64,000 nt of DNA from Clostridia bacterium (GTDB lineage: Bacteria > Bacillota > Clostridia > Monoglobales > Firm-18): NCBI GenBank assembly GCA_045545235.1, contig JAZQAN010000017.1:1200-65199 (forward strand). Reading direction: 5' to 3'. Of the stretch, positions 1-64,000 are shown one piece after another. Made by a program: the position numbers and the translations under genes. Under the pieces are notes generated by a model. The model was not told the DNA's origin. It saw only the letters and a list, made by a program, of their open reading frames with translations, and searched no databases. Position 1 is the first letter of the stretch; every line of letters begins with the position of its first letter.

Positions 1-40
1 CAAATTTTTTGCCACAGCCAGTGGCGGATTGGAGAGAATT

Positions 41-1420
41 ATGTTAAATCAGGAAAAAACTATGGAAAAAATCGTATCCTTATGTAAGGGAAGAGGCTTT
101 GTTTACCCGGGCTCTGAAATTTACGGAGGCCTTGCAAACACATGGGATTACGGTCCACTTGGTGTTGAACTTAAAAACAACGTAAAAAAAGCATGGTGGA
201 AAAAATTCGTTCAGGAATCACAGTACAACGTCGGTCTTGACTCTGCTATACTTATGAACCCTACAACTTGGGTTGCATCAGGCCATGTAGGCGGTTTTTC
301 AGACCCTCTTATCGACTGTAAGGAATGTAAGACACGTCATCGTGCTGATAAACTTATTGAAGATTTTGACGGTACAGTAGCAGATGGATGGACAAACGAA
401 CAGATGCTTGACTACATTAAGACAAACAACATCGTATGCCCTGACTGCGGCAAGCTAAACTTTACAGATATCAGAAAATTCAACCTTATGTTCAAAACAT
501 TCCAGGGTGTTACAGAAGATAGCTCAAGTGAAATTTACCTAAGACCTGAAACTGCTCAGGGTATTTTCGTAAACTTCAAAAATATTCAGCGTACAAGCCG
601 TAAGAAAGTTCCTTTCGGTGTTGCACAGGTTGGTAAATCATTCCGTAACGAAATTACACCGGGTAACTTCACATTCCGTACAAGAGAATTTGAACAGATG
701 GAACTTGAATTCTTCTGCGAACCGGGTACAGACCTTGAATGGTTTGAATATTGGAGAGGTTTCTGCAGAGACTGGTTGCTTTCACTTAATATTAAAGAAG
801 AAAACCTTAGACTTCGTGACCACTCACCTGAAGAACTAGCTTTCTATTCAAAAGCTACAACAGACTTTGAATTTATGTTCCCATTTGGTTGGGGTGAACT
901 TTGGGGTATTGCTGACAGAACAGATTATGACCTTTCTCAGCACGCAAAAACATCAGGTGAAACAATGGAATACATTGACCCTGTTGATACAAACAAGAGA
1001 TATATTCCTTACGTTGTAGAACCATCATTGGGTGCAGACCGTGTTACACTTGCATTCCTTTGCGAAGCTTATGATGAAGAAGTAGTAGGAGAAAACGACA
1101 CACGTGTTGTAATGCATTTCCACCCTGCACTTGCTCCAATTAAGGTTGCAGTTCTTCCTCTTTCAAAGAAGCTTTCTGAACAGGCTACAGAAATTTATCA
1201 GAAGCTTACAAAGAAATTCATGTGTGAATATGACGAAGCAGGCTCAATTGGTAAAAGATACAGAAGACAGGATGAAATCGGTACTCCTCTTTGCGTAACT
1301 GTTGACTTTGATACTGAAACAGACAACAGCGTAACAGTTCGTGACAGAGATACAATGGAACAGATAAGACTTCCAATCGACGAACTTGAAGCATATATCG
1401 AAAAATATATAGAATTCTAA
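41..1420 (+). CDS. glyQS: glycine--tRNA ligase (alpha2, GlyQS type)
   Basis: [38 protein letters not shown] and anticodon-binding [15 protein letters not shown] motifs. ATG at 41 follows GGAGAG. Confidence 0.97.
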
Positions 1421-1429
1421 TTTCGGGCT

Positions 1430-1981
1430 ATGATAAAAAGAAATTTCAAAATTATTCTGGCTTATATAATAGGGATAATTGCAAGTATGTTTCTTGCAGT
1501 TCCCTTAAGCCCTATACTTGGGTTTTCCCCAAAGTTGTTTTCTTCAATAACAGCCATCATTACTCTTTGGCTTGTATATTCGGAAATATGGAAAACAGGA
1601 AAATATGATGCATTGAAAAAAATCGAATCATTCAAAAAGCCTCTTTTGGGTATGATTGCATTTACGGTAATTTCATTAATCACAATACTCACCGTTGCAA
1701 TATTTGAACCAAAAGGCAATATCGATATTACAATGGTCATCGGCACATTCTGGTTCTTTCCGTTTATGAGTTTTTTCAGCAAAACAACATTTATTTACAT
1801 TAACTTAATTGTTGTTGCGGTATTTTTAATAATTTCCGTAATAGCATATTATATGGGAATAAAAGGTTTTTCGTTGACAGATAAAATACTTGCTGCAAGA
1901 AAAAGACGTATTGATGTAAAAGCAAAAAAACATTTTGACGAAATTGAAAAAATCAAAGAACAATATCGAAAAAAAGACTAA
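1430..1981 (+). CDS. hypothetical integral membrane protein
   Basis: 183-aa ORF 9 nt after glyQS, with 4-5 hydrophobic segments and a basic C-terminal tail. Confidence 0.75.
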   Translation: MIKRNFKIILAYIIGIIASMFLAVPLSPILGFSPKLFSSITAIITLWLVYSEIWKTGKYDALKKIESFKKPLLGMIAFTVISLITILTVAIFEPKGNIDITMVIGTFWFFPFMSFFSKTTFIYINLIVVAVFLIISVIAYYMGIKGFSLTDKILAARKRRIDVKAKKHFDEIEKIKEQYRKKD

Positions 1982-1988
1982 TAAAATC

Positions 1989-2027
1989 AAAATGGATTGT
2001 AAAAACTTTGTTTTTACAATCCATTTT
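1989..2027. terminator. bidirectional intrinsic terminator
   Basis: AAAATGGATTGTAAAAAC-ttt-GTTTTTACAATCCATTTT inverted repeat between convergent genes. Confidence 0.85.
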
Positions 2028-2030
2028 ATT

Positions 2031-2930
2031 TTAAATCATATTTAAAATTAACGGTATACTTACAAGAGCCAATATATGGGAAATAAATGCAAGTTTTGCA
2101 CCGGTGCTGCAATCTTCCCCTATAAGTTTTGGAAAAACTATTGTATTTAGCCCACTTGGCATTGCACACAACACCACGGCAGAACGCACAAGATTAACAT
2201 CGTTGGTAAAAAACTTCAGTGTTCCAAGCACAAGAAGTGGAATTACAAAAATCCTTAAAATACTGACTATATATATTTTTGTATCGGTAACCAAATTTTT
2301 TACACTAAATTCCGACATTACCATACCTGCAAGTAACATACTCACAGGAGCCATACAACTTGAAGATTTACTTACAAGTGTTTCGACCACTCCCGGCAAT
2401 TTTATAGCCGTAAGTCCGAATATGATACCTGCTATAATAGCTAAAATAATAGGATTTAAAATTCTTTTAAAAGATAACTTTGTATTTGTAAGCATACTGT
2501 AGCCAAATGTATAAGTATAAAAGGCAAAGGGAAGTGCAAAAAGTATCATATAAAGCAACCCTTCATCTCCATACAGGCTTTGACACAAAGCATACCCCAT
2601 ATATCCATAATTGGAAATAGTAAGTGTATATCTGAATACCTTTTGGATATATAAATCTTTGCTTAAAATTTTTGATACAAAATAGGATATAGCTACCAAA
2701 ACACATAAAATTACAACAGCAGTCAGTATTAGCCTGTAATATTTTGTAAGATTGGCAACAGTAAAGTTGGTGTAAAAAGAATTGAACACCGTACAAGGCA
2801 AAAATATATATATTCCTATTACAGAAAGAATTTTTGTCTGGTCACTGCTTACGAGTTTTTTCTTTCCCATTAAAAAACCACACAGCATAAAGGCAAAAAG
2901 TATACATAATTGTTCTAAAATTACTATCAT
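2031..2930 (-). CDS. AEC (auxin efflux carrier/malate permease) family transporter
   Basis: About 10 TM segments with FLPC, SNYGYMG, NPII, APVSM...G and AMPSG motifs. Confidence 0.88.
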   Translation of the reverse strand: MIVILEQLCILFAFMLCGFLMGKKKLVSSDQTKILSVIGIYIFLPCTVFNSFYTNFTVANLTKYYRLILTAVVILCVLVAISYFVSKILSKDLYIQKVFRYTLTISNYGYMGYALCQSLYGDEGLLYMILFALPFAFYTYTFGYSMLTNTKLSFKRILNPIILAIIAGIIFGLTAIKLPGVVETLVSKSSSCMAPVSMLLAGMVMSEFSVKNLVTDTKIYIVSILRIFVIPLLVLGTLKFFTNDVNLVRSAVVLCAMPSGLNTIVFPKLIGEDCSTGAKLAFISHILALVSIPLILNMI

Positions 2931-2983
2931 AAAAACACCACCACATACACACCATCTGAGATGTACTCTGAAAATTTATATTT

Positions 2984-3778
2984 TTAAATTAAATCCAATA
3001 CATTTTTATTTTCAAGCCTTTTATTTATATAGTCTGTCAGTTTAATTGACATTTGGGTTAACTGTTCGTTGGCTTTTTGATTTTGTGATTTAAAGTTCAT
3101 CATCTTTTCAACATACCCCTGTTCTACTGCAATTTTAACACTTTCAGGGAATACAAGCTCGTATACAAGTGACAAGTGACATGCAAGACCATCTACAGCA
3201 TTTTTCTTGATTTGTTTTAAAACAACCTTTTCATCAAAAAAACTGTTGAAAATGCCTTCGGAAAATTCGCTGTTTTTAAAATCCTCTTCTTTTACCTCGT
3301 ATACATCCTCTTTTGAACTTTCAAGATTAACCCTGAAAATATCAAGTTTATCTGCATCACGAATTATATTGCAAAATATTTTTGTATGTTCATCAAGACT
3401 GTTATCTATTCTGTATTTGTTGTGAAAACGGATTGCCTTTTCAATAATATAATCGAAATCACTTTCATCAATAAAATCGCGGATTTTCCCTTCCTCAAAC
3501 AATATGTCTGCACCAAGTTCCGCATGGTCAACGGAAACAAGGTCATTGAATGTTCCATATCGTTTGTTTTGTTCAAACCTTGCAATATCGTGTAAAAGCC
3601 CTATAAGCCAAGCTAAGTCCACATATTGCGGACTTAGACTTAAACTTTTTGCAATTTTTTCAGAAATATCGGCAACCTTGTAGGTATGCTTTACCTTAAG
3701 TGCATTTTGCCCGATACTCAAATCATAACTTTCTACATATTCTGCAAAGGCTTTTTTTGCTCTGCTTTTATTTATCAT
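2984..3778 (-). CDS. HD-domain phosphohydrolase
   Basis: KHTYKV, LLHDIARF, DHAELG, FHN and RDADKLD motifs. Start set at the ATG next to the ACT gene stop. Confidence 0.88.
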   Translation of the reverse strand: MINKSRAKKAFAEYVESYDLSIGQNALKVKHTYKVADISEKIAKSLSLSPQYVDLAWLIGLLHDIARFEQNKRYGTFNDLVSVDHAELGADILFEEGKIRDFIDESDFDYIIEKAIRFHNKYRIDNSLDEHTKIFCNIIRDADKLDIFRVNLESSKEDVYEVKEEDFKNSEFSEGIFNSFFDEKVVLKQIKKNAVDGLACHLSLVYELVFPESVKIAVEQGYVEKMMNFKSQNQKANEQLTQMSIKLTDYINKRLENKNVLDLI

Positions 3779-3779
3779 A

Positions 3780-4205
3780 TCAATACACATCAGCAGATGT
3801 AATTATTTCAACATTACCTGCCTTAAAAGCATCCACAGACTTTGTCATATCATCTGTTCTTACGACCATCAAAGCTTTATCAGCCTTTTTACCAACAAAG
3901 GCGTACATATACTCAATAGTAATTTCTGCCTTTGTAAGTGTATCAAGAACTTTTGAAAGTCCACCCGGCTGGTCATCTATTGCAACTGCAATAACATCTG
4001 TGCATTTTGCCATAACGCCATTTTCCTTAAGAACATTAACTGCTTCTTCCGGCTTATTTACAATGAGTCTTAAAATACCAAAGTCTGCTGTATCAGCAAT
4101 TGAAAGAGCACTTATATTAATATTCTTTTCACCAAGAAGGTCTATGATTTTAGCAATTCTGCCAAATTTATTTTCTACAAAAATTGAAATCTGCTTAATA
4201 AACAT
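3780..4205 (-). CDS. tandem ACT-domain protein
   Basis: QISIFVENKFGR and DDQPGGL...IEYMYAF. This family usually accompanies paaK. Confidence 0.9.
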   Translation of the reverse strand: MFIKQISIFVENKFGRIAKIIDLLGEKNINISALSIADTADFGILRLIVNKPEEAVNVLKENGVMAKCTDVIAVAIDDQPGGLSKVLDTLTKAEITIEYMYAFVGKKADKALMVVRTDDMTKSVDAFKAGNVEIITSADVY

Positions 4206-4223
4206 ACAAATCAGTCTCCTTTA

Positions 4224-5531
4224 TCAGTGTAATTTTCTTTTGTCTATAACACGTTTTGCCTTACCTTCGCTACGTTCAATAGACTTAGGATTAACAAGGT
4301 GTACTTTAACACCAATACCAAGTGTGCTTCTTAGTTTTTCAACTATATCCTTTTCAATCTTAACAATGGATTTGACATCATCGGAAAGTAGTTTTTCGCT
4401 CATTTCAACATTGATATCAAACGTATCTGTATTGTTTACACGGTCAATGATAATCTGATAGTTTGGAGTAATGTCATCCCCACTTACCTTAAGCAATACT
4501 TCTTCAATCTGTGACGGGAATACGTTAACACCACGGATAATCATCATATCGTCACTTCTGCCTGTTGGCTTGTTCATTCTTATAAATGTTCTGCCACACT
4601 TACATGGAGCAACCTCCAATGAGCAGATGTCACGTGTTCTGTATCTGATTAGCGGGAAACCTTCCTTGGTGATTGTTGTAAATACCAATTCACCCTTTTC
4701 ACCGTATGGCAAAACCTCACCTGTATCAGGGTCGATAATTTCAGGAATGAACATATCCTCATTAACGTGCATACCACACTGATGTTCACATTCAAATGAA
4801 ACACCCGGTCCCATAATTTCAGAAAGTCCGTAAATATCGTAAGCCTTGATGTTAAGCTTATCTTCAATTTCTCTTCTCATATCCTCTGTCCATGGTTCAG
4901 CACCGAAAATACCAACCTGTAATTTAAGTTGGTCTTTAACACCCATTTCTTCAATAGTTTCGCCAAGGTACATAGCATATGAAGGTGTACAGCAAAGAGC
5001 TGTAGAACCAAAGTCTATCATAGTCTGAATCTGTCTTGAAGTGTTACCTGCGGAAGTAGGTATAACAGTAGCCCCCACTCTTGTAGCACCGTCGTGTGCA
5101 CCAAGACCGCCTGTAAACAAACCGTAGCCGTATGAAACCTGTACAAAGGATTCATCAGTCTGACCGATACCAACCATCATTCTTGCAACACAGTCTGCCC
5201 ACATATCAAGGTCATTTCTTGTGTAACCAACAACAATCTGCTTACCTGTTGTAGCTGATGATGCGTGAACACGAACAATGTTCTGCATAGGTTCTGCAAA
5301 TAAACCGTAGGGATAATAATCTCTAAGGTCCTGCTTATAAGAAAAAGGCAGCTTATGTAGGTCTTCAACACCTTTTATGTCGGAAGGCTTCAAACCTGCC
5401 TCATCCATACGCTTACGAAAAAGCTCAACTCTTTCATACATTCTGTTTACTTGCCATACCAAACGTTCGGACTGTAGCTTTTTAAGCTCTTCTCTGTCCA
5501 TACATTCAATTTCCGGTTGATAAATTGCCAT
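4224..5531 (-). CDS. paaK: phenylacetate--CoA ligase
   Basis: HASSATTGK, YGLFTGG, GAEPW, DIYGLSE, RYRTRD, GRSDDM and RGVNVFP motifs. Start follows GGGAG. Confidence 0.93.
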   Translation of the reverse strand: MAIYQPEIECMDREELKKLQSERLVWQVNRMYERVELFRKRMDEAGLKPSDIKGVEDLHKLPFSYKQDLRDYYPYGLFAEPMQNIVRVHASSATTGKQIVVGYTRNDLDMWADCVARMMVGIGQTDESFVQVSYGYGLFTGGLGAHDGATRVGATVIPTSAGNTSRQIQTMIDFGSTALCCTPSYAMYLGETIEEMGVKDQLKLQVGIFGAEPWTEDMRREIEDKLNIKAYDIYGLSEIMGPGVSFECEHQCGMHVNEDMFIPEIIDPDTGEVLPYGEKGELVFTTITKEGFPLIRYRTRDICSLEVAPCKCGRTFIRMNKPTGRSDDMMIIRGVNVFPSQIEEVLLKVSGDDITPNYQIIIDRVNNTDTFDINVEMSEKLLSDDVKSIVKIEKDIVEKLRSTLGIGVKVHLVNPKSIERSEGKAKRVIDKRKLH

Positions 5532-5556
5532 TTTTAACACTCCCAATTTTTTAATT

Positions 5557-6123
5557 TTATAAATTGTATCCCAAATCAAATGCCTTAAGGTTGACATCTA
5601 AAAATTTCGGAGGTACAGTTGTTTTTATTGTTTCAATCCAGTTTTCATAAGGTATATCAGTAAGCTTTGCCATAACGCCAATCAAAACAACGTTCACAGC
5701 TTTTGCATTACCTGCTTCCTTAGCAAGCTCAAGTGCATTAACAGGCAGAAGATCAATTTTCTCTGAAAGCTTTTCCTTAATGTTTTCAGGATATTCCATA
5801 GCACCTATAATAACAGGCATAGGATCAATTGCCTGATCATTCACAATCATTTTTCCGCCCTTTTTCAAATATGGCAAAGCGCGGTATGCTTCCAACATTT
5901 CAAATGCAAGAATAATATCTGCTTCTCCACGGTCTACAATGGGTGAATATATCTTTTCACCATATTTTACATAGGTTACAACACTTCCTCCACGCTGACT
6001 CATACCGTGAACCTCGGAAACCTTAACATCATAACCTTCGTTAATAACTGTGTTACCCAAAATTCGGCTTGCAAGCAAGGTACCCTGACCGCCAACACCA
6101 ACAATCATAATATTTTTAGTCAT
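5557..6123 (-). CDS. iorB: indolepyruvate:ferredoxin oxidoreductase beta subunit
   Basis: GVGGQG, SEVHGMSQRGG and VNLKAFDLG motifs; adjacent to iorA. Confidence 0.93.
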   Translation of the reverse strand: MTKNIMIVGVGGQGTLLASRILGNTVINEGYDVKVSEVHGMSQRGGSVVTYVKYGEKIYSPIVDRGEADIILAFEMLEAYRALPYLKKGGKMIVNDQAIDPMPVIIGAMEYPENIKEKLSEKIDLLPVNALELAKEAGNAKAVNVVLIGVMAKLTDIPYENWIETIKTTVPPKFLDVNLKAFDLGYNL

Positions 6124-6124
6124 A

Positions 6125-7861
6125 TCAGTTTTCCTCCTTTTCAATAGCACCGAATGGGCAAAGATTTACACATAGTCCGCAACCGTTACACTGGTTTGCA
6201 TCAATTTTAACTGCCCCGTCTTTCCATGAAATTGCAGGACATCCCAGTTTCAGGCACATTTTACATTTTTTGCAGTTTTCTGTAACTTTGCATCTGCCTG
6301 TATACTTAACTTTTTTAAGCAATGCACAAGGACGCTGAGCAATAATAACGGAAGGTTCTTCTCTTTCCACTTCTTCCTTTACTACTTTTTCAAAGTTTTT
6401 AAGGTCAAATGGGTCTGCCACAACAACATGTTCAACACCAACTGCCTTACAAAGTGCAAGTAGGTTAACCTGCTTTGTTTCCTCACCACGGATTGTATAA
6501 CCTGTTGTAGGATTATCCTGATGACCTGTCATACCTGTAATTGAATTGTCAAGAATAATAACTGTGTTGTTACCCTTGTTGTATACTATGTCAATAAGTC
6601 CTGTAATACCTGAATGCATAAAGGTAGAATCACCTATTACAGAAACAAGCTTTTTGTTAAACTCTGCACCTCTTGCCTTAGCCATACCAAGTGCCGCACT
6701 GACAGATGCACCCATACATATTGTTGTGTCAACACTCTGAAGGGGGGCAACCGCACCAAGAGTATAGCAACCAATATCACCACTTACTACAAGACCAAGC
6801 TTTTTAAGTACATAAAATGTACCTCTGTGCGGACAACCTGCACACATTACAGGAGGACGTACAGGGATTGTTTCGTCTATTGAATCAAACTGTACAGAAT
6901 CTTCACCCAAAACAACTTTTTTAATCATTGAAGGTGTGTATTCACCAAGTAGTGTGAATAAGTTTTTGCCTTCAACATTAACACCGATGTTTTTGCAATG
7001 TTCTTCAATAAATGGGTCAAGTTCTTCCACAACATAAACTTTGTCGCATTTTGCACAAAAATCCTTAATTAGCTTTTCAGGCATAGGATAAACCATACCA
7101 AGCTTTAAGTAGTTTACATTTTCACCCAAAGCCTCGTGTGCATACATATATGAAATACCTGCTGTTATAACACCGATTTTTGAACCATTCATTTCAACCT
7201 TGTTAAGTTCTGAAGTTTCAGCAAAATCAGCAATAGCTTTCATTCTGTCTTCAACGACAACGTGTCTTTTAATTGCGTTGCCGGGCATCATAACATTTTT
7301 AGGGATATCCTTTTCATAAGGCTTAAGTTCAATTTCATCTCTGTCACAAAGTTCAACCATGCTCTGTGAATGTGAGACACGTGTTGAAAGTCTTATAAAT
7401 ACAGGAGTATCAAATTTTTCACTAAGTTCAAAAGCCATTTTTGTATATTCTTTACACTCACCTGAATCCGCAGGCTCAAGCATCATAATTTTAGAAGCTT
7501 TTGCATAGTGACGTGAATCCTGCTCATTCTGTGAAGAATGCATACCGGGATCATCTGCAACACAAAGTACAAGACCACCGTTTACACCAATATAGCTTAC
7601 TGTAAAAACAGGGTCTGCCATAACGTTTAGACCAACGTGCTTCATACAGGTCATACTTCTTGCACCTGCAATTGACGCACCTATGGCAACTTCTGCAGCA
7701 ACCTTTTCATTAGGTGCCCATTCTGCATAAATATCTTCATACTTTACAATATTTTCGGTAATTTCCGTACTGGGTGTACCGGGGTAGGAAGCAACAACGC
7801 GTACGCCTGCTTCATATGCACCTCTGGCAACAGCAGCATTACCAAGCATTAATTCTTTCAT
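6125..7861 (-). CDS. iorA: indolepyruvate:ferredoxin oxidoreductase alpha subunit
   Basis: YPGTPSTE, MKHVGLN, SSQNEQD, CAGCPH, GDIGC, TPP motif GDSTF...DN and C-terminal 2x[4Fe-4S] cysteines. Confidence 0.95.
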   Translation of the reverse strand: MKELMLGNAAVARGAYEAGVRVVASYPGTPSTEITENIVKYEDIYAEWAPNEKVAAEVAIGASIAGARSMTCMKHVGLNVMADPVFTVSYIGVNGGLVLCVADDPGMHSSQNEQDSRHYAKASKIMMLEPADSGECKEYTKMAFELSEKFDTPVFIRLSTRVSHSQSMVELCDRDEIELKPYEKDIPKNVMMPGNAIKRHVVVEDRMKAIADFAETSELNKVEMNGSKIGVITAGISYMYAHEALGENVNYLKLGMVYPMPEKLIKDFCAKCDKVYVVEELDPFIEEHCKNIGVNVEGKNLFTLLGEYTPSMIKKVVLGEDSVQFDSIDETIPVRPPVMCAGCPHRGTFYVLKKLGLVVSGDIGCYTLGAVAPLQSVDTTICMGASVSAALGMAKARGAEFNKKLVSVIGDSTFMHSGITGLIDIVYNKGNNTVIILDNSITGMTGHQDNPTTGYTIRGEETKQVNLLALCKAVGVEHVVVADPFDLKNFEKVVKEEVEREEPSVIIAQRPCALLKKVKYTGRCKVTENCKKCKMCLKLGCPAISWKDGAVKIDANQCNGCGLCVNLCPFGAIEKEEN

Positions 7862-7884
7862 ATTCAAAATCCTTTCAACGTATA

Positions 7885-9519
7885 TTAATTTTTAATCTGT
7901 TTAGCTACAAGACTTTCTCCGCAGTATATTTCACGAAGCTTCGGTTTTTCAATTTTACCTGTAGGGTTACGTGGAACATCTGCAAAAATAACCTTGTGAG
8001 GTCTTTTATATCTTGGAAGGTCAATACAAAATTCGCTGATGTCTTCTTCTGTAAGCTTGCAGCCTTCTTTAACCTCAATAATTGCAGCAGCAATTTCACC
8101 AAGACGCGCATCAGGAAGACCTATAACCGCAACATCCTTTATGCAGTCGTGCTTACGGAGAAAATCTTCAATCTGTACAGGATAAAGGTTTTCACCGCCT
8201 GATATAATAACGTCTTTTTTACGGTCTACAAGATAGATAAAACCATCCTCATCCTCTTGTGCAACGTCACCGGTATAAAGCCAACCATCTTTTAAAACTT
8301 CTTCAGTAGCTTTTTCATCTTTATAATAGCAAAGCATTACGCCGGGACCTTTAACTGCAAGTTCGCCAACTTCTCCCTTTGAAACTTCGTTTTTATTTTC
8401 GTCAACAATTTTAACTTCCCAGCCAAAGCCTGCCTTACCTATGGCACCAACCTTATGAATGTTTTCCACACCAAGGTGTACGCAACCCGGACCTATTGAT
8501 TCAGAAAGACCATAGTTTGTATCATACTGATGGTTGGGGAATTTTTCCTTCCATCTCTTTATAAGACTTGGCGGAACAGGCTGTGCACCTATATGCATAA
8601 GTCTCCACTGTTCTATTTTATAGTGGTCAAGGTTAATATCGCCTCTGTCAATTGCATCAAGCAAATCCTGTGCCCACGGTACTAAAAGCCATACAATAGA
8701 GCATCTTTCCTTTGAAACAATATCCATAATCCATTCCGGCTTAACACCTTTTAAAAGAACTGCTTTACCACCTACCAGAAAACTTCCGAACCAGTGCATT
8801 TTTGCACCTGTATGATAAAGTGGAGGTATGCAAAGGAATACATCATCCTTTGTTTGCCCATGATGATTCTGTTCTGTCATAGCGGCATGCACAAGACTTC
8901 TGTGTGCATGAATAATAGCCTTTGGAAAGCCTGTTGTTCCTGATGAAAAATATATAGCTGCTTCATCATCGTCAGTAAGCGTAATTTCAGGGTCTGTTTC
9001 AGAACAATATGTAACAAGCTTATCATAGCTCTGTGCAAATGTAGGACAGTCTGAACCTACATAGAACCAGTCTTTAACCTTTGGTACTCTGCCAAACACT
9101 TCTTCAACACGGCCTGTAAATTCAGGACCAAAAACTATTGCATCAGCATCTGCAAGTTTAAGACAGTACTTTATTTCGTCAGAAGTGTAACGGTAGTTAA
9201 GAGGTACTGCCAAAGCACCTGTTTTTAGAATACCGAAGTATATTGGCAACCATTCAAGGCAATTCATAAGTAAAATTGCAACCTTGTCGCCCTTCTTTAT
9301 ATTTTTAGTAAGCAAAAGATTTGCAAATCTGTTTGCTTTTTTATTAAATTCACTCCATGTGATTTCTGTTCTGTAAGCTTCATTTGGACTTGCCTCAATA
9401 AGAGAATATTCTCTCCACGTAAGCTTTGACTGTGCCTCAAGCTTTGGGTTGATTTCCACAAGACTTACATCGTTGGGATAAAAATCCGCATTTTTCTTAA
9501 GTATTTCTGTAATAGGCAT
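7885..9519 (-). CDS. class I adenylate-forming enzyme (acyl-CoA synthetase)
   Basis: YFSSGTTGFPK, YGLSE, WLYTGD, DRKKD, GGENLYP and PRNPTGKI motifs. Confidence 0.92.
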   Translation of the reverse strand: MPITEILKKNADFYPNDVSLVEINPKLEAQSKLTWREYSLIEASPNEAYRTEITWSEFNKKANRFANLLLTKNIKKGDKVAILLMNCLEWLPIYFGILKTGALAVPLNYRYTSDEIKYCLKLADADAIVFGPEFTGRVEEVFGRVPKVKDWFYVGSDCPTFAQSYDKLVTYCSETDPEITLTDDDEAAIYFSSGTTGFPKAIIHAHRSLVHAAMTEQNHHGQTKDDVFLCIPPLYHTGAKMHWFGSFLVGGKAVLLKGVKPEWIMDIVSKERCSIVWLLVPWAQDLLDAIDRGDINLDHYKIEQWRLMHIGAQPVPPSLIKRWKEKFPNHQYDTNYGLSESIGPGCVHLGVENIHKVGAIGKAGFGWEVKIVDENKNEVSKGEVGELAVKGPGVMLCYYKDEKATEEVLKDGWLYTGDVAQEDEDGFIYLVDRKKDVIISGGENLYPVQIEDFLRKHDCIKDVAVIGLPDARLGEIAAAIIEVKEGCKLTEEDISEFCIDLPRYKRPHKVIFADVPRNPTGKIEKPKLREIYCGESLVAKQIKN

Positions 9520-9559
9520 ATTAATCTTTCCTTTCTGTAAAACAACGCCATAATATCAT

Positions 9560-9588
9560 ATTTTATCACTTTAATGCAAAAAAGTCAA
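9560..9588 (-). promoter_or_regulatory. sigma-A promoter of the acyl-CoA synthetase/ior cluster
   Basis: TTGACT-17 nt-TAAAAT with a TG extension on the minus strand. Confidence 0.6.
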
Positions 9589-9679
9589 TGAAAATACGAC
9601 AGATATCCATTTAAATCTGTACAAAATATTTCTTATATGTTATAATTATTCCATCATATTCTACATTTGGAGGTATCCT

Positions 9680-10405
9680 ATGATTAACTATGCTCACAGA
9701 GGTGCAAGCGAATACGCACCTGAAAATACTTTATCATCATTCTACCTTGGGCTTCTTCAAGGCGCAAACGGCATAGAAACAGACGTACAAAGAACAAAAG
9801 ACGGTGTTCTGGTACTGTTTCACGATGATACCGTTGACCGTGTTTCTAATGGAAAAGGTGCAGTTTGTGACTACACTCTTGAAGAACTTCAGGCTTTGAA
9901 AATTTATGGAAACAGCACTACCGGCTTTTATGATAAAGTTATTACACTTCGAGAATTTATGGAAAAATTTTCACAGTATGATATTAAATTTGCCATAGAA
10001 CTTAAGGTTGCAGGTGTTGAAAAGGATACTCTTGATATAATAACCGAATTTGGAGCCCTTGAAAAAACCACATTTACAAGCTTCACCTTTGACTACATAA
10101 GTAACATAAAAAAGTTTAATCCAAAAGCACGTGTAGGCTGGCTTACAGCCAATACAGATGACGAAACTATTGAAAAGCTTTTATCTGTTGGTGGGGAAGA
10201 ATTGGCACCAAAGGGCGAAACCATAACAGAAGAACTTATGCAAAAATGGCGTTCAAAGGGACTTGGTATAAGAGCCTGGGGCGTTTCAAATACCGAAATT
10301 ATGAAAAAAATGTGTTATTTGAAAGTTGACGGTATGACAGTTAATTTCCCCGACAGACTTTTTAACTTTACAAATAAAAATAAATCAGAGGTGTTTGTCC
10401 GATGA
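9680..10405 (+). CDS. cytoplasmic glycerophosphodiester phosphodiesterase
   Basis: AHRGAS, PENT, ETDV, HD and IELK motifs; no signal peptide. Confidence 0.92.
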   Translation: MINYAHRGASEYAPENTLSSFYLGLLQGANGIETDVQRTKDGVLVLFHDDTVDRVSNGKGAVCDYTLEELQALKIYGNSTTGFYDKVITLREFMEKFSQYDIKFAIELKVAGVEKDTLDIITEFGALEKTTFTSFTFDYISNIKKFNPKARVGWLTANTDDETIEKLLSVGGEELAPKGETITEELMQKWRSKGLGIRAWGVSNTEIMKKMCYLKVDGMTVNFPDRLFNFTNKNKSEVFVR

Positions 10406-11277
10406 AACAGTATAAAAAATATATTATGGACAAAAACATAAGGGTATATCGTCAAAAAGGTTATCAACAGCCACCTCACCTGCACGATTTTTTAGAATTT
10501 GTTTACATAATAAACGGCAAATATGTCCATATTGTAGACAACGTTGAATATGCTGTTTCAAAAGGTGATTTGGTTATAATAAATTATAATCAATTCCACA
10601 GCTTCAGCAGTGATAAAAACTCTGAACACTTCAACATTCTTATAAAGCCTGAATTTGTGGATACACAAATCAAAAACCGTGACGACGTATTTGCACTTTT
10701 AGATGTTTCGGGATACGAAAGCTTTAAAAATCTTGTAGATAAGGGAAAACGCACAGTAACCTTTTCTCCCGAAGAAAGAAAACGCTTTGAATCTATAATG
10801 TTTCTTTTGGAAAAGGAACTGCAAAATCAGGATTCGGGATACGAAATCACGACACGTTCCTGCACAAACCTTATGCTTACAATGATATTTCGTAAAATGT
10901 CCCAAAAGGCTACTTATTCAGAAAATATAATAAACAACGAAATTCTCCACTACATAAAAGAGCATTGTGATGAAAAGCTTACTATTGAAATGTTTTCCGC
11001 AAAAGGGCACTACAATCCATCATATTTCAGCAGATCCTTTAAAAAATACACCGGAGTAACCTTTACCGAATATTTAAAGCAAGCACGTATGAGCCGTGCG
11101 TGCGAGCTGATTTTAAATACAAAAAATAAAATTGACGATATATATACAAAGGTAGGCTATACTGACAAAACCAAGTTCTTTAAGCATTTTAAAGAATACA
11201 CAAACACTACTCCCTTAAAGTATAGAAAAAGTCAAAATCAAATACTTTTTGATGTCATAAAACACCCTTTTATTTAA
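10402..11277 (+). CDS. AraC family transcriptional regulator
   Basis: Cupin HLHDFLE and C-terminal HTH (YFSRSFKK, VGY, TPLKYRK). ATGA overlap with the GDPD gene. Confidence 0.92.
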   Translation: MKQYKKYIMDKNIRVYRQKGYQQPPHLHDFLEFVYIINGKYVHIVDNVEYAVSKGDLVIINYNQFHSFSSDKNSEHFNILIKPEFVDTQIKNRDDVFALLDVSGYESFKNLVDKGKRTVTFSPEERKRFESIMFLLEKELQNQDSGYEITTRSCTNLMLTMIFRKMSQKATYSENIINNEILHYIKEHCDEKLTIEMFSAKGHYNPSYFSRSFKKYTGVTFTEYLKQARMSRACELILNTKNKIDDIYTKVGYTDKTKFFKHFKEYTNTTPLKYRKSQNQILFDVIKHPFI

Positions 11278-11330
11278 TAATTTTGTATATTACTATGAAA
11301 TCATAAAAAAATAGAAAGGGTGTTTTTCTT

Positions 11331-12812
11331 ATGTTAAGAAGTATCAAACTAAACAGAAAAGAACTTGAAGACAAAATCTATGCCTGCTGGTTAGGTAAAA
11401 ATATCGGCGGTACAATGGGAGGACCTTACGAGGGTGATCCCAACATACTTGATATTCAGGGCTTTATCTCCCAAAAGGGAGAACCACTCCCAAACGATGA
11501 TCTTGATTTGCAGTTGGTATGGCTTCGTGCTATGCAGCATGTTGGTCCTGCTGCACTTAATTCAAATATACTTGCTGAATACTGGATGACAATGATTACT
11601 CCTCACTGGAACGAATACGGTATTGGCAAGTCAAATATCCGTCAGGGTATGCTTGCACCAATGTGTGGTGAAGTAAACAACGATGTATGGAAACATTCCA
11701 ACGGTGCATGGATTCGTTCTGAAATTTGGGCTTGTCTTGCTCCGGGATTCCCGAACATTGCCCTTAAATATGCTATAATGGATGCAACAATTGACCACGG
11801 ACACGGCGAAGGTACTTATGCAGAAATATTTACTGCATCATTGGAAAGTATGGCATTTGTCGAAAATGACATAAGAAAGCTTATAGATATGGCACTTTCC
11901 TATATCCCGACAGACTGTCAGGTTGCACAGTGCGTAAGAAAGGTGATTGAAGAATATGACAAGGGCACAGACTATCGTGAAGTACGTCAGATGCTTGTTA
12001 AAATGACTGAAAATTTGGGTATGTTCCAAGCTCCTGCAAATATCGGATATGTTGTAATCGGTCTGATGTATGGTGAAGGAGACTTTAAAAAGTCTATGAT
12101 TTACGCTATCAACTGTGGGGACGATACAGACTGCACAGGTGCTACCATTGGTTCAATTATGGGTATTATGGGCGGCACTGCAATAATTCCTAAGGACTGG
12201 CAGGAATATATCGGAGACAGAATTATGCAAATCTGCATAAACGGTTCATACAGATACGCAAACCCCGGCACTTGCACTAAACTTACAGAATGGGTTATGC
12301 AGACAATTCCGTCAGTTTTATTTGCAAACGAAATTTATATGGAATACACAGACGGCGAAACAGTTTACGAAGATGAAAAAGGAAATGTACGGGATAAGGA
12401 GTGGGCACTTAACTACATAAATTCTTATGATGAAGCCCCTGCAAAGGTGTTTGATTACTCTCCATATTCATTTTCTGTACCAAACAATATTTCCGGTGAA
12501 GTAACAATTGATTTTGAAAAGCTTCCGAAAATCAAAGCCGGTGAACAGCTTACCTTTAAATATACAGTAAGAAACGTATTAAGAGAATCCTACAATGCAG
12601 ATGTACAGCTTTTCCTTCCGGAAGGTTGGACAGCAGAATATGACCACACTGTATATATAGACAAAGAGACAAGACACACAAGCAGATTTTCCACGTACAA
12701 AGTTACGGTTACAGCAGGTGAAAAAGTTGCTTCAAAGAATAAATTGATTTTAAGCATTTCGTCACCTTCACGTGCTTTGGAATATGCTATTCCTGTTAAT
12801 ATTTTAGGTTAA
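11331..12812 (+). CDS. ADP-ribosylglycohydrolase family protein with C-terminal Ig-like domain
   Basis: GGPYEG, PNDDLD, GAWIRSE and GDDTDCTGA motifs; C-terminal beta domain containing LPEGW. Confidence 0.87.
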   Translation: MLRSIKLNRKELEDKIYACWLGKNIGGTMGGPYEGDPNILDIQGFISQKGEPLPNDDLDLQLVWLRAMQHVGPAALNSNILAEYWMTMITPHWNEYGIGKSNIRQGMLAPMCGEVNNDVWKHSNGAWIRSEIWACLAPGFPNIALKYAIMDATIDHGHGEGTYAEIFTASLESMAFVENDIRKLIDMALSYIPTDCQVAQCVRKVIEEYDKGTDYREVRQMLVKMTENLGMFQAPANIGYVVIGLMYGEGDFKKSMIYAINCGDDTDCTGATIGSIMGIMGGTAIIPKDWQEYIGDRIMQICINGSYRYANPGTCTKLTEWVMQTIPSVLFANEIYMEYTDGETVYEDEKGNVRDKEWALNYINSYDEAPAKVFDYSPYSFSVPNNISGEVTIDFEKLPKIKAGEQLTFKYTVRNVLRESYNADVQLFLPEGWTAEYDHTVYIDKETRHTSRFSTYKVTVTAGEKVASKNKLILSISSPSRALEYAIPVNILG

Positions 12813-12817
12813 AAAAC

Positions 12818-12853
12818 GGCGTGCAGCAAAATAACTTTCATTTGCTGCACGCC
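12818..12853. terminator. bidirectional intrinsic terminator
   Basis: GGCGTGCAGCAAA...TTTGCTGCACGCC with flanking A and T runs, between convergent genes. Confidence 0.88.
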
Positions 12854-12873
12854 ACATTTTTTAAATATTCATT

Positions 12874-14685
12874 TTATAGAGCTTTTAACCATACAAGCAT
12901 ATTGCTTTCGCCTCTGTTTGCATAACAATTGTAAGGAATAAGGTTGATTTTTATATCTTCAAATTCAGGCTCACAGCTACAGTACAAGCATTCACATTCT
13001 TTTAGCTTGTATCCTTTAACCGTAATTTTGTTAAGTCCATATTCATCACAATATTTTACATCAGCATCAATATTTTTATCAATGTATAGTGAATAAAGAT
13101 TTTCTATATTATCAACTGATTCTGCACAGTAAACAACAGGACCGTACATAAGTGCAACCTTGCCTATATTGCTTGCAAGATTTGAAGATGCTCGCATAAG
13201 AACAGGTTTCATAACAAATTCAATTACAACGTCTTTTGGATTTTCAATAGCAATATATCTATCCTTAGCAACAAAGTCGCAATTTACTTTGAATTCTTCA
13301 CACCATGCCGGAATTCTGATCATTACTTTTTTTGCATTTGCAAATGAAAACTCAACCTTACCGTTTACAGGATAATTTGTTTTCTGTGTAATTTTAATGC
13401 CATCAAAATCTGCTTCACTTGACATAAACTGATTAACATAAACAACATCACCATCAACGGCATAAATATATTCGTTAACAGTAGCAAGTGTTCTGTTTAT
13501 ATTCGGAGGACAGCATGAACAATCAAAAACCGCTTTGCGTTGTGTAATAGGAAATCTTTCAATCTCATCAGGTGATGCCGAATGGTGTCTTGAATGATTT
13601 TTAAGATTTATCTCCAATGGATTTTCATAGAAAAACGCCTTTCCGTCAAGTGATAAACCCGCAAGCATACCATTGTAAAGCTCTTTTTCAATAATATCTG
13701 CATAAATAGCCTTGTTTTCAAGTTTCATCATACTCTTGGCAAAAAGTATCATAGCAATTGAAGCACAGGTTTCATTATACGCAGTTTCATCAGGCAAATC
13801 ATAAGGCAAAGTAAAAGCTTCCCCTATATGAGTAGAACCTATTCCCCCTGTTATGTACATTTTTTTATTTGTAATATCATAAAACAAATCACGGCAGGCA
13901 TCTGCAAGCTCACTGTCGTTTTTTTCATATGCCATATCTGCCATAGCTTTGTACCAATAACAAGCACGTACGCCATGCCCCATAGCTTCTCTCTGCTTTC
14001 TTGCAGGAACATGAGCTTGTATATACTTATCACTACGAAACATTACGCCCTTATCCTTTGTATTGTTTCCTCTTTGTTCAACAAAAAACTCTGCCAAATC
14101 AAGGTATTTTCGGTTCTTTGTTGTATGGTACAATTTCACAAGTGCAAGTTCTATCTCCTGATGACCCGGTGTCACAAAATCTGCAGACCCATCTTCAACA
14201 AAAATCTTGTAAATATAATCTGCATATTTTTCCATGCATTTTAAAAATCTGTCCTTACCCGTAGCCTTAAAATATGCAACGGCCGCCTCCATAAGATGTC
14301 CTGCACAATAAAGCTCGTGCATACTTCTTTCAGTAAACCTCTTTTTGGGTTCACATACTGTATAGTAAATATTAAAATAACCATCTTCTCCCTGATTTTT
14401 TTCAATACAATCTACAAGACCTTCAACCTTTGCCTCAAGGTCTGCATCATATTTTTCTGCAATCAGATATGCCGCAGCCTCCATCCATTTTGCAACATCA
14501 GAATCCCAGAAATGATGAGGCTTGTTATCCATTCCCTCTTTCCAGTCACAGGCAAATGCTGCAATTCTGCCGGTATCAGAAAATCTGTTCCATACTGCAT
14601 CCATAGTTACCGTACGGTTAAGCTTCTGTTTAGCTTTCCAGAAGCCATCTGTTATTTTAACGCCATTTCCTTCAATATATCTCAT
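12874..14685 (-). CDS. GH127 beta-L-arabinofuranosidase-like glycoside hydrolase
   Basis: WDSDVAKW, HELYCAGH, GHQEIE, YNETCAS and CSCCPPN (Zn/Cys catalytic signature); no signal peptide. Confidence 0.93.
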   Translation of the reverse strand: MRYIEGNGVKITDGFWKAKQKLNRTVTMDAVWNRFSDTGRIAAFACDWKEGMDNKPHHFWDSDVAKWMEAAAYLIAEKYDADLEAKVEGLVDCIEKNQGEDGYFNIYYTVCEPKKRFTERSMHELYCAGHLMEAAVAYFKATGKDRFLKCMEKYADYIYKIFVEDGSADFVTPGHQEIELALVKLYHTTKNRKYLDLAEFFVEQRGNNTKDKGVMFRSDKYIQAHVPARKQREAMGHGVRACYWYKAMADMAYEKNDSELADACRDLFYDITNKKMYITGGIGSTHIGEAFTLPYDLPDETAYNETCASIAMILFAKSMMKLENKAIYADIIEKELYNGMLAGLSLDGKAFFYENPLEINLKNHSRHHSASPDEIERFPITQRKAVFDCSCCPPNINRTLATVNEYIYAVDGDVVYVNQFMSSEADFDGIKITQKTNYPVNGKVEFSFANAKKVMIRIPAWCEEFKVNCDFVAKDRYIAIENPKDVVIEFVMKPVLMRASSNLASNIGKVALMYGPVVYCAESVDNIENLYSLYIDKNIDADVKYCDEYGLNKITVKGYKLKECECLYCSCEPEFEDIKINLIPYNCYANRGESNMLVWLKAL

Positions 14686-14742
14686 TACATATCACCTCAA
14701 TTTGATTATATCACTGTATTTATATAAATTACAGTGCATATT

Positions 14743-14783
14743 TCACACAAAACATTGACAATATCACACAAAACTATTATAAT
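14743..14783 (+). promoter_or_regulatory. sigma-A promoter overlapped by a 21-bp-spaced direct repeat (probable AraC operator)
   Basis: TTGACA (14755-60), 17 nt, TATAAT (14778-83). TCACACAAAAC occurs at 14743 and 14764. Confidence 0.75.
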
Positions 14784-14799
14784 TTCAACTGGTGATAAT

Positions 14800-15558
14800 A
14801 TGAAAGGTATAAATTTAAATAAACCAATAACTTACAAAACAGCATCCCTTCGTTTTTTTAATAAAAACGAAAGTCATATAAGCAGATTTTGCACAGATGA
14901 CATTCTTCTTATGGTATTTGAAGGTGTACTTCGTTTTTCCGAAGACGGTAAGGAAACAGAAGTTTCCAAAGGTGAATATTACATTCAGCGTGCCAATTGC
15001 AATCAGGAAGGGCATATACCAAGTACGTCACCAAAATATCTATACATACACTTTAAAGGAATGTGGCATGATGAAGAATGTTGCCTGCCTCAAAGGGGAA
15101 CCTTTAACATTTCGGCATTTAAAGATATGATGATTGAAATGGATGCACTTTCTCACGGTGATTTTACCTATACTCAAAAATGTGCGAAATTTTATGAAAT
15201 ACTTTCTGCACTTAATAACAAGCCCGAAAAAATAAACATTGCAAATAAAATTGCAATGTTTATAGAAAATGAAGACTTAACCAAAATGACATTGGAAACA
15301 ATCTGTAATAAATTTAATTTCACGAAAAATCACATAATCAATATTTTCAAAAAGGAATACGGAATAACTCCGATAAACTATATGAATTCCGTAAAGCTAA
15401 AACGTGCAAAATACCTTTTGAGGGTAACTTCGGACACCGCCGAAAGTATTGCCGTAAAAAGCGGTTTTAACGACTACTCCCACTTCTATAAGCTTTTTCG
15501 CAAGGAAAACGGAATTTCTCCCAAAGAATGGAGAAATATAATGAGATATGAAAGCTAA
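14800..15558 (+). CDS. AraC family transcriptional regulator
   Basis: C-terminal HTH SGFNDYSHFYKLFRKENGISPKEWR; divergent from GH127. ATG follows GGTGA. Confidence 0.92.
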   Translation: MKGINLNKPITYKTASLRFFNKNESHISRFCTDDILLMVFEGVLRFSEDGKETEVSKGEYYIQRANCNQEGHIPSTSPKYLYIHFKGMWHDEECCLPQRGTFNISAFKDMMIEMDALSHGDFTYTQKCAKFYEILSALNNKPEKINIANKIAMFIENEDLTKMTLETICNKFNFTKNHIINIFKKEYGITPINYMNSVKLKRAKYLLRVTSDTAESIAVKSGFNDYSHFYKLFRKENGISPKEWRNIMRYES

Positions 15559-15649
15559 TAAATATTTTTACATTTATATATTTTTGCGCTCTGCGCTGTT
15601 TTCACATCCCAAAAGGGGATAGGAAAAATTGTTCGCTGTAAAAAAGCAT

Positions 15650-15683
15650 AAAAAAGGAAGAAATGCATCGCATTTCCTCCTTC
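15650..15683 (-). terminator. intrinsic terminator after nfnB
   Basis: Minus-strand AAGGAGGAAATGC-gat-GCATTTCTTCCTT followed by a T run. Confidence 0.75.
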
Positions 15684-15694
15684 GCTATTAACTA

Positions 15695-17083
15695 TTAATT
15701 ATTAACTTTATCATCAATAGCCTTAGCCGCCGCCTTACCTGCACCCATAGCAAGTATAACTGTTGCTGCACCTGTTACGGCATCACCGCCTGCATACACA
15801 TTTTCACGTGATGTAAGGCCTGTTTCTTCATCGGCAATAATACCGCCCCATTTTTGTGTATCAAGACCTGCAGTTGTAGACTTAATAAGTGGGTTAGGTG
15901 ATGTACCTATAGACATAATTACACAATCTACATCTATTGTAAATTCTGAATTTTCCTTTACAACAGGACGTCTTCTGCCTGATGCATCAGGTTCGCCAAG
16001 TTCCATTTCAACGCACTTAATGCCTGAAACAAAGCCGTCGTCATTGCCAAGAATTTCTGTTGGGTTTGTAAGAAGCTTAAAGATAATACCCTCTTCCTCT
16101 GCGTGTTCAACTTCTTCCGCACGTGCAGGAAGTTCGTCAGCACCTCTTCTGTAAACTATATAAACTTCTTCTGCCCCAAGTCGTTTTGCACTTCTTGCAG
16201 CATCCATAGCAACATTACCGCCGCCTACAACCGCAACCTTTTTAGCTTTGTAAACAGGGGTTGAGCTACCTTCTTTATATGCTTTCATAAGGTTAACACG
16301 TGTTAAAAATTCGTTTGCAGAATATACGCCCTTTAAATTTTCACCGGGAATATTCATAAATCTCGGCAACCCTGCACCTGTACCTATGTAAACATATTCA
16401 AAACCGTATTCTTCCATAAGCTCGTCAATTGAAAGAACTTTACCGATAACCATATTAGTTTCAACCTTTACGCCCAAAGCTTTAAGGTTGTCAATTTCTT
16501 TTTGAACAATAGCCTTTGGCAATCTGAATTCAGGAATACCATAAACCAAAACACCGCCTGCTACATGGAATGCTTCAAAAACAGTTACATCATATCCCTT
16601 TTTAGCAAGGTCACCTGCACAGGTAAGACCCGATGGACCTGAACCTATAACTGCAACCTTATGTCCGTTTGAAGGAACTTTTTCGGGAGCAGCTGTAGCA
16701 TTTGCCATATGCCAGTCTGCCACAAATCTTTCAAGACGACCTATTGCAACAGGCTCGCCCTTTATTCCCCTTACGCATTTACCTTCACACTGTGATTCCT
16801 GTGGGCAAACACGGCCGCAAACTGCAGGCAGAGAGCTTGATTTTGTAATAATTTTATAAGCCGCTTCAAAGTCACCCTTTGCAACTTCCTGTATAAATGC
16901 AGGTATATCAATCTGTACAGGGCATCCCGTAACACATGGTTTATTTTTACAATTAAGGCATCTTTGAGCTTCATCAATTGCCTGTTCTTCAGTATAACCA
17001 AGAGCAACCTCAAGGAAGTTTTTATTTCTCACATCAGGTGCCTGAGAAGGCATCTCATTCTTTTTAAGTGACATATTAGGCAT
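15695..17083 (-). CDS. nfnB: NADH-dependent reduced ferredoxin:NADP+ oxidoreductase large subunit (often annotated GltA/GltD-like)
   Basis: RCLNC..PC..GCP, CGRVCPQE..C, GSGPSG, YGIPEFRL, GGGNVAMD and AGGD motifs; paired with an nfnA-type gene. Confidence 0.85.
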   Translation of the reverse strand: MPNMSLKKNEMPSQAPDVRNKNFLEVALGYTEEQAIDEAQRCLNCKNKPCVTGCPVQIDIPAFIQEVAKGDFEAAYKIITKSSSLPAVCGRVCPQESQCEGKCVRGIKGEPVAIGRLERFVADWHMANATAAPEKVPSNGHKVAVIGSGPSGLTCAGDLAKKGYDVTVFEAFHVAGGVLVYGIPEFRLPKAIVQKEIDNLKALGVKVETNMVIGKVLSIDELMEEYGFEYVYIGTGAGLPRFMNIPGENLKGVYSANEFLTRVNLMKAYKEGSSTPVYKAKKVAVVGGGNVAMDAARSAKRLGAEEVYIVYRRGADELPARAEEVEHAEEEGIIFKLLTNPTEILGNDDGFVSGIKCVEMELGEPDASGRRRPVVKENSEFTIDVDCVIMSIGTSPNPLIKSTTAGLDTQKWGGIIADEETGLTSRENVYAGGDAVTGAATVILAMGAGKAAAKAIDDKVNN

Positions 17084-17084
17084 A

Positions 17085-17927
17085 TTACTCAACCTCCTTT
17101 TTAAACAAATTGCAAGCTTCATCATGTGCGTGTCTTTCAAAATCTCTGTACATTGAGGAACGCTTCATTGCCTCGTCAAAATCTACAAGATGACCGTCAA
17201 ATTCAGGACCGTCAACGCAGGCAAATTTAACTTCGCCACCAACAGTAAGTCTGCATCCTCCGCACATACCTGTACCGTCAATCATAACAGGGTTCATACT
17301 TACAACTGTTTTAATTCCATATTCCTTGGTAAGAAGGCATACAAATTTCATCATAATAACAGGACCTATAACAATAACCTCGTCATATTCATTGCCTGCT
17401 TCTATAAGTGTCTTAAGTGCATCTGTAACAAGCCCTTTTTCACCGTGGCTTCCGTCATCTGTCATCATACGAAGTTCACTGCTTACTGCCTTGAATTCAT
17501 CTTCCAAAATAACAAGGTCTTTGTTTCTGAAACCTACTACGGAATGAACTTCACAACCAAGCTGGTGAAGTTTTTTTGCAACCGGGAATGCAATTGCACA
17601 ACCAACACCGCCGCCAACTACCGCAACCTTTTTAAGACCTTCGGTTTCTGTCTTTTTACCTAAAGGACCAACAAAGTCGCTTATGAATTCACCTTCGTTT
17701 TTATAATTTAGTTTTTCTGTTGTAGCACCAACAATCTGGAATATAATTGTTACTGTGCCTGCCTCACGGTCATAATCTGCAATGGTAAGAGGAATTCTTT
17801 CACCATCTTCATCTACTCGTAAAATTATAAACTGACCGGGTTCAGCCTTTTTAGCAACCAATGGTGCTTCAATATCCATAAGTGTAACTGTTGGATTAAG
17901 CACTTTTTTTCTTATAATTTTATACAC
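17085..17927 (-). CDS. nfnA: NfnA small subunit (PyrK/SudB-like FAD and [2Fe-2S] protein)
   Basis: PGQF, ERIPLTI, GGGVG and DGTGMCGGC...CVDGPEF motifs. GTG start follows GGAGGA. Confidence 0.87.
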   Translation of the reverse strand: MYKIIRKKVLNPTVTLMDIEAPLVAKKAEPGQFIILRVDEDGERIPLTIADYDREAGTVTIIFQIVGATTEKLNYKNEGEFISDFVGPLGKKTETEGLKKVAVVGGGVGCAIAFPVAKKLHQLGCEVHSVVGFRNKDLVILEDEFKAVSSELRMMTDDGSHGEKGLVTDALKTLIEAGNEYDEVIVIGPVIMMKFVCLLTKEYGIKTVVSMNPVMIDGTGMCGGCRLTVGGEVKFACVDGPEFDGHLVDFDEAMKRSSMYRDFERHAHDEACNLFKKEVE

Positions 17928-17989
17928 TGTTATTCCTCCTTGAAGGCTGTATTTTTTAAACACAACTTTCAGATTTTAATACAAATTAT

Positions 17990-18018
17990 ATTTTAACACA
18001 AAAAAGCTTTGGTTTCAA
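17990..18018 (-). promoter_or_regulatory. sigma-A promoter of nfnAB
   Basis: TTGAAA-17 nt-TAAAAT with a TG extension. Confidence 0.55.
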
Positions 18019-18043
18019 TGTTTTTTTATGATTTATTTATTGT

Positions 18044-19234
18044 TTAACAATTTATCACCGCAGTTTCGCCCAGATGATAATGTTTTCTCACACGTACAGA
18101 GTTATCACGAAGCCATCTGTTGAAATCGCAACCGCCTTCACCTAAGCACCATTGATAGGTTTGTCCCTCCAGTGTTCCCAAAAATCTCTTTTCAGAGGTG
18201 GACCACAAGCAGATTTCAGGGTCTATATATTTATATAACCCTATATCGCCACCAATAAGGCCGTGGTGAGTAACCTGCAAAACATCACTTTTAAGGTAAT
18301 CACCATAAATGTATGCCATATGGCGGCACAAATACTGCATACAATCACCCAAAAACATTACTGTTTTCCCATCATTGAAATTTACCCTCCACGCCGCACT
18401 TACATCATTTGCACTTGTATAGCTGTAGGGATAAATTGTGTCCGCAGTAAAAAGTATTTCTATTTGTGCACCCGGGAAATTATACACCTGCCCCGTATGC
18501 AGAGTATATACAATGCTATTGGGATAATAAGTTTTAATATTATTCTCCAATTCAACTATATCTTTTTTTATTTTCTGCGAATCAATATACAAAAATTTCA
18601 TTTTATCGCAATCAGGAAATTGATATGCAAAGGACGATATGTCAACACATCCGGCATATTCTTTTATAAAATCTGCAGCCAACACTATATGGTCGCAGTC
18701 AGGGTGAGTAAACATCCACATTACAACTTTTGGTTTTTCACAAGACTTGGTTTTACTCATTAAAAATTCGTAAAGTGCCTTTGTATCCTCATCGCAACAC
18801 TTGTCACCGTCTATCAAGACAAAGCTTCCGTCCGCAAGTTGCAATATATAAACCATTCCCATTGAAAGTTTGCACTGAATAACCGACGGAGTTATAACAT
18901 CACTATCCGAAACATCAATTTTTCCAACAGAGGGAAGTGGTGCATTTTTTGTTGCAACTATATGCACAATCCCCAAGGATGCCATACCAAATACAAAAAT
19001 CACTTCTTCATCTTTTATATATGTATAAAACAAGTTTTTGTTATATGATTTTTCACTTCCTGCGGAAATTTCTCTTTCTTCATATTTTGTATATCCGTTT
19101 TCTTCAAGGTTTTTTGCATAATTACTGCATTCTTCCATATTAGTGTTGTGTATGCTTATCTGTATATGGCCGGAAATAATATCCGATGCAGGCAAAGTAA
19201 GCCCTGCAACAGTTTTATATTTTGGAATATTCAT
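18044..19234 (-). CDS. MBL-fold metallo-hydrolase (ComEC/Rec2-like motifs) with extra N-terminal domain
   Basis: LIDG, THPDCDH, FLGD and DVLQVTHHG motifs; no signal peptide. Confidence 0.82.
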   Translation of the reverse strand: MNIPKYKTVAGLTLPASDIISGHIQISIHNTNMEECSNYAKNLEENGYTKYEEREISAGSEKSYNKNLFYTYIKDEEVIFVFGMASLGIVHIVATKNAPLPSVGKIDVSDSDVITPSVIQCKLSMGMVYILQLADGSFVLIDGDKCCDEDTKALYEFLMSKTKSCEKPKVVMWMFTHPDCDHIVLAADFIKEYAGCVDISSFAYQFPDCDKMKFLYIDSQKIKKDIVELENNIKTYYPNSIVYTLHTGQVYNFPGAQIEILFTADTIYPYSYTSANDVSAAWRVNFNDGKTVMFLGDCMQYLCRHMAYIYGDYLKSDVLQVTHHGLIGGDIGLYKYIDPEICLWSTSEKRFLGTLEGQTYQWCLGEGGCDFNRWLRDNSVRVRKHYHLGETAVINC

Positions 19235-19238
19235 AATA

Positions 19239-19793
19239 TCACTCCCTGAATTTTATTCCCGATTCAGTAATTATATAGTCCATTTTAATGTCCAATTCTT
19301 CCGCCGGAATATTATCGCAAAGCTGAAAATCATAGCAAAATCCAACCTTTATACCATTGGTTTTTACAAGCAGTTTGTCATAACACCCTTTGCCGAATCC
19401 TATGCGATTACCCTTTTTATCAAAAGCAATTCCCGGAACGATTATAACATCAAAATCCCGGGGCTTTGCAACCACCTTCACAGCAGGCTCCCGTACGGAA
19501 AAACCGCCCTTTGAAAACTTCGTTTGTGCCGTTGCATAGCAAGGGGTTATATCCCCGCTTGCCTCATCTGTAACGGGAAATGCAACTTTTTTACCATCCG
19601 TAAATGCACGGTTTATAATATCTGTGGTATCCGTTTCATTTCCCAAAGGCATATAAAGCATTATAGCTTTTGCATTTTTATAAAAATCACTTTCCAGAAA
19701 ACATTTGCAGGCTTTGGAACTTTTCGAAACAACTTCGGATTTTTCCATAGTCTTTCGTTTTAACTTAAATTTCTTTCGAATTTCATTTTTCAT
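19239..19793 (-). CDS. 5-formyltetrahydrofolate cyclo-ligase
   Basis: IIVPGIAFD, RIGFGKGCYD and DIKMDYIITE motifs. Confidence 0.93.
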   Translation of the reverse strand: MKNEIRKKFKLKRKTMEKSEVVSKSSKACKCFLESDFYKNAKAIMLYMPLGNETDTTDIINRAFTDGKKVAFPVTDEASGDITPCYATAQTKFSKGGFSVREPAVKVVAKPRDFDVIIVPGIAFDKKGNRIGFGKGCYDKLLVKTNGIKVGFCYDFQLCDNIPAEELDIKMDYIITESGIKFRE

Positions 19794-21369
19794 TAACATC
19801 ATCCTCAACAGGCAATGTCAGGAATGAATCCTGCAAAAAGACCTTATTGTTTGCAACCCTTGCAGTTGTATGTTCGCTGTAAAGGCCCTTATTGTTGGTA
19901 TGGCGCACATAGTGTTCATTATCGGCAGATGCAATATCAATCCTTAGTCTTTCGCCCTTCTTCACAGAAAAAGCGTGAGGGTCAAAATTAAAACCAAGTT
20001 CAACCTTTGTATCGGGAGTATATTCTCCAAGTTGATAGCAAAGAGAAGTAATGTCATCACGAAGACCATAGTCACCTCTGTCTTTTTCTATGCTTACTCT
20101 TATGTAAAAGCATGTATCTTCACAGTCTGACATAACAGAAAGCTTTGCAGACATTTTGCCTTTTACAAAAGTATCTTTTTCAAAAGGCTCTGTATAAACA
20201 GATATAATGTCGTGGCGCAAATTTGCTTCATCCTGAAAAACACTGCCTCCGAATGAACGGGAAAGTCCGCCCTTAAAAGCCGGAGCATCATAGGGATTAT
20301 ATACATAGGAAACCTCACTATCCCCAAGTTTTATGTTCAGTTTGCTGTTGGCTTCACACTTTTCTTCCGTACACCATTTTTCATCAAACAGTCTGTAATA
20401 TGTAATTTGACCTTTTTCAAAAGGTGATTTGACATTTTTATTTCTGATGTGGTCAAGCCACTCTATTTCATAAAAATCACCGAATTTTTCCACTCTTCTG
20501 CCATCTTCAAATACCCATGAATTTTCGGAATCACATCTGTCTCCGTGGTCATAAGGAGAAACAACAAGTGCGGATTGCTTTTTTGTTTTCTCATTCAATT
20601 TATTCCACATTTCAAATATTCCGCCACTGTATATATCATTAAATGCTGTGGTAAAAAGAATGGGAAAATCAACATTATCCGTTGCTCCGCGTGTTTCAAC
20701 TCCCCCAAGAGGTGTGTTCCAGAATTCGTCCTCAGGTCCCGGTGATTTAAGTACCATATCAAAATCCTTTACAGGCTCACCAAAAACAACCCTTGTAAAA
20801 TCCTTTAAAGGTAATAAATCAAAGGTTTTGGGTGTATAATTCTTTTTCATATGAGATTTTGGCTTGTACATTTTAACATACCAATTGCCGTGAAGTCCCG
20901 ACTTTAAAAAGCCGTTACAGTAACATATATTGTATCTTTCACTATCCTGTACATTAAAGATTGCACCCTTGATATCATCGGCATAGGGTGCCACGGTGTA
21001 GTGGACGGATGTAAGATAGCTTCCTCCTTTAAGGAAAATTTCACCGTTATAAAAGTCCTGCTTTCTTATCCAATCCAGAAGATTAAGTCCGTCGGTACGC
21101 TCATAAATGTATGGTATGAAATCTCCATCACTTTTCCCCGTTCCGCGACAATGCTGATAAACAATTAAATATCCGTGTTTCAACCACTCTTCAAATTCTG
21201 TTACATATTCCTTTAATACATCTTCCTCATCCGTTTCCTCATATTTATTAACATAGGGACTGCGCATAACAATTATGGGGAATTTTCCTGATTTTTCAGG
21301 CTTTAACACCATAGTAAACAGTTTGTTTCCCTCTGATTCAAGATAAGTGTACTCTGATATATAATTCAT
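19783..21369 (-). CDS. CocE/NonD family alpha/beta hydrolase (peptidase S15-like)
   Basis: RSPY, RGTGKSDG, nucleophile GGSY, PYDHG and C-terminal KGERLRIDI. Confidence 0.88.
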   Translation of the reverse strand: MNYISEYTYLESEGNKLFTMVLKPEKSGKFPIIVMRSPYVNKYEETDEEDVLKEYVTEFEEWLKHGYLIVYQHCRGTGKSDGDFIPYIYERTDGLNLLDWIRKQDFYNGEIFLKGGSYLTSVHYTVAPYADDIKGAIFNVQDSERYNICYCNGFLKSGLHGNWYVKMYKPKSHMKKNYTPKTFDLLPLKDFTRVVFGEPVKDFDMVLKSPGPEDEFWNTPLGGVETRGATDNVDFPILFTTAFNDIYSGGIFEMWNKLNEKTKKQSALVVSPYDHGDRCDSENSWVFEDGRRVEKFGDFYEIEWLDHIRNKNVKSPFEKGQITYYRLFDEKWCTEEKCEANSKLNIKLGDSEVSYVYNPYDAPAFKGGLSRSFGGSVFQDEANLRHDIISVYTEPFEKDTFVKGKMSAKLSVMSDCEDTCFYIRVSIEKDRGDYGLRDDITSLCYQLGEYTPDTKVELGFNFDPHAFSVKKGERLRIDIASADNEHYVRHTNNKGLYSEHTTARVANNKVFLQDSFLTLPVEDDVNEK

Positions 21370-21370
21370 A

Positions 21371-24300
21371 TTACAGCATTTCCTTTTTTACAAAATTCTC
21401 GGTAAAATCAATATTCAAAGTCTTAATGTTTCCATTACTTGCAACATTGAATTTTTGAACACCATATCCTTGTGCAGTAAAACTATTACCATCCAGAGAT
21501 AACACTTCAAAACAGTCACATTCAGGCCAAACTGCAATTTTGCCATCTGTTACAACCTTTACAATATCACCGAAGCTCATACTTATAGTATAAGTCTTTC
21601 CATCAATAATCATTTCGGCACAACGTTTATCTTCACTGTCATTATACCAGTCCACTGCGGTGAAATAATAGTGTCTTGTACCGTCTGCCTGTTTAAATAC
21701 TGTATATTCTACATCCACACCGCATTTAACCCTGATATTTTCTTTTTCAATAATATCACGGCAAACAGTTTCAACTGTATTCTTATAAATATCAAATACC
21801 GCTTCATTACCGGGATAGTACAAACTGTTAACAAAAACAAACTTGCCTTCACCATAAGGAATATAGCAAATAAAAGGAGTTCCTTCGTCGGTAGTTTTTG
21901 CAACTTCACAATCAACGATATTTTTGCATACTATGATTTTTTTACCATCTACAGCATTCTCCTCAAATACAGGTTTACCCTTACAAATTGCAGAAACAAT
22001 ATTATGTTCAATGATATTGTGATTATGTTTTTCAATATCATTTTTAAGGGTTGTGTCGGAAAAATGAGGCCATGCACATATAAGAGTACCACCATTATTA
22101 ACATAGTCAGAAACTCTGTCAATGTCAGCTTTTTCCGCCTTGTTGTAACCTGCAAAAACAAGTACCCCGTATTTTGACAAATCGCCATGTTCAACAGGTA
22201 CAACATCAACATTACCCATAGGTGTACCGCTGAAAAGTCCTATTGGCTTGTTATTACCCTCGGGAACACACATAAACTTTCCACAGCCATTCGTGTTTAT
22301 TGCGTTAAGTGGGTAGAATGATTTTAGCAGTTTCCACGAATCTGCTTCCTCACCATTCTGAATAGCAGGCATACCCCATGTGTTTGAGCTGCCGAAGCCA
22401 TTCCAACCGTCATATCTTCCGTGTAGAAATGCTATCGGGGTATAAAATTCACCTGTTCGTGAATGAGTTCTTTTGAATTTATTGAACTTTCTTGCCTGCT
22501 GACGATGTCTTTCGCAAACATCGGATACACGATTAAAATAGTCATACATCGACTCTATAAACCACAAGCCTTCTTCTGTATTTAAATCTGTTACCCCATG
22601 CATATATGGAACATAAAGTGAAAGCAAATATCTTCTGTATCTTTGTTCTGTATCATGAGGGTAATTGCCCCATTGCAACGCAAGATGAACACCTGTTTTT
22701 TCTATACCATAGGCATTTGATGCACCACGCATAAATGCAAGCGGTATTTCAGTTGCACCATCCATTGTTTCCATACCTGTCCATTTAAATCCATTCTGGT
22801 AAAAATATTTAAACATAACGGATGGACCTGTATGACGTATAAAATTATCTTTGTTCAGGTTTTTAAGTTCATTTGCAGCCAGATTATGAGCCTCTTCCAT
22901 ATCGGCATTTATAACCTTGTTTCTGCGATATGAATATCCACATTCACCATAAGCAATGTTAAATGGTCTGTATGCCCCCTCTACAGTTTCAGGATATTCT
23001 CTGCCAAGACGTGCCGCAAGGTCGAAAAATTCTTCCAAAGGTGTCTGGATTTCTCTGGGATTTTCACCCCAGTAGAAAAGCTGACCATCACGCTCATGAA
23101 GCTGACGTCCCATAAAATTGTCACCCTCAAGCATTTTCTCTGTGGGGTTGGTTGCAATGCCCGAAATGTCGCGACCATCTGAAATGTGAACATACAAAAG
23201 TCCAAGCTTTTCACAAAGCTTTGTAAAGAGCTCCCACACCCCGGAATTTACAAAGCGTTGTCCACCCCATCTATAAACCTGGCGTATGGTTACAAAGTCA
23301 CCGATGTCATTGGCAACATACCACTTTATGTAATCACATACAGCCTCTACATCGTCAACATTTACATATATCATATCACCTGTGCCGGATATTACATTAT
23401 CAGCTTCTTTTTTAATACAACGTGAAATTTTATAATTCTTTTTAAGTCCATTATACTCAAAAGAAAATTCAAGATTATTTTCCTCTTTCAATGGTTTCAA
23501 AGAATATACGATAAGTTTAAAATCCTCAAATTTTGTAACATCATTAAGTGAAAAATCTTCACTTTCAAATACAGGTTCAACGTCTGCTGACGAAATTTCC
23601 ATAAGAAGCTTAACATCCTTACCTGCCAAAAATTCTTCAGGACATCTTACTACTGTAAAGTCCGCATTTTCCTTTTCAAGAAGAAGAACCTCGTCTATAA
23701 GCATAGGTATAGGGTCAATATAATCTGCCTTATATTTTAATGAAACTATATTTTCTCCATCTTTAAAGCACCCAACAGGCAATTCTATCTCAATTGGTGA
23801 AAAACGATGAATTTTCAAAAATACTTCGTCATCAAAAACAACATTGCCGTTGACAGCTATCTCAAAACCGGGCCATTCCTTTTTAGCAAGGTTTTGTCCC
23901 AACCATCCAAAACGTTCCAGCCCTATATTTGCCTTTTCAAATTCAGGAAGCATATTTCTTCCGTCGCAGTCAACAAGGAATGGACTTTCAAAATAAATGT
24001 TACCTGAATATTTTTCACCCTCTATTGTAAAAATTACACAGGCTGTTTTTTCTTCATTTAACGTAAGTTCTCTACTGATTACGGTATATGGGTAACTTCC
24101 CTCCGAAACCTCCATAATATAAGTTTCATCAGGCTGGGCTATTGTATTGTGTGGGTCTACACCCTCTTTTACATACCACACATCTGCCCTGATATGAAGA
24201 TAACCATCTTCTTCAATCTTAAGATTTTCAGCCTTTGCACTTACACCAATGCTCCAGCTTTCAGTATATGGTACAAATCTGTTATAGGCATACAAACCAT

Positions 24301-24619
24301 ATGTAAGAGGTTGCCACATAACCTTTTTTAGAATTCTCTTCGCAAACGGAAGAGGCTTTTTACATGATAAATCAAGGCAATATCTGTTTTTTTCTGCCTT
24401 TTCAAAATTAAGGGAATCATCTATAAGCATATACAAAAGTTCTGCCCCTGATTCGTTTTTCAAAGTCGCACAAGATGAATCCTCACAGTTAAAAAACAAT
24501 CTGTGCTTTCCGTCTATATCAATATTTTTGCTGTCAATACTATAGCTAACACTCTGTCCGTTACGGAGTATCAAATTATCCTTTTCGGTTTTCAACGCAA
24601 TTTTTTTTGTATACATCAT
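21371..24619 (-). CDS. large hypothetical protein, probable glycoside hydrolase-like (barrel plus GH42-type trimerisation domain)
   Basis: 1082-aa ORF with an RBS. The C-terminal half has PIAFL, LSKYGVLVFAG, DYVNNGGTLI and YGEGKFVF, resembling the class-I GATase-like domain of GH42-type enzymes. Function is inferred. Confidence 0.6.
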   Translation of the reverse strand: MMYTKKIALKTEKDNLILRNGQSVSYSIDSKNIDIDGKHRLFFNCEDSSCATLKNESGAELLYMLIDDSLNFEKAEKNRYCLDLSCKKPLPFAKRILKKVMWQPLTYGLYAYNRFVPYTESWSIGVSAKAENLKIEEDGYLHIRADVWYVKEGVDPHNTIAQPDETYIMEVSEGSYPYTVISRELTLNEEKTACVIFTIEGEKYSGNIYFESPFLVDCDGRNMLPEFEKANIGLERFGWLGQNLAKKEWPGFEIAVNGNVVFDDEVFLKIHRFSPIEIELPVGCFKDGENIVSLKYKADYIDPIPMLIDEVLLLEKENADFTVVRCPEEFLAGKDVKLLMEISSADVEPVFESEDFSLNDVTKFEDFKLIVYSLKPLKEENNLEFSFEYNGLKKNYKISRCIKKEADNVISGTGDMIYVNVDDVEAVCDYIKWYVANDIGDFVTIRQVYRWGGQRFVNSGVWELFTKLCEKLGLLYVHISDGRDISGIATNPTEKMLEGDNFMGRQLHERDGQLFYWGENPREIQTPLEEFFDLAARLGREYPETVEGAYRPFNIAYGECGYSYRRNKVINADMEEAHNLAANELKNLNKDNFIRHTGPSVMFKYFYQNGFKWTGMETMDGATEIPLAFMRGASNAYGIEKTGVHLALQWGNYPHDTEQRYRRYLLSLYVPYMHGVTDLNTEEGLWFIESMYDYFNRVSDVCERHRQQARKFNKFKRTHSRTGEFYTPIAFLHGRYDGWNGFGSSNTWGMPAIQNGEEADSWKLLKSFYPLNAINTNGCGKFMCVPEGNNKPIGLFSGTPMGNVDVVPVEHGDLSKYGVLVFAGYNKAEKADIDRVSDYVNNGGTLICAWPHFSDTTLKNDIEKHNHNIIEHNIVSAICKGKPVFEENAVDGKKIIVCKNIVDCEVAKTTDEGTPFICYIPYGEGKFVFVNSLYYPGNEAVFDIYKNTVETVCRDIIEKENIRVKCGVDVEYTVFKQADGTRHYYFTAVDWYNDSEDKRCAEMIIDGKTYTISMSFGDIVKVVTDGKIAVWPECDCFEVLSLDGNSFTAQGYGVQKFNVASNGNIKTLNIDFTENFVKKEML

Positions 24620-24709
24620 TTTAAATCCCCTTTAATTAAAATCAACAGTTACAATATTATTAATATTAAGTTCTGCTAACCTCTTCATCATTTAAAAGTT
24701 TGCAACTCA

Positions 24710-25978
24710 CTAATTTGTGCATTTCGAACAAGGAGTTAACCCTGCCGTTTTGGCTTCGCTCAAGGTTGTAGCATAACTGTTTTTCCCACCACATTCTGCA
24801 TCGAAATGATATTTTTTGCCTGTAGGTGTACGATAAACACCCTTATTGTCAGATGGTGCAGCAGGTGTTACAGCAGGTGTTATACCTCCGTTACTGTAGC
24901 TTGAACCGGTCTGATAATTAATAACAATTCCCGGCTGAACATTATAACAATAAACACAAAAAGATATTCCTTTTCCATTATCCTCAACTGAATATGCTTC
25001 TAAAAGCACTCCGTCAGCAACAAGATTATTTCCTGTAAAAACAGGCGATACGCGATACACAACGTGATTTCCGGTCTTTTCTACATAATCAGCTATATCA
25101 TTTTCAAATGATACCATTCCGTCAATATTAAGATACCTTGTGCCTGTAATAAGATTTCTTTTATTTGCATTTTCACCCGTAAGCTGATAGCCTATTAAAT
25201 GACATCTGTTATAAAGATAACCGCCTGCAACATTGTCATATTTCACATTAATCCAGCCTGTGGGCGTTACACTGCTTATACTCTCTCTTTCATCCGTCGG
25301 CATCAAATCGGTGGCAACTGATGCAAAACAAACGTCACATCTGCCAAGTGGGTCAAGGTCGCTGTAATATTCAAACGAGCCTGAAATTTTTTCATACTCG
25401 TCAAAAAAGGGTATATTGTTATTAACTGTATAATATGCCTTGCCGGAATATGCAGGCACATTATTCTTTATATAAGCATACTCGTAGCGGTCAAAAGAAT
25501 TTCTTATAACTGATACTGTCTTTGTATCATCTTCCCACGCTACACCAAGGTTAAAGCTTTCAGCAACAAAACGAATGGGCAACATTGTACGACCATTTAT
25601 TATAACAGGGGCAACATCAAGCTGTTTTGCACTATTATTAAAATAAGCTGTTTTACTGTTAATGGTTAATTTTACTGTATCGCCGTCCATTTTAAGTATT
25701 GCCGTCTGGGTATTATTATCCCATTCCGCAGTACCGCCAAATTTTTCAATAATTGCTCTTATGGGCACAAGGGTACGTCCACTTACTACAACGGGCTTCG
25801 TACCCCTTCCTGCATCAATTTCGCTATCAACGCCATTAACTTCCATTACAGGATTGTTAATTTGCAGGCTTACAATTATATCAGGTAAATCAACTGCAAA
25901 AACAGACGATGCCGCAAAAGTACAGCACGCCATAACCACAGAGATTATCAGTAATTTTATTCTTTTCACTACATTCAC
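24710..25978 (-). CDS. secreted copper-amine-oxidase-N (stalk) domain plus DNA/RNA non-specific endonuclease
   Basis: Signal peptide; GRTLVPIR and GRTMLPIRF repeats; LDPLGR, YNRCHLIG, NLITGTRYLN and NVQPG motifs; C-terminal TPTGKKYH...C...PCSKC. Confidence 0.87.
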   Translation of the reverse strand: MNVVKRIKLLIISVVMACCTFAASSVFAVDLPDIIVSLQINNPVMEVNGVDSEIDAGRGTKPVVVSGRTLVPIRAIIEKFGGTAEWDNNTQTAILKMDGDTVKLTINSKTAYFNNSAKQLDVAPVIINGRTMLPIRFVAESFNLGVAWEDDTKTVSVIRNSFDRYEYAYIKNNVPAYSGKAYYTVNNNIPFFDEYEKISGSFEYYSDLDPLGRCDVCFASVATDLMPTDERESISSVTPTGWINVKYDNVAGGYLYNRCHLIGYQLTGENANKRNLITGTRYLNIDGMVSFENDIADYVEKTGNHVVYRVSPVFTGNNLVADGVLLEAYSVEDNGKGISFCVYCYNVQPGIVINYQTGSSYSNGGITPAVTPAAPSDNKGVYRTPTGKKYHFDAECGGKNSYATTLSEAKTAGLTPCSKCTN

Positions 25979-26071
25979 CCCATATATACTTTTTCATATT
26001 ATAGCACAGAATATATTAAAATTCAATTAAAAAGGAACGATAAACTCATTCCTTTTCAACATTATTCCTAA

Positions 26072-27403
26072 TTATATTGCCTTATACTTTGTAAGCCATG
26101 TTCCTCTTATAAACCTTACTCCAAAGAACAAAGCCCTGCATATCCAGTCACTGAACATTGCAAACCATACGCCAAATACTCCCCAATCTAAAAATTTAAC
26201 AAAAACATAACTAAGGCCAATTCTGCATATCCACATAGAAGCTATGGCAATTATCAAGGTGTATTTTACGTCATTTGCTGCACGAAATGAATTACCAAGA
26301 CAAAAAGCAACAGGATGAACCAAAGCCAAAATTATTGAGTGAATAACCAGCAGTTGCTGTGCCATAGTTGCTGCCTCGGCTGAAAGCCCATACAGCCCCA
26401 CAAGTTGCTTTGAAAATATCGCCATTACAATTGCAAGAGAAGCCATAAGCACATAGGCAATGCCCAAAAGCTTACGGGCATACATTTTTGCCTGTTCCTT
26501 TTCCTGGGCACCTACGCATCTTCCTACTACTGTTATCATTGCCATTCCAACAGCAGTTCCCGATGCATATTGAAGTGACGATAACCCATTTGCAGCAGCA
26601 TTTGCCGCAATGGATACCGTACCCATAGCAGAAATTAGACTTTGAGTAATTACCTTACCAAACTGAAACATTCCGTTTTCCGCACCATTAGGAATACCTA
26701 TGCCACAAATTCTTTTTATAATCTGAAAGTCCGGCTTATAAGAAAATAATTTTTCTATATGTACAGGAAGATTTTTGTCATATGTCAGTACCATTATCAT
26801 AGCTGCACCCAAAATTCTGGATAAAAGCGTTGAAATTGCAGCCCCTGCCGCCCCCATATTCAATGCATATATCAAAATTGCGTTGATTAATAAATGAACT
26901 ACATTCATTATAACAGAGACTTTCATAGATATTTTGGAATTACCCATAGCACGGAATATTGATGAACCTGCATTATACAAGGCAAGAAAAGGATATGAAA
27001 GTGCAGTAAACAAAAAATAAATCTGTGCATTTTCCATAACATCATTTGCAACACTTCCAAATACCATTGCAAGAAGACCTTTACGAAAAACAAGCATAAT
27101 AAGCATAATGCCAACCGCTACTATAGATACTACCCACACAAGCTGTTTTGCGGCTTTATTTGCATTATCCATATTTCTTGCACCCATAAACTGAGATATC
27201 GTAACAGCCCCTCCTGCCGCAAGCGCAGAAAAAACATACAGCATAAGTAAATTAATGGAGTCTACAAGGGAAACCCCCGATACTGCCGCCTCACCTGCAT
27301 AAGCAACCATTACAGTATCAAGCATACCGATAGTTACAGTTAAAAACTGTTCAATTACAAGTGGTATTATTATTTTTTTTAATTCCTGATTAGAAAAAAT
27401 CAT
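26072..27403 (-). CDS. MATE family efflux transporter
   Basis: About 12 TM segments; DTVMVAYAG, SQFMGA, FRAMGNSK and GAAGAAIST motifs. Confidence 0.93.
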   Translation of the reverse strand: MIFSNQELKKIIIPLVIEQFLTVTIGMLDTVMVAYAGEAAVSGVSLVDSINLLMLYVFSALAAGGAVTISQFMGARNMDNANKAAKQLVWVVSIVAVGIMLIMLVFRKGLLAMVFGSVANDVMENAQIYFLFTALSYPFLALYNAGSSIFRAMGNSKISMKVSVIMNVVHLLINAILIYALNMGAAGAAISTLLSRILGAAMIMVLTYDKNLPVHIEKLFSYKPDFQIIKRICGIGIPNGAENGMFQFGKVITQSLISAMGTVSIAANAAANGLSSLQYASGTAVGMAMITVVGRCVGAQEKEQAKMYARKLLGIAYVLMASLAIVMAIFSKQLVGLYGLSAEAATMAQQLLVIHSIILALVHPVAFCLGNSFRAANDVKYTLIIAIASMWICRIGLSYVFVKFLDWGVFGVWFAMFSDWICRALFFGVRFIRGTWLTKYKAI

Positions 27404-27486
27404 ATTTAAACCTCACAAAATTTGCACTTTTCCTATACATTATAACAACAAAAAACATATATTTCTATTACTTTTCATAAAACAAG

Positions 27487-27515
27487 TTGCACAAAAGATA
27501 GATTTATGTTACAAT
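27487..27515 (+). promoter_or_regulatory. sigma-A promoter of the AraC gene
   Basis: TTGCAC-17 nt-TACAAT with a TG extension. Confidence 0.55.
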
Positions 27516-27530
27516 ACACGTGGTGATATT

Positions 27531-28268
27531 ATGAATTTATCTGTAACCCGTACCGAAAAGGGTACAAATTTTTTTCCGCTACACAAACATACCGAAACCG
27601 AGATTGTCTTTTACCCATCTACAACCGGGACACTGTCTACGCAAGATAAAACATATCCCATAAATCCCGGCAGTATACTTATAATTCCGCCGGACACCTT
27701 GCACAGTACCCATTCCGACAGGAAGCTTGACGGCATTTACCTTAGAGGGAATTTTAATCAACTGTTAAACCTTAGTGCTCCCGTACAAATCAGCGACAAC
27801 AAGTACGGTGAAGGCAAACAACTTGTTATGATGATATACAACAACCGTTTTGGAAACAAAGAATATTTGTCCTCACTTTGTGATGCTTTTGTAAATTTTA
27901 TTGCAACAAACATTAAATTTGAGGATAATATATCAAAGGCGGTTATGGATATAGTATCTGAAATTACCCGACAGGCATACAAATGGGATTTAAATGTTAC
28001 AGATATCCTAAACACAAGCGGATATGCCGAAGATTACATACGTTCTCATTTCAAAAAAATTATTGGCAAAACTCCCGTAGAATTTCTTACACAGATACGA
28101 ATAGAGCATGCACAATTTTTAATAGAAACTTACGGCAACAGCATACCACTTTCCCAAATAGCGGAAAACTGCGGATATATAGATTACGTATATTTTTCAA
28201 GGAGATTTAAACAGTTAACGGGAAAATCTCCAAGGAATTTTGCAGACAAAACCGTATCTGAATATTAG
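27531..28268 (+). CDS. AraC family transcriptional regulator
   Basis: LHKH cupin motif and CGYIDYVYFSRRFKQLTGKSP; divergent from the MATE gene. Confidence 0.92.
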   Translation: MNLSVTRTEKGTNFFPLHKHTETEIVFYPSTTGTLSTQDKTYPINPGSILIIPPDTLHSTHSDRKLDGIYLRGNFNQLLNLSAPVQISDNKYGEGKQLVMMIYNNRFGNKEYLSSLCDAFVNFIATNIKFEDNISKAVMDIVSEITRQAYKWDLNVTDILNTSGYAEDYIRSHFKKIIGKTPVEFLTQIRIEHAQFLIETYGNSIPLSQIAENCGYIDYVYFSRRFKQLTGKSPRNFADKTVSEY

Positions 28269-28306
28269 TCGTAAGAGTTTTAGAACATTTATAATATTCA
28301 TAGATA

Positions 28307-28338
28307 AAAAAAGCGGAAAGGATAACCTTTCCGCTTTT
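28307..28338 (-). terminator. intrinsic terminator after rplL
   Basis: AAAAGCGGAAAGG-ataa-CCTTTCCGCTTTT inverted repeat. Confidence 0.88.
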
Positions 28339-28359
28339 AAAAACAATACTAAGCTTAAA

Positions 28360-28725
28360 TTACTTAAGTTCGATTGTAGCGCCAACTTCTTCGAATTTAG
28401 CTTTCATTTCTTCAGCAGCAGCCTTGTCTACGCCTTCCTTAATTGTAGAAGGAGCACCGTCAACAAGTTCTTTTGCTTCCTTAAGACCAAGACCTGTAGC
28501 TTCACGTACAACCTTGATAACCTTGATTTTTTCAGCACCAGCGTTAGCAAGTACAACTGTGAAGTCTGTTTTTTCTTCAGCAGCAGCACCAGCGTCGCCA
28601 CCAGCAGCTACCATTACAGGAGCAGCAGCGCTTACGCCGAATTCTTCTTCCATAGCTTTTACTAGTTCAGCAACTTCTAAAAGTTTAAGTTCTTTTATTG
28701 CATCTAAAATTTCATTAACTGTCAT
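28360..28725 (-). CDS. rplL: 50S ribosomal protein L7/L12
   Basis: [20 protein letters not shown] and GLKEAKELV motifs. Confidence 0.99.
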
Positions 28726-28786
28726 TTTAAAATACCTCCTAAATAATTTTAATTAATAATTTTTAATAATAATGTAATACTGAAAA

Positions 28787-29347
28787 TTATTCAGCATCTG
28801 CAGCAGGAGCTTCTTCAGCACCGCCGTTTTTCTTAGCAACCAAATCAGCGATTTCTACGCCGCCTTCAACGATTGTGTTAAGCAATCTAACAAGACCTGA
28901 AACAGGTGACTGCAAGCTGCCCATCATCTTAGCGATAAGAACTTCCTTAGATGGAGTTGAAGCCAATGTCTTAACCTCATCAAGAGAAATAACCTTACCT
29001 TCCATAAAACCTGATTTGAAAGATACGATATCGTGATCTTTCACGAAATCTGAGAATACTTTAGCAGGAGCTACCATATCCTCTGTATGATAAGCAAGAG
29101 CTGTAGGACCGTGAAGAACTTCATCAAGACCTTCAAGACCAACTTCCCTAGCAGCAAAGCCAAGAAGTGAATTCTTAACTACAGTATATTTAACACCTGC
29201 AGCACGGAATTTTGTTCTTAATTCTGTATCTTCTTCAACAGTAAGACCACGATAGTCAACAATGACACCTGCTGCTGCACCCTTTAGTTCTTCAACCAAA
29301 TTAGCAACTGCCGCTTTCTTGCTTTCTAAAACTTTTGCACTTGGCAT
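28787..29347 (-). CDS. rplJ: 50S ribosomal protein L10
   Basis: DYRGLTV, VVKNSL and GPTALA motifs; upstream of rplL. Confidence 0.98.
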   Translation of the reverse strand: MPSAKVLESKKAAVANLVEELKGAAAGVIVDYRGLTVEEDTELRTKFRAAGVKYTVVKNSLLGFAAREVGLEGLDEVLHGPTALAYHTEDMVAPAKVFSDFVKDHDIVSFKSGFMEGKVISLDEVKTLASTPSKEVLIAKMMGSLQSPVSGLVRLLNTIVEGGVEIADLVAKKNGGAEEAPAADAE

Positions 29348-29376
29348 TTAAATTTCCTCCTTTCAAGTGTTTTCAA

Positions 29377-29480
29377 TAAAAAAGGTTCTTCGTCCATAGA
29401 CACACGAAGAACCTGAAAATAATCAAAATAGATTAGTTTATTCCTCGGCAGGTCTTATTTTTATGCCTGAGTCTATGGAA
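29377..29480 (-). promoter_or_regulatory. L10 leader (ribosomal protein attenuator)
   Basis: Minus strand reads CCATAGACTCAGGC...CCTGCCGAGG, then the terminator AGGTTCTTCGT...ACGAAGAACCTTTTTT whose loop contains TCTATGG, complementary to the 5' end. Confidence 0.85.
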
Positions 29481-29489
29481 ACCTTTATT

Positions 29490-29518
29490 ATAATATCATA
29501 CAAATAAAAATTTGTCAA
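29490..29518 (-). promoter_or_regulatory. sigma-A promoter of rplJL
   Basis: TTGACA-17 nt-TATTAT with a TG extension. Confidence 0.75.
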
Positions 29519-29524
29519 GATAAA

Positions 29525-30220
29525 TTATTCACCGATTTTTGAAGCATTAATTTTAATGCCAGGGCCCATTGTTGATGTAACAACAACGCTCTTTAGGTAC
29601 TGACCTTTTGCAGCAGCAGGCTTAGCCTTAATAACTGCATTCAAAAGTGTGTTAAAGTTGTCAGACAACTTTTCAACACCAAAAGATGCTTTACCGATAG
29701 GGCAATGAATAATGTTTGTTTTGTCAAGACGGTATTCAATCTTACCAGACTTGATTTCGCTGATAGCTTTAGCAACATCCATTGTTACTGTACCAGCCTT
29801 AGGGTTAGGCATCAAACCTTTTGGACCCAATACTTTACCCAAACGACCAACAACACCCATCATATCAGGTGTAGCAACGATAACGTCATATTCAAACCAG
29901 TTATCATTCTGAATTCTTGGAATAAGTTCCTCAGCACCTACGAAATCTGCACCTGCCTGCTCAGCTTCTGTAGCCTTATCGCCTTTAGCAAATACAAGAA
30001 CGCGAGCTGTTTTACCTGTACCGTGTGGAAGTACTACCGCACCTCTAACCTGCTGGTCAGCGTGACGAGAGTCAACACCCAAACGAATATGAGCCTCTAC
30101 TGTTTCATCAAACTTAGCTTTAGCTGTCTTTGTAATCAAATCCATTGCTTCAGCTGTGTCGTAAAGGCGTGCTTTCTCAATAAGCTTTGCGCTTTCTTGA
30201 TACTTTTTACCTCTTTTCAT
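29525..30220 (-). CDS. rplA: 50S ribosomal protein L1
   Basis: [31 protein letters not shown] and STMGPG motifs. Confidence 0.99.
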
Positions 30221-30234
30221 TCTTTTACCTCCTT

Positions 30235-30265
30235 GTGGTCAAACGGGAAAAAAATCCCCTCCCAC
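30235..30265 (-). promoter_or_regulatory. L1-binding site upstream of rplA
   Basis: GTGGGAGGGGA...TCCCGTTTGACCAC abutting the AAGGAGG RBS. Confidence 0.75.
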
Positions 30266-30291
30266 GTAATTAAATCACCGAAGTGTGTGGA

Positions 30292-30717
30292 TTACTCTTC
30301 TACTGTAACACCCATACTGCGAGCAGTACCAGCGATCATAGACATAGCAGCTTCCAATGAAGCGGCATTAAGGTCAGGCATCTTCTGTTCAGCGATAGCC
30401 TGAAGATCAGCTTTTGAAAGCTGAGCAACCTTTGTCTTGTTAGGAACGCCTGAAGCTTTATCAATCTTACAAGCCTTCTTTATAAGAACAGCTGCCGGTG
30501 GAGTCTTAGTAATAAAAGTAAATGATCTGTCTGCAAAAACTGTAATTACAACAGGAATAATAAGACCAGCATCTTTGGCTGTCTTTTCGTTGAACTGTTT
30601 GCAGAATTCCATAATGTTAACACCATGCTGACCTAAAGCAGGACCAACCGGTGGTGCAGGAGTAGCCTTACCCGCTGCGATTTGTAATTTAATGTAACCA
30701 GCTACCTTTTGAGCCAT
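30292..30717 (-). CDS. rplK: 50S ribosomal protein L11
   Basis: [21 protein letters not shown] and GTARSMG motifs. Confidence 0.99.
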
Positions 30718-30743
30718 AGTTTACACCTCCTAACATACTTGAT

Positions 30744-30773
30744 GTGGTACAAACGGGACCAATTCCCTCCCAC
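30744..30773 (-). promoter_or_regulatory. L1-binding site upstream of rplK
   Basis: GTGGGAGGGA...TCCCGTTTGTACCAC, a near copy of the rplA site. Confidence 0.75.
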
Positions 30774-30794
30774 TATAACATCGCACAAGCGAAA

Positions 30795-31310
30795 TTATAC
30801 AACTTCTACCTGATTGAACTCAAGTTCAACAGGAGTTTCTCTACCAAACATTGATACAACAACACGAACCTTTTTCTTTTCCATACTGATTTCATCAACA
30901 ATGCCGACAAAGTCTGAAAGTGGACCAAATTTAATTTTAACACTGTCACCTTCTGCATAGTTAAGAATAATCTGCTGCTGTTCAATACCCATATTTTCAA
31001 CCTCTTCATCAGTAAGAGGTACAGGCTTTGAGCCCGGTCCAACGAAACCTGTAACACCGCGTGTATTACGTACAATATACCAGGCTTCATCTGACATATT
31101 CATCTTTATAATAACATAGCCGGGAAATTTTTTGCGTGTAACAACTCTTTTTTCGTCGTCCTTCATTTCCACAACTTCTTCCATAGGAATCTGTATATCC
31201 AGGATGGCATCTTCAATGCCACGATTTTCTATGGTTTTTTCGATGTTAGCCTTAACCTTGTTCTCATAACCTGAATAAGTATGGACTACATACCATTTAG
31301 CCTTTGCCAT
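30795..31310 (-). CDS. nusG: transcription termination/antitermination factor NusG
   Basis: WYVVHTYSGYENKV, FPGY, VTGFVG, KOW domain and MFGRETPVEL. Confidence 0.99.
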   Translation of the reverse strand: MAKAKWYVVHTYSGYENKVKANIEKTIENRGIEDAILDIQIPMEEVVEMKDDEKRVVTRKKFPGYVIIKMNMSDEAWYIVRNTRGVTGFVGPGSKPVPLTDEEVENMGIEQQQIILNYAEGDSVKIKFGPLSDFVGIVDEISMEKKKVRVVVSMFGRETPVELEFNQVEVV

Positions 31311-31333
31311 GTGCCATCACTTCCTATTCAATA

Positions 31334-31900
31334 TTATTGTGCAGGTGTTTCACCTTCAACAGGTTTTTCACCTTCAGCAGGCTTTTCGCCTTCAGCAGGT
31401 GTTTCGCCTTCAGCAGGTGTTTCGCCTTCAGCAGGCTTTTCGCCTTCAGCAGGTGTTTCGCCTTCAGCAGGTGTTTCACCTTCAGCAGGTGTTTCTTCTA
31501 CAATACCCATTCTTGCATTAACTTCTTCCTGTGTCAAAACAGCGCCTGTTTCTTTGTCTGTGTATTCGCCAGTTTCCTGGTTCATTATAATTCCTTTTTC
31601 GTCAAGTGCTTTGATTGTTTCTGCAATCATAGCCTGATACTGTTCTTCTGTAATCTGTTGTTCACTACCTGTAGTAGCTTCAGGTTGAGTTTGTTCAACA
31701 GTTTCAGCAGGGGAAATTACATTCCACGCTGACGCAAAGCCATAATCCAAAACCCAGATTAGAGCCCCAATAACCAATACTACAGCAAGAACAACAAATG
31801 TATTGTTCTTCACCTGTTTAAAGCTTGGCCATGTAACTTTTTTAAGTTCAGCCTTTACTTCTTTAACAAAATTAAGAGCCTTACTCTTTTTCTTAGCCAT
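31334..31900 (-). CDS. secE: preprotein translocase SecE with long acidic C-terminal extension
   Basis: FVKEVKAELKKVTWPS followed by a single TM; located between rpmG and nusG. Confidence 0.93.
   Translation of the reverse strand: MAKKKSKALNFVKEVKAELKKVTWPSFKQVKNNTFVVLAVVLVIGALIWVLDYGFASAWNVISPAETVEQTQPEATTGSEQQITEEQYQAMIAETIKALDEKGIIMNQETGEYTDKETGAVLTQEEVNARMGIVEETPAEGETPAEGETPAEGEKPAEGETPAEGETPAEGEKPAEGEKPVEGETPAQ
31341..31495 (-). repeat. 18-bp coding tandem repeat, 8 full units plus a partial, encoding E[TK]P[AV]EG
   Basis: gcaggtgtttcgccttca-type units at 18-bp spacing starting at 31341. Confidence 0.95.
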
Positions 31901-31929
31901 TTTATCACTCCCTCTATAATAAGATAGAA

Positions 31930-32079
31930 TTATTTTGTTTCTTTATGAAGAGTGTGCTTTCTGCAGAATTTGCAGTATTTGTTCATTTCAAGACGATCAG
32001 GATCGTTCTTCTTGTTCTTCATTGTGTCATAGTTTCTCTGTTTGCATTCTGTGCATTCCAATGTAATTTTTACTCTCAT
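31930..32079 (-). CDS. rpmG: 50S ribosomal protein L33 (Cys-containing, Zn-binding form); not in the supplied ORF track
   Basis: Manual translation: [57 protein letters not shown]. Confidence 0.97.
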
Positions 32080-32162
32080 ATTTTTAACCTCCAAATTGTT
32101 ATCTGTTTAAAACCCGTAAAAAGGCACATCAAAAAAAGACCCATTTTTACGAGGTCTATATA

Positions 32163-32191
32163 AATATATCATATAAACATCGCTAAGTCAA
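32163..32191 (-). promoter_or_regulatory. sigma-A promoter of rpmG-secE-nusG-rplK-rplA
   Basis: TTGACT-17 nt-TATATT with a TG extension. Confidence 0.7.
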
Positions 32192-32208
32192 GTGTTTTTT
32201 TTAATTTT

Positions 32209-32862
32209 TTACAGAGTACCCACTTTTTTTCCATTACGGGGATATTTGGCAGGAGTATTGCCTGTTTTTTCTATAACCACAATACTATGTGTAATTTCCT
32301 CATCAGAAAGTGTATGAAGCTGAACCTCCTTCACGTTTCCTCCAAGTAATTTTATAAGTGGTTTTGCCTCATCAAGCTCCGCTTCAATATCCTTACCCTT
32401 CATAGCAAGCATATATCCACCTTTTTTCACAAGCGGAAGACAATATTCAACCAATGTGCAAAGTCTTGCAACCGCCCGGCTTACCGCAACGTCAAACTGC
32501 TCGCGGTACAGTTTGTTTTTCCCCGCTTCTTCTGCACGTATATGAATGCATTCTGTTTCAATTCCAAGTTGCGAAGAAACTTCCTTCAAAAAATTAATTC
32601 TTTTATTGAGACTGTCCATAAGTGTAAGTTTTATGTTGTTATTTTCAATTTTTACAGGAATACCGGGGAAACCTGCCCCCGTACCAACATCAACAACCTT
32701 ATCCCCATCATTTATGTATCCGCTTTTAAGACACGTAATACTGTCCTCAAAATGTTTAACTTTTACTTCTTCAGGCTCTGTAATGGCTGTAAGATTAATT
32801 TTTTCATTCCATTCAAGAAGAAGACTCATATATTTTTCAAATTCCGGTTTCAAAAAAATCAC
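32209..32862 (-). CDS. rsmG: 16S rRNA m7G527 methyltransferase
   Basis: WNEKINLTAI, KHFEDS, DVGTGAGFPG, SRAVA and TPAKYPR motifs. Start uncertain (TTG at 32853 is plausible). Confidence 0.95.
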   Translation of the reverse strand: MIFLKPEFEKYMSLLLEWNEKINLTAITEPEEVKVKHFEDSITCLKSGYINDGDKVVDVGTGAGFPGIPVKIENNNIKLTLMDSLNKRINFLKEVSSQLGIETECIHIRAEEAGKNKLYREQFDVAVSRAVARLCTLVEYCLPLVKKGGYMLAMKGKDIEAELDEAKPLIKLLGGNVKEVQLHTLSDEEITHSIVVIEKTGNTPAKYPRNGKKVGTL

Positions 32863-32903
32863 CTCTGTGACATTATATCACAAAGGTGAGAATATTTCCA
32901 CAC

Positions 32904-33587
32904 TTATTTTATCAAATCCAGAGGATTAATATATTTTTCCTCAGAAACAACTTCAAAATGAAGATGGGGTTTTTGAGAAAATTCAAACTCTCCTTTATTT
33001 CCCACCGTCCCAATCATCTGTCCTTCATCGAGGTTATCATCTTTTTTTACAACTGCTTTATCAAGATTTTTATATATAGTAATTATACCATCCTGATGTT
33101 GTATCTTAACAGAAACCCCATATTTTTCACTTTCAGATACATCAACAACAATGCCGGGAGCTGACGTATCAACCTCTGCTCCATAATCTGCTTCTATATC
33201 CACACCACTATGCGTTCTCCAATCCTGCATTGTTTCATCCCATAAAAGTTCATCAGTGGAAAATTCTTTCTGAATTTTTCCCGAAAGAGGCATCCTGTAT
33301 TCAAAACGCACCATAACCTCTTTTGTTTGTGGCTCTTCGATTTCTTCCACCGGTACAAATTCTTCCTTTTCAACGCTGAATTCATATTCTTCAATTTCTT
33401 CTCTTTTGTTATCAGTCACAACCGGAACATCATCAGGTTCAATGTTTTCACTATTTTCTGCAACACGTTGAGAGTTACGTGTAAATACTGCCGAAACCAT
33501 AATAATTCCCAATGCAAATACAGTAAGTGTTATAAAAAATTTATTGCTCACAAGTTTTAATACAGAATTACCTTTTTTATCACTCAT
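32904..33587 (-). CDS. spoIIQ: membrane-anchored M23/LytM peptidase, SpoIIQ-like
   Basis: N-terminal TM; HSGVD and PHLHFEV motifs; directly downstream of spoIID; sigma-F-like promoter. Confidence 0.75.
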   Translation of the reverse strand: MSDKKGNSVLKLVSNKFFITLTVFALGIIMVSAVFTRNSQRVAENSENIEPDDVPVVTDNKREEIEEYEFSVEKEEFVPVEEIEEPQTKEVMVRFEYRMPLSGKIQKEFSTDELLWDETMQDWRTHSGVDIEADYGAEVDTSAPGIVVDVSESEKYGVSVKIQHQDGIITIYKNLDKAVVKKDDNLDEGQMIGTVGNKGEFEFSQKPHLHFEVVSEEKYINPLDLIK

Positions 33588-33606
33588 AACATCTACCTCC
33601 TGAGGA

Positions 33607-33635
33607 TATTATTCCCCAAGAAGATGTTTTTATAC
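33607..33635 (-). promoter_or_regulatory. sigma-F-type promoter
   Basis: GTATA-14 nt-GGGAATAATA matches the GYATA...GGnnAnAHTR consensus. Confidence 0.7.
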
Positions 33636-33636
33636 G

Positions 33637-34605
33637 TTATTTTTCTATCTCAACACCTGTATAGTACCACTTTAAAATCTCTTCATATGTTTTACCCTTT
33701 TCTGCCATAATGTTGGCACCGTGCTGACTCATGCCTACTCCATGCCCTGCTCCTTTCACGGTAAAAGTAACCTTATCATCAAGAATTGAAATATCAAAAC
33801 ACGAAGATTTTAAACCAAAAAGACTGCGAAGTTCTATACCACTTAAAATATCATTTCCTATTTTTGCACTTTTAACAGACCTTCCCTCAGTAAGAGTTAT
33901 TTCTCCAATCCAGTTATTTCTGTCATCATCAAGTTTTGCTTCCGGATATTTTTCGTTTATTAATTTTTTAAACTCTTCACAAGTTAATTCTTTTTTTGAT
34001 ATATAACCATCTCTGCTATCCTCATCGGCACTTTCAACACTTACCAGATAAGGGAGTTCATTTGCCCACACATCTTTGCTGTTTTCAGTTCTCCCGCCTC
34101 CGCTGGATGCATGAAATGCAGCAGTAATCGGTATACCCTCATAAGTCAGAAATTCTCCTCTTGTATCCTCTACACATTTTACAATCTTCTTATAATAAAC
34201 CTTCATCCATTGTTCACCATGTTTTTTTTCGAGATTTTCTCGTGACGTATAAGCACAGCAATGTGTAGAATCAGTACACAACACCGCCCCATTATGCTCC
34301 TTTGGAATAAGTTCAGAGTTTTCACTGCATTTTGTGTATTTATCATATATGTATGTTCTTGCAGCAACAGCCTGTGCCTTTATTGCCTCTTCATTAAAAC
34401 TTCCCGGCACCTCAGCCGCAACTACACAAATTAAAAAATCCTCAAAATTCACATTTTCAACTTTGTTTTCTTCAACAAAATATACCGATATTTCATCAGG
34501 TAGTTTTTTATTCTTAAAATAATTTGACCTCATAGTCATAATAACAAACACAACAATTACACAAGCAATCATAATACTGTATAAAAGCCCTATTTTTCTC
34601 ATCAA
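33637..34605 (-). CDS. spoIID: stage II sporulation protein D (lytic transglycosylase)
   Basis: VVAAEVP, EAIKAQAVAARTY, PYLVSV and GAGHGVGMSQHGA motifs. Confidence 0.93.
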   Translation of the reverse strand: MMRKIGLLYSIMIACVIVVFVIMTMRSNYFKNKKLPDEISVYFVEENKVENVNFEDFLICVVAAEVPGSFNEEAIKAQAVAARTYIYDKYTKCSENSELIPKEHNGAVLCTDSTHCCAYTSRENLEKKHGEQWMKVYYKKIVKCVEDTRGEFLTYEGIPITAAFHASSGGGRTENSKDVWANELPYLVSVESADEDSRDGYISKKELTCEEFKKLINEKYPEAKLDDDRNNWIGEITLTEGRSVKSAKIGNDILSGIELRSLFGLKSSCFDISILDDKVTFTVKGAGHGVGMSQHGANIMAEKGKTYEEILKWYYTGVEIEK

Positions 34606-34735
34606 AATTCACCTCTTTTTAATTATACAGGACAAGTATAAAAAATATTACGAAATGTTATAAATTTGTAATTGTATTTATCAATCATATATGTTATACT
34701 TAATACATAAAAGAAAACAAAAGGGAGTGTCTCAA

Positions 34736-35710
34736 ATGATTAAAAAAACACTTAGCATCATATTAACAATAGTTATTATGGCATCAATGCTTTGCACAGT
34801 ATCAAACGCAGCTATGGGGGTTGCAGGCAATTACTATTATACTGACATCAAAACATATACCCGCGGTCAGCTTATGAATTCTTACAATGTTGGCGGAAAA
34901 ACAGTTATTGTTGCAGAAGATCTCAGAAGTTACGGCTTTAAAGTAGACTGGAATGCAACAAACAGAACTCTTTCAATTACAGATGTTAAGGGTGCTGTTT
35001 CTTCAAATGCAACAGAAGCAAGCAAAGGAACAATAGGCGCTGTAGCAGGAAGTTATTACCATACCGATATTGTTACATACTTTGAAGGCAAGCAAATTGA
35101 AAGTTATAACCTTAACGGTGTTACAGTTATACCGGCAACCATCTTAAGAGATTTTGGATACGACGTAATATGGGACGGTGAAAACCGTAAGGTATACATT
35201 AATGACAAAGAAGATTTTGCAGGGATAAAAATCAAGGCAAATCAGACATACCATGGTACACTTTCTCTTGTAACAGAACCTGTTTATTTCAATGGTCAGC
35301 GTCTTATTACTGACAACAACATATACATTGAAACAAAACTTGACAAAAAGGTATACATTCCATTCAAAGCAGTTGTAGATGCTTTAGGCATCAAATACAC
35401 ATGGGACAGTGCAACTTCAACAGCTACTGTTACAGTTCCTGAAGATAAGGATATAAATCCTGCCAAAACAGAACCCAGAAACAACTCTAAAAAATACGGT
35501 ACTATGAAATATGAAATAAAGGATATTGAATTTAACATTGTAAAAGGCAATGACAAACATGTGGTGGATGCTGTTATCTACGGCTCAACAGTTATGGTTG
35601 ATGCAAATGACTTTGCAGATGCAATTGGAATGTTCTGCATAAATCAGGTTGATATATACACCTCCACAATGATGTATATGATTTATTCAGGAATGGTTCA
35701 GGGCTTCTAA
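34736..35710 (+). CDS. secreted protein with copper-amine-oxidase-N-like repeats
   Basis: Signal peptide; two YxTDIxTY...SYNxxG...LRx[YF]G[FY]xVxW repeats and a YIPFKAV...LGIKYTWD unit. Confidence 0.72.
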   Translation: MIKKTLSIILTIVIMASMLCTVSNAAMGVAGNYYYTDIKTYTRGQLMNSYNVGGKTVIVAEDLRSYGFKVDWNATNRTLSITDVKGAVSSNATEASKGTIGAVAGSYYHTDIVTYFEGKQIESYNLNGVTVIPATILRDFGYDVIWDGENRKVYINDKEDFAGIKIKANQTYHGTLSLVTEPVYFNGQRLITDNNIYIETKLDKKVYIPFKAVVDALGIKYTWDSATSTATVTVPEDKDINPAKTEPRNNSKKYGTMKYEIKDIEFNIVKGNDKHVVDAVIYGSTVMVDANDFADAIGMFCINQVDIYTSTMMYMIYSGMVQGF

Positions 35711-35767
35711 AACACTCTGCCAGACCGAGAATAAGAAAATCAGATTTTATCAAATTGAATTAACGAA

Positions 35768-35803
35768 TAATCCCAAGGAAAACCGATATTTTCCTTGGGA
35801 TTA
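35768..35803. terminator. bidirectional intrinsic terminator
   Basis: TAATCCCAAGGAAAA...TTTTCCTTGGGATTA between convergent genes. Confidence 0.85.
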
Positions 35804-35819
35804 ATATTATATATAAATT

Positions 35820-36230
35820 TTATCCTATATAATCTCTGCATATAAGTTCGTCCCATTCAACATTGCCGTTTTCCAAAGAATCGAGCATAACCTTTGCTGT
35901 AGACACATTTGTTGCAAGGGGTACACAATGAACATCAGCAAGGCGTAACAAAGCCGATACATCAGGCTCGTGAGGCTGTGCAGTAAGTGGGTCGCGAAAA
36001 AATATCACCAGATTCATTTCCCCCGAAGCAATTTTTGCGCCAATTTGCTGGTCACCACCTAAAGGACCTGACAAAAATCTGTAAACTTCAAGACCAGTCA
36101 AATCTGTAATAAGCTTTCCTGTTGTTCCTGTAGCAAAAAGTGAATGTTTTTCTAAAACAGCTTTATTGTCATTACAAAACTTAATCATAACATCTTTCTT
36201 TTTATCGTGTGCTATAAGAGCTATATTCAT
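35820..36230 (-). CDS. mgsA: methylglyoxal synthase
   Basis: [27 protein letters not shown] and PHEPD motifs. Confidence 0.97.
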
Positions 36231-36302
36231 TAACCTTCCTCCTTTCGTATATTTCAATTTTATCATAATTATGTAAAATTCCAAAGTAGATTTTTGTTAA
36301 AT

Positions 36303-37196
36303 CTACTTTAAAAATTTCTTGAATCTTTCAGGAATTTCTGTTTCAAACTCTAAATATTCCTCTGTTATAGGATGGACAAATCCGACTATTTTAGCATGAA
36401 GAAGCTGTCCGCTTAAATTATATTTTTCCTTTTTTATTCCGTATGTCTTATCTCCCATTACAGGATGTCCAAGACTTGCCATATGTACACGTATCTGATG
36501 CGTGCGGCCTGTTTCAAGCTTACATTCAACTAATGTATACTCCATAAATCTTTGCAAAACCCTGTAATGTGTAACGGCATTTTTTGAATTTTTATCCGTT
36601 ATACACATTCTTTTCCTGTCAGTTGGATGTCTGCCTATAGGTGCATCAACCGTACCCTCATCATTTTTGAAATTGCCATGAACAATGGCAATATATTTTC
36701 TTGTAAGGGAATGCTCCTTAATCTGTTCCGAAAGCCCGATATGTGTTTCATCATCCTTTGCCACAAGCAAAAGTCCGCTTGTATCCTTATCTATACGGTG
36801 AACAATACCGGGGCGAATAACCCCATTAATTCCGGAAAGACTATCTCCGCAATGATGCATAAGTGCATTTACCAAAGTCCCCTCATAATTGCCCGCAGCA
36901 GGATGTACTACCATATTCTGAGGCTTATTAACAACAAGCATATGTTCATCCTCATACACAATATCAAGTTCAATTTCCTCTGCCTTTACGTCAAGTTGTT
37001 TTGCTTCCGGAATAGTAAACTCTATGTTTTGCCCCACTTTAAGCTTGTAATTTGACTTCACAATCTTACCGTCAACAAGAACATTTCCTTCGTCAATAAG
37101 TTTTTGAATATGGGATCGGGTAACACCATCCATATGGGCAGCTATAAATTTATCTATTCTTAAATTTTCATCTGCAACATAATTAATCTTTTTCAA
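36303..37196 (-). CDS. rluD: RluA/RluD family pseudouridine synthase
   Basis: S4 domain, HRIDKDTSG and TGRTHQIRVH motifs; follows lspA. Confidence 0.9.
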   Translation of the reverse strand: MKKINYVADENLRIDKFIAAHMDGVTRSHIQKLIDEGNVLVDGKIVKSNYKLKVGQNIEFTIPEAKQLDVKAEEIELDIVYEDEHMLVVNKPQNMVVHPAAGNYEGTLVNALMHHCGDSLSGINGVIRPGIVHRIDKDTSGLLLVAKDDETHIGLSEQIKEHSLTRKYIAIVHGNFKNDEGTVDAPIGRHPTDRKRMCITDKNSKNAVTHYRVLQRFMEYTLVECKLETGRTHQIRVHMASLGHPVMGDKTYGIKKEKYNLSGQLLHAKIVGFVHPITEEYLEFETEIPERFKKFLK

Positions 37197-37677
37197 CTGT
37201 ATCTTTTCCTTTTTCAAAAAATAGAATATAAACTGCAAGCATTATTGTACCAACTACAATAAAACTGTCTGCCACATTAAATATAGGGTAATTAATAACA
37301 CAAACATCAATAAAATCAATGACAAAACCATATAAAATTCTGTCAAAAACATTCCCCAACGCGCCACCTATAATCATACCATAGCACATTTTCTCAACCA
37401 ATGATGATGGCTTTGTTTTATAAATATATAAGCCAATCAAAACCAGTATAAAAGCACACAACATAATGAGCAGAATTTTATTATCCTTAAACATACCAAA
37501 AGCTATGCCGGTATTTCCGTGATAAGTAATATGAAAAACATCTTTTATCAAAGGTACACTATCACCAAACCTTGATGAATCGGGAAAAGAAAGTCCGAAA
37601 ACATATTTAAGAACAGCAATTTTACTTATTCTGTCCACCAAAAATATTACAATTGCCGCAACTGTTATACCAACCAT
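37183..37677 (-). CDS. lspA: lipoprotein signal peptidase II
   Basis: NTGIAFG, GALGNVFDR, VIDFI and FNVAD motifs. Confidence 0.95.
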   Translation of the reverse strand: MVGITVAAIVIFLVDRISKIAVLKYVFGLSFPDSSRFGDSVPLIKDVFHITYHGNTGIAFGMFKDNKILLIMLCAFILVLIGLYIYKTKPSSLVEKMCYGMIIGGALGNVFDRILYGFVIDFIDVCVINYPIFNVADSFIVVGTIMLAVYILFFEKGKDTVEKD

Positions 37678-37699
37678 AAACCTGACCTCTCTAAAAACA

Positions 37700-37724
37700 A
37701 ACGGCATGGAAACTACCATGCCGT
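37700..37724 (-). terminator. stem-loop / probable terminator after the CD1247-like gene
   Basis: ACGGCATGG-aaacta-CCATGCCGT followed by TTGTTTTT on the minus strand. Confidence 0.65.
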
Positions 37725-37735
37725 AATTTTATATA

Positions 37736-38155
37736 TTATTCGCAATCTCCGCTGCAGCATGAGCAATCGCCATCACAGCTCAAATCAATTTCTATTTCCT
37801 GATTGCAGTACGGGCAGTTAAGTTCTGCCTCGTCTTCAAGATCCTCATAGGAAATGAAAAACTCTTCATTGCAAGTAGGACATTTTATGGTAAATTCCTC
37901 ATCTTCGTCGCACTCTTCCATAAAATAACCATCTTCATCGTCATAGTCTTCATCACCATAAACGGCATCTTCAAGTTCAAACACCTTATCGTAAAGTTCA
38001 TCCTGAGCATCTTCCTGAGCTTCAAGTTCATCAGAGATGCTTCCCAAAACGTTAATTATTTCGCTAAGCAACTTTCCTTCAGGTGTTTCACCGTTAATTT
38101 TAAGACCTTCAGCAAGCCCCTGCAAGTATGCAACTTTTTCAGAAATTAATGACAT
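37736..38155 (-). CDS. CD1247 N-terminal-domain protein with zinc ribbon
   Basis: EKVAYLQGLAEGL N-terminus, acidic linker and CPTC...CPYC; usual position after efp in Clostridia. Confidence 0.85.
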   Translation of the reverse strand: MSLISEKVAYLQGLAEGLKINGETPEGKLLSEIINVLGSISDELEAQEDAQDELYDKVFELEDAVYGDEDYDDEDGYFMEECDEDEEFTIKCPTCNEEFFISYEDLEDEAELNCPYCNQEIEIDLSCDGDCSCCSGDCE

Positions 38156-38207
38156 AAATATCCCCTCCTTAAAAATATGGATATATTATTACCAAAGCAG
38201 TAATAAA

Positions 38208-38765
38208 TTAAACTCTTTCCATGTAATCGCCTGTACGTGTATCAATTCTGATAACGTCACCTTCATTAACGAAGATAGGCACCTGAATAACTGCACCTGT
38301 TTCCAATGTACAAGCCTTTGTTACGTTAGTAGCTGTATCACCTTTAACACCCGGTTCAGTTTCAGTAACTGTAAGTTCAACAAATGTAGGTGGTTCTACA
38401 TCAAATACGTTGCCTTTGTATGAAATAAGACGAACTGTATCATTTTCCTTAACAAACTTAAGTGCATCACCAAGCTGTGATGAATTAAGCGGAATCATAT
38501 CGAATGTTTCAGGATCCATAAAATAGTACAAATCGCCATCTGAATAAGAATACTGCATATCCTTACGTTCAATATGAGCCTTTGGCATTTTATCTGTTGG
38601 TCTGAAAGTTGTTTCAACATTTGAACCGTTGATAACGTCTTTAAGCTTTGTTCTTACGAAAGCCGCACCCTTACCCGGTTTAACGTGCTGAAATTCTACT
38701 ACCTGGTATACCTTTCCGTCCATTTCGAAAGTTACACCGTTTCTGAAATCGCCTGCTGTAATCAT
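38208..38765 (-). CDS. efp: elongation factor P
   Basis: [17 protein letters not shown] and LETG motifs. Confidence 0.98.
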
Positions 38766-38844
38766 TTATTTCTACCTCCAAATTATTATCAAAATTAATC
38801 TATTATATATTTTACAATATTTTTCAGCAAAATTCAAGTGTTTT

Positions 38845-39879
38845 TTATAATATAATTAAATCTTTGGAAGAATGTGTAAAATTTTCACAACCATCATCAG
38901 TAACCAACACCAAATCTTCTATTCGTATTCCACAAAAACCTTCTACATAAATACCGGGTTCCACCGATACTATATTCCCTTTTTTCAGTGTATCAACCGA
39001 CCTTGGTGACAAATTAGGTTGTTCGTGAATTTCAAGCCCTACTCCGTGACCGAGTGAATGTGTAAAAGTTTTTCCGTAACCCGACTCATTAATAATATCA
39101 CGGGCAATCTTATCAACATCTTTATTGGAAACCCCCGGTCTGATTGCATCAATTGCCGAAACCTGAGCCCTAAGCACAATATCGTAAATGTTTTTTGTTT
39201 TATCATCAATGCTTCCTACAGCAACTGTACGTGTCATATCACTGCAATACCCATTGTACACACAACCATAATCTAAAAGCACTACCTTTCCGCTTTCAAC
39301 TTTTGCATCTGTAAGGTTTGCGTGTGGCAACGCACTACGAGCACCAACTGCAACGATTGTATCAAAGGAAAGCGCTGATGCACCCTGCTTTTTCATAAAA
39401 AATTCAAGTTCCAAAGCAATTTCACGCTCTGTAATACCCGGCTTTATAAATGGCAAAATATGTTCAAATGCCATATCTCCAATTTGTTCTGCCCGGCGTA
39501 TATTGTTACATTCTTCTTCGGTTTTAACCTTGCGAAATTCATTTAAGGTGTCTGATACACCTTCAAAATGTCCATCTATGGCATCACACATATTCCTGTA
39601 AGCATTATAAGAAATTGTTTTATCCTCAAATCCTATATTTTTAAACCCCATATCCGAAACAATTTTATAAGGCTTAACAGAATATTCGATTACCTCAAAT
39701 CCTTTTGCCTGTTCATTTGCCTGTATGGTATAACGTCCGTCAACAATAACATATTTTTTTTCGGAAGAAAAAACAAGTAAGCCTTCTCCACCTGTAAAAC
39801 CGCTGAAATAATAAAGATTTTCAGGGCTTGTAATTATAATTGCGTCAAGATTTTTTTCTTTTAAAATACTTTTAATCAT
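38845..39879 (-). CDS. Xaa-Pro aminopeptidase (M24)
   Basis: YCSDMTRT, HSLGHGVG, EIHE, VEPGIY and GIRIED motifs. Confidence 0.95.
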   Translation of the reverse strand: MIKSILKEKNLDAIIITSPENLYYFSGFTGGEGLLVFSSEKKYVIVDGRYTIQANEQAKGFEVIEYSVKPYKIVSDMGFKNIGFEDKTISYNAYRNMCDAIDGHFEGVSDTLNEFRKVKTEEECNNIRRAEQIGDMAFEHILPFIKPGITEREIALELEFFMKKQGASALSFDTIVAVGARSALPHANLTDAKVESGKVVLLDYGCVYNGYCSDMTRTVAVGSIDDKTKNIYDIVLRAQVSAIDAIRPGVSNKDVDKIARDIINESGYGKTFTHSLGHGVGLEIHEQPNLSPRSVDTLKKGNIVSVEPGIYVEGFCGIRIEDLVLVTDDGCENFTHSSKDLIIL

Positions 39880-40304
39880 AAACTAAGCTCCAATGCCCGC
39901 ACTGCTACAAGGTAACTGTCACTTCCGAAACCGCATATCTGTCCCTTACAAACAGGAGCAATTACTGAATTGTGTCGAAACTCTTCCCTTGCATGCACAT
40001 TTGTAAGATGTACTTCAACAACAGGCATTTCAGCTATGGGAATAGCATCTCTTATTGCATAACTGTAGTGTGTATAAGCACCTGCATTTAAAATTATACC
40101 GTCAAAATTACCTCGTGCCATATGAATTTTATTTATAATTTCACCTTCAATATTTGACTGATAAAAATCCACATCAATATTGTTACTGTTACAGTAATAC
40201 TTTATTTTTTCATTTATATCTGCAAGTGTTTCGTTTCCATATTTTTCAGGCTCACGAACGCCAAGCATATTAAGGTTAGGTCCGTTTATAATAAGTATTT
40301 TCAT
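39876..40304 (-). CDS. aroQ: type II 3-dehydroquinate dehydratase
   Basis: NGPNLNMLG.REP..YG, QSNIEG, NAGAYTH and EVHLTN motifs. Confidence 0.97.
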   Translation of the reverse strand: MKILIINGPNLNMLGVREPEKYGNETLADINEKIKYYCNSNNIDVDFYQSNIEGEIINKIHMARGNFDGIILNAGAYTHYSYAIRDAIPIAEMPVVEVHLTNVHAREEFRHNSVIAPVCKGQICGFGSDSYLVAVRALELSL

Positions 40305-41152
40305 TTCAAACACTCCTCATAAATTTTTTTCATAGTCAAAGCATCTTCACTTTGTGTGCCTGCAGATTCACATATAATAACAGGTGAAAGCTTATGTTTT
40401 ACAAGCACTTTTGCAAGAGGTTCAAATTCAGGCCCATATTCTGTATTTTCAAAAGTAACGTGCTTTTTTTCCCCTGCTTTAGTAAATTCTATTTTACTGA
40501 AATGTGCATGGAAATTATTTACTCTTTCCCTACCTATTTTCTTTTCCATATATTTAATAATGCGTTCAAAATCTTCTTCAGTTTTAAGCGCACCTTGCAT
40601 ACGTGAGTTAAGGTGCCCAAAATCCACTGTGGGCATTAATCTTTCATCCATGGCACAAAGTTCCATAACCTCTTCAATTGTACCCATCTGGTTTATCTTG
40701 CCCATGGTTTCAAGGCATATTCTAACATCACCAACACCTGCATTATCGAGCTCTGAAAGTGCACGCTCAACTGTTGTTTTTGATATTTCCATTGCATAAC
40801 GGCGTGTAATATCCTTTGCAGCACCCATATGAACAACAAGCCTTTTAGCACCCATATTATGTGCAGCAATTGCCGCCTGCAAAATATAACCTATTGTATT
40901 ATCAATTTTTTGTGGTTCCACACTTGATATATTAGTAAAATAAGGCGCATGCACACTAAGTGCGATATTATGTTCAAGTGCTTTTTCACCAAGAATCTTC
41001 GCCGCCTCATCTGTAATACGCACACCTCTGCCACACTGATATTCATAGGCATCAAGCCCTATATTTTCAAGCCATTTTGGCATCTCCAGTGATGATTTGC
41101 CGCCTTCGTCATAAAAAATTTCAGGATTACCGGCTGTTCCGAATTTCACCAT
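40301..41152 (-). CDS. endonuclease IV-like TIM barrel protein (AP endonuclease 2 family)
   Basis: SVHAPY, VVH, ETMGK, DFGH, HAHFS and ICES motifs. Confidence 0.87.
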   Translation of the reverse strand: MVKFGTAGNPEIFYDEGGKSSLEMPKWLENIGLDAYEYQCGRGVRITDEAAKILGEKALEHNIALSVHAPYFTNISSVEPQKIDNTIGYILQAAIAAHNMGAKRLVVHMGAAKDITRRYAMEISKTTVERALSELDNAGVGDVRICLETMGKINQMGTIEEVMELCAMDERLMPTVDFGHLNSRMQGALKTEEDFERIIKYMEKKIGRERVNNFHAHFSKIEFTKAGEKKHVTFENTEYGPEFEPLAKVLVKHKLSPVIICESAGTQSEDALTMKKIYEECLK

Positions 41153-41219
41153 AGCCCCTCCTCCTTTCAATAAAAACATTTTAACACAAACCCTTGTTTT
41201 TGTAAAGAAAAATACAGTA

Positions 41220-42740
41220 CTAAATAAGTGGTGCAAAAAACTTAATTACCTTTCCGAACAATCGTCCTGAAAGCTTAAATTCCTTATATTTCCCTAAAGT
41301 AATTTCCGTACACATATTCTTCGTACTCTCAAAGTCATTTTCAATATCCGATATTACAGAAACTTTGTGCATAAGCAAAGCACATTCATAATTAAGATAC
41401 AAACTTCTGTAATCGTAATTTATTGTGCCGACAACAGCAGTCATATTATCCGACACTGTAACCTTTGCATGAACAAACCCATCATCATATTCAAATATTT
41501 TTACTCCTGCCTCAATAAGGTCAGGGTAATAAGAGCGTGCAAGCCACAAGGCATAAGGCTTGTCTGGAATATGCGGCATTATAATTTTTACATCAACACC
41601 TCTTTTGGAGGCAAATTTCAAAGCCTCCTGCATATCATGACTTATCACAAGGTACGGTGTCATAATATGCACATAAGATGATGCTCTGTTTATAATATCA
41701 AGGTATACCCTTTCCCCAACATTCTCATTATCAGTTGGGCTATCACAATAAGGAATAACGTACCCCTCACTTTTTACATATGTTTTTTCGATATATTTTT
41801 CATAATCCTCCGTTTCGCCATTTCCAAAAAACGTATTCCATATTTGCAAGAACATTATTGTAAAACTTACTGCACCTTCTCCTTTAATCATAACCGCAGT
41901 ATCTTTCCAATGTCCAAAACGTTCATGCTTGTTTATATATTCATCAGCTATATTCACACCGCCCGTAAATGCCGTATGTCCGTCTATAACAAGAATTTTT
42001 CTATGATTTCTGTTGTTCTGATAGGTTGTAAACAAAGGTGTAACACGTTTAAATGTACAACACTTTATACCGCATTTTTTAAGTTCTTCACAATCTGCTG
42101 AAGAAAAAGTGGTAAGGCTACCCATTGCATCATACATAAAACGCACTTCTACATTTTCCTTTACCTTTCTTTTAAGTATTTCAAATATTTCCTTCCACAT
42201 AACTGACTTTGAATCTACTATAAAATATTCCATAAAGATAAACTTTTCTGCTTTTTCAAGTTCATCCTTCATCTTTTCAAACTTATATTCACCCAAGGAA
42301 AAGTATTCAACATCTGTATTTTTATATGCAGGACAGTTTGCATAATTATTAAGGTAATATGAAAGTCCGTCAATTATTCCCCCATTCTCAAGCTCACACA
42401 TAATTTTTTCGTCCTGCACCATATATTTTCTTGTGTTTTCTCTAACAACCTCTGAGCGCTTATTAATCTTTTTTGTAATAACATTAATGTGAATATACAT
42501 ATATAACAAGCAACCGAATACAGGTAAAATTGCAATTATCACTATCCACGCATACTTAAATGCCGGTTCACCCGAACGATTAATTTCATATACCAATAAC
42601 ACAACCGTTAAAATATTCATAACCTCAATAATGTAACCGCTGTATTCTCTTAACCAAAATATAACAGATAAAAAAACTGCAATTTGAATAAGAAGAATAA
42701 TTAAAAAAGATATTATTCCGGAATGTAAAATTTTTCTCAT
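41220..42740 (-). CDS. cls: cardiolipin synthase
   Basis: Two HKD motifs (RNHRKILVID, VHAKVTVSD) and N-terminal TM segments. Confidence 0.95.
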   Translation of the reverse strand: MRKILHSGIISFLIILLIQIAVFLSVIFWLREYSGYIIEVMNILTVVLLVYEINRSGEPAFKYAWIVIIAILPVFGCLLYMYIHINVITKKINKRSEVVRENTRKYMVQDEKIMCELENGGIIDGLSYYLNNYANCPAYKNTDVEYFSLGEYKFEKMKDELEKAEKFIFMEYFIVDSKSVMWKEIFEILKRKVKENVEVRFMYDAMGSLTTFSSADCEELKKCGIKCCTFKRVTPLFTTYQNNRNHRKILVIDGHTAFTGGVNIADEYINKHERFGHWKDTAVMIKGEGAVSFTIMFLQIWNTFFGNGETEDYEKYIEKTYVKSEGYVIPYCDSPTDNENVGERVYLDIINRASSYVHIMTPYLVISHDMQEALKFASKRGVDVKIIMPHIPDKPYALWLARSYYPDLIEAGVKIFEYDDGFVHAKVTVSDNMTAVVGTINYDYRSLYLNYECALLMHKVSVISDIENDFESTKNMCTEITLGKYKEFKLSGRLFGKVIKFFAPLI

Positions 42741-42832
42741 ATAAACCACCTTATACCGATTATATCTCATTGTAAAAAACAATTCAATTTATAGAGGTTA
42801 TTATTAACAAATTTTTAATTTTTCAAAAAAAT

Positions 42833-42861
42833 ACCGTGGCAAGACGAAATCTTGCCACGGT
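42833..42861 (-). terminator. intrinsic terminator closing the SLH locus
   Basis: ACCGTGGCAAGA-cgaaa-TCTTGCCACGGT with a T run on the minus strand. Confidence 0.88.
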
Positions 42862-42866
42862 TAATT

Positions 42867-44918
42867 TTAATTCTGTACTTTATCTTTTGCATCTTCAAGA
42901 CTTATACCAAACATAATCTGAAGCAAATTATCAGCATCTTCTTCGCCAAGCTCTGTTACAAGTTTGGAATAAAATGTTGTTCTCTCATCCTCAGTCATAT
43001 CATGATGATATATTTCAGTAGCAGGTCCGATCTCATCACCGTAGTTATCCAAAATATATTCTCCGTCATAGATGAGTTTACCTTCTTCAGCATCTGCCAA
43101 TACCAAATCCATAACCGCTATCGCAACGTCAATAATATCCTGTTCATATCCTTCAAAACGAATTTCAATTATTTTATCGTACATAGTAGTCATAGTGGCT
43201 ACAGCTTCATCCTGCTTTGACTGATCAAATTCAATCCATTTCGCATACAAAGTAAGATCTTTAGATACCGCTGATTCAAACTTATAAGGTATCATAAATT
43301 CACTGTCTTTATACCACCCCATAAAGTAATATCCGGGCCATTCTCCATGGTCAGGCTGGTCAACAGCACTACCTGCTTCAACAGTTACAGCCTCAATATA
43401 TTCTCCACCATTTGTTTCAAATGATACAGTATAAACTCGTGTCCACTTTGCATAAAGTGTCAGATGCTTTACAACCGGAGTACTAAAGTCATATATTGTT
43501 CTGAAATTACTTTCCTTGTACCAACCATCAAATCGGTAGCCGTCCTTAAAAGGTGCTTCAGGTTCATCTACGCAACTTCCGGATTCAACTGAAACTTTAG
43601 GAACTGAACTTCCACCATTTGACATAAAGTTTACGTTGTAAGTTTTTACTGTAGGTGTAGTTGGTGTATCACTACCACCCGGTGTATCACCACCAGGTTC
43701 TTCATTCTTTATCCATTTAGCATATAATGTTACATTGGATGTTATTTTTGTATTAAAATCAAATTTATTAGTAAGGGCATTATCTGAATACCAACCGTCA
43801 AAAGTATATCCATCTCTTGTAGGATCGGCAGGTTTTGTAACAGTTTTACCTTTTTCAACCGATGCAGATGCAACCGAATTTCCACCATTTGGAATAAAGT
43901 TTACTGTATACTTGGTAACTGTAGTTCCACCACTACTGCCTGAACCACCGGTGCCGCCTCCGCCACCGCCGCCTCCGCCGCCACCACCGGCAGAAGCTTT
44001 TGTCCATTTAGCATAAAGTGTTATATTTGCAATGATTTTTGAATTGAAATCAAATACGGTTTTTAAACTATTGTCAGAATACCACCCATTAAATGTATAT
44101 CCTGTTCTTGTAGGATTAGCAGGTTTTGCAACAGTTTTTCCACTTTCAACAGTTACAGGTGAAATAGAACTTCCTTCATTCGAATTAAAAGTTACTGTGT
44201 ATTTTACAATTTCTTCTTTTGTCACATCGTCGGGCTTTGCAACAACAAATTTAGCTATTGCACTTACAAGTTCACCTCTTGTAATGTTTTGAGTTGCTCT
44301 GAACTTTCCACCTGCTTCAAGTGGAATTATTCTGTTTGCAACAACCTTATTAACATAAGGAACTGCCCATTCAGAAACAGTATCAGTAATTTTTTCAGTC
44401 ATAGTAAGGTCATACAAATCCATAATCCTTGTTATAACAGCACATGTCTGTTCTCTTGTAAGGAAGTCATTACCCTTAAATGTTCCGTTTGCATGGCCTG
44501 TTATATATCCTGCTTTTTTTGCAATTAAAACATAATTGTAAAACCAATCTTCCTTTTTTACATCAGTGAAAGCTGTTGTATCAGCTTCTGTGTAATTAAA
44601 AGCAAGGTTTATAACCTTACAAAGTTCCGCACGTGTAATTGGGTTATTCGGTCTGAATGTACCATCAGCATAACCATTTAAAACACCGGCATTAACAAGC
44701 TTGTAAATATCCTTACCTACAGCAGAATCTTCTTTTATATCAGAAAAAACTATTGTTGGTTTAGTTTCTTCAGGCTTAGTTTCTTCAGGCTTCTCTTCCG
44801 TTGGCAATTCCTGTGGTGCAAGCTCATTTGATGCGGAACTTCTTATTTCATCTGCATTAACCATCATACAAGAAAAAACAAGTGTCATAATTATAAGTAA
44901 TGAAATAATTTTTTTCAT
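42867..44918 (-). CDS. SLH-domain surface protein with 4 InlB-B/Flg_new repeats, poly-Gly linker and acidic helical C-terminus
   Basis: Signal peptide; SLH motifs ITRAE, LTREQ, ITRGE; four YTVxF...GYxFxGWY...TLYAKW repeats. Confidence 0.88.
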   Translation of the reverse strand: MKKIISLLIIMTLVFSCMMVNADEIRSSASNELAPQELPTEEKPEETKPEETKPTIVFSDIKEDSAVGKDIYKLVNAGVLNGYADGTFRPNNPITRAELCKVINLAFNYTEADTTAFTDVKKEDWFYNYVLIAKKAGYITGHANGTFKGNDFLTREQTCAVITRIMDLYDLTMTEKITDTVSEWAVPYVNKVVANRIIPLEAGGKFRATQNITRGELVSAIAKFVVAKPDDVTKEEIVKYTVTFNSNEGSSISPVTVESGKTVAKPANPTRTGYTFNGWYSDNSLKTVFDFNSKIIANITLYAKWTKASAGGGGGGGGGGGGTGGSGSSGGTTVTKYTVNFIPNGGNSVASASVEKGKTVTKPADPTRDGYTFDGWYSDNALTNKFDFNTKITSNVTLYAKWIKNEEPGGDTPGGSDTPTTPTVKTYNVNFMSNGGSSVPKVSVESGSCVDEPEAPFKDGYRFDGWYKESNFRTIYDFSTPVVKHLTLYAKWTRVYTVSFETNGGEYIEAVTVEAGSAVDQPDHGEWPGYYFMGWYKDSEFMIPYKFESAVSKDLTLYAKWIEFDQSKQDEAVATMTTMYDKIIEIRFEGYEQDIIDVAIAVMDLVLADAEEGKLIYDGEYILDNYGDEIGPATEIYHHDMTEDERTTFYSKLVTELGEEDADNLLQIMFGISLEDAKDKVQN

Positions 44919-44944
44919 AAAATCACCCTCCTTTGTTATTTGGT

Positions 44945-44982
44945 AAAATTGGAACACCCCACAAGGGAGATGTTCCAATTTT
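44945..44982 (-). terminator. intergenic stem-loop between the two SLH genes
   Basis: AAAATTGGAACA...TGTTCCAATTTT inverted repeat. Confidence 0.7.
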
Positions 44983-44986
44983 TTTG

Positions 44987-47900
44987 TTATGCGTCTGTCA
45001 AAACTCTCTTGAACAATACCTTGTAATCATTAACTTCAAATTCGAAGGTGTTATCATCAATCTTAGTATAATATTCACCGTCAAGTTTGCCGTCAAGCTT
45101 ATCTTCAATCTTGTCTTCCACCTTGTTTTCAAGATCTTCAATAGCTTCCTGACTAAGAATTAAATCAAAGTATTCATCTGTTTTAAGGTTAAGTGTTCTT
45201 ACAAATATTTCATATACTTTATCGCGAACCTTATCATAGTCAACGTCTGTGTAATCCTTATTGAAGAAATCACTTCCCTTGTACTTATCAATTAGTCCCT
45301 TAACAAGTTCAGGATATTTTTCCACAATTGCTTTTTCAACTGCAGAAATTTTATCATCAACCTTTTCGTTAACCTTTGGAATTTCGCCTTCCATTACATA
45401 AAGGTCAATCTTATCAGCAATTATATTTACGTACTTGAGAATAAGTTCTTCATATTTTTCCGTAACTTCAATATATTTTTCTTCGCTGATATTGTTATAG
45501 TACCAAAGTATTGCATCATCACCAAGAACATAAATCTTGTACATCAAATCATAATAGTAATCAAGATCATAAATCTTGTAACCTGTTGTATCACTTGGTT
45601 TAGGGTTAGCTGAACCCTGTACCCAAATCTCAGGATCAAGAAGCTTCATAAGCTCCTGAAGATAAATATTTTCTGCATAGTAGAAATTATCGCCTATTTT
45701 ATCATCCACAGGGCCTTCAACAATCTTTTTATAGCTTTCGTAAAGCGGGATATAAACATCAGCAATAATATTTACAACAGGTGTAATACCGCAGTCAATA
45801 TATCCTACTTCACCTGCAATAGCATCTGCTATAGCTGTGTCAATCTGAGCGATCAGATTATTCATTGCATAATCATAAAGTTCAATTAGTTTTTCTTCGG
45901 GATAAATTTCAAATACTTTTTCAAGCTTTTCGGGAACTTTTGAACCAAAGATTGTTTCATAGTTATAATCTTCCAAAAGAACCTTCTTTAATCCTTCTGC
46001 AACGAATACTGTATCTGCATGAACTTCAAACTGTTCATCATTAATTAACTGATATACAAGTTTGTCAAGTTCATCTTTGTAAACATCATTGATAATTTCA
46101 TCAACCAATACATCACGCTCATCAGGATGCTTGCCAAGGTAGTCAATTGCATAATCTGCAAGATGTGAAATCTCATCTTCGTCCTTAGCTTCAAGAAGAT
46201 ATGTTATTGCTTCTTCAATAATCATATCACGTGTAGCACTTGTAGAACCGGTATTTGAAAGCTCTGCAATTACCATGTCGATAATGAATTCCTTCGGTGT
46301 AGCAGGCAATGTATAGCTTTCAAAACCTGTTACCTCTTTAACCAATGTAATCAAATAAGATTCATCATCAAGCTTTTCTTCAACCTTGCCCATTATGAAA
46401 CCGTCTTTATCCTGAGGATTCTTAGCCAATTCCGCATCTGTGCAACCTGTAATTGCCTTTATTATATCATCGCCGTTGACACCGTTCATTTCATCAATAA
46501 CAGCATCTTTTATAGTCTGCTTGTATGCATTTGTCTTAGCAAGCTCAATTACCTTGTCATACATTGGTGAGCTTGGTTCTTCAAGCTTATCTACAATAGT
46601 GTCAACCATAGTATCTCTGTAATCAACCTTTGCTTCTGCAAATACTGTATTGAAGAATACATCGTTTGTTTCAAGCTTGGAAACAACTGAATCAATAATA
46701 AATGACTTATAGCCTGCATTTTCTGCATCTGTAATTGCAGTTTCAAAGCTTGATTTGTTATTTGTGATTTCATCCTTTAATGTATTAATAGCAGCTGCTC
46801 TGTCAGGTACGATTGAAGGAGCATAACCTGTCAAAACTTCAAACAAAGCATCATTTACAGCAAGTTCTACGCCTACTGCTTCAGCAACCATTGCTCTGTA
46901 GTTAAAGTCGTCTGCCACCATGGCAATAACTTCATTGTACAAACTGTCTTCTGTTTCTAACAATGTCTTTATTGTAGCAATAATAGTAGCTTTTTCATTA
47001 TCAACCGCATATGTCAACACTTCGTCATACAAAGCATTGCTACTATCTGACAACATACTTTCTACTGTTGCAACAATTAAATTCTTCTGACTTTCTTTAA
47101 TACCATCAATAGTTGAATTAAAGTTATCTGTCAATTCTTTTTTAGCCATTGCAATGATTAAGTCTTTTGTAGTTGTTGCATCAGTATAATCAACACCGAT
47201 TACTTCTTCAACCAACTGTTCAAACAACTCATCATTTCCGGTTAGCTGCAAAATTATAAAATCAATAACAAATGTCTTTGTATCACTTGGCAATGTTGCA
47301 AGTTCATAACCTGTAACTTCTTTAAATGTTTCAGGATCGTTTAGCACTTCATGGCACAAATCTCTGATAATATCAAGTGTTTCAGTGCTGATTTCATCTT
47401 CTTCAAAGATATGATTGATTGTAGATTCCATCAAATCATGTACTTTCTTCTTTTCATCAGGATTATCGGAATTTGCAACTGCTATAATATATTCTACAAA
47501 CGCATCATGAAGAAGTTCATTATTACCGCTCGCAAACATTCCCTTTGCATTATCTACAATGAACTTTTCAACATTTTCTTCACCAAGAATAGTTGCAAAC
47601 TTAACCATGTAGCTAAGCATCATTATATTATCATCGGTATCAAGAATTTTCTGAACTATGCCTTTTTCTCTTATCTTATCAAGATGATCAAGCTGATGCA
47701 AAGCCATAAGTGGTGCTTTTTTATAAACTATATCCTTTATAGAATCTATGAATCTTGTTTCCGGTTCGTAGTAAGCATAGAAATCAAATGCCATACCATC
47801 AGCCATTGTTACAACTGCGGAGAATTTGTTGATTTTAAGATGAACATCTGTGTTTTTAGTAACTATCGTTTCGCTTGTAAACTCTTCCCATTTATCAGAA

Positions 47901-50900
47901 TCCGCATTGTACCACCAACCGTATTTTATAACGTGTTCGAATGGTTCTGCTGCATATACATCTGCTACGTTTCCATCCTTAACATAACCTGTATATGAAG
48001 CACTGTCTGTAGGGAACTGAGATTCTGCAACAGTAGTGTTCTTTTCAACATCTACACTTGTAATCTTACTTCCTCTGTCAAAGAAAGTTACAGTCACATA
48101 ATCTATAAGCTCTGTCCACAAAGCAACCAAATCAGTATCTTTTGTAAATGTCGCTTTACCATAAAGTGTATTTGTTCCGTCTGACCATCCGTCAAATTTA
48201 AATCCTTCTTTTGAGACGCTAGGCAAGGAAATTTCTACACCGTAGTATGCTGTAACATCAGCAGGATTTGTAACACCTTCACCTGCATCAAAGCTTATTG
48301 TGTAAGCCTCTCTGTCATAGTAAACTTTAAGTACGAGCCCGCTTGATGCTGTACCTGAAAGTACGCTGTTTGCAGTGTTGATATCAAAACCTGTCTTTTC
48401 ATCAGGAGTAACACTTACTGTTGTACCTGATGTTGCATTAAATACTTCTGTTGTTACAGAATATGTTGTAAGATCAGTATTCTGTGTATAGTATTCAACC
48501 TTATAAGCTATCTGTCCCGGTGTATAATTCCATTCAGCATTCAATTTAGTGTCAGCTGTAAATGTTGCTGTGTTTACATATACATAAGTTCCGTCTGACC
48601 AACCTGCAAATGTATAGTCATCTTTAGCTACATTAGGCAAAGTAACCTCTACACCGTAGTACGCCGTAATATCAGCAGGATTTGTAACACCTTCACCTGC
48701 ATCAAAGCTTATTGTATAAGCTTCTCTGTCATAGTAAACTTTTAGTACAAGTGGATTATCTCTGTCCACTTTACCGGAAAGGATACTTTCTACTGAGTTA
48801 ACATCAAAACCTGTCTTGTCTTCAGGTGTTACAGTAACTGTAGATCCAACTGCACCGTTAAATGGTTGTGATGTCATTGTATATGTTACAAGGTCTGTGT
48901 TCTGAACATAATACTCAACTGTATAAGTAATCTGTCCGGGAACATATTCCCATATAGCAGTAAGTGTTGCATCACTTTCAAATGCTGCATTTGCACCTAC
49001 ACTGTATACATTTGTTCCGTCTGTCCAACCCTTGAACTCATAATCAAGCTTTGAAAGTACAGGCAAATCTACAGGACGATTGTAGTAAACCACAATATCT
49101 TTAGGATTTGCTAATCCCTGACCTGCAACGAACTTGATTGTGTATGAAGCTCTGTCATAGTAAACTTCAAGCACAAGATTGCCGTTTTCATTTACAACAC
49201 CTGAAAGAACGCTGTTTACAGTATCAGTTACAAAACCGTAATCAGGATTTGGTGTTACAGATACTTCCACACCATACTTTCCGCTTTTTGTTTCATACCT
49301 TTCTGCATAACCGCTTCCATCAACAGCTTCAGTGTAATATATTACTTTATAATCGTATACTTTTCTGTTGTAATAAACTTTAAGTTCCAAGGTACCTTCT
49401 GCATTTACATAACCACCAAGGATACTGTTTGCACCAAGTTCAAAACCTGTAGGAACTACAGTGCTTGCAGACACATATTCGCCAAATTTTCCTGAAAGTG
49501 TTTCAGTATTTTCAGTGTATGTACCATCTGTATTTTCTGTATAATAGGTGACTTTGTAGTTATATGATGCTATATCGTAGTATACTTTAAGTACCAATGT
49601 ACCTGATGTAGAAACTGTGCCTGAAAGTATATTTCCGCTATGTGATGCATTGTATGTATAACCTGGAATTACTCTTGTTGTATCAGCAGTTACAGTTACG
49701 CCAACTGTACCCTTAAACTGCTTTTCATCATATTTTGTATAAGGTTCAGAACCTGATGCATTTTCTATATAATATTCTACTCTATATATTGCTTCTGTAG
49801 GAGCAAGTTTTGTCCATTCAGCATTTAATTCTACAGGACCTGTAACAGTATAACTGCCGTCAACCTCTGTGCCGTTTACAAACCAACCGTCAAAAACATA
49901 ACCGTCTCTTTCGATTGAAGGAAGTTTTGTTGAAATACTCTGACCGTATGCAACTGTTACAGACGGGATAGTTCCTGTGTAACCGTTACCGTCAAATGTA
50001 ATTGTATAAACTTCTCTGTCGTAGTAAACTGCAAGCACAAGGCTGTTGTTTTCGTTTACATTTCCCGAAAGTACGCTCTTTGTTGTGTTTACATCAAAGC
50101 CTGTTTTGTCAGCAGGTGTAACACTTACAGTCTTACCGAATTTTTCACTATAAGAAGTTGATGAAATTTCATTATACACTGTAAGGTCATTAACATTCTG
50201 TTCGTAAATCTTAACTGTATAAGTGTACGCCTTTCTTACATAATATACTTTAAGTACAAGTTTCCCTGTTGCAGGAACTGTGCCTGAAACAACGCTTGCG
50301 CTACCAAGTTCAAAACCTGCCGGTACGCTGTAATCAACATCTACCTCAGTACCATATTTTGCACTCTTTGTATCTGTTTTTTCTTCATAACTGCCATCAT
50401 TTTTTTCTGTACGGTAGATTATATCATATTCCAATACTTTTCTGTCAAAATAAACTTTAAGTTTTGGATTTCCGTTACCATCAACAGTACCACTTAGTGT
50501 ACTTTTTGAACTATTAAGTTCAAATCCGGTAGGAATTACAGGTACTACAGAAACTTCTTTACCATACACATCGTTTAATACCTGTGTGTTTTCTTTATAT
50601 GTACCATCTGTGTTTTCTGTATAATATGTAACTGAATAGTCATACTTTTTAATATTATAGTAAACCTTCAAAACAAGACTTCCGTCTGCTGAAACTTTAC
50701 CCGAAATTTTGTTTCCTGCATTTGAGTTATCATATGTATAATGTTCAATAACTCTTGTTGTATCTGCATTTACAGTTTCACCAATTGTACCCTTAAACTG
50801 TTCTTCATCATATTTTATATATTTTTCAAGGTTTGACGAATCCTGTACATAATATTCTACCTTGTATTTTGCTTCTGTAGGAGCAAGTTCTGTCCATGCT

Positions 50901-52516
50901 GCCTTTACTTCAACAGGACCTTCCAAAACATAGTTGCCGTCTACTTCTGTACCGTCTACAAACCAACCATCAAACAAGTAACCATCTCTATCAATTACAG
51001 GTAACAACGCAGAAATTTTCTGACCGTATACAGCAGTTACCGGAGGGATGGTGCCTGTGTATCCGTTACCGTTAAAAGTGATTGTATAAACTTCTCTGTC
51101 AAAATATACTTGCAACAAAAGATTGTTGTTTGCAGCAATTTTACCTGTTTTTATACTCTTTGCGTCATTGATTTTAAAGCCTTTATACACTTTATCATCA
51201 GCAGTTACATCTGCTTCAAACAACGCTTTTCTTATATACGTATCTTCTATAACTTCGTCGTACTTTGCAGGATTATCTATATTCTGCTGATAATACTTGA
51301 CTGTATAGTCATATTGATTTCTTGTGTAATAAACCTTAAGTACAAGTTCCTTATTTGCTTCAGCCTTACCGCTTGTTTTATTATTTGCATTTGTCGGGTC
51401 ATATGTAAAACCTTCAATAACCTTAATGTCTGCGTTTACATCTGTACCAACATCAACCTTTTCGCTAGGTGTTGAAGAATGCAGTTCATAACCGGATAAA
51501 TCCAGTTTCTGCACATAATAATCAACTTTATAAGTGGTAGTAGTTGGCTTGGTTGTGCCACCTGAAGAGAATGAACCTTTACTCTCTTTGAAAGTAGCAT
51601 GAGTATTAAGTACAATTCCGTCAAACACTTTTTCATTTCTGTAATTATCAAAGTGAACAACAGTATTATAGTTGTTAACAACAACCATTTCACCGACTTT
51701 TGTCTGTACCAATTCAACTCTGTTGGCACCACGAACTAAAAGCCGGCCCTTAATGTTAACCTTTTCAAGACGTATTGTACCCTTTGCATTACCGTCACCA
51801 ATTACAAGGTCGCCTTCTACATTCATATTTTTTAACGTAACGTCACCAACATTAATCATTGTGTTTCTTATGTTGGTTTTATCATTATATGTATCAGCTT
51901 TGGAATAATAATTTCTGAATATATTATGCATAAGCTGAGCAAATTCCGCACGTGTTATATTGCTTTTAGGATTAACACGACCTGTAGTATCACCGTTTAC
52001 ATATGACTTTTCAGTCATTATGCTCAAGTAATCCTTTGCCCAACTGCTTATGTCGTCTGCATCCTTGAATTTATTCAGCGAAGAGTAGTCAGAGCTTTTC
52101 AAAACCAAAGCTCTCGCTACAACTGCAAATACTTCTTCTCTGGTGATATAATCATCCGGACGCATATTTCCGCTTCCGTCACCTTCGAATACTCTCATTT
52201 GCACTGCTTTGGAAAATTCATCATAATACCAGGCAGATGGTTTAAGATCGTTAAACCCACTTATATCCGCCTTTATAGTCGCACCAAAAGCACGTACCAT
52301 AAGCGCAGCCATTTCTGCACGGGTAAGATTATCTTCGCTATGAATTTTTCCGTCTTCCTTTCCACGGAGCAAACCATTGCTTATTGCGGCATCAATCGCT
52401 TCATTAGCCCAATACCCTTTATCCGGATATTCGTAAGCGTTTACGGTTAATGCCATTGAAGACATCATAGCAACCATCACCATAATGGATACTATTCTCA
52501 TAACCAATTTTCTCAT
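44987..52516 (-). CDS. giant (~2500 aa) SLH surface protein with repeat stalk and acidic helical C-terminal region
   Basis: Signal peptide; 3 SLH (LTRAE, ITREE, ITRAE); beta-rich domain; 11 YxVxYY...LxLKVYY repeats; 5-6 InlB-B-type repeats; ~900-aa helical tail. Start at 52516 or 52525. Confidence 0.87.
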   Translation of the reverse strand: MRKLVMRIVSIMVMVAMMSSMALTVNAYEYPDKGYWANEAIDAAISNGLLRGKEDGKIHSEDNLTRAEMAALMVRAFGATIKADISGFNDLKPSAWYYDEFSKAVQMRVFEGDGSGNMRPDDYITREEVFAVVARALVLKSSDYSSLNKFKDADDISSWAKDYLSIMTEKSYVNGDTTGRVNPKSNITRAEFAQLMHNIFRNYYSKADTYNDKTNIRNTMINVGDVTLKNMNVEGDLVIGDGNAKGTIRLEKVNIKGRLLVRGANRVELVQTKVGEMVVVNNYNTVVHFDNYRNEKVFDGIVLNTHATFKESKGSFSSGGTTKPTTTTYKVDYYVQKLDLSGYELHSSTPSEKVDVGTDVNADIKVIEGFTYDPTNANNKTSGKAEANKELVLKVYYTRNQYDYTVKYYQQNIDNPAKYDEVIEDTYIRKALFEADVTADDKVYKGFKINDAKSIKTGKIAANNNLLLQVYFDREVYTITFNGNGYTGTIPPVTAVYGQKISALLPVIDRDGYLFDGWFVDGTEVDGNYVLEGPVEVKAAWTELAPTEAKYKVEYYVQDSSNLEKYIKYDEEQFKGTIGETVNADTTRVIEHYTYDNSNAGNKISGKVSADGSLVLKVYYNIKKYDYSVTYYTENTDGTYKENTQVLNDVYGKEVSVVPVIPTGFELNSSKSTLSGTVDGNGNPKLKVYFDRKVLEYDIIYRTEKNDGSYEEKTDTKSAKYGTEVDVDYSVPAGFELGSASVVSGTVPATGKLVLKVYYVRKAYTYTVKIYEQNVNDLTVYNEISSTSYSEKFGKTVSVTPADKTGFDVNTTKSVLSGNVNENNSLVLAVYYDREVYTITFDGNGYTGTIPSVTVAYGQSISTKLPSIERDGYVFDGWFVNGTEVDGSYTVTGPVELNAEWTKLAPTEAIYRVEYYIENASGSEPYTKYDEKQFKGTVGVTVTADTTRVIPGYTYNASHSGNILSGTVSTSGTLVLKVYYDIASYNYKVTYYTENTDGTYTENTETLSGKFGEYVSASTVVPTGFELGANSILGGYVNAEGTLELKVYYNRKVYDYKVIYYTEAVDGSGYAERYETKSGKYGVEVSVTPNPDYGFVTDTVNSVLSGVVNENGNLVLEVYYDRASYTIKFVAGQGLANPKDIVVYYNRPVDLPVLSKLDYEFKGWTDGTNVYSVGANAAFESDATLTAIWEYVPGQITYTVEYYVQNTDLVTYTMTSQPFNGAVGSTVTVTPEDKTGFDVNSVESILSGKVDRDNPLVLKVYYDREAYTISFDAGEGVTNPADITAYYGVEVTLPNVAKDDYTFAGWSDGTYVYVNTATFTADTKLNAEWNYTPGQIAYKVEYYTQNTDLTTYSVTTEVFNATSGTTVSVTPDEKTGFDINTANSVLSGTASSGLVLKVYYDREAYTISFDAGEGVTNPADVTAYYGVEISLPSVSKEGFKFDGWSDGTNTLYGKATFTKDTDLVALWTELIDYVTVTFFDRGSKITSVDVEKNTTVAESQFPTDSASYTGYVKDGNVADVYAAEPFEHVIKYGWWYNADSDKWEEFTSETIVTKNTDVHLKINKFSAVVTMADGMAFDFYAYYEPETRFIDSIKDIVYKKAPLMALHQLDHLDKIREKGIVQKILDTDDNIMMLSYMVKFATILGEENVEKFIVDNAKGMFASGNNELLHDAFVEYIIAVANSDNPDEKKKVHDLMESTINHIFEEDEISTETLDIIRDLCHEVLNDPETFKEVTGYELATLPSDTKTFVIDFIILQLTGNDELFEQLVEEVIGVDYTDATTTKDLIIAMAKKELTDNFNSTIDGIKESQKNLIVATVESMLSDSSNALYDEVLTYAVDNEKATIIATIKTLLETEDSLYNEVIAMVADDFNYRAMVAEAVGVELAVNDALFEVLTGYAPSIVPDRAAAINTLKDEITNNKSSFETAITDAENAGYKSFIIDSVVSKLETNDVFFNTVFAEAKVDYRDTMVDTIVDKLEEPSSPMYDKVIELAKTNAYKQTIKDAVIDEMNGVNGDDIIKAITGCTDAELAKNPQDKDGFIMGKVEEKLDDESYLITLVKEVTGFESYTLPATPKEFIIDMVIAELSNTGSTSATRDMIIEEAITYLLEAKDEDEISHLADYAIDYLGKHPDERDVLVDEIINDVYKDELDKLVYQLINDEQFEVHADTVFVAEGLKKVLLEDYNYETIFGSKVPEKLEKVFEIYPEEKLIELYDYAMNNLIAQIDTAIADAIAGEVGYIDCGITPVVNIIADVYIPLYESYKKIVEGPVDDKIGDNFYYAENIYLQELMKLLDPEIWVQGSANPKPSDTTGYKIYDLDYYYDLMYKIYVLGDDAILWYYNNISEEKYIEVTEKYEELILKYVNIIADKIDLYVMEGEIPKVNEKVDDKISAVEKAIVEKYPELVKGLIDKYKGSDFFNKDYTDVDYDKVRDKVYEIFVRTLNLKTDEYFDLILSQEAIEDLENKVEDKIEDKLDGKLDGEYYTKIDDNTFEFEVNDYKVLFKRVLTDA

Positions 52517-52546
52517 GCCATTCATCCCTCCAATTTATGTTAAAAA

Positions 52547-53551
52547 CTAAAATTGACTCATATAATAAGATATTGCCTTTGATTTTTCGTTTTCATACGA
52601 CGCTTTTATTTCATTCACAATAGAAACACTCTGATTCGTTTCTTTAAGAAGAATTTTTACCTTGCTTAAAATTTCATTAACCTTTACATCACATGCATCT
52701 TCAAGCGCCAATGCCTTTTCATATGCTCTTTTTCCAACCTTTGTCTTAGCACTTGACGGAATATTTTCCGGACCGCCATATTCTTCACAAAAAATCCTAT
52801 ACTGTGAATTTACCCAATCCTCAATAGCAGAAAGATCGGCAGAAAACTGACTTTTCAAAACATACAATTCACCTATCAACCGTGAAATTTCTTCGTTTTT
52901 TTCCTTATATTCCGGAGTTTGTTCTTCTTTTTTCTCATCATTCACCTGAGGTTGTTGTTCATCCTTAGTCTGTGTTGTCTTTTTACTATTATCATCCTTA
53001 GACTGATTTATCTTTTTGCCATCGTTATTCTTAGACTGAGATACTTTTTCATTAGTACCCTCGTTTTTTGTTTGGTTTGTTTTTTTATTTTCTTCAGAAG
53101 ATTGTTCTGTTTTATTCTTATCAGTCGTTATAGCTTCACCATCTTCTGTCACTTCATATTCTTTACTACTATTGTTAGTTTCAGTTTTTTCAGAAGACAC
53201 CATTTCATTATTTCCTTCAGTTGAACCCGACTCGCTATCTGAAGAAGTTTCCTCAGTGCGACCCAAAATAATATTAATCGCATCTTCTTCAGAAATTTCT
53301 CCCTTGCTGAGTTTATCGCTTTCTTCTTCAGTAAGTGGGCGTATACCATCTATACCAATATCTTTTATGGTTTCTTTAAGTTTTTCTTCATCTCTTGCAT
53401 ATTTCTGTTCAAGCTCGTCGCTTCTGCCTGTCAAAACATAATACATTGTGTGTATTTTGTTCCAATTTTTCACAACAAAAACACTTGCAACAGAAATAAT
53501 TATTGCCACTATAACTAAAACAACCAATAAAATTATACTCTTCTTTTTCAT
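52547..53551 (-). CDS. membrane-anchored hypothetical protein with low-complexity linker and helical C-terminal domain
   Basis: KKK plus TM N-terminus, E/K/N/S/T-rich middle region, C-terminal ELYVLKSQF...CDVKV...YENEK...YY. Confidence 0.8.
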   Translation of the reverse strand: MKKKSIILLVVLVIVAIIISVASVFVVKNWNKIHTMYYVLTGRSDELEQKYARDEEKLKETIKDIGIDGIRPLTEEESDKLSKGEISEEDAINIILGRTEETSSDSESGSTEGNNEMVSSEKTETNNSSKEYEVTEDGEAITTDKNKTEQSSEENKKTNQTKNEGTNEKVSQSKNNDGKKINQSKDDNSKKTTQTKDEQQPQVNDEKKEEQTPEYKEKNEEISRLIGELYVLKSQFSADLSAIEDWVNSQYRIFCEEYGGPENIPSSAKTKVGKRAYEKALALEDACDVKVNEILSKVKILLKETNQSVSIVNEIKASYENEKSKAISYYMSQF

Positions 53552-53597
53552 ATCATACCTCTTGAACAACAAACCCAATAAAAACGTTATTGAGATT

Positions 53598-54854
53598 TTA
53601 TTTTTTTGTTGAGATTTTTTTCTTATCTGCAGCTGTCATTCTCGGTAATTTGCCTTCAACAATACTTTCTTCCGTTATGGTAACCTTTTGGATTTTCTGA
53701 TTGGACGGAATTTCAAACATTATATCTGTCATAGTTTCTTCCAATATAGAACGCAAACCTCTTGCACCGGTCTTTAAATCTATAGCCTTTTTAGCTACAG
53801 CCTTAAGTGCATCTTCAGTAAATTCCAATTCTACCTCATCAAGACCTAACAGTTTTTTGTATTGTTTTACAAGGGCATTTTTGGGTTTCGTAAGAATTGA
53901 AATCAGTGCTTCTTCATCTAATGTTTCCAAAGTAGCAACAACCGGAACACGACCTATAAATTCAGGAATTATACCAAATTTAATCAAATCCTGCGGTCTT
54001 ACTTCCTTGAAAATTTCACCAACATCCTTATTTTTAGCACTTTCTACAGTAGCACCAAATCCCAATGATTTCTTACCAATACGGCTTCCTATTATTTTTT
54101 CAAGCCCATCAAAAGCCCCACCGCATATAAATAAAATATTTGTAGTATCTATTGGTATAAGCTCCTGCTGAGGGTGTTTTCTTCCTCCCTGAGGTGGAAC
54201 CGATGCAACAGTACCTTCTAAAATTTTAAGAAGTGCCTGCTGTACTCCTTCACCACTTACATCGCGTGTAATAGATACATTTTCTGCCTTACGGGTAATT
54301 TTATCAATTTCATCAATATAAATAATACCTTTTTCAGCTCTTTTTATATCATAATCTGCCGCCTGAATAAGCTTTAGCAGAATGTTTTCAACGTCTTCAC
54401 CTACATAACCGGCTTCAGTAAGTGCTGTAGCATCGGCAATCGCAAAAGGAACATCAAGTATTTTCGCAAGAGTCTGTGCCAGCAATGTTTTTCCCGAGCC
54501 TGTAGGGCCAAGCATCAAAATATTGCTTTTTTGTATTTCTACACCATCTTCATCAATGCCATTTGCATTAATTCTTTTATAATGATTATAAACCGCTACG
54601 GCAAGCTGTTTTTTTGCATAGTCCTGCCCTATTATATAATCGTCAAGTATTTCCTTTATTTCCTTAGGTTTTGGAACATTCAAAAATTTAGGTTCTTCAC
54701 TTACAATTTTATCATCAAATTCGTTTTCTATAATGCTTATACAAGCTTTGATACAATCACTGCATATAGCCACGTCAGGCCCAACAATCAACTGATTGCT
54801 GGGCTTGCCGCAAAACGAACATCTTGATAAACTATTTTCATTCATATTTAACAA
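53598..54854 (-). CDS. clpX: ATP-dependent Clp protease ATP-binding subunit
   Basis: CSFC...[33 protein letters not shown] and LGF loop motifs. Confidence 0.98.
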
Positions 54855-54871
54855 ATGCCTCCGAGTAATAT

Positions 54872-55456
54872 TTATGGTCTGCTTGTAATAACCTTATCTA
54901 TCAGTCCATACTGTGCAGCTTCATCTGCTGACATAAAGTTATCTCTTTCAGTATCACGGATGATTTCATCAAGAGGTCTTCCTGTATTTTTAGCAAGAAT
55001 TTCATTTAAATTCTGCTTTATTCTGATAATTCTGTCTGCATGGATTTTTATATCAGTAGCCTGTCCCTGCATTCCTCCAAGAGGCTGATGAATCATTATT
55101 TCACTATTTGGAAGTGCATATCTCTTACCTTTTGCACCTGATGACAACAAAAATGCACCCATACTTGCCGCCATACCCATACAAATTGTTGAAACATCAC
55201 ATTTAATATACTGCATAGTATCATAAATTGCCATACCTGCTGTTATGCTGCCACCGGGGCTGTTAATGTAAAGGCTGATATCCTTATCTGGGTCTTCAGC
55301 TTCCAGAAACAACAACTGTGCAACAACCAACCCTGCACTTACATCATTAACCTCTTCGCCCAAAATGATGATTCTGTCCTTTAACAGTCGGGAATATATG
55401 TCGTATGCCCTTTCTCCTCTGTTTGTCTGTTCAATTACTGTTGGTACCAAGCTCAT
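54872..55456 (-). CDS. clpP: ATP-dependent Clp protease proteolytic subunit
   Basis: [20 protein letters not shown] and MIHQP motifs. Confidence 0.99.
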
Positions 55457-55480
55457 TATGATTCCCCCTTGCGGTATAAT

Positions 55481-56752
55481 TTACTTAGACTGCTCAACTA
55501 TCATTTCAACAACTTTTCTGTTGATGATTCCGTCTTTGATATCGTCTTCGTGGATGAATTTCTTAATATCTTCTGCCTTCATCTGATAGTTTTCTGCAAT
55601 CTTGTTGTATTCTGCTTCTATATCTTCTGCAGATGCTTCAATCTTCTCAGCCTTTGCAATTGCTTCTAAAGTCAAAGAAACTTTAACCTGCTTTGTAGCA
55701 TGTTCTTTAAACTGTTCTTTGAATGAATCAGCTGTCATACCTGTCATCTGGAAATACTGCTGAAGATTAATGCCCTGACCCTGAAGTCTTGCATCGTAAT
55801 CTCTAAGCATATTTTCAAGCTGATGGTTAATCATACATTCAGGAATTTCAACTTCTGTCTTTTCAGCAACAGCTTCAATAGCTTTATCTTCTGTTTCTGC
55901 CTTTGCTCTGTCAGCATTGTTCTTTTCAAGTTTAGCCTTTGTATCATTCTTAAGTTCTTCAAATGTATCAAATTCAGAAACATCTTTTGCAAACTCATCA
56001 TCAAGTGCAGGAAGTTCCTTCTTTTTAATAGCATTGATTTTAACTTTAAATTCTACTGCTGCACCCTTAAGGTCTTCAGCATGATAATCTTCAGGGAAAG
56101 TCACATTTACAGTAACATCATCACCCTTGTTTGCACCGATAAGCTGATCTTCAAAGCCAGGAATAAACTGACCTGAACCTATTGTAAGTTCAAAATCTTT
56201 ACCTTCGCCACCTGCAAAAGCTACTCCATCCTTAAAGCCTTCAAAATCTATAACAGCGATATCGTCTTTTTCAACAGCTCTGTCTTCAACTTCAACAACT
56301 CTTGAGTTTCTTTCCTGAAGTCTGGAAATTTCTGCATCTACATCTTCATCGCTTACATTATACTCAACTTTTTCAACTTTAATACCCTTGTATTTACCAA
56401 GTTTCACTTCAGGCTTTACAGTAACCTTAACTGAAAGTGTTGTATTTTCATCCTTTTTAATTTCTGATACATCAGTAATTTCAGGCTGATCTACTACTTC
56501 AAGTTCAAGTTCTTTAACTGCTTCTTCATACACTTCGCCGAATACAAAGTTAAGCGCATCTTCATAAAAAATTTCTGCACCGTACATTTTTTCAACCATA
56601 GCACGAGGCGCTTTACCTTTTCTGAAGCCAGGAACATTTATGTACTTTACATTTTTGTTATAAGACTTTTTCATTCCTTCTTCAAACTTTTCCGGAGTAA
56701 TATCTAATTTAAACTCCGCTACGCTATTTTCAATCTTTTCCAATTTTGCCAT
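55481..56752 (-). CDS. tig: trigger factor
   Basis: PGFRKGKAP and FIPGFEDQL motifs; upstream of clpP. Confidence 0.98.
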   Translation of the reverse strand: MAKLEKIENSVAEFKLDITPEKFEEGMKKSYNKNVKYINVPGFRKGKAPRAMVEKMYGAEIFYEDALNFVFGEVYEEAVKELELEVVDQPEITDVSEIKKDENTTLSVKVTVKPEVKLGKYKGIKVEKVEYNVSDEDVDAEISRLQERNSRVVEVEDRAVEKDDIAVIDFEGFKDGVAFAGGEGKDFELTIGSGQFIPGFEDQLIGANKGDDVTVNVTFPEDYHAEDLKGAAVEFKVKINAIKKKELPALDDEFAKDVSEFDTFEELKNDTKAKLEKNNADRAKAETEDKAIEAVAEKTEVEIPECMINHQLENMLRDYDARLQGQGINLQQYFQMTGMTADSFKEQFKEHATKQVKVSLTLEAIAKAEKIEASAEDIEAEYNKIAENYQMKAEDIKKFIHEDDIKDGIINRKVVEMIVEQSK

Positions 56753-56811
56753 TTTAAATTTGCTCCTTCCAAATTCTTATCTAGTTATTATAACATATTT
56801 TTTTATTTTTT

Positions 56812-57489
56812 TCAAGTGATAATTTTATAAGGTAAAAATTCAAGATAGTCACAGGAAACAAGCCTGTATTCTATGCCGTTTTCCTCATAGTTTTCATACC
56901 CTGTAAAACCTGCTCCGTGAAGATGTCCGAAAAGGCACATTTTAACCTTGTAGTTTTCCATAAGCTGCTTGAATTTATCGTCAGGCGGATAATGCAAAAC
57001 TGCAATTATATTTTCAGGTTCTTCTTTCAATGCAGAATCAAAAGATATTTTCAATCGTTCAAGCTCGCGGTTATGAACTTTCAAATCATCTTCATCACTG
57101 CTTGTAAGCTGCCATCCTCTTGTCCCGCATATTGCCGTACCTTCATACATAAAATGATTATTATGCAAAAACTTTATTGTATCAAAGCCATTTTGCTTAC
57201 ACCATTTTTCATGCTTACTCATAGTGGACCACCAGTAATCATGATTTCCCTTTGAAATAAGCTTTGTTCCGTTTAAGCTGTTTATAAAGCTGAAATCTTC
57301 AAAGGTCTCTTCAAGATATGTTGCCCATGAATTATCTCCGTTTACAATAACAACATCAGTTTCTGCCACAGTGCTATTCCAGTTTGTTTTCAGTTTTTCT
57401 TCATAATTTTGCCATTTTTTACCGAATACATCCATCGGTTTATCTGTACCAAAGGAAAGATGCAAATCGGAAATAGAAAACAATGCCAT
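56812..57489 (-). CDS. calcineurin-like metallophosphoesterase
   Basis: SDLH, GD, GNHD, HYPP and GHLH motifs. Confidence 0.92.
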   Translation of the reverse strand: MALFSISDLHLSFGTDKPMDVFGKKWQNYEEKLKTNWNSTVAETDVVIVNGDNSWATYLEETFEDFSFINSLNGTKLISKGNHDYWWSTMSKHEKWCKQNGFDTIKFLHNNHFMYEGTAICGTRGWQLTSSDEDDLKVHNRELERLKISFDSALKEEPENIIAVLHYPPDDKFKQLMENYKVKMCLFGHLHGAGFTGYENYEENGIEYRLVSCDYLEFLPYKIIT

Positions 57490-57501
57490 AAATTCACCCT
57501 T

Positions 57502-57530
57502 GTATATTTTTTTGAAAGCTGATAATAATA
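57502..57530 (+). promoter_or_regulatory. possible forespore (sigma-F/G-type) promoter
   Basis: GTATA-14 nt-GATAATAATA, the same geometry as the spoIIQ-like promoter. Confidence 0.45.
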
Positions 57531-57553
57531 TTGTTGAAGGGAGATGTTATTTT

Positions 57554-57727
57554 ATGCAAAACAACTGCAATTCAAACAACAAAAACGAAATCTGCGGAAT
57601 TTGCTGTCATGTAACAGACTGTGTATACAATGACGACAAAAAATGTATGGCAGGTCACATTAATGTAGGACCAAGCAATGCCACAACAACATCCGAAACA
57701 GACTGCGAAACTTTCAAAGCAAGATAA
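57554..57727 (+). CDS. DUF1540-like small Cys-rich protein
   Basis: CxVxxCxYN...CxAxxIxVG...TDCETF pattern; AAGGGAG RBS. Confidence 0.85.
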   Translation: MQNNCNSNNKNEICGICCHVTDCVYNDDKKCMAGHINVGPSNATTTSETDCETFKAR

Positions 57728-57747
57728 TTTATCAGGTTGTTGAGGTT

Positions 57748-59250
57748 TTAAAGCCCCAACAGCTTGTTACATATAAATTCTTTAAGTTTATCCTTTTCAA
57801 CAGAATCCGTAAATCTCGGATTTTTTGTTCTAAGATCATCCAACGACTTTGGTATGTCAAGAGATGTCTTTTCGTGAAGACAATCAAGAAGTTCAAACTC
57901 AGTTTTTCCATCCAGAATACCTTCGCCCTCAAGTGCAGTCAATACAGCGTTGTTAAACTTGTATGGACTAGCAGTTGAAAGAATAACGGATTTTGTCATA
58001 TCACCGGTTTCAAAAAGATACTGGTCATATACGTTTTTACCAACTGCAGTATGAGTATCCATTATGTAACCATAATTTTCAAATGTATCCTTTATTGTAA
58101 GAAGGGTATCGCCGTCATCACAGCAACCTCCCCACAGTATTTCTGAAATTCTTGATTTCATCAAATCGCTTACTTCATACTTACCTTCAGCAGCAAGAGT
58201 TTCCATATAAGCTTTTACTGCTTCACAGTCATTTTCTGCAACATCATACAAAAATCTTTCAAGGTTACTTGAAATAAGTATATCCATTGAAGGTGATGCA
58301 GTTACACGAAAATCTCTGTTTTTATTATACACGCCTGTACGTATGAAATCGGTTAAAACATTGTTTTCATTTGACGCACATATAAGCTTGTTAACAGGAA
58401 GCCCCATCTTCTTTGCATAATATCCTGCGAGAATGTCACCAAAGTTACCTGTAGGAACAACAAAATTAACTTTATCTCCAAGGCTTATTTCCCTGGCTTT
58501 CAGCATATCACAGTATGCCGAGAAATAATAAACGATCTGCGGAAGCAATCTACCCCAGTTAATTGAGTTTGCAGAAGAAAGCATATATCCTTTTTCGTCA
58601 AGATATTTTTTGAATTCCTCATCTGTAAAAATCTTTTTAACTCCGCTTTGGGCGTCATCAAAATTGCCAAGTATTCCACCAACGGAAACGTTGTTACCTT
58701 CCTGAGTAATCATCTGCAAACGCTGAATGTCGGAAACACCGTCATTAGGATAGAACACAGCAATCTTTGTACCTTCAACATCCTTAAACCCTTCCAATGC
58801 AGCTTTACCAGTATCACCGGATGTTGCAACAAGAATTACAACTGTTCTGTCATCCTTTGTTTTCTTTACCGCCTTTGTCAGAAAGTGTGGTAAAATCTGC
58901 AACGCCACATCTTTAAACGCACAGGTTACTCCATGCCACAATTCGAGAAAATAAACATTGTTATTAAGCTTATAAACAGGAGTAATGCTTCCCGAACCAA
59001 ATTTTTCTTTGTTATACGCAGCATTAACACATTCCGAAATTTCTTCTGCTGAAAAATCAGTAAGATATTTACCAATAATATTCTCAGCACGTTGTACATA
59101 TGTACAATCCTTCATACTGTCAATTTCATGTATTGAAATTTCAGGAAATATGTCAGGTACAAAAAGACCTCCATCCGGTGCAAGACCTGTTTTTATAGCA
59201 TATGAACTTTCACATCCGTAGTTCTTGCTTCTTGTGCTGTTATAATTCAT
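57748..59250 (-). CDS. thrC: threonine synthase
   Basis: YNSTR, GLAPDGGLFVP, AFKD, ATSGDTG, NSINWGR, VPTGNFG and SPSMDI motifs. Confidence 0.96.
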   Translation of the reverse strand: MNYNSTRSKNYGCESSYAIKTGLAPDGGLFVPDIFPEISIHEIDSMKDCTYVQRAENIIGKYLTDFSAEEISECVNAAYNKEKFGSGSITPVYKLNNNVYFLELWHGVTCAFKDVALQILPHFLTKAVKKTKDDRTVVILVATSGDTGKAALEGFKDVEGTKIAVFYPNDGVSDIQRLQMITQEGNNVSVGGILGNFDDAQSGVKKIFTDEEFKKYLDEKGYMLSSANSINWGRLLPQIVYYFSAYCDMLKAREISLGDKVNFVVPTGNFGDILAGYYAKKMGLPVNKLICASNENNVLTDFIRTGVYNKNRDFRVTASPSMDILISSNLERFLYDVAENDCEAVKAYMETLAAEGKYEVSDLMKSRISEILWGGCCDDGDTLLTIKDTFENYGYIMDTHTAVGKNVYDQYLFETGDMTKSVILSTASPYKFNNAVLTALEGEGILDGKTEFELLDCLHEKTSLDIPKSLDDLRTKNPRFTDSVEKDKLKEFICNKLLGL

Positions 59251-59568
59251 CAATCCACCGCCTTTAAACACAATAATGCTAACATATATAATACTACAAA
59301 ATTTATAGTTTGTAAAGTAAAATTACACTTTTGCAATTTTATCGTTAAAATTACCAACAATATTGCAACTTTTTAGGTAAAAATGGTTATAAAATCTTAT
59401 TTAAATGCTACATACATTTTTAATATTCTCCCCCCCTTTTTTTGACAAAAATCCAAATTATTTTTCATTTAAAGCTGTCCAATTCGATAAAAATTGTTAT
59501 TTTTGTATTTTTTGTGAAAAAAGCAAATAAAATTTTTCATTTTATACTTATTTTTGTACTTATAGCCA

Positions 59569-59597
59569 TTGACTTAACGCTTTTTTTTATTTATAAT
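59569..59597 (+). promoter_or_regulatory. sigma-A promoter of citrate synthase
   Basis: TTGACT-17 nt-TATAAT. Confidence 0.75.
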
Positions 59598-59631
59598 ATA
59601 GTTAGCATAGACTAGAATGAGGTGTTATATT

Positions 59632-60996
59632 ATGAATTCTGAAAATATTTTTAATGATAAGGAAATAGTTGCTAAGCTATATGAAATTGCCGGAGAAAGC
59701 AACTATATTGACCCTGGATACTACAATCAGTACAACGTTAAAAGAGGTCTTAGAAACTCTAACGGTACAGGTGTACTTGTTGGTCTTACAAACATCGGCG
59801 ATGTACACGGCTATATATTCGACGAAAATGAAAAAGTTGAGGTTGAGGGCAGACTACGTTACCGCGGCGTTGACGTTACGGAAATGGTTCGCACCTGTAT
59901 AGAGGAAGACCGTTTCGGATTTGAAGAAACAATTTTCCTTATAATTTTCGGTAAATTGCCAACAAAGTCACAGCTTGCAAGTTTTACCGAGCTTCTTAAT
60001 GAATCTATGATTCTTCCAAAGAACTTTACTGAAGATATAATTTTGAAAAACCCTACTCCGGACATTATGAACAAGCTCGCAAAATGCGTGTTGGCACTTT
60101 ATTCAGATGATTATAATCCTGATGAACTTTCATTGCCAAACCTTATAAGACAGGCTGTCTTGCTTATTGCCAGATTCCCCGTTATGATTGCACACGCATA
60201 TTGTGCAAAAACTCATTATTACGACAGAAAAAGTCTTTATCTGCATTCACCACAGAAAAATCTTTCAATGGCAGAAAACTTTTTGTATATGATAAGACCG
60301 GATAATAAATATACAGACCTTGAAGCAAAGGTTTTGGACCTTGCACTTATTTTGCACGCCGAACATGGTGCAGGTAATAACTCAACATTTGTAACAAAGG
60401 TTGTTTCATCAACAGGTACCGACACTTACTCAGCAATTGCCGCATCTGTAGGTTCGCTTAAGGGACCAAAACACGGCGGTGCCAACAACAGAGTTATCGG
60501 TATGATGGATGAAATTAAAGCAAATGTTAAAAACTGGGAAGATGATGAGGAAGTAAAGGCATACATCACAAAAATTCTTAAGAAGGAAGCTTACGATAAA
60601 TCAGGTCTTGTTTATGGTATGGGCCACGCAGTTTATACACTTTCAGACCCACGTGCAGTACTTCTTAAGGAATATGCAGCAAAGCTTGCAAAAGCTAAAA
60701 ATTGTGAAAAGGAATTTGAACTTTACAAAGCAGTTGAAAGACTTACTCCTGACTTGTTCCACGAAATAAAGGGTAATACACAGGCCCTTGCGGCAAACGT
60801 AGACTTTTACAGCGGTTTTGTTTACAGTATGCTTGGTATACCAAGTGAGCTTTATACTCCACTATTTGCAATGGCACGAGTTGTAGGTTGGTCTGCCCAC
60901 AGAATTGAAGAGGTTATGACAAACAACAAAATTATCCGCCCTGCTTATAAGAGCGTTGTAAAGAAAAGTGAATATATTCCATTAAACAAAAGATAA
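59632..60996 (+). CDS. citrate/2-methylcitrate synthase (Si-type family)
   Basis: LRYRG, HAEH..NNSTF, GPKHGGAN, GMGHAVY..DPR, NVDFYSG and R..GW.AH motifs. Confidence 0.95.
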   Translation: MNSENIFNDKEIVAKLYEIAGESNYIDPGYYNQYNVKRGLRNSNGTGVLVGLTNIGDVHGYIFDENEKVEVEGRLRYRGVDVTEMVRTCIEEDRFGFEETIFLIIFGKLPTKSQLASFTELLNESMILPKNFTEDIILKNPTPDIMNKLAKCVLALYSDDYNPDELSLPNLIRQAVLLIARFPVMIAHAYCAKTHYYDRKSLYLHSPQKNLSMAENFLYMIRPDNKYTDLEAKVLDLALILHAEHGAGNNSTFVTKVVSSTGTDTYSAIAASVGSLKGPKHGGANNRVIGMMDEIKANVKNWEDDEEVKAYITKILKKEAYDKSGLVYGMGHAVYTLSDPRAVLLKEYAAKLAKAKNCEKEFELYKAVERLTPDLFHEIKGNTQALAANVDFYSGFVYSMLGIPSELYTPLFAMARVVGWSAHRIEEVMTNNKIIRPAYKSVVKKSEYIPLNKR

Positions 60997-61002
60997 TTTT
61001 AA

Positions 61003-61037
61003 GGGATTGTAAAAAACTGATTGTTTTTTACAATCCC
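61003..61037. terminator. intrinsic terminator between convergent genes
   Basis: GGGATTGTAAAAAAC-tgatt-GTTTTTTACAATCCC followed by acTTTTTT. Confidence 0.85.
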
Positions 61038-61063
61038 ACTTTTTTATCTTATGTTCACAAAAC

Positions 61064-61720
61064 CTATGTATTTTGTTTTTTATATAGCTTTCTTACATTT
61101 ACAAATGCCAGCATTACACAATAAAGAGAGTAAACAGCATAAATAAGATATGTAATCTGTGACGGCTCATTAAGCATCATCTGAACGTTAAGTAAAATAT
61201 TCAACACTCCGTTTATTGGCCATAAATAGGAATATTCTATAAATGCAAGCATCGTAAGAATCGTAACATAAATACCGATAATAGAAGAAAATGTATCTAA
61301 AACTGCGTACAAAGAGCCTACAGATTCTAAAATACAAAAACATACTGCACAGGCACATAAAAATGTGGCGGCAGTAAACAAGCGCAATTTACGTGACATC
61401 TTTTTAAAAACTACCGATTTTTCATAAGACCGTTTATTCCAGTATATAAATGTTATAAGCTGCATAGGGAATGAAAACACCAAGCCTGATAATGCAGTTG
61501 CATAAGCACCCAGATGCATATACACAACTGCATACAGAAGTGCGTTTATTCCTCCAACCAAATATCCGAATCTGTTTGCTGAAGCCTGTAATGCCATAAC
61601 AATAACAGATATAAAGAGTGGTATTATTCTATAAAAAGGCTGTCTAAAAATAATACCCGTGATAAGTATTGCAACGTAAGTAATTATAAGTATTATGTTT
61701 TTTGATGTTAATTTATTCAT
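61064..61720 (-). CDS. PnuC-family (nicotinamide mononucleotide transporter-like) membrane protein
   Basis: 7-8 TM segments; GYLVGGIN..LY, MQLITFIYW, LDTFSS and IEYSYLW patterns typical of PnuC. Confidence 0.7.
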   Translation of the reverse strand: MNKLTSKNIILIITYVAILITGIIFRQPFYRIIPLFISVIVMALQASANRFGYLVGGINALLYAVVYMHLGAYATALSGLVFSFPMQLITFIYWNKRSYEKSVVFKKMSRKLRLFTAATFLCACAVCFCILESVGSLYAVLDTFSSIIGIYVTILTMLAFIEYSYLWPINGVLNILLNVQMMLNEPSQITYLIYAVYSLYCVMLAFVNVRKLYKKQNT

Positions 61721-62795
61721 TTTCGTTCTCTAATTCATCATACATTATTTTCAGGATCTTCAAACTGTTAAGTGGTATTCCGCTACCGTTGGAATGGTAA
61801 TAGGCAACCATAAAATAACCATTCCCCTCAATAATTGCAGGATAACAGTAACTTTCATTCAAATCGTCCTCTAAATAAAAGCATTTCGGGAATGTAAGTC
61901 CTCCATCAAGACTTACCGCACATACATATGGAGTTCTTCCCCACCCCTTTTTATAAAGCTCACCAAAAACTCTGATGCGTGGAACAGGATTAAATATAGA
62001 AATGGTATATTTTCCCACTTTTTTTATCTGCATAGGTGAGCATGGTGATGAAAAATATTTATTAGGCAATACAGCTGACCAGCTTTCACCCATATCTGAT
62101 GAAAATGTTTCAAACTGAAATCCCAAATCCGTACGTAACCACATATGCACCGTACCATCTTCTCGCTGAATAACTCCCGGCTCCTGAAGCCCCTTTTCAT
62201 CATTTTCAAATGGAAGATACACCCTTTCGGATTCCTGCCAGGTTTCACCATCATCATCAGAATAAAACACAGATACTATTCCCGGTTCATATTCACTTAA
62301 TCCTTTTGTTTTATGTAATGCCGCAGGTATAATCAATCTGCCGTCTTTAAGCCTTACAACCCTGTCATTATTTACAACATGATACGAATCATCAGGTATG
62401 CACACCTTTGCTTCTCCCCATGTCTTACCCTCATCCGAAGAGCGTTTCAACAAATACGAATCCTTTGTATTCCCCTCTTCATCACGTCCTATTTGAAGAT
62501 AAAACAAGCCAATATCCCCATTTTTCATACGGATAAGCGATACACTCATAACGTTGTCCTCACCTGCATCCTTTGTAAGAATTACACGTTTATCGCCCCA
62601 TGTTTCTCCCTCGTCGTATGAAAAAATTGCAGTAAGCTTTGCATCCCCATGGTCATCCTTACAGTTTCCGCGGCTATAATCTGTATATATCAACATTATA
62701 GTATTGTCATTTAACCTTATAAAATCCCCTTCGCCGTTTCTTGCACAATTTTCATTTGTTTTAAGAAACAAAACCTCTCTGCCGATTTTTTTCAT
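61713..62795 (-). CDS. cytoplasmic BNR/Asp-box beta-propeller (sialidase-like) protein
   Basis: Five Asp-boxes (SYDEGETW, SSDEGKTW, SDDDGETW, SSDMGESW, SLDGGLTF), QEP and YCYP motifs; no signal peptide. Confidence 0.87.
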   Translation of the reverse strand: MKKIGREVLFLKTNENCARNGEGDFIRLNDNTIMLIYTDYSRGNCKDDHGDAKLTAIFSYDEGETWGDKRVILTKDAGEDNVMSVSLIRMKNGDIGLFYLQIGRDEEGNTKDSYLLKRSSDEGKTWGEAKVCIPDDSYHVVNNDRVVRLKDGRLIIPAALHKTKGLSEYEPGIVSVFYSDDDGETWQESERVYLPFENDEKGLQEPGVIQREDGTVHMWLRTDLGFQFETFSSDMGESWSAVLPNKYFSSPCSPMQIKKVGKYTISIFNPVPRIRVFGELYKKGWGRTPYVCAVSLDGGLTFPKCFYLEDDLNESYCYPAIIEGNGYFMVAYYHSNGSGIPLNSLKILKIMYDELENENE

Positions 62796-62946
62796 AATTA
62801 CCACTCCTTATGCTTTGATAATATCACCATGCAAGACTTCTTTCAATACCTTTATAAGCCATTATTTTATTTTTATGTCTTAATTTGGTACTTTGTTATT
62901 GAACATATAATTTGAATATGTTAAAATACTAATGTGAGGTGATTGC

Positions 62947-63753
62947 TTGAATAACTATATAGAATATAAGTTCAAAACTGAAAACACGGTCTTTTCCTTC
63001 TTTACAGACAACGGAAGCATTGCAGAAGGCTCTTCGGTATGCTCTGATATACACCTTCACAAATTTTACGAGCTTTTTTATGTCACGAAGGGTAATGTAA
63101 CCATAAATCAACACACACTCAGCGAAAACACAGCCGCACTTATCCCCTGTGAATTTGCGCACAACACCGCAATTCATGAAAACTCACAGAGAATTGCAGT
63201 TTCATTTACGGTCAGTAAAGATAATTTTATATCATTTCCGAAGGATGAAATTTTAATACTTGAAAACTTTGAGGGCGGTGATGCATTCAAAAGATTTGCC
63301 CGTTACTACTACGGTACATACACAAATAAAAAAGAACTTATAATAGCATGCCTGCACGAAATAATTATGCTTGTAAAAGAGTATGCATCAACAGACGGCA
63401 ACAATCACACCACATCCAGCCTTTCCGACAGTGATATTTACAGAAACTACATTATTGAAAACTACTTCTACAACAGTTTCATCAAAGGCAATCTTTCCGA
63501 ACTTGCACAATTACTGCATTTAAGCTGTAAACAAACGCAAAGAATTATCAAAAAAATATACGGCCATTCGTTTAAAGAACATATAATAATGCTCAAAATG
63601 GAATACGGAAAAAAATTACTTGCCGAAACCAATTTGCCAATTTCAGAAATTTCGGAAAAATCAGGATATAAATCTACTCACAATTTTTATTCAATATTCA
63701 GGAAACTATTTAATATAACTCCAACTGAATATCGTTTGAAATTTAAAAAATAA
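62947..63753 (+). CDS. AraC family transcriptional regulator
   Basis: HLHKFYE cupin motif and SGYKSTHNFYSIFRKLFNITPTEYR; divergent from the BNR gene. Confidence 0.92.
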   Translation: MNNYIEYKFKTENTVFSFFTDNGSIAEGSSVCSDIHLHKFYELFYVTKGNVTINQHTLSENTAALIPCEFAHNTAIHENSQRIAVSFTVSKDNFISFPKDEILILENFEGGDAFKRFARYYYGTYTNKKELIIACLHEIIMLVKEYASTDGNNHTTSSLSDSDIYRNYIIENYFYNSFIKGNLSELAQLLHLSCKQTQRIIKKIYGHSFKEHIIMLKMEYGKKLLAETNLPISEISEKSGYKSTHNFYSIFRKLFNITPTEYRLKFKK

Positions 63754-63775
63754 TAAACATTTTTCAAAAAAACAC

Positions 63776-63804
63776 TTGCATTTCAAAAAAACATATGCTA
63801 TAAT
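63776..63804 (+). promoter_or_regulatory. sigma-A promoter of the tRNA cluster
   Basis: TTGCAT-17 nt-TATAAT with a TG extension and an A-rich UP-like region. Confidence 0.8.
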
Positions 63805-63834
63805 ATATAAGTCCTTGAAATGGATAAGGTATTC

Positions 63835-63909
63835 GGCTCATTGGTCAAGCGGTTAAGACTCCGCCCTCTCACGGCGGCAACAGGGGTTCGAATCCCCTAT
63901 GAGTCACCA
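63835..63909 (+). tRNA. tRNA-Glu(CTC)
   Basis: GGCTCAT/ATGAGTC acceptor stem, CCGCC-ctCTCac-GGCGG anticodon arm, GTTCGAATC T-loop and encoded CCA. Confidence 0.96.
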
Positions 63910-63927
63910 TTTCTTTCAATTTAATAT

Positions 63928-64000
63928 GGACCTTTAGCTCAGTTGGTTAGAGCAACCGGCTCATAACCGGTTGGTCCGGGGTTCGAGTCCCTGAAGGTCC
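63928..64000 (+). tRNA. tRNA with CAT anticodon, probably tRNA-Ile2 (lysidine); 3' end cut by the window
   Basis: GGACCTT/AAGGTCC acceptor stem and ACCGG-ctCATaa-CCGGT anticodon arm. The GGACCTTTAGCTCAG start resembles Firmicute Ile2 more than Met or fMet. Confidence 0.88.

What the first reader, a model, noticed from the sequence alone, without database searches (positions are those of the whole stretch)
46250..47340. Mirror-ordered (out-and-back) helical repeats in the C-terminus of the giant SLH protein
Seen in sequence: about 12 degenerate 28-35-aa units of the form [KR]xx[IV]Ixx[VI]xxxL...D.L[FY]..V, whose best matches pair symmetrically instead of in tandem. KEVTGYELATLPSDTKTFVIDFII pairs with KEVTGFESYTLPATPKEFIIDMVI; EEVIGVD with KAITGCT; LSDSSNALYDEV with LEEPSSPMYDKV; LETEDSLYNEV with LETNDVFFNTV. 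The centre is EVLTGYAPS (about 46815-46845). Inference: an a-b-c-d|d'-c'-b'-a' order suggests a chain that runs out and folds back on itself, giving a long intertwined helical hairpin or tube grown by nested duplication and inserted into a core formed by the flanking segments. I recognise no named surface-protein domain like this.
Basis: partly seen in the sequence, partly recalled or inferred. Interest (0 to 1): 0.78.

Follow-up and report, generated by a model that had tools for sequence, protein, structure and literature searches.

The report
Two-armed helical-repeat stalk in wall protein
The tail of a giant cell-wall-anchored surface protein carries a variable-length array of short helical units that most likely runs out and folds back on itself, because relatives gain or lose units in matched pairs on either side of the array's midpoint.

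Summary
The motifs and about 11 helix-turn-helix units are real (residues 1735-2103 of a 2512-aa SLH / InlB-B-repeat protein, window 44987-52525, minus strand). Only the outermost pair A/A' is strongly alike. The next best pair is adjacent (units 3-4). Mirror enrichment is not significant (p 0.07 for all units, 0.23 for inner units), and a 25-unit relative shows none (p 0.32).

- The array sits at one fixed site of a conserved domain. The two flanks are adjacent in 23 of 42 relatives and 280-967 aa apart in 19.
- Two independent comparisons show paired indels symmetric about the array midpoint: one unit per arm in P0004, and about four units per arm in P0006 versus P0007.
- Long loops lie palindromically, before units 1, 2, 6, 10 and 11.
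- AlphaFold models (pLDDT 82-85) match small solved domains only across sequence-distant segments nested around the midpoint.

I could not read coordinates, so arm-to-arm contacts are inferred. No Pfam family, solved structure or known fold matches. Growth by nested duplication is not supported; similarity is highest within each arm. Function is unknown; I propose a length-set rigid finger on the distal head of an adhesin-like fibril.

The parts
44987..52525 (-). Whole gene: 2512-aa surface protein with a signal-peptide-like N-terminus, 3 SLH domains, a long beta-repeat shaft with InlB B-repeats, and a helical C-terminal region
   Evidence: ORF list, translation, Pfam SLH E 3.3e-28 in 3 stretches and Flg_new E 1.5e-22 in 5 stretches
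51926..52435 (-). SLH wall-anchoring region, about residues 31-200; the limits are approximate
   Evidence: Pfam SLH, 3 stretches, best at residues 152-196. The outer limits are read from the sequence.
48086..51538 (-). Shaft of repeated beta-rich modules, about residues 330-1480, including 5 Flg_new repeats
   Evidence: Pfam Flg_new. Recurring 'Y.V.YY ... L.LKVYY' modules are read. This part differs strongly in the same-genus orthologue.
47324..47848 (-). N-flank of the conserved head domain, residues 1560-1734
   Evidence: Found by phmmer in 42 relatives and adjacent to the C-flank in 23 of them. In AlphaFold model 1, model positions 107-169 match small helical bundles together with positions 538-590.
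46832..47323 (-).
   Evidence: Unit table, helix hairpins, one-unit insertion in P0004 after residue 1862
46712..46831 (-).
   Evidence: It lies at the array midpoint, with 161 aa to one side and 167 aa to the other. A 9-residue loop precedes it. Its 17-aa motif finds the central unit as best match in 3 of 3 other arrays.
46217..46711 (-).
   Evidence: Unit table, helix hairpins, one-unit insertion in P0004 after residue 1972
44990..46216 (-). C-flank of the conserved head domain, residues 2104-2512, mixed helical and beta, with many conserved Tyr and an Asp-Asp pair
   Evidence: This is the part shared by most of the 67 representatives. Nearly invariant columns are listed. There is no Pfam, PDB-sequence or Atlas match.

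Best explanation
Residues 1735-2103 form an intramolecular two-armed stalk. Five helix-turn-helix units run outward, a distinctive central unit turns the chain, and five units run back, so that unit k lies beside unit 12-k. The stalk is an insertion at one fixed point of a conserved helical/beta head domain, whose two halves (1560-1734 and 2104-2512) close around its base. The head sits at the far end of a fibril that is anchored in the cell wall by N-terminal SLH domains.

Because the arms must stay in register, the stalk changes length only by matched gains or losses in both arms. The units themselves multiply by ordinary local tandem duplication within an arm.

Shown: the repeat, the fixed insertion site, the variable length, and the mirrored indels. 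Inferred: the arm-to-arm contacts, since I could not read the coordinates. More weakly inferred: the stalk is a rigid finger of lineage-specific length that holds its tip at a set distance from the head, for adhesion or partner recognition.
For: (1) Fixed insertion site. N-flank and C-flank were both found in 42 of the 72 proteins then held. Their projected distance is 71 aa or less in 23 proteins and 280-967 aa in 19 (anchor distances of 132-145 against 481-1069). P0005 has a single unit where the query has eleven.

(2) Paired indels.
- P0004 (64% identical in the array) has exactly two insertions of 10 residues or more relative to query residues 1650-2150: 33 aa after residue 1862 and 32 aa after 1972, plus a further 2-aa gap after residue 1908 beside the tip. 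Their midpoint is 1917. The array midpoint is 1903-1919. Each insertion is the second unit from the central unit.
- P0006 compared with P0007 has 153 extra aa in one arm (1482-1642) and 157 in the other (1804-1971). Relative to the centre at 1722 these are -240..-80 and +82..+249. The array midpoint is 1717-1732.

(3) Balanced arms in four length classes: 161/167, 194/201, 313/293 and 468/458 aa. P0073 gives 467/458.

(4) The query's central 17-aa motif has its best match at the central unit of P0007 (31 against next 22), of P0006 (25 against 20) and of P0004 (15 against 12).

(5) Loops of 9 or more residues precede units 1, 2, 6, 10 and 11.

(6) AlphaFold models have mean pLDDT 81.5 (pTM 0.55) and 84.9 (pTM 0.70). 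Small solved domains align to them across sequence-distant segments. Examples are 83 residues at rmsd 2.8 spanning model-1 positions 107..583, and 53 residues at rmsd 3.7 spanning model-2 positions 24..364. Eleven wide-span rows have midpoints at residues 1892-1931.

(7) Identity profiles in two other clades are U-shaped, high at both ends and low in the middle.
Against: - No coordinates, contact map or PAE could be read. The contacts are inferred from the first and last aligned residue of weak structural matches (Z 2-6), and such ranges can include stray fragments.
- The five AlphaFold models of the array alone differ widely in confidence (84.9, 74.7, 71.2, 68.9, 66.0).
- There are only two independent paired-indel events and two clades with alignable arrays.
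- Similarity of the central unit across clades is weak. With longer probes of 38-50 aa, the central unit of P0006 or P0007 is not the best hit. The 17-aa motif was chosen after I had seen the sequences.
- Unit counts by HMM are incomplete, so arm balance is given in residues and not in units.
- In the P0004 comparison the insertions lie 38 aa before and 72 aa after the tip glycine. They are symmetric only to within about half a unit.
Confidence: 0.72

Rival explanations
1. An ordinary linear or gently curved alpha-solenoid spacer. The eleven units stack in tandem and push an N-terminal subdomain and a C-terminal subdomain apart. The number of units is free to vary.
For: Tandem helix-turn-helix units of 26-40 aa are typical of solenoids. 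The strongest inner similarity is between adjacent units (3-4, Z 7.9). The weak whole-model Foldseek rows are HEAT-type solenoids such as transportin and importin-beta, with E 0.013-0.5 and TM 0.06-0.08. Linear helical-repeat rods have been described in giant surface proteins of Apilactobacillus kunkeei (PMC12863079, passages read).
Against: This reading gives no reason for indels to come in equal-sized pairs symmetric about the midpoint. It also gives no reason for balanced arms over a threefold length range. The flanks are adjacent in 23 of 42 relatives and match single small bundles together in model 1. No solenoid matched either model with TM above 0.14.
Confidence: 0.13
2. The array returns to its origin as a closed ring, horseshoe or compact multi-bundle mass, not as two paired arms.
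For: A fixed insertion site only requires that the two ends meet. The middle of the array (residues 1857-1969) resembles compact six-helix death-fold bundles, with Z 5-6.2, rmsd 3-4 and about 80 aligned residues.
Against: Array length ranges from about 370 to about 970 aa, which a closed ring of fixed geometry would not tolerate. Mirrored indels imply register between positions equidistant from the centre. The Z values lie below the tool's stated noise level for helical models.
Confidence: 0.08
3. One reading: the stalk grew by nested duplication from the centre, so mirror partners are each other's closest relatives.
For: A/A' is the most similar pair (Z 11.3). Pairs 3-8 and 4-7 (Z 5.6 and 5.9) exceed 3-7 and 4-8 (2.0 and 3.7).
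Against: Mirror enrichment is not significant (p 0.07 and 0.23). In P0006, mirror pairs average 25.4 against 24.5 for all between-arm pairs (p 0.32). In that protein 18 of 24 units have their best partner in the same arm, often two units away. The outermost pair is the most similar, whereas growth from the centre predicts the opposite. A/A' is better explained as the two ends of the single ancestral unit that P0005 still has.
Confidence: 0.07

Closest known systems
Cytoplasmic signalling domain of methyl-accepting chemoreceptors (antiparallel helical hairpin whose length classes are counted in paired heptads)
   Same: An out-and-back helical stalk with a distinctive tip. Its length varies between lineages by matched additions to both arms. 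[quoted passage not shown] That the underlying class analysis is Alexander and Zhulin 2007 is recalled, not read.
   Different: Chemoreceptor arms are long continuous coiled-coil helices that grow by 7-residue steps, lie in the cytoplasm and form dimers. Here the step is a 26-40-aa helix-turn-helix unit, the protein is extracellular, and there is no sequence relationship: Pfam reports no family other than SLH and Flg_new at E up to 0.1. Chemoreceptor 2ch7_B appears only as a weak Foldseek row (E 0.34, TM 0.08-0.10).
SMC / MukB / Rad50-type arms (head formed by the N- and C-terminal segments, antiparallel intramolecular coiled coil, hinge at the tip)
   Same: The topology matches: the two ends of the chain form one globular head, and the middle runs out and back with a special element at the turn. 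This description is recalled general knowledge.
   Different: Those are continuous coiled coils of hundreds of residues on an ATPase head. MukB and JetC chains appear only among non-significant rows (E 0.35-0.72).
[quoted passage not shown]
   Same: Helical repeat arrays in very large extracellular proteins of Firmicutes, predicted by AlphaFold and variable between strains (passages read).
   Different: Those are described as linear, extended rods that make up most of the protein. Here the array is a short insertion within a terminal domain and appears to fold back. No sequence comparison with them was made.
Death-fold six-helix bundles (CARD, PYD, DD)
   Same: The middle of the array (residues 1857-1969) superposes on about 80 residues of several CARD and PYD domains, with Z 4.7-6.2 and rmsd 3.0-4.7.
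   Different: The Z values are below the level the tool gives as common for helical models. Sequence identity is 1-11%. This is probably only a common six-helix arrangement.

Membership tests
SLH-domain cell-wall-anchored proteins | Tandem S-layer homology domains (Pfam PF00395) | tested here: met
   PF00395, E 3.3e-28, 3 stretches near the N-terminus
InlB B-repeat / Listeria-Bacteroides repeat proteins | Flg_new repeats (PF09479 / TIGR02543) | tested here: met
   PF09479, E 1.5e-22, 5 stretches. TIGR02543 scores 22 bits against a cutoff of 20.95. One source names relative P0004 'InlB B-repeat-containing protein'.
Chemoreceptor signalling domain (MCPsignal) | Sequence match to the family profile | tested here: not met
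   The Pfam scan of the whole protein at E up to 0.1 reports only SLH and Flg_new.
Chemoreceptor signalling domain (MCPsignal) | Long continuous antiparallel helices with heptad periodicity | tested here: not met
   The predicted helices in the array are 8-17 residues long and separated by turns.
Chemoreceptor-like or SMC-like behaviour (works like, not a member) | Length changes by matched indels in both arms about a central turn | tested here: met
   Two independent paired-indel events and balanced arms in four length classes
Known alpha-solenoid repeat families (TPR, HEAT, ARM and similar) | Profile match, or a clear structural match to a solved solenoid | tested here: inconclusive
   No Pfam repeat family matches. 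The best Foldseek rows are HEAT proteins at E 0.013-0.5 with TM 0.06-0.08. VIA-align lists none.
Two-armed (out-and-back) stalk as proposed here | Direct contacts between units k and 12-k | not testable with these tools
   Model coordinates and PAE are not returned. Only the first and last aligned residues of structural matches are available.

The most novel reading that the evidence does not exclude
A previously undescribed architecture: a 'hairpin solenoid', in which an extracellular helical-repeat array folds back on itself. Its length is tuned over a threefold range (about 370 to about 970 aa) by compensated, in-register gains and losses of whole helix-turn-helix units in both arms. It would be the repeat-protein counterpart of the paired-heptad rule of chemoreceptors and of SMC arms. 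It would serve as a molecular ruler that presents a semi-conserved tip from the distal head of a wall-anchored adhesin.
Probability: 0.45. Interest if true: 0.75.

Novelty: new variant of a known kind. Interest (0 to 1): 0.6.

Why it matters
If the fold-back is real, this is a natural case in which a repeat protein is under a pairing constraint. A unit added to one arm must be matched in the other arm. That gives a clean system for studying how tandem repeats expand under a structural register rule. It also offers a template for designing rods of adjustable length with both ends at the same place.

It also defines a rare, unannotated C-terminal head domain of giant SLH-anchored proteins of uncultured Clostridia. 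There are 67 cluster representatives among 1.84 billion proteins. The domain was found in 11 of 151 genomes of the order and in 15 of 399 sampled genomes of the class. Its ligand and role are unknown. For the biology of the organism it is probably one more adhesin-like fibril.

Tried and rejected
- Complex prediction of the base-proximal parts of the two arms (A2 positions 11-119 against 260-386, result). The verdict was 'no answer', score 0.00 against a mark of 0.32, with the partner's own fold uncertain.
- Foldseek against PDB for both models: no match at E 0.001 or below.
- VIA-align, wide search on both models and a second look on model 2: best Z 6.0, 6.2 and 3.5. All are below the level the tool calls common for helical models. 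No solenoid, chemoreceptor or SMC chain appeared with a useful score.
- PDB sequence search and ESM Atlas search of the C-flank: nothing.
- Searches for more relatives with different array lengths:
  - The metagenome scan found none.
  - The scan with A2 gave 3 loci. One (L013) lies on a 113,783-base contig, the length and coordinate range of the contig that holds the G007 orthologue; I did not compare it further. Scoring showed the other two (L014, L015) to match P0010 and P0011 best.
  - A second homology search gave only P0073, an orthologue of P0006.
  - The same-genus orthologue G007 has no indel in the array.
- Forced global alignments between distant arrays were uninformative: about 30% identity and many scattered gaps. 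I dropped them.
- A tip HMM seeded from four sequences I picked by eye scores those four by construction. Longer unbiased probes did not rank the central unit first in P0006 or P0007. Only the 17-aa motif did.
- Counting units by HMM misses degenerate units, so I did not test an 'always odd' unit count.
- There are no DNA-level tandem repeats in the array, so the duplications are old.
- Earlier notes of this scan: none for this genome.
- Literature: a search for 'S-layer homology', 'InlB B-repeat' and 'helical repeat' (at least 2 of 3 terms) found 0 papers. A search for 'helical repeat', 'folds back', 'antiparallel', 'solenoid' and 'stalk' (at least 4 of 5 terms) found 7 papers, none describing this architecture as far as the listing and the passages of PMC12863079 show.
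Full report
WHAT IS THERE. The finding lies in a single 2512-aa ORF on the minus strand (window 44987-52525). Residue i occupies window bases 52525-3i+1 to 52525-3(i-1). Pfam finds three SLH domains near the N-terminus (E 3.3e-28) and five Flg_new / InlB B-repeats (E 1.5e-22), and nothing else at E up to 0.1. NCBIfam finds only TIGR02543. The last ~950 residues are therefore unannotated.

THE REPEAT. Residues 1735-2103 can be cut into eleven units of 26-40 aa. The core of each unit reads roughly xxKxFIIDxVxxKLxxxDxLFxxV. A 23-position HMM built by iteration from a relative's unit finds 9 units in the query with i-Evalue below 0.1, two of them in the flanking core. It finds 23 in P0006, 14 in P0007, 12 in P0004, 2 in P0005 and 1 in P0009. 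AlphaFold predicts each unit as two helices of 8-17 residues. There is no DNA-level tandem repeat in the array, so the duplications are old.

IS THE SIMILARITY MIRRORED? Only in part.
- In a 15-residue dot plot, only the A/A' diagonal (offset 328, score 45) reaches the maximum of 30 shuffles (44). The one other diagonal above it is a low-complexity stretch at 2465.
- Unit-by-unit local alignment gives 1-11 (A/A') Z 11.3. The adjacent pair 3-4 follows at Z 7.9. Then come 1-7 (7.1), 1-5 (6.1), 4-7 (5.9), 7-8 (5.8), 3-8 (5.6) and 5-7 (5.2). Pair 2-10 scores 0.3.
- Random permutation of unit order reaches the observed mirror score in 7.3% of 20,000 trials, and in 22.6% when units 1 and 11 are left out.
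- In the 25-unit relative P0006, mean similarity is 27.9 and 29.3 within the arms and 24.5 between them. Mirror pairs average 25.4 (p 0.32). Best partners are mostly two units away in the same arm: a7-a9, a6-a8, b4-b6, b3-b5.

One palindromic feature is real: loops of 9 or more residues precede units 1, 2, 6, 10 and 11 (DSSP). By my own count, 10 of the 462 possible sets of five units are palindromic.

RELATIVES.
- A word-indexed search found 8 relatives among 7998 scored candidates.
- An exhaustive HMMER scan of 1.84 billion representatives found 67 at E 0.001 or below, of which 26 were at 1e-30 or below. Most match only query residues ~2080-2512.
- I searched the N-flank (1600-1734) and the C-flank (2104-2300) separately in the 72 proteins then held. 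Both were found in 42.
- In 23 of those 42 the projected distance between the flanks is 71 aa or less. Examples are P0005 at 39, and P0008 and P0009 at 22.
- In the other 19 the distance is 280-967 aa: the query clade 370, P0004 437, P0007 646, P0006 and P0012 966-967, and others 280-862. For weak partial flank hits these numbers are rough.

Reading P0005 against the query shows one unit where the query has eleven. That unit's first half resembles unit 1 and its second half continues as unit 11 does. This accounts for A/A' being the most similar pair. The array is therefore an insertion at one fixed point of a conserved domain, which means its two ends have to lie close together if the domain keeps its fold.

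PAIRED INDELS.
- The orthologues P0002, P0003 and P0010 have no indel in query residues 1650-2150. The same-genus genome G007 has none after residue 1525.
- P0004 has exactly two insertions of 10 residues or more: 33 aa after residue 1862 and 32 aa after 1972. It also has a 2-aa gap after residue 1908, beside the tip. Their midpoint is 1917. The array midpoint is 1903 by the first and last TG anchors and 1919 by the flanks. Read as units, each insertion is the second unit from central unit 6.
- P0006 and P0007 are independent of that pair and are 49% identical over the array. They differ by P0006-only blocks at 1482-1609 plus 1618-1642 (153 aa) in the first half, and at 1804-1846, 1853-1904 and 1910-1971 (157 aa) in the second half. 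Relative to the central glycine at 1722 these lie at -240..-80 and +82..+249. That is about four units in each arm, the third to sixth from the centre. The flanking alignment is strong on all four sides.
- Arm lengths measured from the first TG to the central G and from there to the last TG are 161/167 (query), 194/201 (P0004), 313/293 (P0007) and 468/458 (P0006). P0073, an orthologue of P0006, gives 467/458.

A linear solenoid gives no reason for them. My rough odds for such placement and size matching by chance are about 1 in 10 for the first event and about 1 in 100 for the second. These are estimates, not computed tests. There are only two events.

THE CENTRAL UNIT. A regular expression written after I had seen the sequences hits once each in P0001, P0002, P0006 and P0007, at the array midpoints. 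An HMM seeded from four hand-picked segments also scores P0012, P0073 and L014, which are orthologues of the seeds. Tests with less bias give mixed results:
- Probes of 38-50 aa do not rank the central unit of P0006 or P0007 first, because the recurrent TG..LP linker dominates.
- The P0007 central segment does find the query's centre as its best hit, but only narrowly (28 against 26).
- The 17-aa motif finds the central unit as best match in 3 of 3 other arrays, with 31 against 22, 25 against 20 and 15 against 12.

I therefore call the tip semi-conserved and hold this loosely. In two other clades the middle of the insert is the least conserved part. Identity between P0026 and P0028 is 57-77% and 50-70% at the two ends and 32-40% in the middle. 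P0021 and P0017 show a similar pattern.

STRUCTURE PREDICTION.
- Model 1 covers residues 1560-2512 with 46 alignment rows. Mean pLDDT is 81.5 and pTM 0.55.
- Model 2 covers residues 1725-2110 with 8 rows. Mean pLDDT is 84.9 and pTM 0.70, but the other four models score only 66-75.
- The tools do not return coordinates or PAE, and /data holds none.
- Foldseek against PDB finds nothing at E 0.001 or below for either model.
- VIA-align gives at best Z 6.0-6.2, below the level the tool calls common for helical models.

The aligned ranges do carry some information. Small compact chains align to segments far apart in sequence:
- 2au5_A: 83 residues at rmsd 2.8 over model-1 positions 107..583. Three more rows span 93-109..584-590. 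N-flank and C-flank helices are therefore modelled as one bundle.
- 6h4c_B: 53 residues at rmsd 3.7 over model-2 positions 24..364.
- Rows spanning 67..281, 72..304, 77..290 and 68..312.
- The midpoints of the eleven wide rows fall at residues 1892-1931.
- The middle of the array (1857-1969) resembles six-helix death-fold bundles, with Z 4.7-6.2 and about 80 residues aligned. I take this only as a sign that the tip is a compact bundle.

This nesting is what a folded-back stalk would give. It remains indirect, because a range reports only the first and last aligned residue.

MECHANISM.
- Shown: the insertion site, the variable length, the mirrored indels and the within-arm similarity.
- Inferred: two arms of stacked helix-turn-helix units pack side by side and antiparallel. 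A gain of units in one arm (by in-register unequal crossing-over, often of two or four units) is then kept only together with an equal gain opposite to it.
- More weakly inferred: function. The SLH domains fix the N-terminus in the wall. The beta-repeat shaft projects outward, and it evolves fast: the protein is 61% identical overall to the G007 orthologue, with many indels, while the C-flank is 92% identical. The head with its stalk is therefore the distal end. I propose a rigid finger of lineage-specific length for adhesion or partner recognition. The head's conserved Tyr-rich and Asp-Asp columns hint at a binding or catalytic site that I could not identify.

COMPARISON WITH KNOWN SYSTEMS.
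- It behaves like the chemoreceptor signalling hairpin, which is built of paired heptads in classes of 12-32 pairs (PMC6628036, passage read). It also behaves like SMC-type arms (recalled). It is not a member of either: there is no profile match and the helices are short, not continuous.
- Helical-repeat rods in giant surface proteins are known (PMC12863079, passages read), but those are described as linear.
- I found no description of a folded-back repeat array with paired unit indels in the two literature searches I ran. This is a limited search, and I saw no supplements.

CONTEXT. The gene is single-copy in its 2.69-Mb, 86%-complete assembly. Record titles of related contigs, and one source's name for P0004, say Clostridia bacterium MAG. 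The domain was found in 11 of 151 genomes of the order and in all 5 other genomes of the genus, and in 15 of 399 sampled genomes of the class. The neighbours are tig, clpP and clpX upstream, and downstream a second SLH/Flg_new protein followed by a PLD-type enzyme.

VERDICT. I rate it a new variant of a known kind, with interest 0.6.

Noticed in passing
window 42867-44978 (-): Immediately downstream lies a second, smaller wall protein of 703 aa with 3 SLH domains and 4 strong Flg_new repeats (E 6.4e-84). It lacks the helical head.
   Followed up: partly
window 52547-53578 (-): A 343-aa ORF ends 21 bases upstream of the giant gene. It has one N-terminal hydrophobic segment, a long Lys/Glu/Ser/Thr/Asn-rich low-complexity middle and a helical-looking C-terminus. 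No Pfam family matches. It may be co-transcribed with the giant gene.
   Followed up: partly
window 48086-51538 (-), residues ~330-1480: The shaft consists of recurring ~70-aa modules ('Y.V.YY ... L.LKVYY') that Pfam does not name, interleaved with Flg_new repeats. In the same-genus orthologue (G007, 2553 aa) this part has dozens of indels and an extra 71+10-aa module. The C-flank is 92% identical and the array has no indel.
   Followed up: partly
proteins P0026/P0028 and P0021/P0017 (inserts of 839-862 aa): In these more distant clades the insert at the same site keeps nearly the same length. Its identity profile is U-shaped: the ends are conserved and the middle is variable. Whether these inserts are also two-armed was not tested.
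   Followed up: partly
window 47351-47998 (+): A 215-aa ORF lies antisense inside the giant gene. It is probably a chance open frame in AT-rich coding sequence. I did not examine it.
   Followed up: no
window 53598-56752 (-): The housekeeping cluster of trigger factor, ClpP and ClpX lies directly upstream of the surface-protein genes on the same strand.
   Followed up: no
window 45081-45133: A 12-base tandem repeat of 4.4 copies encodes the KVEDKIEDKLDGKLDG stretch near the C-terminus. This is the strongest self-match in the dot plot.
   Followed up: no
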